Under the pieces are notes generated by a model that had not been told where the DNA came from, made no database searches, and saw only the letters and a list, made by a program, of their open reading frames with translations. The translations under genes were made by a program, and so were the position numbers. A DNA stretch of 64,000 nucleotides from Anaeramoeba ignava BMAN (lineage: Eukaryota; Protista; Anaeramoebae): NCBI GenBank assembly GCA_028826165.1, contig JAPDFW010000010.1:23076-87075 (forward strand). The letters run 5' to 3'. This document shows, piece after piece, positions 1 through 64,000 of the stretch. The number at the start of each line of letters is the position of its first letter. Within the stretch, counting starts at the first letter, position 1.

Positions 1-1484
1 TGAGGTTCTTTACAAGTAAACTTTGCAGGTATTCTATCCCCTTTATCATTTCTTAATGAAAAAATAAATGCATTTGAATCTTTAATGTATCCTTTATCTC
101 CATTAAATCCAACTTGAGTAAATCCTCCAAAAATAAAATTATCTTTTGTTTTGATAATAACTAATGTTTTTCCTTTATCATCAACTGCTTTATGCCAATT
201 TTGAGAATCAAATCCATCTTTTTTTGCTGAAAATCCTTTTTTCATTTTAGAAAAAAAATCATTATCATTTATCCATTCTTGTAATTTCTTAACATATTCA
301 ATATCTTTAATAATTTCTGAATCTGAAAATTGAGGAAAATTCTTTTGATTTTGTTTTGATTCTTCTTTTTGATTTTCTTTTTCAATTTCTTTTTGTTTGA
401 GAATTTTATCTTTCTTTTCATTTTCTTGTTTTTGGTTTTCATTTTCAGATTTGAGATTTTGATTTTCATTTTCTTTCTTTTGATTTTCTTGTTTCAAATT
501 TTCAATTTCTTTGTTTTTATCTTCAACTTCTTTCTTCCATTTCTCTTCAATTTCAATTTTCATTTGTTCATTCTCCTTTTCTTTTTCTTTGATTTTTGTT
601 TCTTTTTCTTGATCTTGAATTTGAAAAATAGTTCTTTCAAAATTAATTAAAAAAGAATTTGGAAGAAAAAAATCAAATTGTTTTAATTTATCAAAATCTT
701 GTTTTGAAATTGAATCTTTATCAAATAATGAAAAAAAAGAATGAAATAATCTTTTCTTTGCATTCATTTTGTGTTTATATTTCCTTAATTTTAATGAATT
801 AATTCTTTTTTCAATCCAATTATTTAAAAATTGAAAAAAATCAAATTGAAAAATTTCTTTTTTTTCTTGTTTAAATTGAATAAATTTGATAATTTCTTCT
901 TTAGTTAAATTGAATAAATTTTCATTATTCTGAATTTGGGAAAAATTTTGATTTATTAATTCAAAACATTTTATTTCAATTTCATTTGAATTTAAATTTC
1001 GATTTTGGAATAAAAATTGGAAAAAATTTGAATAATTAATTGAATTTGAAATTTTTTTTTGAATAATTTCTTTCAATAAATTTAATTTAAAATAAATTGA
1101 AATTTCTAATAATTGAATAAGATTTTCTTGATTCTCAAAAGAAATATTTCCATAATAAATATAACTCAAAATTGATTCCATTTCTTTTTTATTAAATTGT
1201 TTTAAAAAAATCTTATTTATCTGATCTCTATCTCTTAAAAACTCATTAAAAAAAGGAGATCTTGAAGATAAAATTGATTTATGAACTTTAATTTCAAAAG
1301 TATTTGGTTCTTTCTCAACAAAAATTGAAAAATCTTTAAATGAATTTCCATTTAAAAGGTTTGAATAATTTTTAATTAAATTTTTTGTTACTTTTTTTTC
1401 TAAATTTTTCATTTCATTTTCATTTTCATTTTGATTTTGATTTGCATTTTCAATTTGGTTATTATTATTATTATTATTATTCAT
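1..1484 (-). CDS. BTB/POZ + coiled-coil + TLDc domain protein (3' end runs off the window)
   Basis: Manual translation from the ATG at 1484. BTB: FKDFSIFV...KVHKSILSSRSPFF...MESILSYIYYG. TLDc: KKGFSAKKDGFDSQNWHKAVDDKGKTLVIIKTKDNFIFGGFTQVGF...DSNAFIFSLRND. Missing from the ORF track because there is no stop in the window. Confidence 0.85.
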   Translation of the reverse strand, partial: MNNNNNNNNQIENANQNQNENENEMKNLEKKVTKNLIKNYSNLLNGNSFKDFSIFVEKEPNTFEIKVHKSILSSRSPFFNEFLRDRDQINKIFLKQFNKKEMESILSYIYYGNISFENQENLIQLLEISIYFKLNLLKEIIQKKISNSINYSNFFQFLFQNRNLNSNEIEIKCFELINQNFSQIQNNENLFNLTKEEIIKFIQFKQEKKEIFQFDFFQFLNNWIEKRINSLKLRKYKHKMNAKKRLFHSFFSLFDKDSISKQDFDKLKQFDFFLPNSFLINFERTIFQIQDQEKETKIKEKEKENEQMKIEIEEKWKKEVEDKNKEIENLKQENQKKENENQNLKSENENQKQENEKKDKILKQKEIEKENQKEESKQNQKNFPQFSDSEIIKDIEYVKKLQEWINDNDFFSKMKKGFSAKKDGFDSQNWHKAVDDKGKTLVIIKTKDNFIFGGFTQVGFNGDKGYIKDSNAFIFSLRNDKGDRIPAKFTCKEP

Positions 1485-1910
1485 TTTGTTTTTTGTTTTT
1501 GTGTTTTTTTGTTTTTTGTTGTTTTTTGTTTTTTAAAAAAAAAGGAAAAAAATGAAAAAAAAATTTAAAAATAAAAAAAAGTGGATTTTGAAAATAAATA
1601 AAAATATAAAAAATGAGAATAAATTTAAATTAATAATTAATTTAATTTTCTTTTTAATTTATTATTTTAAATTAATTTATTAATAAATTATTATTATTTT
1701 TTTATTAATTTTTTCATTATTAAAAAAAAAAGGAAAATTATTTTAATTTAATTTTTTTTAATTTAATTTTTTTTTTGGAATTTAAAAATTATTAATAAAT
1801 TTAAATTTAAAAACAAATTTCCAAATTAATATTAATTCAATTTAATTCAAAAAGATAAAATTTTAATTTCAAAAATCAATTTTCAAAATATTTTTAAACA
1901 ATAAAATAAT

Positions 1911-2320
1911 TAAATCTAAAACAATAAATTAATATTTTAATAATAAAATTAAATATTAAATTATATTTTAAACATATATTTTTAAAATTAATTTATAAAT
2001 TAAATATTAAATTAAATCTATTCTCATTTTTATATTTATATGTTAAATATTTAAATAATAAAATATTTAAATCTAAAACATTAAATTATTATTTTTAAAC
2101 ATAAAATTAAATATTAAATTATATTTTTAAATTAATTTATAAATTAAATATTAAATTAAATTTATTTTCATTTTTTTTATATTTATATGTTAAATATTTA
2201 AATAATAAAATATTTAAATCTAAAACATTAAATTATTATTTTAATAATAAAATTAAATATTAAATTATATTTTTAAATTAATTTATAAATTAAATATTAA
2301 ATTAAACCTATTCTTATTTT
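1911..2320. repeat. Imperfect ~150-bp AT-rich minisatellite, about 3 copies
   Basis: TAAATCTAAAACA(A/T)TAAATT recurs at about 1911, 2068 and 2215, with similar sequence between the copies. Confidence 0.7.
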
Positions 2321-2376
2321 TATTGATTTTGATTATTTTAAATTTGTTAATTAATAAAAAATCAAATAAATTTAGT

Positions 2377-4140
2377 TTATTTTGATTTAATTGTTAAAAA
2401 ATAAATCAATTCCAATTTGAATAAACATAAAATTAAGGATTTTTCTTGTGTAATTTGAATATCATCTTTAATTTGATTTGAATAAATCCAATATTCAAAT
2501 ATTTGAAATGATTTATTACTTAATTCACTATAATCTGTAACTTTATTTGATTTATCATTTGTTACAGATAAAAACATTCCTCGATATAATTCACTTCTCA
2601 TTATTAATATTAGTTTAGGAAATTTATATTGTTTTTCTTTTCTTTCAATAATAAAATCTTTTTCATTTTCATTTTCATTTTCATTTAAATAAATTCTTTT
2701 CATTGTTTCTTCAATTTTTTCATTGGAATTTATAATTTCTTTAATTTCAGAATATAATTTTGGATTTATTATTCTGTTTGAATAAATCATTTCAAATATT
2801 TGATTTGATTCTTTAATTGATTTTTTTGAAATAATTTCTTGAAGTTTTTCAATTTGATTTTGATTTAATCTATATTTCAATATTAATTTATGAGCTTTGA
2901 TTATTTCTCCATTTTCTGTTTTAAATGAAATATCACAAAATTCTTTTCTTTCAAATAAGTTTATCAAATCTTCTTCAAGATTGGAAAAAGAAAGAGGAGA
3001 ATAATAAAGAAATGATTTGTGATATCCACAAGAAATATGATAATTAGAAATATTTTCATTAAATCTTAATTTAGGAAGTTCAATTTGAATTGGAATTAAT
3101 TGATCTTCTTTATCTCCAGTTCCTAATTGGCCATAATAATTATTCCCAAATCCTATAATTTTTGAATTGGAAGTTAAAATCAAAGTATGAGCATTTCCAA
3201 CAGAAAAATCAAGAATATTATTATCATCATTTTCAAATAAAGATGATTTGATTTCAGTAAATTCATAAGTATTTTCATTTTTGCCAAGTCCATTATTTCT
3301 ATAAAATCCACATGAATAAAGTTTTCTTTTTGGATTTTCATCTTCATTTTCATTTTCATTTTCAATCAACATTATTGAATAAAGAAATCCACATTGAATA
3401 TCAATTATTTTACCTTTTGGAATATTTTGGATTTGGGTTAATTTTTGGATTTTTGTTTCTTTTCTTCTTGATTCTCCTAATCCAAGTTGACCTTTTTCAT
3501 TATCGCCGCATCCAAATAATTCTTTATTTGAATTTAAAAGAAAAACATAAAATGAAATATTTCCTGAAAATATTTTAGAAACATTTTTCATCATTAAAAT
3601 TGGTTTTTCTGTTTTTTTAAGTGTTTGATAATCAAAACCAAGTTGACCATATTGATTTGAACCAATTCCATAAACATTTTGATTTGAAGTTAATAAGTAA
3701 ATTGAACTTCTTCCAGAAACAATATCTTGAATTATTCTATCATTTGGATCTTCAATTAATGATGAAATGTTGATAAATTCTTTTGTATTTTTTGGATTAA
3801 TATCATATCCTTTGGCAAATACATTTCCTTCTTTTGTTAAAATAGCTTCATTTTCCCAACCAACAGTTACTTTTTGAATATTTTCTTCAATTTGGATTTT
3901 TTCAGGATTTTGTTTTGAATCATTTTCATTTAAATATTCTATTGCTTTTCCATTTTCAAAAAGGAAAATTGTTGAAAAACTCGATGATGAAATTTGTTTA
4001 ATTTGTTTTCCATTTTCATTTTCATTTTCATTTTCATTTTCATTTTCAAATTTAAATTGAATTGGTTTTATTATTATTTCTGGTTTATTTTTGAAAAGTT
4101 TTGGATATTTATTTCTTCCAAAAAATAAAATTTCATTCAT
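2377..4140 (-). CDS. RCC1-repeat + BTB/POZ domain protein
   Basis: RCC1 repeats (GIGSNQYGQLG, GCGDNEKGQLGLG, GFGNNYYGQLGTG, FSVGNAHTLIL) followed by two BTB-like segments (FCDISF...IKAHKLIL; KDFII...LILIMRSELYRGMF). Intronless. The extreme C-terminus looks indel-damaged. Confidence 0.9.
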   Translation of the reverse strand: MNEILFFGRNKYPKLFKNKPEIIIKPIQFKFENENENENENENGKQIKQISSSSFSTIFLFENGKAIEYLNENDSKQNPEKIQIEENIQKVTVGWENEAILTKEGNVFAKGYDINPKNTKEFINISSLIEDPNDRIIQDIVSGRSSIYLLTSNQNVYGIGSNQYGQLGFDYQTLKKTEKPILMMKNVSKIFSGNISFYVFLLNSNKELFGCGDNEKGQLGLGESRRKETKIQKLTQIQNIPKGKIIDIQCGFLYSIMLIENENENEDENPKRKLYSCGFYRNNGLGKNENTYEFTEIKSSLFENDDNNILDFSVGNAHTLILTSNSKIIGFGNNYYGQLGTGDKEDQLIPIQIELPKLRFNENISNYHISCGYHKSFLYYSPLSFSNLEEDLINLFERKEFCDISFKTENGEIIKAHKLILKYRLNQNQIEKLQEIISKKSIKESNQIFEMIYSNRIINPKLYSEIKEIINSNEKIEETMKRIYLNENENENEKDFIIERKEKQYKFPKLILIMRSELYRGMFLSVTNDKSNKVTDYSELSNKSFQIFEYWIYSNQIKDDIQITQEKSLILCLFKLELIYFLTIKSK

Positions 4141-4440
4141 TTTTGAAAAGAAAAAAATGAAAAAATGAATTTTAATTTTAATTTTTAATTTTAATTTTAA
4201 ATTTTAATTTAAATTTTAATTTTAATTTTAATTTTAATTTTAATTTTAATTTTAATTTTAATTTTAATTTTGATTTTAATTTTGATTTTTAATTTAAATT
4301 TTAATTTTAATTTTAATTTTAATTTTAATTTTAAATTTTAATTTTAATTTAATTTTAATTTTAATTTTAATTTTAATTTTGATTTTAATTTTGATTTTAA
4401 TTTTAATTTTAATTTTAATTTTAATTTTAATTTTTTGTGA

Positions 4441-6856
4441 TTAAAGCTCTTTTTTCTCATTTGTATTTGTATTTGTATTTGTATTTGTATTTGTTTCATT
4501 TTTAACTTTTTGAAGAGATTCAGGAGCAATTTCAAGAAGAGAACGAACATAATAAGGAATTATAGAAGGATGAAAATTTTGAGGACGAGGAACTTCTTTT
4601 GAAAATTTACAGTTTAAAAGTGAATTAACAAAAGATTTTGGAATTTGAGTTATTCCATGGAAAGCGCCAATTAAACCACAAACAATAGCAGCATTAGTAT
4701 CAGTATCACCGCCACCCAAGAGGGTTTCTTTCAAGGCTAATTCGAAACTTGTTCCCAATAGTAAATGTCTAAATGCATGAACAAATGCAATTTTAACAAA
4801 TCCTGCTAATGGATAGTATGGAATATCCTTATTCTCTTTTGCTAATCCAATCCATTCTTGTACTTCTTCACATGCGTTCTCTTTTATCCATTGTTCTGCT
4901 ATTGAAAATGCTTCTTTGTTTTCTCCTGGATGATTGATAAGATGAGCACATGCTATTACATATGCTGCAACTGCATCTGCACAACTTGGATTTGGGTGTG
5001 TTAATCTGGAATCAGTTCGTGCACATTCTGCAAGTGTTCTTTTGTTTTTCAAATTTAGTTTTTTTATAATTAAATTAATTCCAAAATTTAAATAAAAATT
5101 TAAATAAAAATTGATTTAAAAATTAATTTAAAAATTGATTTAAAAATTTAAATAAAATTGATTTAAAAATTCATTCCAAAATTGATTTAAAAATTGATTT
5201 AAAAATTGATTTAAAAATTCATTCCGAAATTGATTTAAAAATTGATTCCAAAATTTAAATAAAAATTGATTTAAAAATTGATTTAAAAATTGATTTAAAA
5301 ATTGATTTAAAAATTGATTCCAAAATTTAAATAAAAATTGAATAAAAATTGATTTAAAATTTGAATAAGAATTTAAATAAAAATTTGAATAAAATTTGAT
5401 TCCAAAATTGATTTAAAAATTCATTCCAAAATTTAAATAAAAATTAATTTAAAAATTCATTCCAAAATTGATTTAAAAATTCATTCCAAAATTGATTTAA
5501 AAATTGATTTAAAAATTGATTTAAAAATTCATTCCAAAATTTAATTAAAAATTGATTTAAAAATTGATTTAAAAATTCATTCCAAAATTGATTTAAAAAT
5601 TGATTTAAAAATTGAATTAAAAATTAATTCCAAAATTGATTTAAAAATTGATTTAAAAATTGATTTAAAAATTGATTAAAAATTCATTCCAAAATTTAAA
5701 TAAAAATTGATTTAAAAAATTGATTTAAAAATTCATTCCAAAATTAATTTCAAAATTGATTTAAAAATTGATTTAAAAATTGATTTAAAAATTTAAATAA
5801 AAATTGATTTAAAAATTCATTCCAAAATTGATTTAAAAATTGATTTAAAAATTGATTTAAAAATTGATTTAAAAATTCATTCCAAAATTGATTTAAAAAT
5901 TGATTTAAAAATTCATTCCAAAATTGATTTAAAAATTCATTTAAAAATTCATTCCAAAATTGATTTAAAATTTGAATAAAAATTTAAATAAAAATTGATT
6001 TAAAAATTCATTCCAAAATTGAATTAAAAATTGATTTAAAAATTGATTTAAAATTTAAATAAAAATTTGAATAAAATTTGAATAAAAATTGATTTAAAAT
6101 TTGATTTAAAGATTGATTTAAAAATTCATTCCAAAATTCATTCCAAAATTGATTTAAAAATTGAATAAAAATTGATTTAAAAATTGATTTAAAAATTGAT
6201 TTAAAAATTGATTTAAAAATTCATTCCAAAATTAATTTAAAAATTTGAATAAAATTTGAATAAAAATTTGAATAAAAATTTGAATAAAAATTTAATTACT
6301 TAACAGGAAGTTGATGACCCCAAATTGCTAAAGGAGTAGCTCTCATCAAACTTCCATTCGCTTTTGATTCAGAATTAAGCTTTTTTGATTGATTTATCAT
6401 TTTACTAGCAAGTTTAGGATCATCAGGATCAGCTTTCAAAATAGGAATAAGAGCTTTTTGAGTAGTATAACCCATATCAAACGGACCAGATTTGAGCCAT
6501 TGACCATACTGATAAGCGATTTGATTGATATTAAAAGTAGTCTTTGAATGATCAAGAGGAGAAATAAGACCTTTTGCTAATGAAAGTGCCATTTCAGTAT
6601 CATCAGTTAGTTGGCCACTTCCAACCCTCCAAACTCCTCCTCCAGGCATTTTTAACGCTCTTAATACTTCATCCTCATTCGGTTTTCTGCCTATCATCTC
6701 AAGATATGAACCTGATGAATCACCTATTGCTGCTCCAATAAAACATCCTAATGATTGATTGTATTTTTCCCAACTTATTTTTGTTAATTTTGATAATGAT
6801 TCCCATTCTCCTGTTTGTAAAGCTTTTAATAATTCTTTGCTTTCGTTTTGAAACAT
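4441..6856 (-). CDS. ADP-ribosylglycohydrolase (ARH/DraG family), 2 exons (6856-6300, 5038-4441), 384 aa
   Basis: Motifs GAAIGDSSG, GQLTDDTEMA, ANGSLMR, THPNP and GGDTDTNAAIVCGLIGA. A phase-2 GT-AG intron joins ...LPV-K-TLAECAR in frame. Confidence 0.92.
5039..6299 (-). repeat. 1.26-kb intron made of 12-bp satellite units (AAAATTGATTTA and AAAATTCATTCC on the + strand)
   Basis: Seen directly. Bounded by GT (6299) and AG (5039) on the minus strand. Confidence 0.85.
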
Positions 6857-7133
6857 TTCTTCTTCTTCTTCTTTTGTTATTGTTTTTGTTTTTGTTTTTT
6901 GGATAATTAGTAAAGAAAAGAGGAAAATTAAAAGAGTTTTTTTAATTAAAAATTTTGATTGTTTTTTTTTCGTTTTTTAAAAAGTAAAAAAAAAATGAAA
7001 AATGAAAATAATTTTTTGAGATTTTGAGTTTTGAATTTTGAGATTAATTTGAATTTTGAGATTAATTTGAATTTTGAGATTAATTTGAATTTTGAAAGAA
7101 AAAAAAAAAAGTGGAATTGAAAGAAAAAAAAAA

Positions 7134-9006
7134 TTAATTTGTGACGATAACTTTTGGACTAACTGCAACGTCAATGTATTCATAATAAGGAAGGAATTTG
7201 AAAACATAAATACCTTCTTGGTCAATAGTAGTTGTCAATTTACCAGTAGTATTTCCATCACAATTCAAGAATTTGAGATAAGAAGTGTTTGAGGTTTCAT
7301 TTGATTTGTAGAGTCCAATCCAATCTTGAGAATTGCCTTCTGTAACTTTCCATTCAACAGTAACTTCTTGACCCACTTGAATTTCAGTTGGAGTGACAGT
7401 CAAACTTTCTTCACCTTCAGGTCTTCTTGGGATCAAACAAGAATCAATGGTTTCGTTTGTGGAAGTTTTCAAATGGAATTTAAATCCATATGTGACTGGT
7501 TTTTCTCCTTCAAATGAGCATAATGCATAACAATGGGTTTCGATTCCTTCTTTTTGTTTAATAACTTTTAAGTTTTCTAATTCATATTCTGTTTTTCCAA
7601 CTGTTTTTGCTTTTTCTGCGATATCTTCTAATCCTTTTTTATCCCAATAATAGTAACTTGATGAAGCTGAAATTCTGACGCAAACATTCCATTTGTCTCT
7701 CCATACTTCCGAATAGATTCTTGAAAAACTTTTTGTATCATCACAATAAGTGAAGAAAGTCAATCCTATTTTAATAATTTATTTTAATATTTTATTATTT
7801 TATTAATATTTTAATATTTTAATATTTTATTATTTTATTATTTTATTAATATTTTAATATTTTATTATTTTATTATTTTATTATTTTAATATTTTAATAT
7901 TTTAATATTTTAATATTTTAATATTTTATTAATATTTTATTATTATTTTAATATTTTTATATTTTAATATTTTAATATTTTAATATTTTATTATTTTAAT
8001 ATTTTATTATATTAATATTTTATTATTTTAATATTTTAATATTTTAATATTTTGATATTATTTTATTATTTTTATATTTTTATATTGATTTTTATTTACC
8101 AGCTTGTGATTCTTTTCTCTCTTTTTCAGTAACTAAAGATAATTTTGGATTAACATGCTCAGTAACAACTCTATTCTTCTTTCCCAAAGTATCTTCAAAA
8201 ACAAGTTTAGTTCTAAAAGGTTGAGGAAGAGAAAAACTATAGAAATTTCTAAATTCATAACCTAAAGCTTCGCCTTGAAGTTCAACAACACAAGAAACAA
8301 CAACATCAACCGATTCCTTTTCTTTCAAATTGAAACTAGTTGTTCCATCAAGCCAATCATATCTTTCAAAACCTCTCCAATCTTGATATTTGACACCCAA
8401 AACAGTTCTCAAGGGAGCTTTCCATTCTTTTCCATCCCACCAAAACGCCTTGATTTCAGTAACTGAAGTTGGTTCGTTAATTGTGTTCACAACTGTCAAA
8501 TGAGAGATGAAATAATTATTGTATTTTCCACTTCTTGCATATTGATCACTTTGTACTTCCGATTTAAGATACTTAAGTCTTAATGGTCCTGGTCCTTGTG
8601 ATTCCCATACTTTCGGTTTAAGCGGTTCTCCTACCTCAAGTTTGCTTCCTTTGAAAAGTCTTTTCGGTAATTTTGGATCTGTTGGTTCAAGTTCTTGTTC
8701 TTCAATTGGAACTACTTTAACTGGTTGTGGTCCATCTTCAAATAATTCTTCTTCAATAATTTCAGCAACTTCTTCTTTTTGTTCTACTCCTTTTTTACCT
8801 GAATTATAATTTAAATTAAAATTTTTATTTATATTTTTATTTGGATTATTTTGTAAATTTAAAAAAAAGCAAAAAAAAAACTTTCAAAAAATTTTTTGCT
8901 TTTTTTTTTATTTAATATTATTTTTATTTTATTTACTTTCAAGAGCTGTTACTCTATCTTCTAATTTCTTAAGTCTTTCAATAATTTCATCGAGTTTTGC
9001 TTCCAT
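7134..9006 (-). CDS. Hypothetical protein with N-terminal coiled coil and C-terminal SKICH/Ig-like domain, 3 exons (9006-8937, 8798-8100, 7765-7134)
   Basis: GT-AG introns join the exons in frame (MEAKLDEIIERLKKLEDRVTALE-S-KKG; QA-G-LTFF). The C-terminal VTVEWKV...DWIGLYK...GIYVFKF pattern is SKICH-like. Confidence 0.65.
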
Positions 9007-9377
9007 TCTTTTTCTTTTTTAAATTTAAATTGAGAGAAAAAATGAAATTGAAAAAAAAATAAAAATAAAAATAAAAAGCAAAAAAAAAAATAATTTTTTG
9101 TTTTTTTTTTTGATCAATTCGAAAAATAAATTTAAAAAACTTTAAGTACGTCATTCAAAATTAAATATTAATTTAAAAATAATTTATTTATTCAATTTTA
9201 TATTTTTCCTTTCCAAAAAAAAAAAAATTATTTTTTCCAACTTTAAGTAAAATTTTTTTACATTTTTTATACCCTTTTAATAATAAATTTTTTTTATTTT
9301 TTCAAAAGGAAAAGAGAAATTAATACTAAAAGAATATATTAAGCCTATAAAAAAAAGTGGAATAAATAAATAAATAA

Positions 9378-9409
9378 ATAAATAAATATTTAATAATAAA
9401 AAGTGGAAT
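9378..9409 (+). repeat. 32-bp direct repeat, copy 1 (ATAAATAAATATTTAATAATAAAAAGTGGAAT)
   Basis: Identical to 10516-10547. The pair flanks the truncated NTPase ORF. Confidence 0.8.
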
Positions 9410-9532
9410 AATTTAATATTTCAATTCCTTTCATGTTTTTTCTCATTTTCCTTTCATGTTTTTTTTTCAAAATTTAAAAAAATTTTATTTTCATTTTTTT
9501 CATTTTTTTCTTTTCTTATTAATTGAAAACGA

Positions 9533-10486
9533 ATGAAACAAATGGAAATTGAAATAAATGAAAATATTAGTAAAAACCAAGATAGTCTAACTTTGGATGT
9601 ATTACCATTCAAAGATCATTTAAAGCAAGAGAATTGTAATAGAGTTATTCTTGTGAAGAATATTTTCGAAAATTTACCAACAGGAATGAAAAAAAGCGTA
9701 ATTGGAAATTATATTCCAATCATGATTCGAAATCAAACACAAAAATTCATCCGTGATATAGCACAAAAATATATTCCAGAATTTGAGATTGATCAAATGA
9801 ACACCAGAAAAATTATCATTCATGATCTTGAATCAAATACAAAACAAATTGTTCCTCAAGTAAAACCACCAACAAATGCTATTTTGGCAGGACCTTCAGG
9901 AGCTGGGAAATCTTATATGCTTTTTCATATTGCCTACTTTTGCTCCCAACTTGAGAAATGGTTTGTTCTTTATATTCCTCAATTTGCAGATCTAAGAAAA
10001 CAACCAAGCCATAAAGCAGCTCGTTTTATTGTTCGGAATCTTTACAAATTATATAAGAAAGAATTGTTTGAATTTTATAAATTTCCATATGATGAAAAAT
10101 TGTGGGATATTGAAAATCCTAATGAAAATCAAAAGAATCAAATGTTTCAAACTTGTACCAACTTGCTTTCTAATTTAACATTAGGATTTTTTGAAAAACA
10201 TCACATATTGATTGCAATAGATCAATGGAATGTTCTTTTTCGACCAAAAGAATCAAAAGAATCAAAAGAAGATGAGCATGTTTTAGATTTTTTTAAAGTA
10301 TTTAGATCAATCCCAAATGGACTGTTTATCACTGCTGTCAGTTCAACCTTTGATCCTGTTGACAAATTACAAGATGCAGACTATGTTACATATAAACAGA
10401 ATGTTGAATTGTATAACGAAATGGAATTGGAATCAATGATCAATCATCAAAAAATGTTACATTATATACCTCAAAAAAGGGATTAA
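9533..10486 (+). CDS. Truncated Crinkler-like P-loop NTPase (paralog of 52606-54420, nuclease half missing); possibly a pseudogene
   Basis: Walker A AILAGPSGAGKS and Walker B ILIAIDQWN. Colinear with the 52606 protein (LPFxxHLKxEN, WxVLYxP, SIPNG, SSxFDP) but stops abruptly at YIPQKRD*. Confidence 0.75.
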   Translation: MKQMEIEINENISKNQDSLTLDVLPFKDHLKQENCNRVILVKNIFENLPTGMKKSVIGNYIPIMIRNQTQKFIRDIAQKYIPEFEIDQMNTRKIIIHDLESNTKQIVPQVKPPTNAILAGPSGAGKSYMLFHIAYFCSQLEKWFVLYIPQFADLRKQPSHKAARFIVRNLYKLYKKELFEFYKFPYDEKLWDIENPNENQKNQMFQTCTNLLSNLTLGFFEKHHILIAIDQWNVLFRPKESKESKEDEHVLDFFKVFRSIPNGLFITAVSSTFDPVDKLQDADYVTYKQNVELYNEMELESMINHQKMLHYIPQKRD

Positions 10487-10515
10487 AATAAATAAATAAA
10501 TAAATAAATATATAT

Positions 10516-10547
10516 ATAAATAAATATTTAATAATAAAAAGTGGAAT
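10516..10547 (+). repeat. 32-bp direct repeat, copy 2
   Basis: Identical to 9378-9409. Confidence 0.8.
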
Positions 10548-10707
10548 TAAAAGTTGGATTAAGTTTTTATTGATTTTGAAATGCAAAAATCAAAAACAAC
10601 TTGCTTTTTTTTTGAAGTAAAAAAAAAATGAAGTAAAAAAAAAAAGTGGAACAAATTTAAAGAAAAAGAAATTATTTTGTTTTTCAAAAAAAAAAGAAAA
10701 TTAGAAA

Positions 10708-11635
10708 TTAGTTTGAATCTGAAAATGAAGAAGAAAAAGATTCAGATTTTGATTTAGATTTTGATTTAGATTTTGATTTTGATTTTGATTTTGATTTTGA
10801 TTTTGATTTTGATTTTGATTTAGATTTTGATTTTTTAGTTGGAGATTTTGTTTTAGTTTTATTTGGTGATTTAGATTTAGTTGGAGATTTAGTTTTAGTT
10901 TTAGTTTTAGTTTTAGTTGGAGATTTAGATTTAGTTTGAATATCACTTCCTTCTAAAGCTGCTTTTGGAATTGTATCTCTTTGATATTTACAACCAGCAG
11001 GAATTACAAGATATTTTTGTTTGTTTTCAAAATGAGTAAGATCATCAATTTTCTTTCCACGAATTGTACAAATTCCAGTTACTCCTTGTTGGCATTTGCA
11101 AACTTTTCCCAAATGTTGTTTAAGCTAAAAACAAAATTTAAATTAAAAATAAAATTCATTTATAAAATTAAAAATTAAAAAATTTCTTTTTGGTTTTTAG
11201 TTTAAATTACTTGATCCATATTTCGAAAATTTTTAAGAAGAACTTTTTGTCCCTATTTATATTTATAAATTTATATTTTTATATTTATATTTTTATATTT
11301 ATATTTTTATATTTATATTTTTATATTTATATTTTTATATTTATATATTTATATTTATATTTTGTTTTATTTTATTAACATAATTTTAACAGTTTTTTTG
11401 TTTTAAGATCGTTTTTCCACAAATTTTTTTATTATTATTTTGATTTTATTTTGATTTTATTTTTATTTTGATTTTATTTTGATTTTATTGATTAATTTTT
11501 TTTTTTTTTATATTTTTTATTTACTTGATCAGCTCTTTCTCGAATATTAAAAAAATAAACAAATGGAGGAGTTGTTGCTTGAACTCCAAATTTTTCAACA
11601 GGTTTTTGTGAATAACTCTTTGAAAATGAAGACAT
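10708..11635 (-). CDS. Doublecortin (DCX) domain protein with basic K/S/T-rich tail, 3 exons (11635-11525, 11252-11211, 11124-10708)
   Basis: Spliced product VYFFNIRERADQGQKVLLKNFRNMDQLKQHLGKV...GVTGICTIRGKKIDDLTHFENKQKYLV fits the DCX fold pattern. Both introns are phase 0, GT-AG. Confidence 0.7.
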
Positions 11636-11746
11636 TTTTTTTAAAGAAAAGAAATTTTAAAAGAAAAAAGAAAAAGAAAAAGAAAAAATGAAAATAATTT
11701 TTTTTGCTTTTTTTTTTTTCATTTTTTTTTCATTTTTTTTTTTAAA

Positions 11747-14700
11747 ATGTCTCAAATTGATTTATTAAATGATTCAATAGAAACATCTTCACAAAATCAA
11801 ATTGAAATTAGTCAAGAAACACAAGAAACTTCACAAATAGAAGAAAATAAACTTAATTTACATTTTAAAATTTATCAAACACTTAAAAATAACTGTTTGA
11901 AAATGAAAAATATAAAAATATATAAAAATATATAAATATATTTAAATAAATATAATATTTACAACGAGAATAGGGAATGAATATCAAAAAGGAGAAGCTA
12001 TTTTACCACTTACATTGAATGAAATTAAATATTTTGAAAAAAAATTATTTGAATGTGAAAAATTAAATCCTGAACAATTCGAAAATCAAAATGAAATCAA
12101 TACTAATGAAAATATCATCGGGAAAACTTTGTGGTATCTTTCTCAAATCCCGAGCTTGAAAATTCATAGCAAGAATCGCAAACAAAAAGACCAGATCACA
12201 AATATTACTTTATCGGAAATTTTCCCAACTGTCAAAACACTTCAAATAAATAATTGCATTTTAAATAATTTCTTGGATTTCCACTCACGATTTATTTTGC
12301 AATTGGAAAGTTTAACTCTTGATGATTGCGCTTTAAATTCGTTCAAGGAAATATTTTATGTTGAAAGTCAAGAAGGATTGAAACTGAAAAGTTTAATTTG
12401 CATTAACAATCAAATATCTCATTTTGAGGAATCACTTGTAAATTTTATTGAAAAAAAATTCCCAAAAAAAAAATAGTGAAGAAATTCAAACTGTGTTCTT
12501 TTACTTCTTGTGTTTTTTAGAGCATTCTCAAAAACCTCGAATATTTGGATCTTCGAGGAAATAAAATTTCAAATATAACAGGAATTGAAAACCTTGATGT
12601 TACGTATCTTTATTATGTGAATTGGTCGTTTAATCAATTGTATTCCACAGAAGAACTGAATTTCTATCTCGGAAACATCCAGGAATTATATCTCACAGGA
12701 AACAAACTGGAGACAACAGAAGGAATCCGCAAGTTATTTTCTCTTGAAATTCTCGACATTTCACGAAACAAAATAAAATCCATTTCCGAAATAGAGGCGC
12801 TGCAATCACTTCCGAGTCTGGAATATCTGAACGTCGAATTGAATCCCTGCACAAACTCAGAGCTTTTCCGCGTGAAGATTTTTTATCATCTCGACAGACT
12901 CGTTCTTCTTGATGAAAACCCAATGTCAAAAGAAGAAGAAGAACTTGTCAAATTCCTTGTAAAAGAAAAACCCCGAAAAGGGGGTTCTTTTAGTTCATTG
13001 CATTTAAGTCCCCCCAAAAAATCAACACATCATCAAATAGAAAGTTATTCAGAAGTAAAAGATCTTGAGACTGTATGCACGCAAATTGAGGAAAAGCATC
13101 GCGAGGAAAGACAGGCGATGAGACGCAAACGCAAGACGTTGGAATCGATTGTGGATCTTCTTGAGAAGTGGCAAAGACACAAGCGCTCTGCGGAGATACA
13201 CGACTCAATGTGCAACCGTTTTGATGTGCGGACAGAGACGCAAGCAAACTATTTCCAGGAACTGAGCATCAGGAACCAGCAGATCGACCTGTCAAGCTTT
13301 ATGGAAGACAAAGAAGAGCGTATTTTGCACGAGAAAATGCGGCAGTATCTCGACAAGAGACAGAAGGTGGAAGAGGAATTCAGCGCAAAAAAGGATCATG
13401 GCGAAGACAGCAGTCTTGATATTGGGACAGAATATTTCGAGAACTTGGAAAAGCTGCGGGGAGATATGGAGAGGGAAATACTTAAAAGAAAAACACACAT
13501 TGGAAGTTTTAAAAGCAATTTGACAACTAGTGATCCTAAAAGAGAAGCGGATCGGTTCGAGTCTGAGATCTCACTTTATAAAAAAGAGGGAGGCGAGCAA
13601 TGGCTGAGGATTCTCAACGAGAAGAAAAAGGCGCTTGCAGAGCAGATGCAGAAACTGAGGAAAAAGCAGGAAAAGAACCTGGAACTTCTGCGAAGATCCA
13701 TCGAACTCGGACTTTTCCGCTCACGTATTCTTGTCGAGGTTGTGGATCCTTCACAACGCGGCACAGTGTACCGTGTTCTCAAATTCTCCAAGAAAACACC
13801 CCAGTTGTTTTTGGAGCTGGACACCGCAACAATGAAGATGGAACGTAAATTGGACGCAACAGCACTCACACATATTGCTGTTGCTCAGCATTTGCAGAGA
13901 CTTGTTGTGACACTAACGTTTGAGGAAGCGACCAAAATCGGGCATAAACTCGTTGTGATCTATGCGCTCTACGACTCAGATGATGCCGATTATCTGGTCA
14001 GTTTCTTGGGTTTGCTGTCATGTACAAAAACAGTTGAAAATTGTATTCAATGCGAAAATATCCCCCAAAATTTGGAACAATTTGGAATTAATGGATTTGA
14101 ACGGTTCTTTGATATCCCCGACAAAACTGCCCAAGATTCCCAATCGGGAAACAAAACAACAGGCCATCGATCGGGTCAGATCGGTGATGGCAATAGACCA
14201 GAAACAACAACGAAATGGGCAAATGACACACAATTAGACAGTACCGATCCAAATTTGCAAAAAAACCAAATGCAAAAAACAAGATCAACAATGGAAAGTC
14301 TAACAGAAAACGATATCGCAATCGAGAACATGGGAGAGAAATTGCGCATTGTCAAGAAATACGACCGTAACTTTGAGCGCGGCGATCGAGAGACAATTTT
14401 TCTTTTCGGGTCGAGATTCATCGATTCGTATATGGACGAAGAACTGGTTTCCAAGCGCGCAAATCCGCAACGAAGAGTGCAGAACATTGACGGTGTTTCC
14501 TCATCAAAACTCAGTCACGATTCCGCTCACAAGATCCTGAAATACAACGATGTTGTCGAGCATCTTTCCACCGGAACAGAGCCTTCAGGATTTGAAATCC
14601 GAAAGGACGAACTGGAGTACATCAGCTCAACATTCTTTTTAAGTCCAGTCGGAAAGGAAACCGTTATCAAAACTCTAGTTGCAACGTATGTGCGCTCAAA

Positions 14701-15431
14701 CGAAAAACGTCCCTCCTATTTGATAATCACGTCAGAAAACATTTATTTACTTCGTTTTGACAAGCGCCGATCCAATAAGAAATTTCAAGTGGTTTTTGCC
14801 GAGCCAATTAGTAAATGTGTCGGTTTTCGCATCGGTTTCCAAAGTCAATATTTCTTGATCGTTTTCGACTCAAAACATCCAATGTCGTTTCTTTTAATGA
14901 CCTTAAGCAGATCTATAACAGAATCTTTTTTCCGCGATCTCGATAAGCTTCTTCTTTCTCATTCAAAACAAACAATCCCCGTTAACAGAGACTCAAAGAC
15001 TCTTCTTGATTTATTCCATGAAAAATTGTCGCGTAAAAAAAGAAAATCCAATTTGTTCTCCATCAGCAAAGACAACACAAACGTCCTCTATTTATACTCC
15101 AATCAAACTCCACAAAAGAAAGAAGACAAAACGCTCTCTCGTTTTGATTGGCCTCTTTCTCTTTGTCTGTAAGGAGGATCCTAGAAAATGGGCTCAAAAT
15201 ATTATCGATTACTCAAATCATTTTAAAGTTTCAAAATTTTTTCAATTTAATCAAGAAACTCATATTATTCTCTTTGCAAAAGCTGTTGAAAAAATTAGAA
15301 TTTTGTGGAAGAAAAATAAAAAAACAACTCTTCGTTTTGTTTCTCCTTCAGAAAGATTAGTTTTTGTTGATTTTATTCGTCATCAATTTATTCGAAAATT
15401 TCAAACTCCAATTTCAGTTCTTTTACAATAA
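11747..15431 (+). CDS. Leucine-rich-repeat protein with coiled coil and PH-like C-terminal regions (STK11IP/nischarin-like); 2 introns; apparent frameshift near 15090
   Basis: LRRs (LDLRGNKI, LYLTGNKL, LDISRNKI, LNVELNP) and a GGEQWLRIL motif. Introns at about 11895-11973 and 12438-12520. The C-terminus continues in the 15006-15431 frame. Confidence 0.65.
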
Positions 15432-15636
15432 TTTAAAAAAAAAGAGAAAAAAAAAAAAGATTTTTTTTAATTTGTTCCACTTTTTTTAATCAAATTTTTT
15501 AACAGAAATTTTTTTTTTTTTTTAGTTTTCATAAGTTTCCTTTTATTAAATTAATTGAAAATAATCTCAAAAAATAAATTATTTTTAAAAGGAAAATAAA
15601 AAAAAAAAAAAGAACAAAAAGAAAATTGAATCAAGA

Positions 15637-18600
15637 TCAAAATTTATATAAAGAAGGTTCAATTTTTTCAGAAAGTCTTTTAGCTTCTTCATCAGAAAGC
15701 TCAACCTTTCTAAACCATTGAATATATTCAGAAACTCTGTCTGTAACTTGAAAATTATATTTAAACTGTTGAAACGATTTCAATTCTTGAAAACAAAGAT
15801 AAAAGCGACGAATTTTTGTCCAATTGATCCAGTTATTATCCAAACGACTTGGAATGGCATTCAAGACTTCGAAATCATGAGTAAAAACAACAAGGGGAAA
15901 AAGCACAGGAGGTTTTTTTAATGCAGCAGCTCTGCGAAAAGATCTATTTGTGGGATCATCTGATATTTTTGATAAAGATTCAAGAATATTTTTATATTTT
16001 TTGGGAACTTTAGCAAATGTTTTTTTAAGTCTGTGAATAAAAAGACTATCAAGTGCAGAAATGACAGCTTTCATATCATTTAAATTTCCCAAATTCATAA
16101 GAATTGCTGCCAATCGAATAAAGGCTTGAATATATTTCACTCGAATTTCCATTGATTCTTGATTTAGAATTGAAAATGCTGCCCAATCAGTAATAGCGTT
16201 GAACCAATCTATCATCGCAATAATATTAGGGCTTGTTTTTAGTTTGTTTTCTTTTTTCCATGCTGAGCTAAAGAATTCAAATATTTCTATTTTGTAAAAT
16301 ATTTTTGATGTTTCCATTGTTATTCCTTTTGCTAATTCTTTTAAATCAATCCTTAAAATTGAAGTGCTATCTAATAATTCTTTGGAGCAATCAACCATAC
16401 TGAATGTTTCTTCTCCAAGTTTTTTAAGATCAAAAGATAGTTTTCTTTCTGTTGGTGTTCTATCATTTTTACGTTTTAGTTCGAGATGGATTTTATTTTC
16501 AATTTTATTTTCATTTTCAATTTTATTTTCAATTTTATTTTCATCTTTAATTTGATTTTGATTTTCATTTTGATTTTCATTTTCATCTTTAATTTCATTT
16601 TCATCTTTAATTTGATTTTCATTTTCATTTTCATTTTCATTTTCATTTTCATTTTCATTTTCATCTTTAATTTGATTTTCATTTTTATTTTCATTTTTAA
16701 TTTCATTTTCATTTTCATTTTCATTTTCATTTTCATTTTCATCTTTAATTTGATTTTCATTTTCATTTTCATTTTCATTTTCATTTTGATTTTGATTTTC
16801 ATTTTCATTTTCATCTTTAATTTCATTTTCATCTTTAATTTCATTTTCATTTTCATCTTTAATTTCATTTTCATTTTCATCTTTAATTTGATTTTCATTT
16901 TCATTTTCATTTTCATTTTCATTTTCATCAAAACTATCATCAAAACTATCATGCAAATCAAAAGGATCTTCATCTCCAAAAGAACTTTCATGATCGAAAA
17001 AAAAATCGGAATCAAAATATTGATCTTTATTATGATCACTTTTATCATCGACTTGATCTTGATTATCCTCTTCAACTTGAACAACATTATTTTCAAGAGG
17101 ATTTGCTTTATCTTCATGATGAAGATCGCTTTGAGTTGATTTTTGAGTTATTTCATCAGATTCATTTAAAGTATCAGCACTTTGATCAGATAAATGATTA
17201 TCAATTTTACTTAATTGTTCTGTTGAAAATTCTGATTCCATTTTACTATCAGTCATACTCATTAATCTTTCATAAAATCCTTGAGATTGATTCTTTTTGA
17301 GCAATCTTTTCACAACAATCTGAAGTAAAATCAATTCCAAAGAAATTCCAAAAGCCACAAATCGAGAATCTTTATTGAGTAACAAATGAGAATGAACAAA
17401 TCGAGAAATAAGTAAGTAACAATCAAAAGGAATCAACAATCTTTTCTTGAGTCGATAGCTTAAATAACATTCAAACACTCGAATCACATTTTTTTGCATT
17501 TGGAATCTTTGCTCAACTAATAAATTAGATTCTTCAGGACAGAAATATCTTTCAAGTAATTTCTGTGTAAAAACAATTTCATTTTTCAAAAAAACAGGAA
17601 GAAGGATCACAGCAATCCGAACAAAATAATATGAATATTCAGTGGGAGATGTGAGCAAATCAATGGATTTATTGAGTGTTGATGATGCGATTGTTGAGAA
17701 TATTTTGAAGTTTTCATCTTTTGGTTTGTTTTCTTGATTTTTCTTCTTGTTCAATGAAACCAGAAGAGGATCAGGTTTTTCTTTTGGATCATATGAAGAA
17801 AACCTTGCATTTACAACAGAACTTGTGATTTCTTTCCATAAATAGGTTTCATCAGATATTTCAAATGAGATACTTGTTTTCTGTTGTAAAAATCCATAAA
17901 TTCCATTGAGTCGATCATCTCGATCAACAACAACAACTTTGAAAGTTGAACCCGATGATATTTCTTGATCGAGAAAATTAGCATCCAAAATAACGGGAAT
18001 AAGTCCTTCTATTGGCATTGGGTCGTGATAGAATTGCCGAAAATCAAGATGAGAAAATTTTTCTCGTTCATTTTCAAGATATTTTTCTTTGTCTTTCTCA
18101 GTATCATTTTCAGTTTCCGTTTCCGTTTTGTTACTAACATTTTCTCCGTCAGTTGTTTTTGTTTGTTCTGCATTTATGTTGTGTTCAATGCTTTCCATTT
18201 CAAGTTTTTGTATTTCATGATCTCTTTTTGTCTGAGAATTTTGTCTTTCAAGAAGTTCGTATGATGATATTTTTTTATATCGTATTAAAAAAGGTATTAA
18301 TGTTCCTGATGTTGCTTTTGGATTTAATAATATTTCTTTTAATTTATTAAAAATAAAGCCAGCTTTTATTGTGGAATCGGCTAAGAGATTTACTTGGTGG
18401 AATTTGAGGTATCCAGGACAAGAGTAAACAACTCTGATAGGTTGAGGTTTCGGTTGGAATTTAAGGTATATTGTTCCTGTTGTCTAATTTTTATATATAT
18501 ATAAAAAATATTTTAATTTTAATTTTGATTTTAAATTTTGATTTTGATTTTGATTTTATACAATAACTCTATTCAACCAAGAATCTATTGTAGTTGATCT

Positions 18601-21189
18601 GCTTGGAAAAATTATAATCCCAAAATTAGAAGATTTTTTAATAGGAAGTTCAGAATCATGAATATCTGTAGGAGGATTCAGATTAGAAACACAAGTCTCA
18701 GTTTCAAAGAGCAACTGAGATTCTGTATCAGAAAAAACATACACACTTTGGTCGTGATGATCCCAATATTGAGAAATATCTTGAACATTTTTGGAACAAG
18801 ACTTCAGGAAAAGATAATAATTTTCAAACTCTTCTTGCTTATATTTGTTCCTGAATTTCTGATAAAGCGATTCCACAGGTTTTGTTGTTTCAATAGTCTC
18901 AATTACAGGCTTTCCACGAATTTGATTTGGTGGAAAAACTACTTCGATTTGTTCAATTCTTTTGATCAAATAAAAAGACGCCTCTTTTGCTCGATTAAAA
19001 ATCTTTTCATCCGCTTGAAGAAAGTCTCCAGAGAGCATGAAGTTCAGAGTGTTTTTGTTATTGTTCGTCAATTCCTTTGTCATAGACCGAGAAAGTATAA
19101 ACTCAGAAAGTTGCTTTGGATCATAACTTGCAAACAACTCGTACTTCCCTGCTAAGTTCATTTTCTGGATGCAATGCTTGATAACATCTCGCGCAATTGC
19201 CTTTTCTGGATCATATGTGATCCACATCTTCTTTCTATTAGGCAAGATTACCGTCATGTTCTTATATTGAGAATTTGGGTCATCTTGATTTTCTTCGAAA
19301 TTACTGAATAATTTTATTGGTCCTTCTCGATTTTTGATCTATTCAATAAAATATTATTATTTTATAATATTAATTATTTTGTATTTTGCTTTATTTTTTT
19401 TTTATTTGGCAAAATTATTTCAAAATCAACTAACCAATGGGTTTAATGCTTGATCATTTAAGAATTTTTGACACATTTTCATAATTTTTGAGTCTTCATT
19501 TTTGCTTAATGGAAGATATCCCATAAGAATCATTATAAGATTAACTGAATTTGCCTTAACTTGTTTGGGAATAACTTCTGTTGTTGAAGAAATCATTTCC
19601 AATAATGGTTTGAGTTTGTATAATTTTGGATCTGATATATTCTTAGGAAAGGATAACAAGTTCTTTGTGTTAATTTCAAAACAACTCCGAATAACATCTA
19701 AAAGAAGAATATAAATTATTTGTCCTTGTGTTAATTTGTCAATTTCTGGGAATTTAAATGCAAAATCCAATTCTTTGAAAAATGATAAACTAAAATAATT
19801 TTTTTCTTTAAGGATGTGAATCAATGCTTGAATAATTACAACTTTATTTCCTTCCCTAAATTTTAATTTTAATATAAATTTTATAAATGAATTTTAATTT
19901 TAATATAAATTTTAATATAAATTTTAATATAAATTTTAATTTTAAATTTTAAAAATGAATTTTAATTTTAATATAAATTTTAATATAAATTTTATAAATA
20001 AATTTTAATTTTAATATAAATTTTAATATAAATTTTATAAATAAATTTTAATTTTAAAAATGAATTTTAATTTTATAAATGAATTTTAATTTTACGATTC
20101 TTTAATATCCATTTTGGAACATGATTCTTTTGAGGAATTTGTGAAAATTGTAAGAACAAAAATTAAAGCTTGAACTCCAATTAACTCGAGTAATAAATCA
20201 ATTGCAGTTTGAGAAAAAATTTCTGAAAATTCTTCAGTTATATTTTTGAATTGTTCCATTAATTCAGGAATAGTTGAATATGTTAATTTAGGTGAATATC
20301 TGAGATTTGTTGTTGAATTTGTTTTGCATAATTCTTTTAATGGTGATGCTTTTTTTAATAGAATTGAAATCTCTTGTTTTTTCTGAAAACTCATAAAATT
20401 GATAATGTAAGGATCAATACTTTTGTTTTTCAAAATAAATTTAAAAATAAAATTATAATTTTTAATTTTAAATTTTGATTTAAATTTTAATTTTAATTTT
20501 AATTTTAATTTTAATTTTAATTTTAATTTTTATTTTAATTATAATTTTAATTTTTATTTTAAATTTAATTTTAATTTTAATTTTAATTTTAATTTTAATT
20601 TTAATTTTAATTTTTGGAATTTTGAATTGGGAATTAATTTTTATTTTGATTTTAATTTTGATTTTAATTTTAATTTTAATTTTAATTTTGATTTTAATTT
20701 TAATTTTTGGAATTTTGAATTGGGAATTAATTTTATTTTTAATTTTAATTTTTTATTGTATTTTTAATTGGAATTTTAATTTTAATTTTAATTGTAATTT
20801 TAATTTTTGATTTTGATTTTAATTTTAATTTTTTGGAATTTTTTGATTAAAATTTAATTGAAAATTGAAGATTCAAAAGGAAAAGAAAAAAAAAGGAAAA
20901 GGAAAAAAATAAGAAAAAGAAAAAAATAAGGAAAAGAAAAAAAATAATTAAAATTTACTTCATATTTTCCAAATTTTGTTTAATGTATGCTTTAGCTTCT
21001 TCATCTTGTGGATTATCACTTGAGAATTTTCTTACTAAACGAGCACTTGTAAATAAATTTGGAGTTTGTTTCTATTTTATTTAAATTTTTGTTTATTAAA
21101 AATAAATTTATTTTTAAAATTTGCTTTTAAATTTGCTTTTAATTTATTTTTTTTACATGAAACATTGAATCAAATTCTCTATTTGTCAT
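15637..21189 (-). CDS. RasGEF (CDC25-type) with REM domain, N-terminal ubiquitin-like/FERM-F1-like region and EN-repeat insert; about 6 exons
   Basis: CDC25 motifs SPNIIAMIDWFNAITDW, RVKYIQAFI and LGNLNDMKAVISALDS...HRLKKTF. Upstream ORF pieces (18556, 19426, 20092, 20959-21071) are linked by GT-AG introns to the ATG at 21189 (MTNREFDSMFH). Confidence 0.8.
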
Positions 21190-21424
21190 TAAAAAAAAAA
21201 AGAGAGAAAAAAAATGATTTCTTGTAAATAAAAAAAAAAAAAAAATAAAAAAAAAATTTTATTAAGAAAAAAGTTCGTAATTTATTTAAACGGAAAAAGT
21301 AATTGAATTAAAAAGAATCAATCAAAAAAATGGTTTTAAAATTCTTAAATCAAAAAGAAAAAAAAAGAAAAGAAAGAAAAGTAAATTGAATCTAATTGTG
21401 TTTGTTTTTTTGTTTTAATTTTTA

Positions 21425-23356
21425 TTAACGGATCATTGTTCCATCTGGCAAATCACAAGTAATTGGTCCACTTTTAGTTATTAAATGAATTCCATTTAAA
21501 GTTGCTACTTTCTTTTCAATCTTAAGTTTTTCTAATAATTTATTCCAATTTTTTTTATTCATAATTGGACGAATTTTACTTTTATCAAAATTTCGATCAA
21601 AAAGAGTTATTTGTTCTCCAATTTCTGAATTTTCTGGTGGAACAAGAAGTTTAATTGATTCTCCATTTATTCCAGTAAGGATCATTCCCTTTAATTTTAA
21701 TTTTAATTTTAATTTTATAAATGAATTTTAATTTTAATTTTAATTTCAATTTTAATTTTGATTTTAATTTTAATTTTAATTTTAATTTTAATTTTAATTT
21801 TATAAATGAATTTTGATTTTATAAATGAATTTTAAATTTTAATTTTAATTTTAATTTTAATTTTAATTTTAATTTTAATTTTATAAATTTAATTTTAATT
21901 TTAATTTTAATTTTAATTTTAATTTTAATTTTAATTTTAATTTTAATTTTGATTTTAATTTGAATTTTGATTTTAATTTTAATTTTAATTTTGATTTTTG
22001 ATTTTAATTTTATAAATGAATTTTAAATTTTAATTTTAATTTTAATTTTAATTTTAAATTTTAATTTTAATTTTAATTTTGATTTTATAAATGAAATTTG
22101 ATTTTTAATTTTAATTTTAATTTTTAATTTTAAATTTTGATTTTGATTTGAATTTTAATTTTGATTTTGATTTTGATTTTAATTTTGATTTTGATTTTTA
22201 ATTTTGATTTTAATTTTAATTTTAATTTTAATTTTAATTTTGATTTTAATTTTAATTTTAATTTTAATTTTAATTTTAATTTTATAAATGAATTTTAATT
22301 TTAATTTTGATTTTTATAAATGAATTTTAATTTTAATTTTAATTTTAATTTTATAAATGAATTTTGATTTTATAAATTTTAATTTTGATTTTGATTTTAA
22401 TTTTGATTTTGATTTTAATTTTGATTTTAATTTTAATTTTAATTTTAATTTTAATTTTGATTTTAATTTTGATTTTAATTTTAATTTTGATTTTATAAAT
22501 GAATTTTAATTTTAATTTTAATTTTAATTTTAATTTTGATTTTAATTTTAATTTTAATTTTGATTTTAATTTTAATTTTAAATTTAAATTTTGATTTTGA
22601 TTTTAATTTTGATTTTGATTTTGATTTTAATTTTGATTTTGATTTTGAATTTTAATTTTAATTTTAATTTTAATTTTGATTTTGATTTAAATTTTGATTT
22701 TAATTTTAATTTTAATTTTAATTTTAATTTTGATTTTAATTTTGATTTTAATTTTGATTTTGATTTTGATTTAAATTTTAATTTTAATTTGAATTTTGAT
22801 TTTAATTTTGATTTTATAAATGAATTTTAATTTTAATTTTGATTTAAATTTTAATTTTGATTTTGATTTTGAATTTAAAAATTACTTCACTAAGAACTCC
22901 ACGAAGTTTGGCTTTTGCAAGATTCATAATAACAGCAACTTTCTTTTTATTAATTTGATCAATTGAATGACTCTTTTTCAAACCAGTAACAACACTTTTA
23001 ACTTCATTTCCAATATTAATTTTCAAATGATAAAGAGAATCAGATTTTTCAATTTCCTCGACATTTTCAATAAACCCAACAATAATATTGCACTGAGCAT
23101 ACAATCCATCTAATTCTTCTTGAGATAATTCCTTTTGTACTTGTTTTGAGCCTTTTTTTTTGGGCGCTGTTTTTGTTTGCTTTTTTGCTTGTGGTTGTTC
23201 TTTGGGTTTAAAAGTTGACCAATCAAATACTTCTATTGGAAATTCTTCTTTTTTTTCTCCTTTAAAACCACAAATAGGACAACGAATTTCAAATGGTTTT
23301 GTCATAACGTAATTGCATGAATTGCATTTTTCTTGGACAATTTGGGTTGCAGACAT
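21425..23356 (-). CDS. Zinc-ribbon + tRNA-binding OB-fold (Trbp111/EMAP-II/Arc1p-like) protein, 2 exons (23356-22886, 21688-21425)
   Basis: N-terminal CNSC...CPIC. tRNA-binding motifs IIVGFIENVEEIEKSDSLY, VVTGL, NLAKAKLRGVLSE|GMIL and LLVPP...IGE. The 1.2-kb (AATTTT)n intron is phase 0. Confidence 0.85.
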
Positions 23357-23444
23357 TTTAAAGAAAAATGAAAAATGAAAAAATGAAAAAATGAAAAATG
23401 AAAAAATTTCATTTATTTTTCCAAATTGTTTTAAATCTGGAATC

Positions 23445-26400
23445 TTAAAATAATTTCACTTGAGTTTTAACTGAATTTCTCCATTCAGTAAGATGAAGTA
23501 AAATTATTCTTGTTTGTTTTTCTTCAAGTTGATCAAAATTCAAAACAATTCTCAATTTTTCCAAAATTTTTGATTGAATATTTTCTTCACTTGAATTGGC
23601 AATCAAATAGTTAAACTTTCTAACAATTCCGGATAAAGAAACATAGCACAAACAAGAATAAACCTCTGTTGGTTTTGCGAGGTTTGCCAAAATACTCTCG
23701 CTATAATTTGTGATTAAATCCGGTTGATTTTTTTGTTGAATTTCTAAAACCAAATTTGTTGTGCTTTGCTCAAGGAATTTTGATTTGGATAATTTGCCAA
23801 ATGAGGTTGTGTTTTCTGGTTCGAGTCTGATTGACGATTCCCTTCGAACAAATTCTGAAGGCGTTACTTGTTCTCTTTCAATGAAAAGTTCACTTGATTT
23901 TTCAATTGTTTCTTTTAGATATTTTTCCCACAAACGAACGGGATTTTCTTTATTACTACTAAATATAAATGTTCCGTATGATGTGATCAATTTGAATCGG
24001 TGAGTGTGTGTCTGGACTCCTCGCACAAGCAAATCCTTTTTCTCCTCTTCGGTAAATTCGGTTTCGACAAACAATGTGATTGTTGGGAATAAATATTCAA
24101 CTTGATATTTTTGGTTGTACAATTGACAAATAAGAAAAATATCATTGAAAAGTATCAAATGTTTTGGCGCATAAATTTTCTCGTTGATATTGGCCAATTT
24201 GATGTAGTTTGTTGTTGGGAAAATGGATGTTTTTGAGGATATAAAAGAGTTCTTAAGCGCGGCTTGATAAAAATTATCAATTCCACAATAAAATTTTCCA
24301 GTATCTGGTCTTTCAGGCGCATGCGAAAGTTTATTCATGAATAATTCGCCTTCAAAAACAAACATTCTATCGGGCATATTTTTGATTTGCAAATGCGGGA
24401 ATTTTGACTGCAATTCCTCCAGTTTTTCCTTGTTATCTTGCAAATGCTTTGTTCTATTCACCATAAAACTTGTTTCGGCAGTTTCCTCATAAGCCTTTGA
24501 GACTTGGGGATAATCGGGATGATTTGGTGGTGTTCTCTTAAGACATTCCTTGACAAGCAGCGGATATTGACCGACTCTTAGCACCGGTTTGAGAAAAATT
24601 GATTCGACAGAGAGTCTTCCGAAATCAGGATGCTTTATTGCTTTGTTAATAAATTGCTCAAAAGGCGGATTTGTTGCTAATTTTGTTTTCAGTAGCTTGA
24701 TTGCTTTGTCTTGGTTCGATACGTAGAGCGAATATACCTTCATAACATTCGGTATTTTCAAAACAGATTCGCCTATTCCTGTCTCATATCGCCATTTCTT
24801 GATATTTTGTGTTAATGATTCAACAAGTTTTAATCCTTTGTGATAAATCTGCTCGATATTCAAAAAAATGGTCACAATATCTTCTCTCGATAGAATATTC
24901 TCATTCCGCAAAGGCAAAATAACATAATTAATCAATGCATACAATATCCCTAAATAGTTTCTTTCTGTTGTCAAAATTTCATATGCTGCTGTCACTCGCT
25001 GGAATTCCTTCCGCAGCATTTGACTGCATTCTTTATGGCCATATTTTCTTGCAATTATATATGGGTCTTGTCCTTTTGAGTATTTGAGCAATGTCGCTCC
25101 TTTTTTGAGCAGATGCTTGCATATTTTGATATTTCCATTTCTCGCTGCAATTTGGATCGGCACCACATTATAAATGTTCATTTCTTCTTCCTCCTTTTCA
25201 ATCTCGATTGAATTTATATTTTCCGTTGGATCCAGCGAGTTTTCTTTTCTGATAATTTTTTCCTTGAGGCTCGGATACTTGTGATCTCCATTATTTTTTG
25301 TGTTTTGTGCTTGATTTTGCCATTCGGAAACCTTGCACAGCAAATCAACAGTATCGCATGTGTCGATTATCGAAATCATTGCTTCTTCGTCTTGGATATT
25401 GCATTTCAATGCTAAATGCAATACCGTTATTCCTTCGTGATTCTTCAATTCCCCAAAAAACCCTTTTTGTATATTTTCAATAATTGCTTTTGAGTCATTT
25501 TTCAGAATTGATTCGTGAATTGGCGATTTTGCTCCTCTTGATAAAAGAAATGCTGTTGTTTTCTTATGAACATTCTGGATTGCCAATTCAGCAACTCCTT
25601 CTCCATTATTTGTTAAAATATTGATATCGGCTCCATGTGACAGCAGAACATCACATGAATTCATAAACCCATTTTGGGCTGCAATGTGAATAGGTGCTAA
25701 TCCATCCTTATCCTTCTGATTTACTTCAAATGCATTGAGTTGCAACACAAACGAAATGGTTTCTGGATCTCCTCCTCTAACTGCAACATGCAGTAAATTA
25801 TCACCTCTTTCATTCAAATTGTTAGTGTCGCATTCCCTGCTAATAAGATACTTAATAAATTGTATTTTTCTTGATAAAACAGCTGTGGACAAAAGCCCGT
25901 TTTCTTTGGAATCCACTTTTTGAATATCAAGTCCTGCCTTTTCAATCATTTGGAATATATCAGGGTTTTGGTTATATAATATGCATAGATGAAACAATGA
26001 ATTTCCTTCATGATCTGCTTCAAGCGATACTTCCTTGAATTGCAGAAACATTTCCACAACACTATCCATTTTATTTCTGATAAGGAAGTCAAGAGGTCTT
26101 AACCCTTGATTATTTTTTGAATTCAAATCACATCCAAAATTTATTAATTCTTGGATAATTTCATGACTTGTTGGGATGCTTTTTTTCATCATTTTTTGGT
26201 TTAATATCCACAATCCTTTCACAAGTGCATGGACTGGGGAATCTTCTTCAAATCCTTTTATATTTGGATCGGCTCCATTACTAAGTAATAAACTAATTAA
26301 TTTTAAATTATTTTTGGATGCAGCAATATGAAGAGCTGTGTTATTTTGTGAATCTTGAATGTTGAAATCAGCTTTGATTTGACTAAATATCTCTAATAAT

Positions 26401-29400
26401 GTCGAAATATTTGAGTTAGTACAAATGTGGATTGGAGCATCTCCATTTTTATCTTTTTCGTTAGGATTTGCTCCTGAGTATAAAAGAAAACTTGCAATTT
26501 CAATATTTTCTTGTTGCATTGCTTCATGCAAAGCAGAGTTTCCTGATTCAGATTTAAAATTTATACTAGCTCCTGATTCAATTAGTTTTCGAACAACAAT
26601 TAAATTCGAAATTCTACTTGCTAAGATTAATGGTGTTTCTGAGTCTTTAAGTGTTGGAAGATTGATTAAATTGGTGCATTGTTCCTGATCTTTTAGAATA
26701 TCGTTTATTTTTTGTATGTTTTTGCTAATAATTGCATTATGAAGAATTGTGAGTCCATTTTCGTCATAATCTAAATATTTGAAAAAAAAAAAAGTGAGAA
26801 AGAATAAATATATAAATTTTTAATTTTTTCTAAATTTAGTTTTAATCCAAACAATCTTTTTTTTGATCATCAGGAGGAAGTTCTCTTTTAATCATTAATA
26901 ATTTTGTAATTCCAGGTGAACAACCTTTTTCACATATTGAAAAAGGTGATTTTCCTTGATTATCACTTAAATGAATATCTGCGCCAATATTAATAAGAAA
27001 ACTAACTACATTTTGAAATTCATTTTCACAAGCTAATAAAAGACTCGTTTTTCCTGATACTGTTTGTTGATTAATTGATTCTCCATAAATTAAAAGCATT
27101 TTTAAAAATTGTAAATTTCCTCGACTTGCTGCAATATGAATAGGAAAAAATCCACTTTTATTTGCTTCCATTATAGTTTCTTTATCAAGAATTAATTTTC
27201 CTACTTCAGTACTGTTTGATAATGCTGCTAAATGAATTGGTTTATTCCCATTTTTATCTAATACTTTTAATAAATCTGGGTTTTTTTCAATTAATATTTT
27301 TGCAACATCGACTGAATCTTTATAAGCTGCCCAATGTAATGAATTCCTATTATAATTTTATTTATTTAGAAATTTATATTTTAATTTATAATTTTATTTA
27401 TAATTTAATTTATAATTTTTATTTATAATTTTATTTATAATTTTATTTATTTATTTATAATTTTATTTATAATTTTATTTATAATTTTATTTATAATTTT
27501 ATTTATAATTTTATTTATAATTTTATTTATAATTTAATTTATAATTTTATTTATAATTTAATTTATAATTTTATTTATAATTTAATTTATAATTTTATTT
27601 ATAATTTTATTTATAATTTAATTTATAATTTTATTTATAATTTTATTTATAATTTTATTTATAATTTAATTTATAATTTTATTTATAATTTTATTTATAA
27701 TTTAATTTTATTTATAATTTAATTTATAATTTAATTTATAATTTTATTTATTATTTTATTTATAATTTTATTTATAATTTTATTTATAATTTTATTTATA
27801 ATTTTATTTATAATTTTATTTATGTCTTTGTTTATTTTATAATTTTATTTATAATTTTATTTATAATTTAATTTATAATTTTATTTATAATTTTATTTAT
27901 AATTTTATTTATAATTTTATTTATAATTTTATTTATAATTTTATTTATAATTTTATTTATAATTTTATTTATAATTTAATTTATAATTTAATTTATAATT
28001 TTATTTATAATTTAATTTATAATTTTAATTTATAATTTTATTTATAATTTTAATTTATAATTTTATTTATAATTTTATTTATAATTTTTATTTTATTATT
28101 TTATTTATAATTTTATTTATAATTTAATTTATAATTTTATTTATAATTTTATTTTAATTTTTTATAATTTTATTTTAATTTATAATTTTATTTATAAATT
28201 TTTATTTTAATTTTAATTTTATTTATAATTTAATTTATAATTTTATTTTTATTTTATTTATTTTTATTTTTATTTTTATTTTATTTTTTTTATTTTTTAT
28301 TTTATAATTTATAATTTAATTTATTTTATTTTATAATTTTATTTATAATTTAATTTATAATTTAATTTATAATTTAATTTATAATTTAATTTTATTTTTA
28401 TTATTTAATTTATAATTTAATTTATAATTTAATTTATAATTTAATTTATAATTTTATTTATATTTATTTTATTTATAATTTTATTTATATTTAATTTTAT
28501 TTATAATTTTATTTATAATTTTATTTTATTTATTTTTTATTTTATATTTTTTTAATTTTATTTATAATTTTATTTATAATTTTTTTTAATTTATAATTTT
28601 AATTTTATTTATAATTTTATTTATTTTATTTATAATTTTATTTATAATTTTATTTTATAATTTTATAATTTTTAATTTTTATAATTTATAATTTAATTTA
28701 GTTTTATTTATAATTTTATTTATAATTTAATTTATATTTTATTTATATTTTTATTTATAATTTTATTTATAATTTAATTTATATTTTTATTTATATTTTT
28801 ATTTATATTTTTATTTATAATTTTATTTATAATTTTGATTTATAATTTAATTTATAATTTAATTTATAATTTTATTTATAATTTTATTTATAATTTAATT
28901 TATAATTTTAATTTATAATTTAATTTATAATTTTATTTAATTTATAATTTTATTTATAATTTTATTTATAATTTTATTTATAATTTTATTTATAATTTTA
29001 TTTATAATTTTATTTATAATTTTATTTATAATTTTATTTATAATTTTATTTATAATTTTATTTATAATTTTATTTATAATTTAATTTATAATTTTATTTA
29101 TAATTTTATTTATAATTTTATTTATAATTTTATTTATAATTTATAATTTTATTTATAATTTTATTTATAATTTTATTTATATTTTTGTTTATAATTTTAT
29201 TTATAATTTTAATTTATAATTTTAATTTATAATTTAATTTATAATTTTATTTATAATTTTATTTATATTTTTATTTATATTTTTATTTATATTTTTATTT
29301 ATATTTTTATTTATAATTTAATTTATAATTTTATTTATTGGACCCTGAAGCCATAAATAAATGAATCTAAAAATTATAGTTCCGAAAAAGGGAGAAATTC

Positions 29401-29971
29401 CTTTTGAATTAAAATCATGAAAAATAATTTATAGCCCATCATATTTAAGTAATAAATCAACAAATTCAATTTATTACTTCTAACAGCATACATTAAACTT
29501 CACTTTCTTTTTTTCCATGCCAATATTGATTAATAAATTGTTTCATTTGATGTTTCAAATTGTTTGTTTTTAATTTTTCAATTTTATTTTGTTTTTGCAA
29601 TAAAGTTGAATAATTTATTTTCCATTTTTTTTAAATTATTTATAATTTTATTTTTTTTTTTTATTTTATTTTTCGTTTTTAAAAATAAAAATGAAAAATG
29701 AAAAATTAAATGTTTTTTTTCATTCTTTCAAAAACGCCATGAAAAAAAAAATAATTTCAGGAAATTTAACTTCTTTTTACTTTTTCTCGACTTTCAAATA
29801 AAACAATTTTAAATCAACAAATTTTGAAGTACTTCTAACAGCATACATTAAACTTGTTTTTCCATGCCAATATTGATTAATAAATTGTTTTGTTTTTTCA
29901 TTTGATGTTTCAAAAAGTGTTTTTAATTTTTCAATTTCTTTGTTTTTGCAAAGTTGAATAAATTCTTCCAT
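23445..29971 (-). CDS. Ankyrin-repeat + RhoGEF (DH) + PH domain protein; 5' exon region duplicated or damaged
   Basis: Many ankyrin repeats (NTALHIAA, LAPIHIAAQNG). DH motifs AYEILTTERNYL, IFLNIEQI and FLKPVLRVGQYPLLVKECLKRTPPNHPDY, then a PH domain. Exons 26770-23445 and 27346-~26852; first exon within 29340-29971. Confidence 0.8.
27347..29338. repeat. ~2-kb intronic (TTTTATTTATAA)n 12-mer satellite, almost pure A/T
   Basis: Seen directly. The AG acceptor is at 27348-27347 on the minus strand. Confidence 0.85.
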
Positions 29972-30151
29972 TTTAAATTATTAAAGTTTTGTTTTTATTT
30001 TCGTTTTTAAAAAAAGAAAAATGAAAAAAAAAAATGAAAAATTAAATTTTCTTCTTTCAAAAAAAAAAACGAAAATAAAAATAATAATCTACTTCTTTTT
30101 TTTTACTTTTTCTCGACTTTCTAAAACAATTTTATCGAACAAATTTTGAAG
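29476..30151. repeat. Imperfect tandem duplication (about 29476-29829 vs 29830-30151)
   Basis: ACTTCTAACAGCATACATTAAAC, TTCCATGCCAATATTGATTAATAAATTG and TTTTTCTCGACTTTC each occur twice, about 320-350 bp apart, with many indels between copies. Confidence 0.8.
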
Positions 30152-30153
30152 AT

Positions 30154-31291
30154 TTAAAGGTAAAAAATTTGATCAAAAATTTTAATGATTTTATTTTGAT
30201 TTTGATTTTGATTTTGATTTTGATTTTGATTTTGATTTTGATTTTGATTTTGATTTTGATTTTGATTTTGATTTTGATTTTGATTTTGATTTTGATTTTG
30301 ATTTTGATTTTTGATTTTGATTTTGATTTTGATTTTGATTTTTATTTTGATTTTGATTTTTATTTTGATTTTGATTTTGATTTTGATTTTTATTTTGATT
30401 TTTTGATTTTGATTTTGATTTTGATTTTGATTTTGATTTTGATTTTGATTTTGATTTTGATTTTCAATTAATTCAATTGGTTCAACAAAATAATGAATAA
30501 AATCTTTTTTAAATTCAATATCTTTGACAGTTGCATAAAAATACTTCTTATTTATAATATCTCGACAAAGAACTTTAGAATCTACATTTGACATAAGATG
30601 AAATAAATGATCCCAATTCAATCTTTTATCAAATATAGTTTGTCTAATTTTTGTTCTAAATTTTTGAAGAAAAGAAATTTCTTGTTCAACAAATTTTTTA
30701 GTAAAAACTTGAGGAATTCCAGAAATTTTTTTTGCCTTTGAATAAAAAGAAAAATAATTCAATTATAAAAAAATTAATCGATTAAGAAAATAAGTTATTT
30801 TTTTGTTTTTGAATTTAATTTGAAAATAAAATATCTTTTTATACTTTTCGAAATTCAGATTTAGTTAATTTAACATTTTTTAAATTTGTTGTTTCAAGAA
30901 TTTGATAAATAGAAAAATGACAAGGATTTTGAGTAAAAAAAGCAATATCAATATCAGCATAAAAATATTGAGTAAAAAAACTTCTTGGATTTAAATTTTG
31001 AGAAATTTTTTTTGAAATGTTTGAAGAATTTAAATTATTTCTATATTGAGTAACAAGAGAAGAAGAAGTTATTCTGTTTTTTTCTTGATAATCTTGAAGA
31101 ACTAATAGAAAATTTTCTGCTGTTAAATTTGGATTAATTAATAAATTCTTGTTTTTTTCAATTATTTCAATAATTGTTTCTTTTTTTTTTTTAGGTAATT
31201 TTTCTGTTAATGTTTCAATGTTCATATTTTTTCTTGTTTCTTTAAAAAAAATTTCTATTTCTTCAAAAGTCCATTCATGTGATAAAGTCAT
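30154..31291 (-). CDS. LIN9: LIN-9/ALWAYS EARLY-like protein (SANT/Myb-like + DIRP domain); 3' end uncertain
   Basis: N-terminal WTFEEIEIFF...NKNLL...FLLVLQDY. DIRP-like YFYADIDIAFFTQN...KLTKSEFRK|AKKISGIPQVFTKKFVEQEISFLQKFRTKIR. One short intron at about 30844-30736. Confidence 0.6.
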
Positions 31292-31439
31292 TTTAAAAAA
31301 AAAATGTAAAAGTCTTTTTTGTTTGTGTTTTTGTTTTTGTTTTTTTTTTGAAAGGAAAAAAATGAAAAAGTTTTTTTTAATTTTTTTAATTTTTTTAATT
31401 TTTTTAATTTTTCATTTTTTCATTTTTCTTTTTTTAAAA
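31292..31439. promoter_or_regulatory. Compact bidirectional promoter (LIN9-like / DNAJA) with TTTTCATTTT Inr-like motifs on both strands
   Basis: 148 bp between divergent ATGs. AAAATGAAAA at about 31358 and TTTTCATTTTTCATTTTT at about 31409. Confidence 0.5.
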
Positions 31440-34335
31440 ATGTCAGTTAAAGAAACTGAATATTATGATATATTAGAAATTTCTCCTTCTGCAACTCAAG
31501 TAAAAAAGATAATAAAAAATTTATTTTTTTTTCCGTTTTTTTTTAATTTAAAAATTTAATTTTTATTTTTAATTTTAATTTTAATTTGGAAAAAAAAAAG
31601 GATGAAATTCGAAAAGCATATCGTAAATTAGCTTTAAAATATCATCCTGATAGAAATCCTGATGGAACAGAACAAGTAAATATTTAATTTGCAAAATTTT
31701 TTTTTTCTATTTTTAATTTTTTTAATTTTTTTAATTTTTTAATTTTTTAGTTTAAAAAAATTGGTGAAGCTTATGAAGTTTTAAGTGATCCTGAAAAAAG
31801 AGAAACTTATGATAAACATGGAAAAGAAGGTTTAGATAATTCTGGTGGAATTAATCCTTTTGATCTTTTTTCAGAGTTATTTAATAGAAAAAGTAATTTT
31901 AACTAATCAAAATCAAAATTCAAAATCAAAATCAAAATCAAAATCAAAATCAAAATCAAAATCAAAATCAAAATCAAAATCAAAATCAAAATCAAAATCA
32001 AAATCAAAATCAAAATCAAAATCAAAATCAAAATCAAAATCAAAATCAAAATAAATCAAAATCAAAATCAAAATTAAAATCAAAATCAAAATCAAAATCA
32101 AAATCAAAATCAAAATCAAAATCAAAATTAAAACAAAAATCTAAATCAAAATCAAAATTAAAATCAAATTCAAAATCAAAATCAAAATGAAAATCAAAAT
32201 GAAAATCAAAATCAAAATCAAAATTAAAATCAAAATCAAAATCAAAATCAAAATAAAAATCAAAATAAAAATAAAAATAAATTTAAAAGGAAGAAATGAT
32301 GGACCTCAAAGAGGAAATGATATTATTAGACATTTTCCTGTTTCTTTAGAAGATCTTTATCAAGGAAAAACACTAAAAATTTCCATAAATCATATGGTTA
32401 TATGCCCTGATTGTAAAGGGTAAATTAAAATTTAAAATTAAAAATTAAAAATTAAAATTCAAAATTAAAATTAAAAATTAAAAATCAAAATTAAAATTAA
32501 AATTAAAAATTAAAATCAAAATTAAAATTAAAATTAAAAATTAAAATTAAAAATTAAAAATTAAAATTAAAAATTAAAATTAAAAATTAAAATTAAAAAT
32601 TAAAATTAAAAATTATATTTATTCAAATATATATTAGAAAAGGATCAACAAAACCAGAAGAAGTTAGAAAATGTAATGCATGTGGTGGACATGGAATTCA
32701 AGTTGGATATCAACAAATTGGAATAGGTTTTATTCGTCAATTTACTCAGGCATGTACAACTTGTAATGGAACAGGAGAAATATTTCCCGAACATTTAAAG
32801 TGTTCTAGATGTAATGGAAAAAAAGTTATTGAGGAAAACAAAAAAGTGGAAGCTTTTATTCAAAAAGGAATGGAAGATGGAGAAGAAGTTACTATTCATG
32901 GAGAAGGAGATCAACATGTTTGTGTTAAACCAGTTTTGATAAAATTCAATTCAAAATAATTAAAATTTAAAATTAAAATTAAAATTAAAATTTAAAATTA
33001 AAATTAAAATTTAAAATTAAAATTAAAATTAAAATTAAAATTAAAATTAAAATTATAATTAAAATTAAAATTAAAATTAAAATTAAAATTAAAATTAAAA
33101 TCAAAATTAAAATTAAAATTAAAATTAAAATTAAAATTAAAATTAAAATTAAAATTAAAATTAAAATTAAAAAGCCTAATGGAATGGCTGGTGATTTGAT
33201 TTTAATTCTTCAAGAAAAAGATCATCAATTTTTTCACAGAAAAGGAAATGATTTATTTTTTTCTCACAAAATTTCTTTATATGAAGCTTTATGTGGATAT
33301 GTGATTAATATTACACATCTTGATGGAAGAAAATTAAGAATAACTTCAGCTGAAAATGATGTAATAAAACCACGTTCTGTTCGTGGAATTAAAGGACAAG
33401 GAATGCCAAAAAAAGATAAATCTTTTGAATTTGGAAATTTGTTAATAGAATTTGAAGTTGAATTTCCTCCAAAAAATTCTTTAAATCAAAAAAGGATTGA
33501 AGTAAATTATTTTAATATTTAATTTAATATTTATTTTAATATTTAATTTAATATTTATTTAATATTTATTTTAATATTTATTTTAATATTTATTTTAATA
33601 TTTAATTTAATATTTAATTTAATATTTAATTTAATATTTAATTTAATATTTAATTTAATATTTAATTTAATATTTAATTTAATATTTATTTTAATATTTA
33701 ATTTAATATTTATTTCAATATTTATTTTAATATTTATTTTAATATTTAATTTAATATTTATTTTAATATTTATTTTAATATTTAATTTAATATTTATTTT
33801 AATATTTAATTTAATATTTATTTTTAATATTTATTTTAATATTTATTATAATATTTATTTTAATATTTATTTTAATATTTATTTTAATATTTATTTTAAT
33901 ATTTAATTTAATATTTAATTTAATATTTAATTTAATATTTAATTTAATATTTAATTTAATATTTAATTTAATATTTAATTTAATATTTAATTTAATATTT
34001 AATTTAATATTTAATTTAATATTTAATTTAATATTTAATTTAATATTAAATTTAATATTTATTATAATATTTAATTTAATATTTAATTTAATATTTATTT
34101 TAATATTTAATTTAATATTTAAAAAATTCTCTAAAAAAAGCTTTTGGAAAAAGTTTTACCACCAAGAACAATAGAAAATAAACCAAAATCAGAAAGAAAT
34201 CCAAAACTTGAAATTTTTTATCCTAAAAAAATGGAAGTAAGTCCTGATGAAAAAACTGAATCAACAAATGAAGCTTATCGTTTAGATCGTGATGAAGATG
34301 AAGATGGAGATGGAGATGGTTGTCAATTTATGTGA
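31440..34335 (+). CDS. DNAJA: Type I DnaJ/Hsp40 chaperone (DNAJA-like), 7 exons
   Basis: J domain YYDILEI...ALKYHPDRN; four CxxCxGxG repeats; C-terminal [16 protein letters not shown] and GQGMP; CaaX ending CQFM. Confidence 0.93.
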
Positions 34336-34539
34336 AAGAAGAAGAAGAAGAAGAAATATCAAGTTATTTTCAAAATAAATTTTTTTCCATTTAAAAAAAA
34401 ACAACAAATTTCTATTTTCCTTTTCTTTTTTTTTTACTTTTTTTTTCTTTTAGAAACAAAAAAAGTAATTTTTTAAAGAAGAACAATTTTAAATTCAAAA
34501 ATTATTTTTAAATTTTTTTTCCGATTTCCAATTTATTAT

Positions 34540-36301
34540 TTAATAACGATATTTAGTGTGTAAAGAATCAAAATTTGCTTTTCGAGTTCCAATTATATAA
34601 TAAAGAATAACATAATTTGAAAAAAGGAAAATCCCAAAAAGCAAATGATGATGTTGAAGTGATAAAAAAATAAGAAATAAAATCACAATAACAATTAATT
34701 GAATTGCAATTAAAACGCATTGCATTTTTAGTAATTTTTTGCAATCACTTGCTGATAAAAATTTATCAAAAATATTTAGGAAATGTTTTGAATTTTGATT
34801 TGAATATTTTCTTTTTGAACCTCTTTTTGTTTTTGTTCCATCTTTTTTTTTTATTAAAATTAAAATTAAAATTAAAATTCAATTAAATACTCAAATCAAA
34901 ATTAATTATTCTTTACCATAAAGAAGTTCATAATGGAATCGAATATCATTAATCAAACTGTGCATAAAATGATGGGATATACAATGAGTCAAAAACATTT
35001 CAAAAGAATTAAAGAATACAAATAAATTAATGATATAAAGTCTGAATTTACTAATAAACAAGTTATCTTTTTGAATAAATATTGACAAAATTGCTCCTGA
35101 AAAATAAGTAATATAAAATGAATGAAAGAATATATATTTCATTTTTGGAGGTGATTTCCATTTTCTTGGATCAATTCTTAGCAAACCAAATTTACCAAAA
35201 ACTAGAATTCGAATAAAAAAACTAATTTGGATTTTTTTTCCGATTTAAAATATTGAATTGAATATTGAATTGAATTAAATTGATTTTTGAATATTGATTT
35301 GAATTGATTTTTGATTTAAATTAATTTAAATATTGAATTAAATATTGATTTTTGAATTAAATATTGATTTGAATTGATTTGATTTTTGATTTAAATTGAA
35401 TATTGATTTGATTTAAATTGAATTGATTTTTGATTTAAATTGATTTTTGATTTGAATTGAATTGAATTGATTTTTGATTTGAATTAAATTAAATTGAATT
35501 GAATTAAATTGATTTTTGAATTGAATTGATTTTTGAATTGATTTTTGATTTAAATTGATTTTTGATTTAAATTGATTTTTGATTTGAATTAATTTTTGAT
35601 TTAAATTGATTTTTGATTTAAATTGATTTTTGATTTAAATTGATTTTTGATTTAAATTGATTTTTGATTTAAATTGAATTGATTTAAATTGATTTTTGAT
35701 TTAAATTGATTTTTGAATTAAATTGATTTTTGAATTAAATATTGATTTGAATTGATTTTATTTTTGATTTAAATTGAATTGAATTGATTTTTGAATTGAT
35801 TTTTGATTTAAATTGATTCGAATTATTTTTGATTTAAGTTAAATTACGGAATAAAAATATAAATTAAGATAAATATGGATTTCATTTGAGAAATTATTTT
35901 AATTATTGTTCCAATAAAAGTAAATAAAATTAGAACTAAAATTGTAAAAGAGAAAACTTTTCTTTTTCGAAGATTTTTTCTTTTCCATTTTTGTTGAATC
36001 AATGAAAATAAAAAAGGAAAAGAAACTTCAAAAAGAGTTAATAAAAGAATTTTAACTTGAATTTCAAAAATATTCTTTTAAAAATTGAAAGAAAAAAATA
36101 ATAAAATTAAAATTAAAATTTAATTCATTTTTTTTTTTGTTTTAAAAATTAAAATTATTTTTTTACAGAAAAAATATTAACATTTTGAAGAAAACCAACA
36201 AAAAGTGAATATAATAAAATATAAACCAAAAAATTTCTTTGGGTTTTTTGAACATCATCTGTTATTAAAGAGATAACTAACTCTTTTGTATTTGTTTTCA
36301 T
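34540..36301 (-). CDS. Multi-pass membrane protein, possibly TMEM39-like; about 4 exons
   Basis: Hydrophobic exons from the ATG at about 36301. YITYFSGAIL...FVFFNSFEMFLTH and IFLFSNYVILYYII resemble TMEM39 segments (recalled, not searched). Confidence 0.4.
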
Positions 36302-36580
36302 ATTATTTATAATTCCAAATTAGAATTTGTTTTTTTTTTTAATTTCTAATAAAATAAAATAAAAAGGAAAAAAAGTAATAATAATAATAAAAAAAATGAA
36401 AAAATGAAAAGAAAAAAATTGGAAAAAAAAATTTTTTATTATTTATTAATTATTATTATTAAAAGAAAAATTTAATTTAAGATCATAAAATGAAAAGAAA
36501 AGAAAAGAAAAGAAATTATTTTAATCAATAAACTTTTCTTTTTTTGCTTTTTTTTCTTTTTTTTTTTTGCTTTTTTTCTT

Positions 36581-38091
36581 TTACAACAAATAATTATTCT
36601 GTAAAGGATCTTGATAAATAACACCAAAAGGAGAAACTAAATGGAAAAAACTCTGAAAATTTGGAGAAAGAATATTTTGAGGGATATTTTCCAAAGGAAG
36701 AGAATAAGCGGAATCTGCAATTAAAGATAATAAAAGAGACAAACAAGATTGAGCTTCAAATTTCGAAAAGGGATCGGAATCATTGATTAAAAAATCAACG
36801 ATTCTGTTTAACAAGAACTCAGCATTGGCGAATAGAACCAAGTTGAGGATATTTTTTCCAAGAAAAGAAATTGCGGTTAAAACACCATAAAGAGAAGAAA
36901 AAGGAAGTTTTTGATCAACCAAGAAGGTGTTTAAAGAATTGATTATTTTTTGTTGAAGAAAATCATTTTTTCCACCAAATCGGAAAAAAATTGAGCTGAG
37001 TAAACGACTTGAAAAATCTCTCAAAATCCAATGGTTATCAAAAAGGACTCCAATTGAGGAAGAAGTTATACAAGTAAGAATTGGGGAATAAAATGGTTGA
37101 TATAAATTCCACAGTGTAAGTTATTGTTTTTTAAAAGACAATCAATAACTCGCATTAGATTCATTAAAACTGGTAAGTTATCAATGTTGAAATATACATT
37201 TGTGATTATAAATTCAATGTAATATGGTAGTAATATTTGAATTCCTGAATTGAATTGTAATGAACTGTATATTCTTTCTTCAAGACTCCGTATTGTATCT
37301 CTTCGTATTAATCTTTCAATTGTGAATTCGTAGTAATCTGAAAGTTCTCGAGAAAGTGCTAATGGTTGTTTTGGGACTTTTATATAATTTTAATTACAAT
37401 TTTATAAATGAATTTTAATTTTAATTATAATTTTAATTTTAATTTTAATTTTAATTTTAATTTTAATTTTAATTTTAATTTTAATTTTATAAATGAATTT
37501 TAATTTTAATTTTAATTTTAATGATTTTTAATTTTAATTTTAATTTTAATTTTAATTTTAATTTTAATTATTTTGAATTGAATTTTAATTTTAATTTTAA
37601 TTTTAATTTTAATTTTAATTTTATTTTTAATTTTAATTTTAATTATTTTGAATTGAATTTTAATTTGGAGTTCATTTATAAATACGATAAGATTCAGATA
37701 TTGTAGAAAAACCCTCAATAGAAATCCATTGAGAAATTATTTTTTGTTGTTCAAATTTTTGAGGGTTTTTTTCTTTAACAAATTCATCTAATAACTAAAA
37801 GAAACAATAAAAGAAGAAAAACAAGAAGATTAATAAAAAGGATGAATTAATAAAAAAAGAAGAAATCACCTCATTATTATAGTTTAAAATAGCGTATCTT
37901 ATATCAGATGTTGTTAAATTGTTTCTGTGTGAATGTTTCATAAATTTCATTGAATCTTGTATTAATTCAGTAATTCTTGTATTTATTTCTTTCTGTAAAA
38001 TTTTCATTATTTTTGGTTTTTGATTTGGTTCAAAATCTAAATTTTTCACTGAGTTTCCTATTGATGTTAAAAAATTTTCTGTAACAAACAT
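36581..38091 (-). CDS. TAF6: TFIID subunit TAF6, 3 exons
   Basis: Histone fold ELIQDSMKFMKHSHRNNLTTSDI; WISIEG; LSRELSDYY; GIQILLPYY; DNHWILRDFSSRLL; SLYGVLTAI. Confidence 0.88.
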
Positions 38092-38188
38092 TGGAAAATT
38101 TAATTGAAAAAATGAAAATGAAAATGAAAAAATGAAAAAATGAAAAAAAATTTTTGATTTTGATTTTCATTTTTTTTCTTTTTTCAAA
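38092..38188. promoter_or_regulatory. Compact bidirectional promoter (TAF6 / Kelch-BTB) with Inr-like TCATTTT motifs
   Basis: 97 bp between divergent ATGs. Tandem AAAATGA at 38108-38145 and TTTTCATTTT at 38164. Confidence 0.5.
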
Positions 38189-41100
38189 ATGAGTAAATTT
38201 AAAATTAAAATTAAAATTAAAATCAAAATTTAAAATTAAAATTAAAATTAAAATTAAAATTAAAAATTAAAATTGAAATTAAAATCAAAATTAAAATCAA
38301 AATTAAAATCAAAATTAAAATTAAAATTATAATTAAAATTAAAATTATAATTTTTATTCCCTTTTTGATTTAGGTCATACTTGGACTGAAATTAAACCAA
38401 AATCATCAATAATTCCTGATAAACGTTCAAAAGTTTCTTATACTTTATATAATAATAAAATTCTTGTTTATGGTGGATTTCATGCACATGGTTGGGATCA
38501 AATTTATTATGATGATATGTATGAATTTGATCTTGCAACAAAAAAAGTAATTGATTTTAAGGATAATTATAAAAAATACAATTAAAATTATAATTAAAAA
38601 TAGAATTAAAAATGGAATTAAAATTAGAAATGGAATTAAAAATGGAATTAAAATTAAAAATACAATTAAAAATGGAATTGAAATTATAAATGAAATTAAA
38701 AATACAATTATAAATGGAATTATAAATGGAATAATAAATGGAATAATAAATAGAAATAGAATTAAAATTGAAATTAAAATTAAAATTATAAATGGAATTA
38801 AAATTAGAAATGGAATTAAAAATAGAATTGGAATTAAAAATGGAATTAAAAATGAAATTAAAAATGGAATTAAAAATGGAATTAAAAATGGAATTAAAAT
38901 TAAAAATAGAATTATAAATGGAATTAAAAATGAAATTAAAAATGGAATTAAAAATGGAATTAAAAATGGAATTAAAAATGGAATTAAAAATGAAATTAAA
39001 ATTATAAATAGAATTAAAAATGGAATTAAAAATGGAATTATAAATGGAATTAAAAATGGAATTAAAAATGAAATTAAAAATGGAATTAAAAATGGAATTA
39101 AAAATGGAATAATAAAATATTTTTTAGTGGAGCTTAATTGAACAAGTTGGAAAAAAACCAGCACCTCGTTGGGGAAATACAACAATAGTTTATCAAAATA
39201 AATTGATTGTTTTTGGAGGAAGACAAAGTGGATCAAACAATCCAGCAATTCATCAATTTGATTTAAAAAAAAGAATTTGGGAAGTATTAAAAACAAAAGG
39301 AAAATATGAATCACTTTATTATCACGCATCAGTTCTGTATCAAAACAGATATATGATTTCAATAGGAGGATTAGAAAAAAATGACAAATATAATCAAAAA
39401 ATATATGTATTGGATTTGGAGAAATCAAAATGGAATACAATGAAAACAAGTGGGAAAAAACTTTCTCCTCGTTTTGGTCTTTCAGCTGTTATTGATAATG
39501 ATGATATTTATGTTGTTGGTGGTTATAAAAAAGATACTCTTTCTGGTTTGTTTAAATTGAATCTTAGATCCAAAATTTGGTCTCAAATTGTTTCAATTAA
39601 TGATGAATATTGGACTTTAAAAGAAAGTCATTCAGCTGTTCTTGATTCAAAATCAAAAAAAATGATTATTTTTGGTGGTTTTCAAAGAAAAAATAATTCT
39701 AATTTGAATAATATTACAATTTTTAATTTGGTTACTGAACAATGGGAAGAGGTTAAAACTAAAGGAGTTATACCAGATCCAAGAGGTATTTATTGATTTC
39801 AATTATTTTTGAAGTGATTTTTTTGTTGGAATGAAAATCAAAATCAAAATTAAAATCAAAATTAAAATCAAAATTAAAATCAAAATTAAAATTAAAATTT
39901 AAAATAAAAATCAAAATCAAAATCAAAATAAAAATCAAAATCAAAATCAAAATCAAAATCAAAATCAAAATCAAAATAAAAATCAAAATCAAAATCAAAA
40001 TCAAAATGAAAATCAAAATCAAAATGAAAATCAAAATCAAAATGAAAATCAAAATCAAAATCAAAATTTAAAATCAAAATCAAAATCAAAATCAAAATAA
40101 ATCAAAATCAAAATCAAAATCAAAATCAAAATCAAAATTTAAATTTAAAATCAAAACCAAAATCAAAATAAAAATCAAAATTTAAAATTAAAATCAAAAT
40201 CAAAATGAAAATCAAAATTAAAATCAAAATTTAAAATTAAAATCAAAATCAAAATCAAAATCAAAATTAAAATCAAAATCAAAATCAAAATCAAAATCAA
40301 AATTAAAATCAAAATCAAAATCAAAATTAAAATTAAAATTAAAATCAAAATTAAAAATCAAAATCAAAATAAATCAATTTCAAAATCAAAATCAAAATAA
40401 ATCAAAATCAAAATCAAAATCAAAATCAAAATCAAAATCAAAATCAAAATCAAAATGAAAATTTAAATTTAAAATCAAAATCAAAATCAAAATCAAAATC
40501 AAAATGAAAATCAAAATTAAAACATTTAGATGATCATTCAGCAATTTTATCAAACAATAAAATGTATATCTTTTTTGGAACATCTGGGAATAATAAGAAT
40601 TTTTATAATGATATTTTTGAATTTCAATTTGCATCTGAACTTTCAATTCATATGCATTCATTTCTTGATAATCAACAATTATGTGATATTGAGTTTACAA
40701 CATTAGATAAGAAAAGAATTCAAGCACATAATCATATTCTTCAAGCTCGATTAAGTAAAATCAAAATATTCAAAAAATTTAAAATTAAAATAATCAAAAA
40801 ATCAAAATATTCAAAAAATTATAATCAAAAAAAAAAGAACATCACTGGACTCCATTTTTCCAAAATCAATTATCAAATCTAACTTACGAAGAATTGAGAT
40901 CATTCCTAACATTTATCTATACAGGAAATTTAGAAACAGAAAAGGAAGAAACAACAAACAAATTAAAAGAAATGGTTTCAAAATTAAATTTAGAAAATTT
41001 ACAAATTGAAGGAGAAGAAAATGAAAAAAAATTAGAAACAGATTTAAATGAATTATTTGAAGATGAAAAAACAAAAGATTTTTCAATTATTGTTAAAAGA

Positions 41101-41580
41101 GAAAATGAAAAAGAAGAAATTATTCGAGTTCACAAAACAATATTATCAGCTCATAGTGAATTATTTCGAGGAATGTTTTTGAGTGTTCATGATAATTCAA
41201 ATTCAGCACCAGATTTAAGTGGAAGAAGTGCAAAATCAATAAGAAAATTAATTCAATATTTTTATACTGGAAAAACAAGTCAAATTGACAGTTTTGAAAT
41301 TGCAGTTGAATTACTTGATGCTCCTTCTTATTATGGAATTGATTCCTCTCGTTTGGAAATTCCTAATCAATGCGCTCAAATTATTAATCAAAATCTGAAT
41401 ATTCAAAATGTTGTTGAATTTTGTTATTCAAGTTTGGAATTAGGAAATGTTTTATTGCAAGATTTTTGTATTGAATTTATAAAGAATAATTTTAAGCAAT
41501 TAAAATCTCAAAATTTGGATGATTTATTTGATTTGATTAATGAAATTAGAAGGATTAATTTAAGAGAAATGCTAAAATAG
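38189..41580 (+). CDS. Kelch-repeat + tandem BTB protein (LZTR1-like architecture)
   Basis: Kelch repeats (ILVYGG, IVFGG, ISIGG, YVVGG, IIFGG) then BTB segments (LCDIEF...AHNHILQAR; KDFSII...VHKTILSAHSELFRGMF). The first coding exon is only ATGA (38189-38192). Confidence 0.85.
38548..39127 (+). repeat. Intronic (AATGGAATTAAA)n 12-mer satellite
   Basis: Seen directly. It generates the spurious KNGI and IPFL ORFs. Confidence 0.85.
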
Positions 41581-41589
41581 AAGCTCAAA

Positions 41590-42720
41590 AATTGAATTAA
41601 ATATTGAATATTGAATTAAATTGAATATTGAATTAAATTGAATTGAATATTAAATATTGAATTAAATATTGAATTAAATTGAATTGAATATTAAATATTG
41701 AATTAAATTGAATTAAATATTAAATTGAATTGAATTAAATATTAAATTAAATATTAAATTGAATTGAATTGAATTGAATTGAATTAAAAATTGAATTGAA
41801 TTAAATATTGAATTAAATATTGAATTAAATATTGAATTGAATATTAAATATTAAATTAAATATTGAATTGAATTGAATATTGAATTGAATATTGAATTGA
41901 ATTGAATATTGAATTAAATATTAAATTAAATATTGAATTGATTTAAATTAAATATTGAATTGAATTGAATTAAATTGAATATTGAATTGAATATTGAATT
42001 AAATTGAATATTGAATTAAATTAAGTTAAATATTAAATATTAAATATTGAATTGAATTGAATTGAATATTGAATTAAATATTGAATTAAATATTGAATTG
42101 AATTGAATTAAATATTAAATTAAATTAAATATTGAATTTGAATTAAATATTAAATTGAATTGAATATTGAATTGAATTGAATTGAATTGAATTGAATTGA
42201 ATTGAATATTGAATTGAATTGAATTGAATTAAATTGAATATTGAGTTGAATTAAATTGAATTGGATTAAATTGATTTAAATTAAATATTGAATTAAATAT
42301 TGAATATTGAATATTGAATTAAATTAAATATTGAATTAAATATTGAATTAAATATTGAATTAAATATTGAATTGAATTGAATTGAATTGAATTGAATTGA
42401 ATTGAATTGAATTAAATATTGAATTAAATTGAATATTGAATTAAATATTGAATTGAATTGAATTAAATTGAATTGAATTGAATTAAATTGAATTAAATTG
42501 AATTAAATATTGAATTGAATTGAATTAAATATTAAATTAAATTAAATATTGAATTGAATTAAATTAAATATTAAATTAAATATTAAATTAAATATTAAAT
42601 TAAATATTGAATTAAATATTAAATTAAATATTGAATTGAATTAAATTAAATATTAAATATTAAATTAAATATTGAATTAAATTGAATATTAAATTGAATT
42701 GAATATTGAATTGAATTAAT
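41590..42720. repeat. Intergenic pentamer-based satellite (ATTGA/ATTAA variants)
   Basis: Seen directly. Confidence 0.85.
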
Positions 42721-42916
42721 TTGATTTGGATTGATTTTTTTATTTTTGATTTGATTTTTTTATTTTTGATTTGATTTTTTTTTTTTGATTTTATTTTGAT
42801 TTGATTTTTTTTTTTGGATTCAATAAAATCATTTTTCATTTTCCTTTTTTTTTTTAGTTCGTTTTTTGTTATTTTTTTTTTAAATTTTCTTTCATTCGTT
42901 TGATTAGTGTTGGTTT

Positions 42917-43846
42917 ATGCATAGAAAATACTCAAAAGAAATTACACTAAAACCAAAAATAGTTGAACTTCCAACTTTATTCAATCAATATTGGACAACA
43001 CAAACAATTCTATCAAATTTATCAAAATCTACAGTTGTGTTCAAAATTAAAACAACGGCTCCCAAAAATTATTGTGTACAGCCACGAATGGGGAGAATTC
43101 CTCCAAATTGTTTTATTACAATTAATAGTATTTAATCGATATTTTTTTGACTAAGCAAAACTAACTTAAAAATTATCATCTCATTCATTTATTCTTTTTT
43201 TTTCTTAATTTTTCCCGAATTTCCGTTAGTTTTTTATCAACCAATTAATACTCAAGAAAGGAAACATGACCGCTTTTTAGTTGTTTGTGCCTTCATTCCA
43301 GATAATACAAATGAACCTGATATTAATGAATTGGTAATTTGAAATTTTTTTTTAATTGAATTTTTCATTTTTCAATAACAAATTTATTTTACCCATTTTT
43401 TTCCCATTTCCTCTTATTACTTCAAAAACAAAAAAACTATACAATCTCCTCCAATTAATTTACCCACTTCTTTTAATCAAAGACTTCTGAAACTTCTTCA
43501 AACGAAAAATATTATTACAAGTTCAAAATAATGTTTTCCCAAAATGTAAGTTATATCTAAAAAAAACATCAAAATAACAAACAAAATTCTAATATTCAAC
43601 ATAAACATAAACTTTCTCTGTTTGTTTCAAAAGGCAAAACCACAAGAAACAAATCAAATAATCGATATAAAGAAACATTTGAAATTGTTGAAGCAAAAGA
43701 GACATAATCAAACAAATAAAATTATTTTGAGCAATATTAAAAAGCAATCCAATCACAAAGAATTTCTAAATAAGTTGCTAAGCAAATCTGTTTTGGCCTT
43801 TTTTGCTTTACTGGTTTTTTTCTTGATAATTTTCTTTTCCTTTTGA
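42917..43846 (+). CDS. VAP/Scs2-like MSP-domain tail-anchored protein (multi-exon)
   Basis: MSP motif VVFKIKTTAPKNYCVQPRMGRIPP; later exon RKHDRFLV; C-terminal TM VLAFFALLVFFLIIFFSF. Confidence 0.8.
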
Positions 43847-44129
43847 AAAATTGATTTGATGTTCTTATTTTTTTTTTTCTTCTTTTTTCAAAACATTTTC
43901 ATTCACAAATTCTTTTCGAGATTTTTGTAGAAATTTTCTCCAAAATCAAATCCAAGCACAAACTTCTTGGAAATGGAGATCAAAGATTTTCAATTTTTTT
44001 TTTTTTTTAAATGTTGAAAAATTTTTTCTATTGATTGGAAAAAAAAATTTTCATTTTGAAAAATTTATTTTTGGATTTTGATTTTTTTTTTTTGTTTAAA
44101 AAAAACGAAAAAAAAAAAAAGCAATAAAT

Positions 44130-44850
44130 TCAAAAATTTTCAACAAATTTTTTAAAATCAAATCCAAGAAGAATTGAAACATTTGTATAATCATATTCTA
44201 AATAATTTAATTCATTTTCTTTTTGAATTTGAATTTGATTTTGATTTTGATTTTTGATTTGATTTTGATTTTGATTTATTCTTGGCTTTTTAAGTCTTTG
44301 TGGTTTTTCTTCTTGTAAATTTTGTAAATATTGCAAATTTTTTTCAACTGGATCTTCAGTTTGATTTTGTTGACCATTATATCCCCCAAAATTATTCTCA
44401 AAAAAATTCACTTTTTGATCTTCTTCTTCATAATTTATTTTTTCTAAAACTTTTGGAGGCTTAAATGCTCTTCTTTTTATTCGATCTTTTTGCTTTTTTT
44501 TACTTTTTATTTTTTGATTTTGATTTTCGGTTTTTTTTCTTGTTTCCAAATTTAAATTTTCAAGTATTTGAAGAATATATTTTGATTCAGTAATTTTATC
44601 TCCTGTTTTTATTTCAGAATGTTTTAACCAGAACTCATCAATTAATTCTCCATCTTCTTCTGTTAATTTACACTATAAATAAAATGATGAATTTTGAAAG
44701 AAAAAAAAATTGAATAAAAAAATATCATTTTTCTTTTTCATTTTGATTTTGAAATACTTTTCTTCCTTCGATTTCTATTATTCCTTCTTCCCAAATTTGC
44801 GATTTTTTGGTTAAATCTTTTGTAAATTGAACTTTAAATTTTTGTTCCAT
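44130..44850 (-). CDS. DUF2439 (ZGRF1 N-terminal-like) domain protein, 2 exons
   Basis: MEQKFKVQFTKDLTKKSQIWEEGII...KLTEEDGELIDEFW...KTGDKITESKYILQI fits the recalled DUF2439 pattern. Confidence 0.5.
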
Positions 44851-44936
44851 TTTTAAATGAAAAAAAGAAAAAAATGAATTTTTTTTTTTTCAAATTTTTT
44901 TTTCATTTTTTTCTTTTTCATTTTTTTTTTTAAAAT
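44851..44936. promoter_or_regulatory. Compact bidirectional promoter with Inr-like TCATTTT motifs
   Basis: 86 bp between divergent ATGs. The left half carries AAATGA and the right half carries TTTCATTTT. Confidence 0.5.
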
Positions 44937-46189
44937 ATGAAAACTTTAAATATTATTCTTTTTTTATTCATTTTATTAATTACTTCAGAAATTATTAATG
45001 CAATTGAAGAAGTTAAAGAAGCAAAAGATTTACAAAAATCAAGTCGACTTAAAAAAAAATTAAAAGAAAAAAAACAAAAAAAATCACATAAAAAATCAAG
45101 AAAAAATCCAAAAGAAACACAACCAAGATTTTCTGAAGAAACTAAAAAAGCAATTCAAAAAAAAGTACGAGAAACTTTTAAAAAAGATCTTTTCCATCGA
45201 AATCAAAGAGAACTTTAAAAAAAAATCAAAAACAAAAACAAAAAACAAAAAACAAAAAAAAATCAGAAAAATTTTTTCATTTTTTTCCTTTTTAAAAAAA
45301 TCTAAAAAAAATCTAAAAAAATCTAAAAAAATGAGTTAGTTTTCTTTAATTTCCTTTTTTTTTAATTAATTGATTAATTTTTTCTTATTAAAAAAAAAAA
45401 AAATAAAAATAAAAATAAAAAAAAAAAAAAGGTGCAAAACCAATTTTAATTCAAATTTTAAAAAAAATTAAAGAATTACAAATAACTATTGCTTTAATGG
45501 TTTGTAGAAATTAAAATTAAAATCAAACTAAAATTAAAATTAATTTATTTTTATTCTAGATTGAATCAATTAAAGAAGAAAAAATAATTGAAAATGAAAA
45601 TATTCAAAAACATAAATTTTTTGTTATTCAAGAAATTAGTTATTTCTTTAAACATTTTACAAAATTCAAATATAAATTATCAAAAGAACAAGAACAAATG
45701 AAAAATAATTTATTTATACAATTCCAAAATTTATCAAATCTTATAAAAGAAATTGAATTAAATAAAAATCAAAAAATTCAAAATCCAAATGATTTAGTTG
45801 ATTCTTTATCAAAAAAATTAAATTCAATTTTTCAAGTTGTTAATATTTCAGAAACAAAATTACTTTATTCAGCAAAATCTCAAAAATTTCAATTAGAAAA
45901 ACCATTTTTATCAGAAAGAAAAACTACTAAATCTGAAAGAATTTTAAATTCAAATCAAAAACCAAAATCAAAATTAAAATCAAAACTTCCTGATGATAAA
46001 GATTTTATATTTGATAATGTTTATGAAAATTTATTAGATATTAAATCAAATGAAAATAGAAATAAAAATAAAAATAAAAATGAAGATGAAGATGAAGATG
46101 AAAATAATAAAGATCCTGAAGATTTTGAAATTGTTGAAACTTATGAAATTCAAAAAGAAATTCAAAAAGAAATTCAAAATCAAAATTAA
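44937..46189 (+). CDS. Hypothetical protein with signal peptide; exon structure uncertain
   Basis: Signal-like N-terminus MKTLNIILFLFILLITSEIINA. Further exon-like pieces at about 45432-45499 and 45561-46189. Confidence 0.45.
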
Positions 46190-46295
46190 AAATCAAAATT
46201 GTTTCAAAATCAAAATTGAAAATTATAAATAAATTGTTTGAAAAATACTTATTATTTTTTTGAATTTTATTTTCCTTTTTTAAGTTTTAAAATTT

Positions 46296-49200
46296 TTAAT
46301 TTTGATCATTTGATTGTTCTTCTAAATCAACATTCTCTTCTGGTTTTTCTCGAATTGAAACTAAACCTGGAATTGCACTTTTCTTTTCTAAATCTTCTTG
46401 TTGTTGACGTTTTTTTTCTTCTTCAAATAATTCTTTATTATCTTGTTGAGAAAATTCTTTTGATTGAATTAAAAAGTCTCTTAAATGAATTTTAAATTTA
46501 GGTAAATCTTGTTTTAATTCAAACAAACCATCAACAAAAATTTCAATTTGAGTTTGATTTAAATTTGAAAATTGATTTGAAAAGAAATTAACAAGATAAA
46601 TTCTTAAATATTTTTCATTTTCAAGATTATTTTGAGCAGAATCAAAAAGTGGAACAGAAATTTGATTTAAAGAAACAAATTTGATCATTTTTTGTATAAT
46701 ATCAGCTTGTAAAGGAAATCCTGATTTGTGGAAAGTATCTGTCAAAACTTTGAAAATTTCCTCAATTATCAAAAGATAAAATGCTTGGAAAAAACCATTT
46801 GCAATATTAGGAACAGATAAAATATTATTAATCAAATCAATAAGTATTTGGAGTCCAATTTCAGAAATGTTTCTATCATTGTGCTTAACACCCCAAATCA
46901 CACTATCTACAAAAACTTGGAAGTTATTTGATGTGTATTGGAATAAATGATTGAAATTAGTTTTATTGATTGTTTGAATCAACTTGTAGAAATGGAACCG
47001 AAATTCAGGATAGTCTTCGAAATTCAGAGAAATCATTTGTATTGTTGATTCAAAAATTGACTCCATAATTTCTGGGATTTTGCTTGAAATCAATCCTTTC
47101 ACTTTTTCTACAATGGTTGTTAATACATACAACACTTCATGACATCTTGTTTCTGGAAGCGAGTTTTTATACTCTACCAACATAATTTCAAATAAGGATG
47201 GAATGATATCGCGAACAATCATTTGCGGATCTATGCTTTTGTAAATAAATGTTTGTATTAATCCAAGCACTTCTTTTTTCACTGAATTTAAATTTTTTAT
47301 TTTTTGTTTTTTGATTATTCGACTTCCATCGCTGTTTATAATTTCATTTATTAATTTGGAATAAATTTCATAAATATTCAGCATATTTGGGAATAAAAAC
47401 ATAAACTGTTTGCGAAATGGTGATCCAACGCTAAGTGCCACTCTTGAATTAATTTTCAAAATATAAATCAAATCTTTGCAAAAATCTGAATCAACCATTT
47501 GATGATGTTTTGTTGATATTATGTTGATTGAGCGTTGCCAGATAATATTGTATGAATCCATCAATCTATCAATTAACTTTTCCTTCTCTGTTTTTTTTGC
47601 TTGTGCAATCATAACTCCCAATGCCTGGAAAAATATTAGTCTTTGATGATTTTCAAGATCGGAAGTGATTAATGTAAGTTTGTTGATGATTTTGTTGATA
47701 AATGGACTTGTGTCTTTTCCTTGTGTTGAAACAAAATTCCATCTGCATTCATTGGATATTTTCAAAAAAGTATCACAAGAATTATGAACAATCATTAAAT
47801 TATTCACCATAAAAGTTTCATCTTCTTCAACACTTATATCATATACATATTCTTGTTGATCTAAATTTGGTTCTTCTATATCGATTATTAAATCATGGAA
47901 AACATCACTATAAAGTGCTTGTTTAAGTAATTTGATATCTTTTTCTATTTCTTCGTTGATTTGTTCTTTTAATTCCATTAATCTATTTTCGATGTTTTCT
48001 TTTTTTGATAATAATTGTGAATTTTTTGCTTTCAATAAATATTCTTTGATTTTCAATTTTAACTCAATAGGAACTTCGAAATTGAAAATGGAACTAGAAT
48101 TTAAAATTTCAATTTCAGATGAATTCAAAAAATTTTCTTTTTTACTCCATTTTTCTTCAATTAATTCAATCAATTTTTGTAATGATTTTCTTGTTGAATC
48201 TCCATTTATATCCACAAATTTACTTAATTCAATATCGAAAAATGTTGCTAATCTTGATGAAATATTTCCAATATAAGGAATAGTTTCAAATTTCTTAATT
48301 TCTTGTTGGTTATTTTCTAATGATAAAGTTTTATTAATTTTTTCAATAACAAATTTCATATTTTCTTCAATGAATTCCAGATTTAATAATTCAGAAAGAA
48401 TTTGTCTTGAATTTTCGTTTTGAAATATTTGAATGTAAACTAAATCTGTATTTTTTTCTTTTTTAGAACAAGTTGTTAAAATTTCAAATCTAGCAAGTAT
48501 TAATTGAATAATAGAAGATAAATTTTGTGAAGAAGAAAAAAGAATTAACTTTTCTTCTTTTTGAATCAAATTTTGATAAAAATATCCTGTTAATAAACCA
48601 GAAAGAAATGATTCATTTGCCAATAACAAAAATGATCTAAATTTTTTTTCTAATTCTAATTCTAATTCTAATTCTAATTCTAAATTATTTATAAACAATC
48701 TTAAATTATTAAAAAATAAAACAAGATTTGAATCCCAAAATTGTTTTTTGGAAATGAAAATATCTTCAAATATTTCCCAACAATATAAATTTAAAGAAGA
48801 ATTTGCTGAACAAAATTCCATTTGTTTTAGATTTGAATCAAATTTTCCAGATGAAATGAATATTCCAATAAGAAATCCAAATTTTGAATTTAAAAAGATT
48901 TCCTTGTTAAAATGAATTTTGTTTTTAGGATTTGTTTGATTTTGAGATGAAATAAAATTGTATATGTTAATTGAATTAATAACATCAGAAGAATCAACAA
49001 TAAATCGTTTTGAAATAGGAAGTCTATGTTTAAAAGATTGAAGATCGCTACCAAGAATTGGTATAATTTTATCATTTTTCTTGATTACAAAAGAATGGTT
49101 TTTTGTTGCAATAATAGTTCTATTTGTTTGTGTTTTAATTTTGATCAGATTATCATTTAAAGGATGGCGAGAAAAGCTTGTAATTTTTTTCCATTCAACT

Positions 49201-51602
49201 TTTTCATTTTGATTTACACTCATAATTTCAACATTATCATTTGGAAATAAAACAAATGATTTTCCATTTGATATCAAAGAATTTTCATTTGTTTCGTTTT
49301 TGATTTTTGCGTCTATAAAATCACCAATTTTAAATGGGATAATTTTGTTATTGCTGAATTTAAGAATAACAATTTCATCACGATGAATTGACATATCTTT
49401 AATCCCTGGATGAGGTTCATGCATAAATTCAAACAATTTATCTACAACAGTTTTGAGAAATTTCCAATGCATTCTCATAAACCTTGGATATTGACCAACA
49501 ACATACATAATATTACTTGCAATAACAGCTTTATTATCTTTGCCTGTTTTTTGTTCACAAAATCCAAGTAATTTCTTAAAAACAACAACCAAAAAAGTTT
49601 TTTCAATTTCCTCAGGCATTGAACCACTAATTGAACCAATTGCCCAACAAACTTTGTTTAATTTACTCCATGAGAAATTGGTTGCTATAATTTGTGCAAT
49701 TAATTGATCTAGCATAACATCTTGCATATCTTGGTAATTTAAATGGGTTAATAAAACCATTGTTTTCCTCATCAATTCATAAATTTCTATTGTATCATTA
49801 TCTCTTACATATTCTCGAGTTAATTCTCCATTTTCATCTTCCACAATCAAAACCTCCTCAGGTTTAACCATATTTTCAATCATAATATATCTAACTTTGG
49901 CAAGAACTTCTTCGTATTTCTGAACTCTTGGTGATCGTGTTTGTGAATTATTTGCAGAATATGTTTGATTTCCAATTCCAAGAACAGATGATCGTTGAGT
50001 AGAATTGTATATCATATTTTCATTGACTAAATCACTTGCAAATGAATTCCAAAAATCCAAACAAATTTTGAATATTTCGATATCGGATATTCTTGACATC
50101 GAAACAACTAATTCCAAAGCTATAAATATTTTTTCATCACCAACTTCATTGGAATTTTCCAGTGTTTTCAGATGATTTTTTAAAAAGGTGCTTAAAAAGA
50201 CAACTAAAGTGTTTATTAGTGCTCTATCGTTATCTGTTCCATTTTCATAAATGATTCCAAGATCTGTTGTTGGTGGAATAAATACCAAAATTGGTTCAAG
50301 TGATAAATTGAATAAACTGACAAATTTATGTGCATAATTAGGAATGAATTCCAATAAAGAAATTTCAATTAAGCATTGTAAAGCATTTTGAGTTGTGTCT
50401 GGATTTGAAACGAACTATTTAAATATAAATAAAATATTTAAAATATTTAAAATATTTTTATTTTTATTTTTATTTACTTTATTGCAAAGCAATTCTATAA
50501 TTTCAGTTTCATAAACATAACCAAGAGGAATCCATTTTAAAAATTTTTCAAAAGTTGCAAGAGTTGTCTAAATAAAATAAAATAAAATAAATTAATAAAT
50601 AAATTATTAAATAATAAATAAATTACATTATTAAGTGATGTTTTTTCACTATTAATTAAAATATATTCGCATAATTTATATATTGAAGAAAAATCATTAT
50701 AAAGTGAATCTTTTAAATTTTGAGTTTTTTCACGAGTTAATTGACCTTCATTAAAATCAAAAATTTCTTCACTTAAAAGTTTAAATATCATCATTATATT
50801 TTCACAAACAGTTTCACTTGTTTGACTTGAGTTTATCATTTCTTGAACAAAAGAACTCCAATTTTGAGGCCATTCTTTTTTAGCAATCTTAATAAAAATT
50901 CATTTATAAAATTAAAATTCATTTGTAAAATTAAAATTCATTTATAAAATTAAAATTCATTTATAAAATTAAAATTAATATATAAAATAAAAATTCATTT
51001 AAATTAAAATTAAAATTCATTTATAAAATTAAAATTAAAATTATTTATAAAATTAATATTCATTTAAATTAAAATTAAAATTCATTTAAATTAAAATTAA
51101 AATTCATTTAAATTAAAATTAATATTCATTTATAAAATTAAAATTATTTACTTCAATAAGTGCTTCATTAAATTTTGTTAATAAAACTTTATTTGAATTC
51201 ATTTTTTCATCATCAGAACTTAAATCAAAAATCATTTTTAATATAAATTCTTTAATTGCTTGTTGATGTTGATTTGGAATTATAAGCCAATTAAATTTAA
51301 TTGTTTTTTCAAGTATTTGAACTGCAAGAAATTTGGTATTATCATTATTACTATATTCAATTATAACATCTACTCTTTTCCAAGAATCAGGATGATCTCT
51401 AAATTTTGTAAGAATTTCTTGTGCAAATTTTCTCTATTTTATTTTATTAAAAAATATTTTATTTTATTAATTTATTTTTTTTATTTTTTTTATTAATTTT
51501 TTTTACTTCTTCATTTGTTCCATAATAAAGTGCATTTACAACTTCATCTAATAATTCAACATTAAATGATTCTTCTGAAAAATTTAATAATTGTTCTGCC
51601 AT
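46296..51602 (-). CDS. XPO1: Exportin-1 (CRM1), intein-containing precursor of 1615 aa (1078 aa after splicing); exons 51602-51507, 51433-51152, 50887-50627, 50567-50478, 50414-46296
   Basis: IBN_N region HPDSW; KKEWPQNW; KLLSEEIFDF; WIPLGY; MVKPEEVLIVEDENGE; CWAIGSISG; LLGFCEQKTGKDNKAVIASNIMYVVGQYPRF; FEDYPEFR; DTFHKSGF; HLRDFLIQSKEF. All four introns are phase 0, GT-AG. Confidence 0.97.
47781..49391 (-). mobile_element. Intein (537 aa) with degenerate LAGLIDADG homing endonuclease, inserted in XPO1
   Basis: Interrupts HEPHPGIKDM|SCDTFLKI. Block A starts at Ser (SIHRDEIVIL); block B ATKNHSF; block F YVYDISV; block G IVHN/S. Endonuclease remnants FGFLIGIFISSG, FLSGLLTGYFYQN and SSSQNLSSIIQLILARFEI. 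Confidence 0.95.
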
Positions 51603-51719
51603 TTAAATTTTTTTTTTAAAATGAAAAAAAATGAAAAAAATGAAAAAATGAAAAAATGAAAAAAAATTTTTTTATTTTTTGAATTGTTTGGAAAAAAAAA
51701 TTAAGTTAAATTCTTATTT

Positions 51720-52512
51720 AAAATTAATTTAATTTGATTTAATTTGATTAATTTAATTTAATTTAATTTAATTTAATTTAATTTGATTTAATTTAATTTG
51801 ATTTAATTTGATTTAATTTGATTTAATTTGATTTAATTTAATTTAATTTCTTATTTAATTTGATTTAATTTGATTTAATTTAATTTGATTTAATTTAATT
51901 TAATTTAATTTAATTTGATTTAATTTAATTTAATTTTATTTGATTTAATTTAATTTGATTTGATTTTGATTTGATTTGATTTAATTTAATTTAATTTAAT
52001 TTAATTTAATTTAATTTAATTTAATTTAATTTAATTTAATTTAATTTAATTTAATTTGATTTAATTTAATTTAATTTAATTTAATTTGATTATTTGATTT
52101 AATTATTTGATTTAATTTAATTTGATTTGATTTGATTTTGATTTGATTTAAATTGATTTGATTTGATTTGATTTGATTTAAATTGATTTGATTTAATTTA
52201 ATTTAAATTGATTTGATTTGATTTAATTTGATTAATTTAATTTAATTTCTTATTTAATTAAATTTGATTTAATTTGATTTAATTTAATTTAATTTAATTT
52301 AATTTGATTTAATTTGATTTAATTTAATTTAATTTAATTTAATTTAATTTGATTTAATTTAAATTTAATTTAATTTAATTTAATTTAATTTAATTTAATT
52401 TAATTTAATTTAATTTGATTTAATTTAATTTAATTTAATTTGATTTAATTTAATTTAATTTAATTTAATTTAATTTAATTTAATTTAATTTGATTTAATT
52501 TAATTTGATTTA
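51720..52512. repeat. Intergenic (TTTAA/TTTGA)n pentamer satellite
   Basis: Seen directly, between the divergent XPO1 and NTPase-nuclease genes. Confidence 0.9.
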
Positions 52513-52605
52513 AAAATTTTGGAATCGGAAAAAGAGAAAAGAAAAAGTAAAAATAGATATTCATTTTTTTTTTTCATCATCTCAATTTTTATAAATAATT
52601 TGTTA

Positions 52606-54420
52606 ATGGATTCTGATCAAAATTTTAAAAAAATAGTGTTGAATTTACCATTTAATGAGCATCTAAAAAAAGAAAACACAAATGCTCTTATTCAAATTCC
52701 AACAGATATTTTTGGTCAAATACCCAAATTAATTGCGAAAGAATCAATAACAAACATTATTCCTTTTTTACTTCGTTCAGATGCCCAAGATATTATTCAA
52801 AGAATACAAACAAATAAGACTGAAGAAATATATTTGATTGGATCTTCTGGAGCTGGGAAATCTTATCTCCTTTTTTATATTGCAACTTTTTTTTATCATC
52901 AACCTGATTGGATTGTTTTATATCTTCCAAATCTTGCAGAATTAATTAAACAGGATTCCAGCAGAGTTTCACAAAAAATCATTCAAAAACTTTATTATTT
53001 ATACAAAGAGAAAATTTTCTCTCCAGAAAAAGGTTTAGAATATGATTCAAATTTTTGGGAAAAAGTATGGATTGATGAGAAAGATAAAAAAAATTATGAA
53101 GAAAAATGTGGACAATTATTAGGTGCTTTAATTGATGGAACGTTGAATAATTCTCGAATTTTGATTTGTGTTGATCAATGGAATGCTTTATTTCGAGAAA
53201 ATGAAGATCATATTCTGAATATCTTTAGAGGAACAATCTCAATTCCAAATGGATGTTTTTTAACTGCTTGCAGTTCCAGTTTTGATCCAATTGGTGATGT
53301 TGGTGAATCTGGAGATTTTGAAGCGATTCAATATAACATTAATATCTATAGTGATAAAGAACTTGAAATAATTATTCGAGAAAAAAAAAAAATCAATCAA
53401 CTTCCACAAGAAATCACATTCGAACAAATCCAAAATTTCACCGAAAATATTCCTCGTATCCTATTTTTTCTTTGTCATTCTTACAAAAATAGAAAACCTT
53501 CGGATAATTGGGAATATCAAGCAGGAAAAAAATCCATTTCATTTTATAGAAGTCGTCTTTTTCATATTTTAAAAAAAATTACCAATCTACAAAAGGAAGA
53601 AAACAACAAAAACTCAATTCGAATTCAAAGAGAAAACATTGGGCCAACTGCAATAGAATCAATTGTTTATGCATATTTGAATAATGATTCCATTCCTTTT
53701 TTTGATATTTGGGAAAATGCCGGAATTTTGATGAGAGATAAAAATCAATTTAAATTCACATCTCAATGGGCACAAAAAGCTATTCATTCGTTAATGAGCC
53801 CCAATATCATTTCCTACTTAGAAGTTCTTGCTCTTGATGAAGATACTCGTCCAAGGGCTTTTGAATTATTTGTCGCAAACACTTTCCAAAAAAAATCAAA
53901 GGAAGTTATTTTGAACACAACTGATCTATTCGGAAACAATCATCAACAACTCATAATCAAAACTAATAAATTTCTTTACCAAAACCCCACCAATATTTCT
54001 CACACAATTCAACCAGGTACTTTTATTGTTTGTTCTCGAGGTCATTCTGTTGTTGATTTCGTTGCTTTTTCCAAACAAGAACAACTTTTTTTGATTCAAT
54101 CCTCAATCTCTTCTTATTCAAATCATCCTTCAAAACTTCCAGATTTGTGGGAAAAAAGTGGGCCTGAAAATTCAACATCTGTCTTAGATTTTTATTTAGA
54201 GAAAACGGGATTGAAAAGACCCAAGTCAAAAAATTCAAAAAAATTAGGAACAAATCAATACTATATCTATATTACTTCAAATCCAAAATATATGAAGAAA
54301 AAATCTTCAAATACTTCTTTTCCCGTTCTACTTGTTAATAGACAATCTTTGAAATTCTTCAATGAAGATGAGTGGAACAAAATATCCAAATATTTTCCAA
54401 ATTGGGAAGGAAAGAAATAA
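52606..54420 (+). CDS. Crinkler-like P-loop NTPase + restriction-endonuclease-like (PD-(D/E)xK) protein, 604 aa, intronless
   Basis: Walker A IYLIGSSGAGKS; Walker B ILICVDQWN; NIPRIL. C-terminal RAFELFV...GHSVVDFVAF...LFLIQSSIS (E...D...Q-x-S). The first ATG is at 52606; the track's 52519 start is a TTG. Confidence 0.7.
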   Translation: MDSDQNFKKIVLNLPFNEHLKKENTNALIQIPTDIFGQIPKLIAKESITNIIPFLLRSDAQDIIQRIQTNKTEEIYLIGSSGAGKSYLLFYIATFFYHQPDWIVLYLPNLAELIKQDSSRVSQKIIQKLYYLYKEKIFSPEKGLEYDSNFWEKVWIDEKDKKNYEEKCGQLLGALIDGTLNNSRILICVDQWNALFRENEDHILNIFRGTISIPNGCFLTACSSSFDPIGDVGESGDFEAIQYNINIYSDKELEIIIREKKKINQLPQEITFEQIQNFTENIPRILFFLCHSYKNRKPSDNWEYQAGKKSISFYRSRLFHILKKITNLQKEENNKNSIRIQRENIGPTAIESIVYAYLNNDSIPFFDIWENAGILMRDKNQFKFTSQWAQKAIHSLMSPNIISYLEVLALDEDTRPRAFELFVANTFQKKSKEVILNTTDLFGNNHQQLIIKTNKFLYQNPTNISHTIQPGTFIVCSRGHSVVDFVAFSKQEQLFLIQSSISSYSNHPSKLPDLWEKSGPENSTSVLDFYLEKTGLKRPKSKNSKKLGTNQYYIYITSNPKYMKKKSSNTSFPVLLVNRQSLKFFNEDEWNKISKYFPNWEGKK

Positions 54421-54589
54421 TTCTTTTCATTTCTCTTCCTCACAAATTTATCAATTTAGATGAACAAAAAATGGAAGTTCATTCAACAATTTTTTCTTTT
54501 TTTCCATTTAATTCACTCAATAAAAAGATCAAAACAAAAACAATTATTTTCATTTTCTTTCTTTTTATAATTATAATATTTTATTTGTG

Positions 54590-55020
54590 AAGGAATTTGA
54601 AATGAAATAATTCCTAACTTAATCCACTTTTTCTCATTTCAAACAATCAACTAAATAAATATTAACTTCTTTTGTTTCTTTGATTATTTTCTGAGTGAAA
54701 ATATCACTTAGAAATCATTTATTTATCCTCCAAAATGTGTATCAAAATTGAATAACCAAGTTAAAAGATTATCTTCTTCTTGAGTTTATTTAATTGATAA
54801 TTTTTGAGGTTTTCTATCTTTTTTATCATTTTTTTTAATTCAGAAAAATAATGAATTTGATCATCAATCTATCCAAAATCATTTCTTTTATCTTCTTTTT
54901 TCCATTTTGATTTATCTAATATTGATCCAAATTAATTAAATCATCTAAAAATAAAATTATCTTTTGTTTTTATAATCACTAATATTTTTCTTGTCTTATC
55001 AGAAATATTCCATTTTTTAA
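54590..55020 (-). pseudogene. Decayed TLDc-domain gene fragment
   Basis: 54948-55000 (AAAATAAAATTATCTTTTGTTTTTATAATCACTAATATTTTTC) resembles 130-172 (AAAATAAAATTATCTTTTGTTTTGATAATAACTAATGTTTTTC, encoding KTLVIIKTKDNFIF). Neighbouring sequence also resembles TLDc but has stops and indels. Confidence 0.65.
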
Positions 55021-55182
55021 CAATTTATTTATTATTATTTTTTGATTTGATTTGATTTAATTTGATTTAATTAAATTCATTTCTTTTTTTAAAATAATAA
55101 AAACATAAAATTAAAAAGAGAAAAAAATGAAAAAATTAAATTTCATTTTTTCATTTTTTTCTTTTTTTATTTAAAATTAAAA

Positions 55183-56481
55183 ATGGAAGATGATTTTATT
55201 TCAATTATTAAAGAATCTGGATTAACAGAAATTGCAGAAGATTGTGATGTTTTAACAAATGGAAATTTAAATTTACAAACTAATATTGATTTAGAAAAAT
55301 CCTTTAAAAAGATTAAAAAAGAAAATTATATTGAAGAAATAACAGAAAATAAACCAATAAATTTTCAAGATATAAAAAGTATTTGTTTTTCCATTTGTAG
55401 TATAATTAGTGAAAACAAATTAATCAATTTAAAACAAGTAAATAATTTGTAATCCAAAAAAATGTATTTTTTTTTGTTATAATTTTTTATATTAATTTTT
55501 TTTTCCTCTTTAGCTTTTTGAATTAGTTTCAAAAAAAAATGAACAAAATAAGTTAGAAAATGAAGTAAATTTATAATTCGGAAAAAAATATATAAATTAA
55601 AATTCATTTATAAATTAAAATTCATTTATAAAATTAAAATTAAAATTAAAATTTAAATTCATTTATAAATTAAAATTCATTTATAAATTAAAATTAAAAT
55701 TAAAATTAAAATTAAAATTAAAATTAAAATTAAAATTAAAATTAAAATTAAAATTCATTTATAAATTAAAATTCATTTATAAATTAAAATTCATTTATAA
55801 ATTAAAATTAAAATTAAAATTCATTTATAAATTAAAATTCATTTATAAATTAAAATGAAAATTAAAATTTAAATTCATTTTGAAAATTAAAATTTAAATT
55901 CATTTTGAAAATTAAATTCATTTTGAAAATTAAAATCAAAAATCGGAAAAAAATTTATATTTAAATTATTCGAAAAGAAAAAACAAGAAATCCATTTTTA
56001 TGTTGCATTAGAAATATTAAAACAAGTAAAAATTATAGAAATGAATGAAAATGAAACATTTAATTTTCGAGGATTTCCAGAATTTCGACAAAATACATAT
56101 CATTTTTCAAAAGGAGAAGAACAATTTCACCGAAGCAATATTGCGAAGAAACTAGAATATCTAAAAGATTTAGTACTTGAAAAAATAACATATCAAAAAT
56201 ATTATGAGAAAATGGAAGAAAAAAAAATATCCAAAAATGAATCAGTTAAATTTCCATTTATTGTAATTAATTCGGATAAAAATTCGCGTGTTCAAATGAG
56301 AACAAATCCTGAAAAAACTGCTTCTTTATTTACTTTTTCAGAAAGATTTGAAATTCATAGTGATGTTGAAATTTTAGAAAAAATGGGGTTTTATCAAGAT
56401 ATTTCCCAAATTGAAGACAAAGAATTAAAGAGAACTATTCCTGAAAATTTGATTCCTTTAATTAGAATTGAAAAAAAATAA
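55183..56481 (+). CDS. TFDP: Divergent E2F dimerisation partner (DP/TFDP-like), 3 exons (55183-55437, 55514-55564, 55978-56481)
   Basis: DP C-terminal domain IAKKLEYLKDLV...VKFPFIVINSDK...LFTFSERFEIHSDVEILEKMGF. Winged-helix remnant FYVALEIL...FNFRGFP. Confidence 0.75.
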
Positions 56482-56554
56482 AAATTTAAAAATAAAAAAA
56501 AACACAAAAGAAAAAAATTTTTTTTGAATTTTTTTTTTCATTTTTTTTTTAACA

Positions 56555-58659
56555 ATGAATAATAATTGGATTGATTTAATTAATCAAAATAAACGGCAAG
56601 AAATTTTTTATTTGTTAATTAAAAATTATGGTTTTCCTAAAGAAATTAGAACTCAAGCTTGGTTAAAATTGATTAATTATCATCAAATTTCAAAAAATAA
56701 TATTTATGAAACTTTTATTTATCAAAAATCTGTTTATGCTTCTAAAATTCAAAAAGATTCTTGTAGAAGTTTTTCTTCTATGATTTTTCAAAAATTATTT
56801 CCAAAATCTGAAAATCTAAACCAATTCGAAAATCAAAATCAAAATCAATTTGAAAATCAAAATCAAAATCAAAATCAAAATGAAAATGAAAATGAAAATG
56901 AAAATCAAAATCAAAATCAAAATCAAAATGAAAATCAAAATCAAAATGAAAATCAAAATCAAAATCAAAATGAAAATGAAAATGAAAATGAAAATCAAAA
57001 TCAAAATGAAAATCAATTTGAAAATCAAAATCAAAATGAAAATCAAAATCAAAATCAAAACCAAAATCAAAACCAAAATCAAAATCAAAATCAAAATCAA
57101 AATCAAAATCAAAATCAAAATCAAAATCAAAATCAAAATCAAAATCAAAATCAAAATCAAAATCAAAATCAAAATCAAAATCAAAATCAAAATCAATTCA
57201 AAATCAAAATCAAAATCAAAATCAAAATCAAAAATCAAAATCAAAATCAAAATCAAAATCAAAATCAAAATCAAAATCAAAATCAAAATCAAAATCAAAA
57301 TCAAAATCAAAATCAAAATCAAAATCAAAATGAAAATGAAAATCAAAATGAAAATGAAAATGAAAATCAAAAATCAAAAATCAAAATCAAAATCAAAATC
57401 AAAATCAAAATCAAAGTGAAAATCAAAATCAAAATCAAAATCAAAATCAAAATCAAAATCAAAATCAAAATCAAAATCAAAATCAAAATCAAAATCAAAA
57501 TCAAAATCAAAATCAAAATCAAAATCAAAATCAAAATCAAAATCAAAATCAAAATCAAAATCAAAATCAAAATCAAAATCAAAATCAAAATCAAAATCAA
57601 AATCAAAATCTAAATGAAAATCAAAATCAAAATCAAAATCAAAATGAAAATCAAAATGAAAATCAAAATGAAAATCAAAATCAAAATCAAAATGAAAATC
57701 AAAATGAAAATCAAAATGAAAATCAAAATCAAAATGAAAATCAAAATCAAAATGAAAATCAAAATCAAAATCAAAATCAAAATCAAAATCAAAATCAAAA
57801 TCAAAATCAAAATCAAAATCAAAATCAAAATCAAAATCAAAATCAAAATCAAAGTGACGAAGATGATACAGAACAAAGAAAAATATTTCGATCAAGACCA
57901 CAAATTCTGAAAAGTTTAGAAAGAATCTTACTTTCATATTCAAATTACAACATTAACGTTGGATATTGCCAAGGGATGAATTATATAGTAGTAATGCTTT
58001 TATATCAATTAAAAATGGATAATTCACCTGAAGAACAAGCATTTTGGCTATTAGATTACTTAATAGATAGATGCTATTTTGTTGGATTTTATGATGAAAA
58101 AATTCCATTTCTTCCTTCATCAATTAATATTTTTGAAAAATTAGTATCAATTCATTTTCCTGAAATTCATTCTCAAATCACTGACTCAACCAGTGAAACA
58201 CTTTTCAATGGAATGTGTATGGAATGGTTCACAACTTGCTTTTCTTTAAATATTCATCCGGAAACAACACTTTTCATTTTGGATTTTCTTTTTTTAGGAG
58301 CACCAAATGTTCTTTTTTCTTTTTCATTATCTTTTATATCAAAATTTTCCGAAATTTTTTTCAAAAATCAAAATCAAAATCAAAATCAAAATTCTTATTC
58401 TTTTATTGAATCACTTAATTTGTTTAGATCTCAATATCGAAATTTTACTCCAAAAGATTTAATTCCTTTTTTCACTTCTTTTCATTCTAAAAAAAAATCT
58501 ATTCCTTTTATTGGATCAAAAGAATTTCAAAATTTGGATTATTTACATCAACTTAGTTCGAAATTTTATTCTGAAAAATATCAAAAATCAACAGAAAAAT
58601 GGAAGAAAATTTTAAAATCTGAAAAAGAAGAAAGAAAAAATTCTTGTTCTCTTTTTTAA
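56555..58659 (+). CDS. TBC-domain Rab GTPase-activating protein, interrupted by a ~1-kb NQ/NE repeat with frameshifts
   Basis: GFPKEIRTQAW; IQKDSCRSF (IxxDxxR); LERILLSY...VGYCQGMNYIVVMLL (YxQ); EEQAFWLL; WFTTCFS. Confidence 0.85.
56820..57853 (+). repeat. (AAAATC/AAAATG)n hexamer tract inside the TBC gene
   Basis: Seen directly. Encodes poly-NQ/NE in the gene's frame. Confidence 0.9.
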
Positions 58660-58689
58660 TTTAATTCAATTTAATTAAAAAAAAATATT

Positions 58690-60085
58690 TTAATAATAAT
58701 TATTTTCTCTTCTTTTTTTTTGATAAATTTTGTAACAAATTCGATATAAATGAATAATATATTTTAATTTAAGTTCTTTAAAAAATTCTGTTAATCTTTG
58801 AGATAATGCATAATCTGGAAAACTAAATATATTTTCTTTTTCTGGATCATTTTCAATTTTTAAATTTTCAATTCTTCTTAATATATTTTCTAATATATTT
58901 TTTAATATATTTGATTCTTCTTCAAAAAATTTAATTACTTCTTTTTTTTGTTGATATGAAAGATGTTGTTTGAATTTTGAATCAACTTTTTCACAAGGAT
59001 CAATAAAATATTTAAAAAGTGTTTTATATAAATCAATTAATTCATTCATTTTTATATTTGCAAAATTTGGGCATTCATCAATATAATCTTTAATAATTCC
59101 AAATAAAATGGAATGAATAAATTTTGGAATTTGATTTTCAATTTGTTTTCCAATTTTTTTTGTTGTAATAATTGTTTTAATATTAAGATTTTTCCATTTA
59201 TTAATTTCTTCTTCTTCTTTAAATTCTTTTTTTGATAAAAATTCTATCAGAATAACAAGATAATAAATAGAATTAGGTAATATTCTAAAGTGTTCTAATT
59301 CTTGAATAATATCTTTTCTTAATTTATAACTTAATTTATTTTGTTCAAAATTATTTTTTTCAAATTTATCTTTGATTTGTTTTAATTTTTCTTTTTCAAT
59401 TTTCATTCCTTTCTCTTCAAAATTTGTTGATTTAATTTGTAATTTTTGAAATTTTATATTTTTGAATTGATCTTGAATAAAATTTTCAATTAAATGAAGT
59501 GATGAAATTTCTTCAATTAAATTTTCTTGAATAAATGAATTAATTTCATTTTTTTTAATTTCTAAAATTTTTGGGAATTCTTGTTCATATATTAATTCAA
59601 TCTCCTTTTTATAAGAAATTTGAGAATTTGTTGATGGAAAATTTTGTTTTAATATTTTTATCATTTTGTTATATTTTTGAATAAAATATTCAAATATATT
59701 TAGAAATTCTTTAGTTTCATTAATTTCTTTTAATTTTGTTTGAGGTGAAATTAATATTAATTTTTCATTTGGTTTATATAAATAATATTGATTCCAAACA
59801 TAACAAAAATCTTCACAATAATATTCTTTAAATTTTGGTTGCTTACAAAATTCATCAAGTTTTGTTTCTGATAAATATATTTCTTTCTTGTTTCCATTTT
59901 CATTTTTATTTTTATTTTGATTTTCTTTTTCATTTTCATTTTCATTTTGATTTTCACTTTCATTTTCACTTTCATTTTGATTTTCATTTTCATTTTCATT
60001 TTCATTTTCATTTTCATTTTCATTTTCATTTTCATTTTCATTTTCACTTTCATTTTCATTTTCATTTTCATTTTCATTTTCATTT

Positions 60086-60140
<55 letters not shown>

Positions 60141-61003
60141 CATTTTGATTTTGATTTTGATTTTGATTTTGATTTTGATTTTGATTTTGATTTTCACTTT
60201 GATTTTGATTTTGATTTTGATTTTGATTTTGATTTTGATTTTGATTTTGATTTTGATTTTGATTTTCATTTTGATTTTGATTTTGATTTTCACTTTCATT
60301 TTCATTTTCATTTTGATTTTCATTTTCACTTTCATTTTCATTTTGATTTTGATTTTGATTTTGATTTTGATTTTGATTTTGATTTTCACTTTCATTTTGA
60401 TTTTCATTTTGATTTTGATTTTGATTTTGATTTTGATTTTGATTTTGATTTTGATTTTGATTTTGATTTTGATTTTGATTTTGATTTTGATTTTGATTTT
60501 GATTTTGATTTTGATTTTGATTTTGATTTTGATTTTCATTTTCATTTTCATTTTCATTTTGATTTTGATTTTGATTTTGATTTTGATTTTCATTTCATTT
60601 TTGCTTTCACTTTCATTTTTCATTTTCATTTTCAGTTTCAGTTTCAGTTTCACTTTTGACTTTCATTTTGATTTCATTTTGATTTTGATTTTGATTTTGA
60701 TTTTGATTTTGATTTTGATTTTGATTTTGATTTTCATTTTGATTTTGATTTTGATTTTGATTTTGATTTTGATTTTGATTTTGCTTTTGATTTTGATTTT
60801 GATTTTGATTTTGATTTTGATTTTGATTTTGATTTTGATTTTGATTTTGATTTTGATTTTGATTTTCATTTTCATTTTCATTTTCATTTTGATTTTGATT
60901 TTGATTTTGATTTTGATTTTGATTTTGATTTTCACTTTTGCTTTCACTTTCACTTTCATTTTCATTTTCACTTTCATTTTCATTTTCACTTTCATTTTCA
61001 GTT

Positions 61004-61040
<37 letters not shown>

Positions 61041-64000
61041 CATTTTGATTTTCACTTTCATTTTGATTTTGATTTTGATTTTGATTTTGATTTTGATTTT
61101 GATTTTCATTTTGATTTATTTTGATTTTGATTTTTGATTTATTTTGATTTTGATTTTGATTTTGATTTTGATTTTGATTTTGATTTTGATTTTGATTTTG
61201 ATTTTGATTTTCATTTTGATTTTGATTTTGATTTTGATTTTGATTTTGATTTTGATTTTGATTTTGATTTTGATTTTGATTTTGATTTTGATTTTGATTT
61301 TGATTTTCATTTTCTTTTTCATTTTCATTTTCATTTTGATTTTGATTTTGATTTTGATTTTGATTTTGATTTTCATTTTCACTTTTGCTTTCACTTTCAC
61401 TTTCATTTTCATTTTCACTTTCATTTTCAGTTTCATTTTCATTTTCATTTTCATTTTTCTTTTTCTTTTGATTTTCATTTTCATTTTCAATTTTGATTTT
61501 GATTTTGATTTTGATTTTGATTTTTGATTTTGATTTTTGATTTTGATTTTGATTTTGATTTTGATTTTGATTTTGCTTTTCTTTCACTTTCATTTTCAAT
61601 TTTGTTTCACTTTCACTTTCATTTTCACTTTCATTTTCATTTTCATTTTCACTTTCTTTTTCAGTTTCACTTTCATTTTCAGTTTCATTTTCATTTTCAT
61701 TTTCACTTTCTTTTTCAGTTTCACTTTCATTTTCAGTTTCATTTTCAGTTTCATTTTCAGTTTCATTTTCATTTTCATTTTCATTTTCATTTTGATTTTC
61801 TAAAATAATAGTTTTTAAATTTAAATTTAAAAAGAAATTCTATTTTAAAAATGTTTTCAAAAATTTTTCGATTTTCATATAAAACCATGTTATTGGAAAT
61901 TCTTTTTGATTTTTCATTTTCATTTTCATTTTCATTTTCATTTTCATTTTCATTTTCATTTTCAAATAATAAAATTAAAGAATTAATTCTATTTTTTGAA
62001 TTCCATATCCAATTTTTGCAATTGATTTTGAATTTTTGATTTTGTTTTTGTATTTCAAATTTTGTATTTTGTTTTTGATTAAATTTTTGAATAAATTCAA
62101 AAACATCTTCTAATTTTAAATCAAATATTTCAATTAATTTTTCTAATTTGATTTTTGATTTTCATTTTGATTTTTATTTTCACTTTGATTTTTGAATTAG
62201 TTTAACAAATCGTGAAAATCTTAAAAATATAATTTTCTGTTCATTTTCTTCTTCTTTTTGATTTTGATTTTGATTTTGATTTTGATTTTGTTCTTGTAAT
62301 TTAGAATTATATATTTTAAATAATAAATCTTTTTCATTTTTATTTTTATTTTGTAAATCAATTCCTGCTTCATTTTTGAATTTGTTTATCAAATTTTTGA
62401 TATTATCAAATTGTTCTGTTTTTTCTTGATTTATTAAAAATAATTCAGATCTAAATTTTGTAATTTTTTCAATTTGATCTTTAATTTTTTCATTATTTTT
62501 CTCAATTTCTTGATTATTTTTGTTAACTTCTTCTTTAATATTTTGATAAATTTTAGTTTTTATTATATATCCTTTTCTTTTTTGATTTTGATTTTGAATT
62601 TGAATTATTTTATATTCAAGATATTTTTCAGTTAAAATGTTTGAATGAGAAAGTTCATTATTTAATTTTATATCTTTTGATAGTAATTGATTAATAGATA
62701 TTCCAATCTTTTCTAATTCAAATACAAAAACTCTAATAATATCTTTTACTAATTTTTCTAATTTTGATTTAAGTATTTCTTCAATTAATTCTTTTATAAA
62801 ACTTTTCCAAAATGAAATATAATTTTGATTACTTGTTTGATTTAAATTATCTTTCTTTTGTTTTTTTAATCGAAAATTAATTCCTTCAATTATAATTCTT
62901 ATTAGGAATTTATAATTTTCTAATAATAATATATTATTATTTTTATTATAACATTTTTCATTATTTGTATTAAAAATTTTGGATCAAATTTAAATTCTTT
63001 GAATATATTATTATTTATAAAATCAATATTGAAAAGTAATAAAATTCTTTCAATTTCAATTTGTTCCAATTTTTCCCAAATTTCAATAATTTCTTTTTTT
63101 TCTTTTTCTTTTTTCTGTTAAAATTTTGTTTAATTTGTTTTTGATAAATTGAATATCTTTTGGAATTTGATTCAAAAAATATTTTAAATTTTGATTTTTT
63201 ATCTTATTAAATAAATTATTAATAAATTCTTTTATCATATTTTCTAATGGTGAAAATCTTAAATCCAAATTTTTGATATCAAATTTAATTCTTTTTAATA
63301 ATTCACCACATTTAATAATTGAAATAAATTCTTCCCAATTTTCACTTTTTTCAATTTCAATAAATGATTCTTTTTCTAAATCATAAATAGAAAGAATTTG
63401 GTTTGTTAATCCTCTTTGAATTTCTTTAATTTCTTGATAAATTTTTATATGTTTTGGTGGTAAAGAATAAATTAGAAAATCATTTAAATATTTTGTAAAA
63501 TATAATCTTTTCTTTTTTCCAATTTCTTCAAAAATAGAATTAATTTTTTCTGGGAAATAAAAGAAATAATAACTAAATGGAAATTCAATTTGTTCTATTT
63601 TTTGGTTTTTTTCTAATTGTTGATAATCAACTTCAAATATTTGGAATTTATCAAAACATTTTTCCCATATTTCTTTTGAATATTCTTCTTTATATAAATT
63701 TAAATTTCCAAATTTATCAATTTCTTCAATTATTTGTATTATTATTTTAATTGAAAAATCATTCCAATTTCTATAAATAACTGAATTTAGAGATTCAAAA
63801 TAACTTATATTTTTGCTATTTAAAATTAATTCAATAATTTTTTCCCATTTTTGATTAACAATTTTATTTGAATCAAAACTTTCTTGAAATTTCTTGTAAA
63901 TTAATTTTTTGATTTCTTCATCATATTCTTTAATGTTTTTGTTTGATTTATTAAAAAGAAATTTCAAAAATTTCTTTCAAAAAGTTCTTCAAAAATTTTT
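58690..64000 (-). CDS. 3' part of a very large hypothetical helical protein (5' end outside the window), with a ~1.9-kb NQ/NE/SE repeat and apparent frameshifts
   Basis: Contiguous minus-strand coding-like sequence (63083-63967, 62180-63060, 61800-62170, 58690-59890). No confident family. FPFSYY...YLNDFL is weakly reminiscent of RNF213-like giant proteins. Confidence 0.5.
59895..61800 (-). repeat. ~1.9-kb hexamer tract (AAAATC/AAAATG/AAAGTG/AAACTG on the minus strand)
   Basis: Seen directly. It is the source of many spurious ORFs. Confidence 0.9.

Follow-up and report, generated by a model that had tools for sequence, protein, structure and literature searches.

The window, a stretch of 64,000 nt of Anaeramoeba ignava DNA, carries a gene for the nuclear export receptor CRM1/exportin-1 whose coding sequence is interrupted by a long insert. 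This raises the questions of what the insert is, how it came to reside in such a gene, and whether a CRM1 of normal size could still be made from it.

An in-frame insert splits CRM1 within the NES-binding region

The host gene lies at 46296 to 51602 of the window on the minus strand, with its ATG at 51602 and its stop codon at 46296 to 46298, and encodes an intein-containing precursor of ~1,615 amino acids. A tblastn search of the window with the sister protein P0001, the public protein taken to represent the host in whole-gene comparisons, yielded matching pieces at 51602-51507, 51433-51149, 50875-50609, and 50567-46299; four small AT-rich introns were found in the 5′ part of the gene. The preliminary description had named the host CRM1, and this assignment is borne out by Pfam matches to CRM1_C (PF08767; E value, 4e-103) and to CRM1 repeats 1 to 3 (PF18777, PF18784, and PF18787), together with matches to exportin-1 chains in the PDB (E value, 7e-74). 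The Cys, Lys, Glu, and Phe residues of the NES groove (human positions 528, 568, 571, and 572) are conserved.

The insert occupies 47781 to 49391 on the minus strand, within the last large exon (46296-50354), where it adds 1,611 nt, or 537 open codons, in frame. Its translation runs from SIHRD to MIVHN and is flanked by ...LFEFMHEPHPGIKDM and SCDTFLKI..., and its outermost bases, TCA starting at 49391 and AAT closing at 47781, agree to the base with the boundaries given in the preliminary description. The latter gave no strand; the plus-strand translation of the same interval is riddled with stops, which rules that reading out. The part encoding the N-extein, introns included, spans 49392 to 51602 (minus strand) and ends in ...KLFEFMHEPHPGIKDM, the final Met of which corresponds to human M583, whereas the part encoding the C-extein (46296 to 47780, minus strand) begins with Ser+1 and carries CRM1_C before ending at the stop codon. 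Once the insert is removed, a conserved host is restored: in the alignment with CRM1 orthologs that had been suggested as a check, the joined ...GIKDM and SCDTF... line up with human ...GVQDM(583) and ACDTF. The resulting length of 1,078 amino acids is in agreement with the public model of a sister gene (1,609 amino acids, including a 531-amino-acid intein). The site had been placed just after the cargo groove; it actually follows M583 inside the 127-residue HEAT 11-12 fragment that binds the NES (2l1l_B).

The insert is a class 1 intein

Both splicing regions of the 537-residue element are complete. The N-terminal one (amino acids 1 to 125; 49017 to 49391, minus strand; model pLDDT, 80 to 92) contains Ser1 as block A and T96-K-N-H99 as block B; Ser1 does not vary across 11 aligned inteins, and T96 and H99 are likewise invariant in the alignment with relatives. 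The C-terminal one (amino acids 490 to 537; 47781 to 47924, minus strand; pLDDT, 77 to 88) comprises block F (YVYDISVE) and block G (...MIVHN), followed by Ser+1, and here V516, Y517, D518, H536, and N537 are invariant. Thus, the class 1 residues listed in the preliminary description are all present and invariant or nearly so across relatives. The scan with intein profiles, likewise proposed there, returned matches above the cut-offs, with 74.0 bits for PF14890 in Pfam (cut-off, 35.8) and with 40.4 and 22.7 bits for TIGR01445 and TIGR01443 in NCBIfam (cut-offs, 24.5 and 15.6, respectively). The top NCBIfam match was the intein part of archaeal RpoA'' (NF011491/PRK14898), covering intein residues 1 to 423 with an E value of 5e-52.

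The AlphaFold model contains a predicted Hint domain, with residues 1 to 140 and 490 to 537 at pLDDT 77 to 92, and Foldseek matched the model to mini-inteins and intein-endonucleases at a probability of 1.00, with PI-PkoII, TliVMA, and PI-PfuI on top. The fold shared by the model with PI-PkoII (2cw7), PI-PfuI (1dq3), the Tli and Pho VMA inteins (7qss and 7qst), and PI-SceI, a Hint domain with an inserted LAGLIDADG domain, was recognized at E values of 1e-14 to 1e-11 and at 9 to 13% identity. Profile scores, catalytic residues, and predicted fold thus confirm the insert as an intein.

The exportin-1 intein is real and already known. It is part of the published Anaeramoeba intein set, and NCBI names two A. 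ignava sister copies "intein-containing exportin-1 precursor," so that the novelty implied in the preliminary description for this host does not stand. These copies are KAJ5069587.1 (UniRef A0A9Q0LB23; P0001) on C93, which shares genome, host protein, and insertion site with the window copy, and P0018 on C72, which carries the same public name and site and an intein 34% identical by alignment to that of the window. Exportin is absent from the main text of the 2023 paper (Gallot-Lavallee et al., PNAS 120:e2306381120; PMC10710043). The present analysis adds the set of four paralogs, the decayed state of the endonuclease, the selection acting on the splicing blocks, the likely family of the donor, and the precise position of the site in the structure. 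CRM1 appears to be unique among intein hosts, being a HEAT-repeat transport receptor that has neither a nucleotide-binding site nor a prokaryotic counterpart.

All canonical CRM1 paralogs carry the intein, and selection preserves its splicing blocks

Four canonical CRM1 genes are present in the A. ignava genome (C12, C93, C13, and C72), and all of them harbor an intein at the identical site, with the common junctions PHPGIKDM↓S...VHN↓SCDTFLKI (arrows mark the splice points). The window copy is C12, a paralog distinct from its C93 sister: the two are 98% identical in the gene as well as in the intein over a duplicated stretch of only ~6.5 kb, and they are set apart by a 150-nt patch of divergence within the C-extein and by 6 amino acids missing from the C93 intein at a Leu/Glu microsatellite. 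A fifth, divergent CRM1-like gene on C129 is devoid of an intein; it matches CRM1_C with an E value of 2e-62 and is 24 to 29% identical to CRM1. Two other proteins were dismissed in the search for hosts and intein-free relatives. P0017, a 1,431-amino-acid EukProt exportin, is an animal-type CRM1 model that contains an internal duplication but no intein, and P0055, the sole other CRM1 with Ser+1, is only 36% identical when compared with the two P0001 extein halves placed together.

Between C13 and C72, omega was 0.12 for the N-terminal splicing region and 0.03 for the C-terminal one, indicating strong purifying selection on the splicing blocks. The exteins are likewise under purifying selection (0.24 to 0.34), and values for the middle of the intein range from about 0.3 to 0.9 (0.31 to 0.86 for the endonuclease domain), becoming near-neutral in deep comparisons.

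The homing endonuclease is degenerate

A degenerate LAGLIDADG domain was recognized at amino acids ~160 to 345 (48357 to 48914, minus strand) from its motifs, the structural model, and a match to Pfam LAGLIDADG_3 that, at 19.4 bits, falls below the gathering cut-off of 22.5. In the predicted structure, residues 165 to 336 form two alpha-beta-beta-alpha-beta-beta-alpha halves of the LAGLIDADG fold at moderate pLDDT, matching I-DmoI in Foldseek with a TM score of ~0.6 by target. The two motifs read GFLIGIFISSG and FLSGLLTGYFY, neither with a catalytic Asp or Glu. At the same columns the relative P0006 keeps ...LAEG and ...GYFDGDG, where the CRM1 intein has ...FISSG and ...GYFY-Q, and the catalytic acids of both motifs are missing from all four CRM1 copies. 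Judged from these residues, endonuclease activity has probably been lost from the CRM1 intein.

The endonuclease remnant contains a microsatellite of six TTCTAA units (48648 to 48683) whose coding-strand translation is (Leu-Glu)n. It is followed by a Lys/Glu-rich helical stretch (amino acids 346 to 489; 47925 to 48356, minus strand), which is modeled with low confidence (pLDDT, 27 to 52) and poorly conserved, the two lineages of CRM1 inteins being 23% identical there. Compared with the solved intein-endonucleases, the CRM1 intein thus differs in this extra stretch of ~140 amino acids as well as in the absent catalytic acids.

The nearest relatives reside in RNA polymerase and MCM

When 1.84 billion representative proteins were searched, RNA polymerase largest subunits accounted for 125 of the best 150 of 729 relatives, and CRM1 hosted only 2 of these best 150, both being A. 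ignava cluster representatives. Proteins of ~1,400 to 1,500 amino acids with an intein near residue 585 had been suspected as further CRM1 hosts; the six that were scanned all proved to be fragments of RNA polymerase Rpb1. The closest sequence family is that of the trigger-loop inteins of RNA polymerase largest subunits (archaeal RpoA'' and eukaryotic and viral RPB1-type), which have the same layout as the CRM1 intein (Ser1, TxxH, LAGLIDADG, and VHN). They differ in host and site, GEPGTQM↓...↓TLNTFH versus PHPGIKDM↓...↓SCDTFL, with Thr at +1 in place of the Ser of CRM1. Typical junctions among these relatives are TQ(M/L)↓...HN↓TLN(TF/SV), and many of them, for example P0006, retain intact LAGLIDADG acids, unlike the CRM1 intein.

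In a quick tree search over 178 columns, one clade with an SH-aLRT support of 98 united the four CRM1 inteins with two MCM inteins of A. ignava (C85 and C106), and monophyly of the four CRM1 inteins received a support of 16.7. The MCM inteins, inserted at ...TTGKGS↓...HN↓SGVGLTAAV, are the nearest clade-mates in that tree and come from the same genome, and their termini (SVHRDE... and ...FVHN↓S) resemble those of the CRM1 intein; however, their host is unrelated (a P-loop ATPase), and they are only 26 to 28% identical to the CRM1 intein.

This pattern of kinship upholds the proposal of ectopic origin made in the preliminary description: RNA polymerases host most of the nearest inteins, among the best 150 relatives A. 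ignava alone hosts them in CRM1, and the MCM inteins are next of kin. It supports ectopic movement, probably within the genome, and CRM1 would cleanly illustrate how an intein can depart from its ancestral sites in RNA polymerase (and MCM) and settle in an unrelated gene. Microhomology was considered as the cause of the jump, since the RNA polymerase and CRM1 sites are alike in protein sequence, M↓(S/T)x(D/N/K)TF, but their DNA shows no match above chance: with 24 nt of each flank joined side by side, 15 of 48 bases agreed, ranking 835 among 2,397 positions in the same gene. Given this absence of above-chance microhomology, the weak monophyly of the CRM1 inteins, and the quick 178-column tree, which intein was the donor and how it jumped can only be inferred.

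CRM1 may depend on protein splicing

We conclude with high confidence that nuclear CRM1 of A. ignava hosts a bona fide class 1 intein, one that has probably lost its endonuclease activity, probably arrived ectopically, and would be kept splicing by its host. The intein would be transcribed and translated in frame with CRM1. Ser1, aided by Thr96 and His99 of block B, would then attack the Met-Ser1 bond in an N-O acyl shift, and the ester so formed would be attacked by Ser+1; cyclization of Asn537, assisted by His536 and block F, would release the intein, and an O-N shift would leave a normal Met-Ser peptide bond in a CRM1 of ~1,078 amino acids. The site splits HEAT repeat 12 directly after the helix that contributes K568, E571, and F572 to the NES groove. 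Cargo binding by an unspliced precursor is therefore improbable, and for this reason host selection would preserve the splicing blocks. With its LAGLIDADG catalytic acids lost, the element would thus now be a fixed passenger that is not self-mobile. As to its route, the intein probably descends from the family at the trigger-loop site of RNA polymerase largest subunits, entered CRM1 by nonallelic (ectopic) movement, most likely inside the A. ignava genome, and may have spread to the four canonical paralogs by gene duplication, by conversion between paralogs, or by both. It is reasonable to infer that nuclear export depends on protein splicing and probably waits on it, a view tempered by the divergent, intein-free CRM1-like gene on C129.

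That gene would matter most if the intein were decayed and did not splice, leaving the four CRM1 genes to encode nonfunctional or altered precursors, or precursors that work with the insert looped out, while the C129 product, with its CRM1_C match, carried out export. The degenerate endonuclease and the almost neutral middle of the intein would fit such decay. We consider it improbable, since each of the four copies retains Ser1, the Thr and His of block B, block F, His-Asn, and Ser+1, evolution is slower in the splicing blocks than in the exteins, the exteins themselves remain under purifying selection with their NES-groove residues in place, and the C129 gene is so distant from CRM1; moreover, splicing has been demonstrated for three other Anaeramoeba inteins (PMC10710043). 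It is extremely improbable that the insert is an exceptionally long intron, or some other RNA element, that is taken out of the transcript and never translated. The host gene does have introns, but these are 41 to 273 nt long, have 2 to 5% G+C, and are filled with stops, whereas the insert ends in TCA...AAT and not in GT...AG, has 21.6% G+C, and stays open for 537 codons, for which the chance at that composition is ~6e-25. Its intein profile matches, its omega values below 1, and its retention in the coding sequence of public gene models also argue against an RNA-level event.

A less settled matter is whether CRM1 was invaded once, before its duplication, or twice or more by homing between paralogs, with an endonuclease that was active until recently. 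The latter is possible, though we think it doubtful. When C13 is compared with C72, identity is 87 to 96% over the intein and ~50 nt upstream and only 63 to 89% over the N-extein, with dS values of 0.24 for the intein and 0.74 for the N-extein, a pattern expected of conversion or homing; the low support for CRM1-intein monophyly and the interparalog intein transfers reported in the genus (PNAS 2023, PMC10710043) point the same way. However, ordinary gene conversion accounts for this mosaic without an endonuclease, whose catalytic acids none of the four copies possesses, and between the two CRM1 lineages the inteins (34% identity) are more diverged than the exteins (~49%), as anticipated for old vertical inheritance under relaxed constraint.

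The host-maintained intein could also do more than splice constitutively. Splicing that responds to conditions such as redox state, metal ions, or temperature would act as a switch on NES-dependent export and give a reason for keeping the intein in every canonical CRM1 copy; this is a long shot, but if true, the intein would be a post-translational switch in this anaerobe and not a mere passenger. The endonuclease-dead middle domain, under moderate constraint (omega of ~0.3 between C13 and C72), might have acquired a new role.

An exportin-1 intein and its decayed endonuclease

The minus strand of positions 47781-49391 was found to be a single open frame of 537 codons, exactly the interval that the preliminary description had assigned to an intein. 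Its translation (SIHRDEIVIL...NLMIVHN) lies in the large last exon of the gene for CRM1, the nuclear export receptor exportin-1 (46296-50354, minus strand), flanked by ...KLFEFMHEPHPGIKDM before and SCDTFLKISNECR... after. Plus-strand translation of the interval gives stops throughout; the coding strand is the minus one. At the insert's G+C content of 21.6% (20.6% in the window), the chance of so long an open frame is ~6e-25. Since the insert starts with TCA and ends with AAT, it lacks GT...AG ends; the introns of the gene (50568-51506, minus strand) are 41-273 nt long with 2-5% G+C. On indirect evidence, the insert would stay in the mRNA and be removed at the protein level. The longest of the introns consists of short AT-rich repeats.

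The intein call was borne out by profile matches above cut-off, the splicing residues and a predicted Hint domain. Pfam Intein_splicing (PF14890) matched at 74 bits (cut-off, 35.8), and NCBIfam intein_Nterm and intein_Cterm at 40.4 and 22.7 (cut-offs, 24.5 and 15.6). Ser1, block B T96-K-N-H99, block F YVYDISVE, His536-Asn537, and Ser+1 were all found, and none of them varies among the 11 related inteins that were aligned. The AlphaFold model (pTM 0.68) is confident for the Hint domain, made up of residues 1-140 and 490-537, moderately confident at residues 165-336, comprising two alpha-beta-beta-alpha-type halves, and poor at the helical stretch 355-468. Its top Foldseek matches in the PDB are the intein-endonucleases PI-PkoII, TliVMA, PI-PfuI, and PhoVMA (E 1e-14 to 1e-11), followed by mini-inteins, PI-SceI, and I-DmoI. 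The LAGLIDADG_3 profile stayed below cut-off (19.4 versus 22.5), and acidic residues are absent from both LAGLIDADG motifs in all four CRM1 copies: the motifs read ...FISSG and ...GYFY-Q here, whereas P0006, a related intein that keeps these residues, has ...LAEG and ...GYFDGDG. Inside the endonuclease remnant, a TTCTAA x6 microsatellite (48648-48683) codes for (Leu-Glu)n; its length varies between copies and is one source of the 6-aa difference from the copy on contig C93. We infer from these sequences that the homing endonuclease is dead. Exportin-1 of A. ignava thus contains a genuine class-1 intein that is well preserved and whose endonuclease has decayed.

The intein site in CRM1

The host, as described earlier, is CRM1: CRM1_C matched at E 4e-103 along with CRM1 repeats 1-3, and solved exportin-1 structures aligned at E 7e-74. 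For whole-gene comparisons, the public protein P0001 (the C93 copy) was employed in place of an intein-removed window gene; flanks or extein halves were set side by side in two local scripts, for comparison alone. The last residue of the N-extein (the host part before the intein) aligns with human M583, and the counterparts of human C528, K568, E571, and F572, residues that we take to belong to the NES groove, are conserved upstream. The insertion falls after residue 80 of 2l1l_B, a solved 127-residue NES-binding fragment, which by alignment places the intein within the HEAT 11-12 unit, in the turn that follows the helix bearing K568, E571, and F572, and not just after the cargo groove as previously proposed. 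It is a sound inference that an unspliced precursor would be unable to bind cargo. The +1 residue is Ser here versus Ala in 114 of the 115 other CRM1s matching the motif.

Duplication, conversion, and selection among the CRM1 copies

A six-frame search of the 42.8-Mb assembly (147 contigs) with the intein as query yielded four full-length copies, all in CRM1 genes: that of the window's contig (C12) and those on C93, C13, and C72, respectively 98%, 34%, and 38% identical to it (34% for C72 by alignment). The junctions PHPGIKDM|S...VHN|SCDTFLKI are identical in all four. Two haplotypes could be ruled out for C12 and C93, because their similar DNA spans just ~6.5 kb, which indicated a gene-sized duplication. 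Between these two copies, one 150-nt patch of the C-extein, the host part after the intein (~47414-47564, minus strand), is 81% identical while other 150-nt windows are 96-100% identical; a small conversion from a different source could account for it.

Between the two CRM1 lineages, exteins are ~49% and inteins 34% identical, with synonymous sites saturated, a pattern consistent with a single old insertion and later duplication, with faster evolution of the intein than of the host. For C13 versus C72, identity is 66% in the N-extein (dS 0.74), 87% in the intein (dS 0.24), and 88% in the C-extein. At the DNA level (L003/L016 versus L004/L017), the N-extein is 63-89% and the C-extein 78-99% identical, and identity rises to 87-96% ~50 nt before the intein and is kept through it. 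This mosaic suggests conversion between paralogs, with tracts centred on the intein. Omega for the same pair is 0.12 in the N-terminal and 0.03 in the C-terminal splicing region, 0.34 in the central part of the intein, and 0.24-0.34 in the exteins; the splicing regions are therefore constrained at least as much as the host. Such low values are the signature expected of an intein whose splicing an important protein needs.

A fifth, divergent CRM1-like gene lies at ~5395-7743 (plus strand) of locus L015 (G000:C129:45000-54500; CRM1_C E 2e-62) and is 24-29% identical to the other CRM1 genes. It is uninterrupted at the intein site and has no intein (...FQFMGKSHHELSQI-SCQAFSNI...). This gene keeps Ser at +1, where nearly all other CRM1s have Ala.

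Origin and prior annotation of the intein

Among NCBIfam profiles, archaeal RpoA'' (PRK14898) matched best, through its intein part, at E 5e-52 over intein residues 1-423. When 1.84 billion representatives were searched exhaustively with HMMER, 729 relatives were found; among the best 150, 125 carry RNA polymerase largest-subunit sequence, 23 are unclassified, and 2 are CRM1, both from A. ignava. The junctions of the relatives are mostly TQ(M/L)|...HN|TLN(TF or SV), presumably the RNA polymerase trigger-loop site, as read from the conserved motif. Related inteins occupy TQ(M/L)|TLN-type sites in A. ignava RNA polymerase genes, and more distant ones occur in its MCM and DNA polymerase epsilon genes. 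In a quick maximum-likelihood tree of 131 inteins (178 columns from the two splicing regions), the four CRM1 inteins and the two MCM inteins of A. ignava formed a group (SH-aLRT 98) placed within those of RNA polymerase; monophyly of the CRM1 inteins was present in the best tree with weak support. The dominance of RNA polymerase relatives among the best 150 of 729 and the closest grouping with MCM inteins support the earlier proposal that the intein moved ectopically, most likely inside the A. ignava genome. With flanks side by side, donor-type sites and the CRM1 site shared no more DNA microhomology than expected by chance. Ectopic intein movement has been described for the genus Anaeramoeba (PMC10710043).

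P0001 (KAJ5069587.1; UniRef A0A9Q0LB23) bears the NCBI name "intein-containing exportin-1 precursor [Anaeramoeba ignava]", as does P0018, the C72 copy; the depositors had therefore already recognised exportin-1 inteins in this genome, and the novelty implied at first does not stand. For A. ignava, 103 inteins, 18 novel host families, and a largest intein of 550 aa have been reported (PMC10710043); exportin or CRM1 is absent from the main text of that paper, and a full-text literature search for intein and exportin together returned engineering papers only. The exportin-1 intein is thus already known, being publicly annotated and part of a published phenomenon.

Other inteins in A. ignava RNA polymerase genes

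An RPB1 intein at ...QMTLN|SIDWKE... (L005, G000:C67:258110-261679, minus strand) is without the terminal His-Asn, its C-terminal junction being atypical (...ANGIGMMDTFHHAG); atypical C-termini have been noted for one intein cluster (PMC10710043). One RNA polymerase largest-subunit gene (L007/L008, G000:C1:475785-480797, minus strand) carries two inteins separated by just four residues (GEPSTQM|intein 1|TLNS|intein 2). Many public relatives have this tandem arrangement too, with the junction ...HN|TLNSV.
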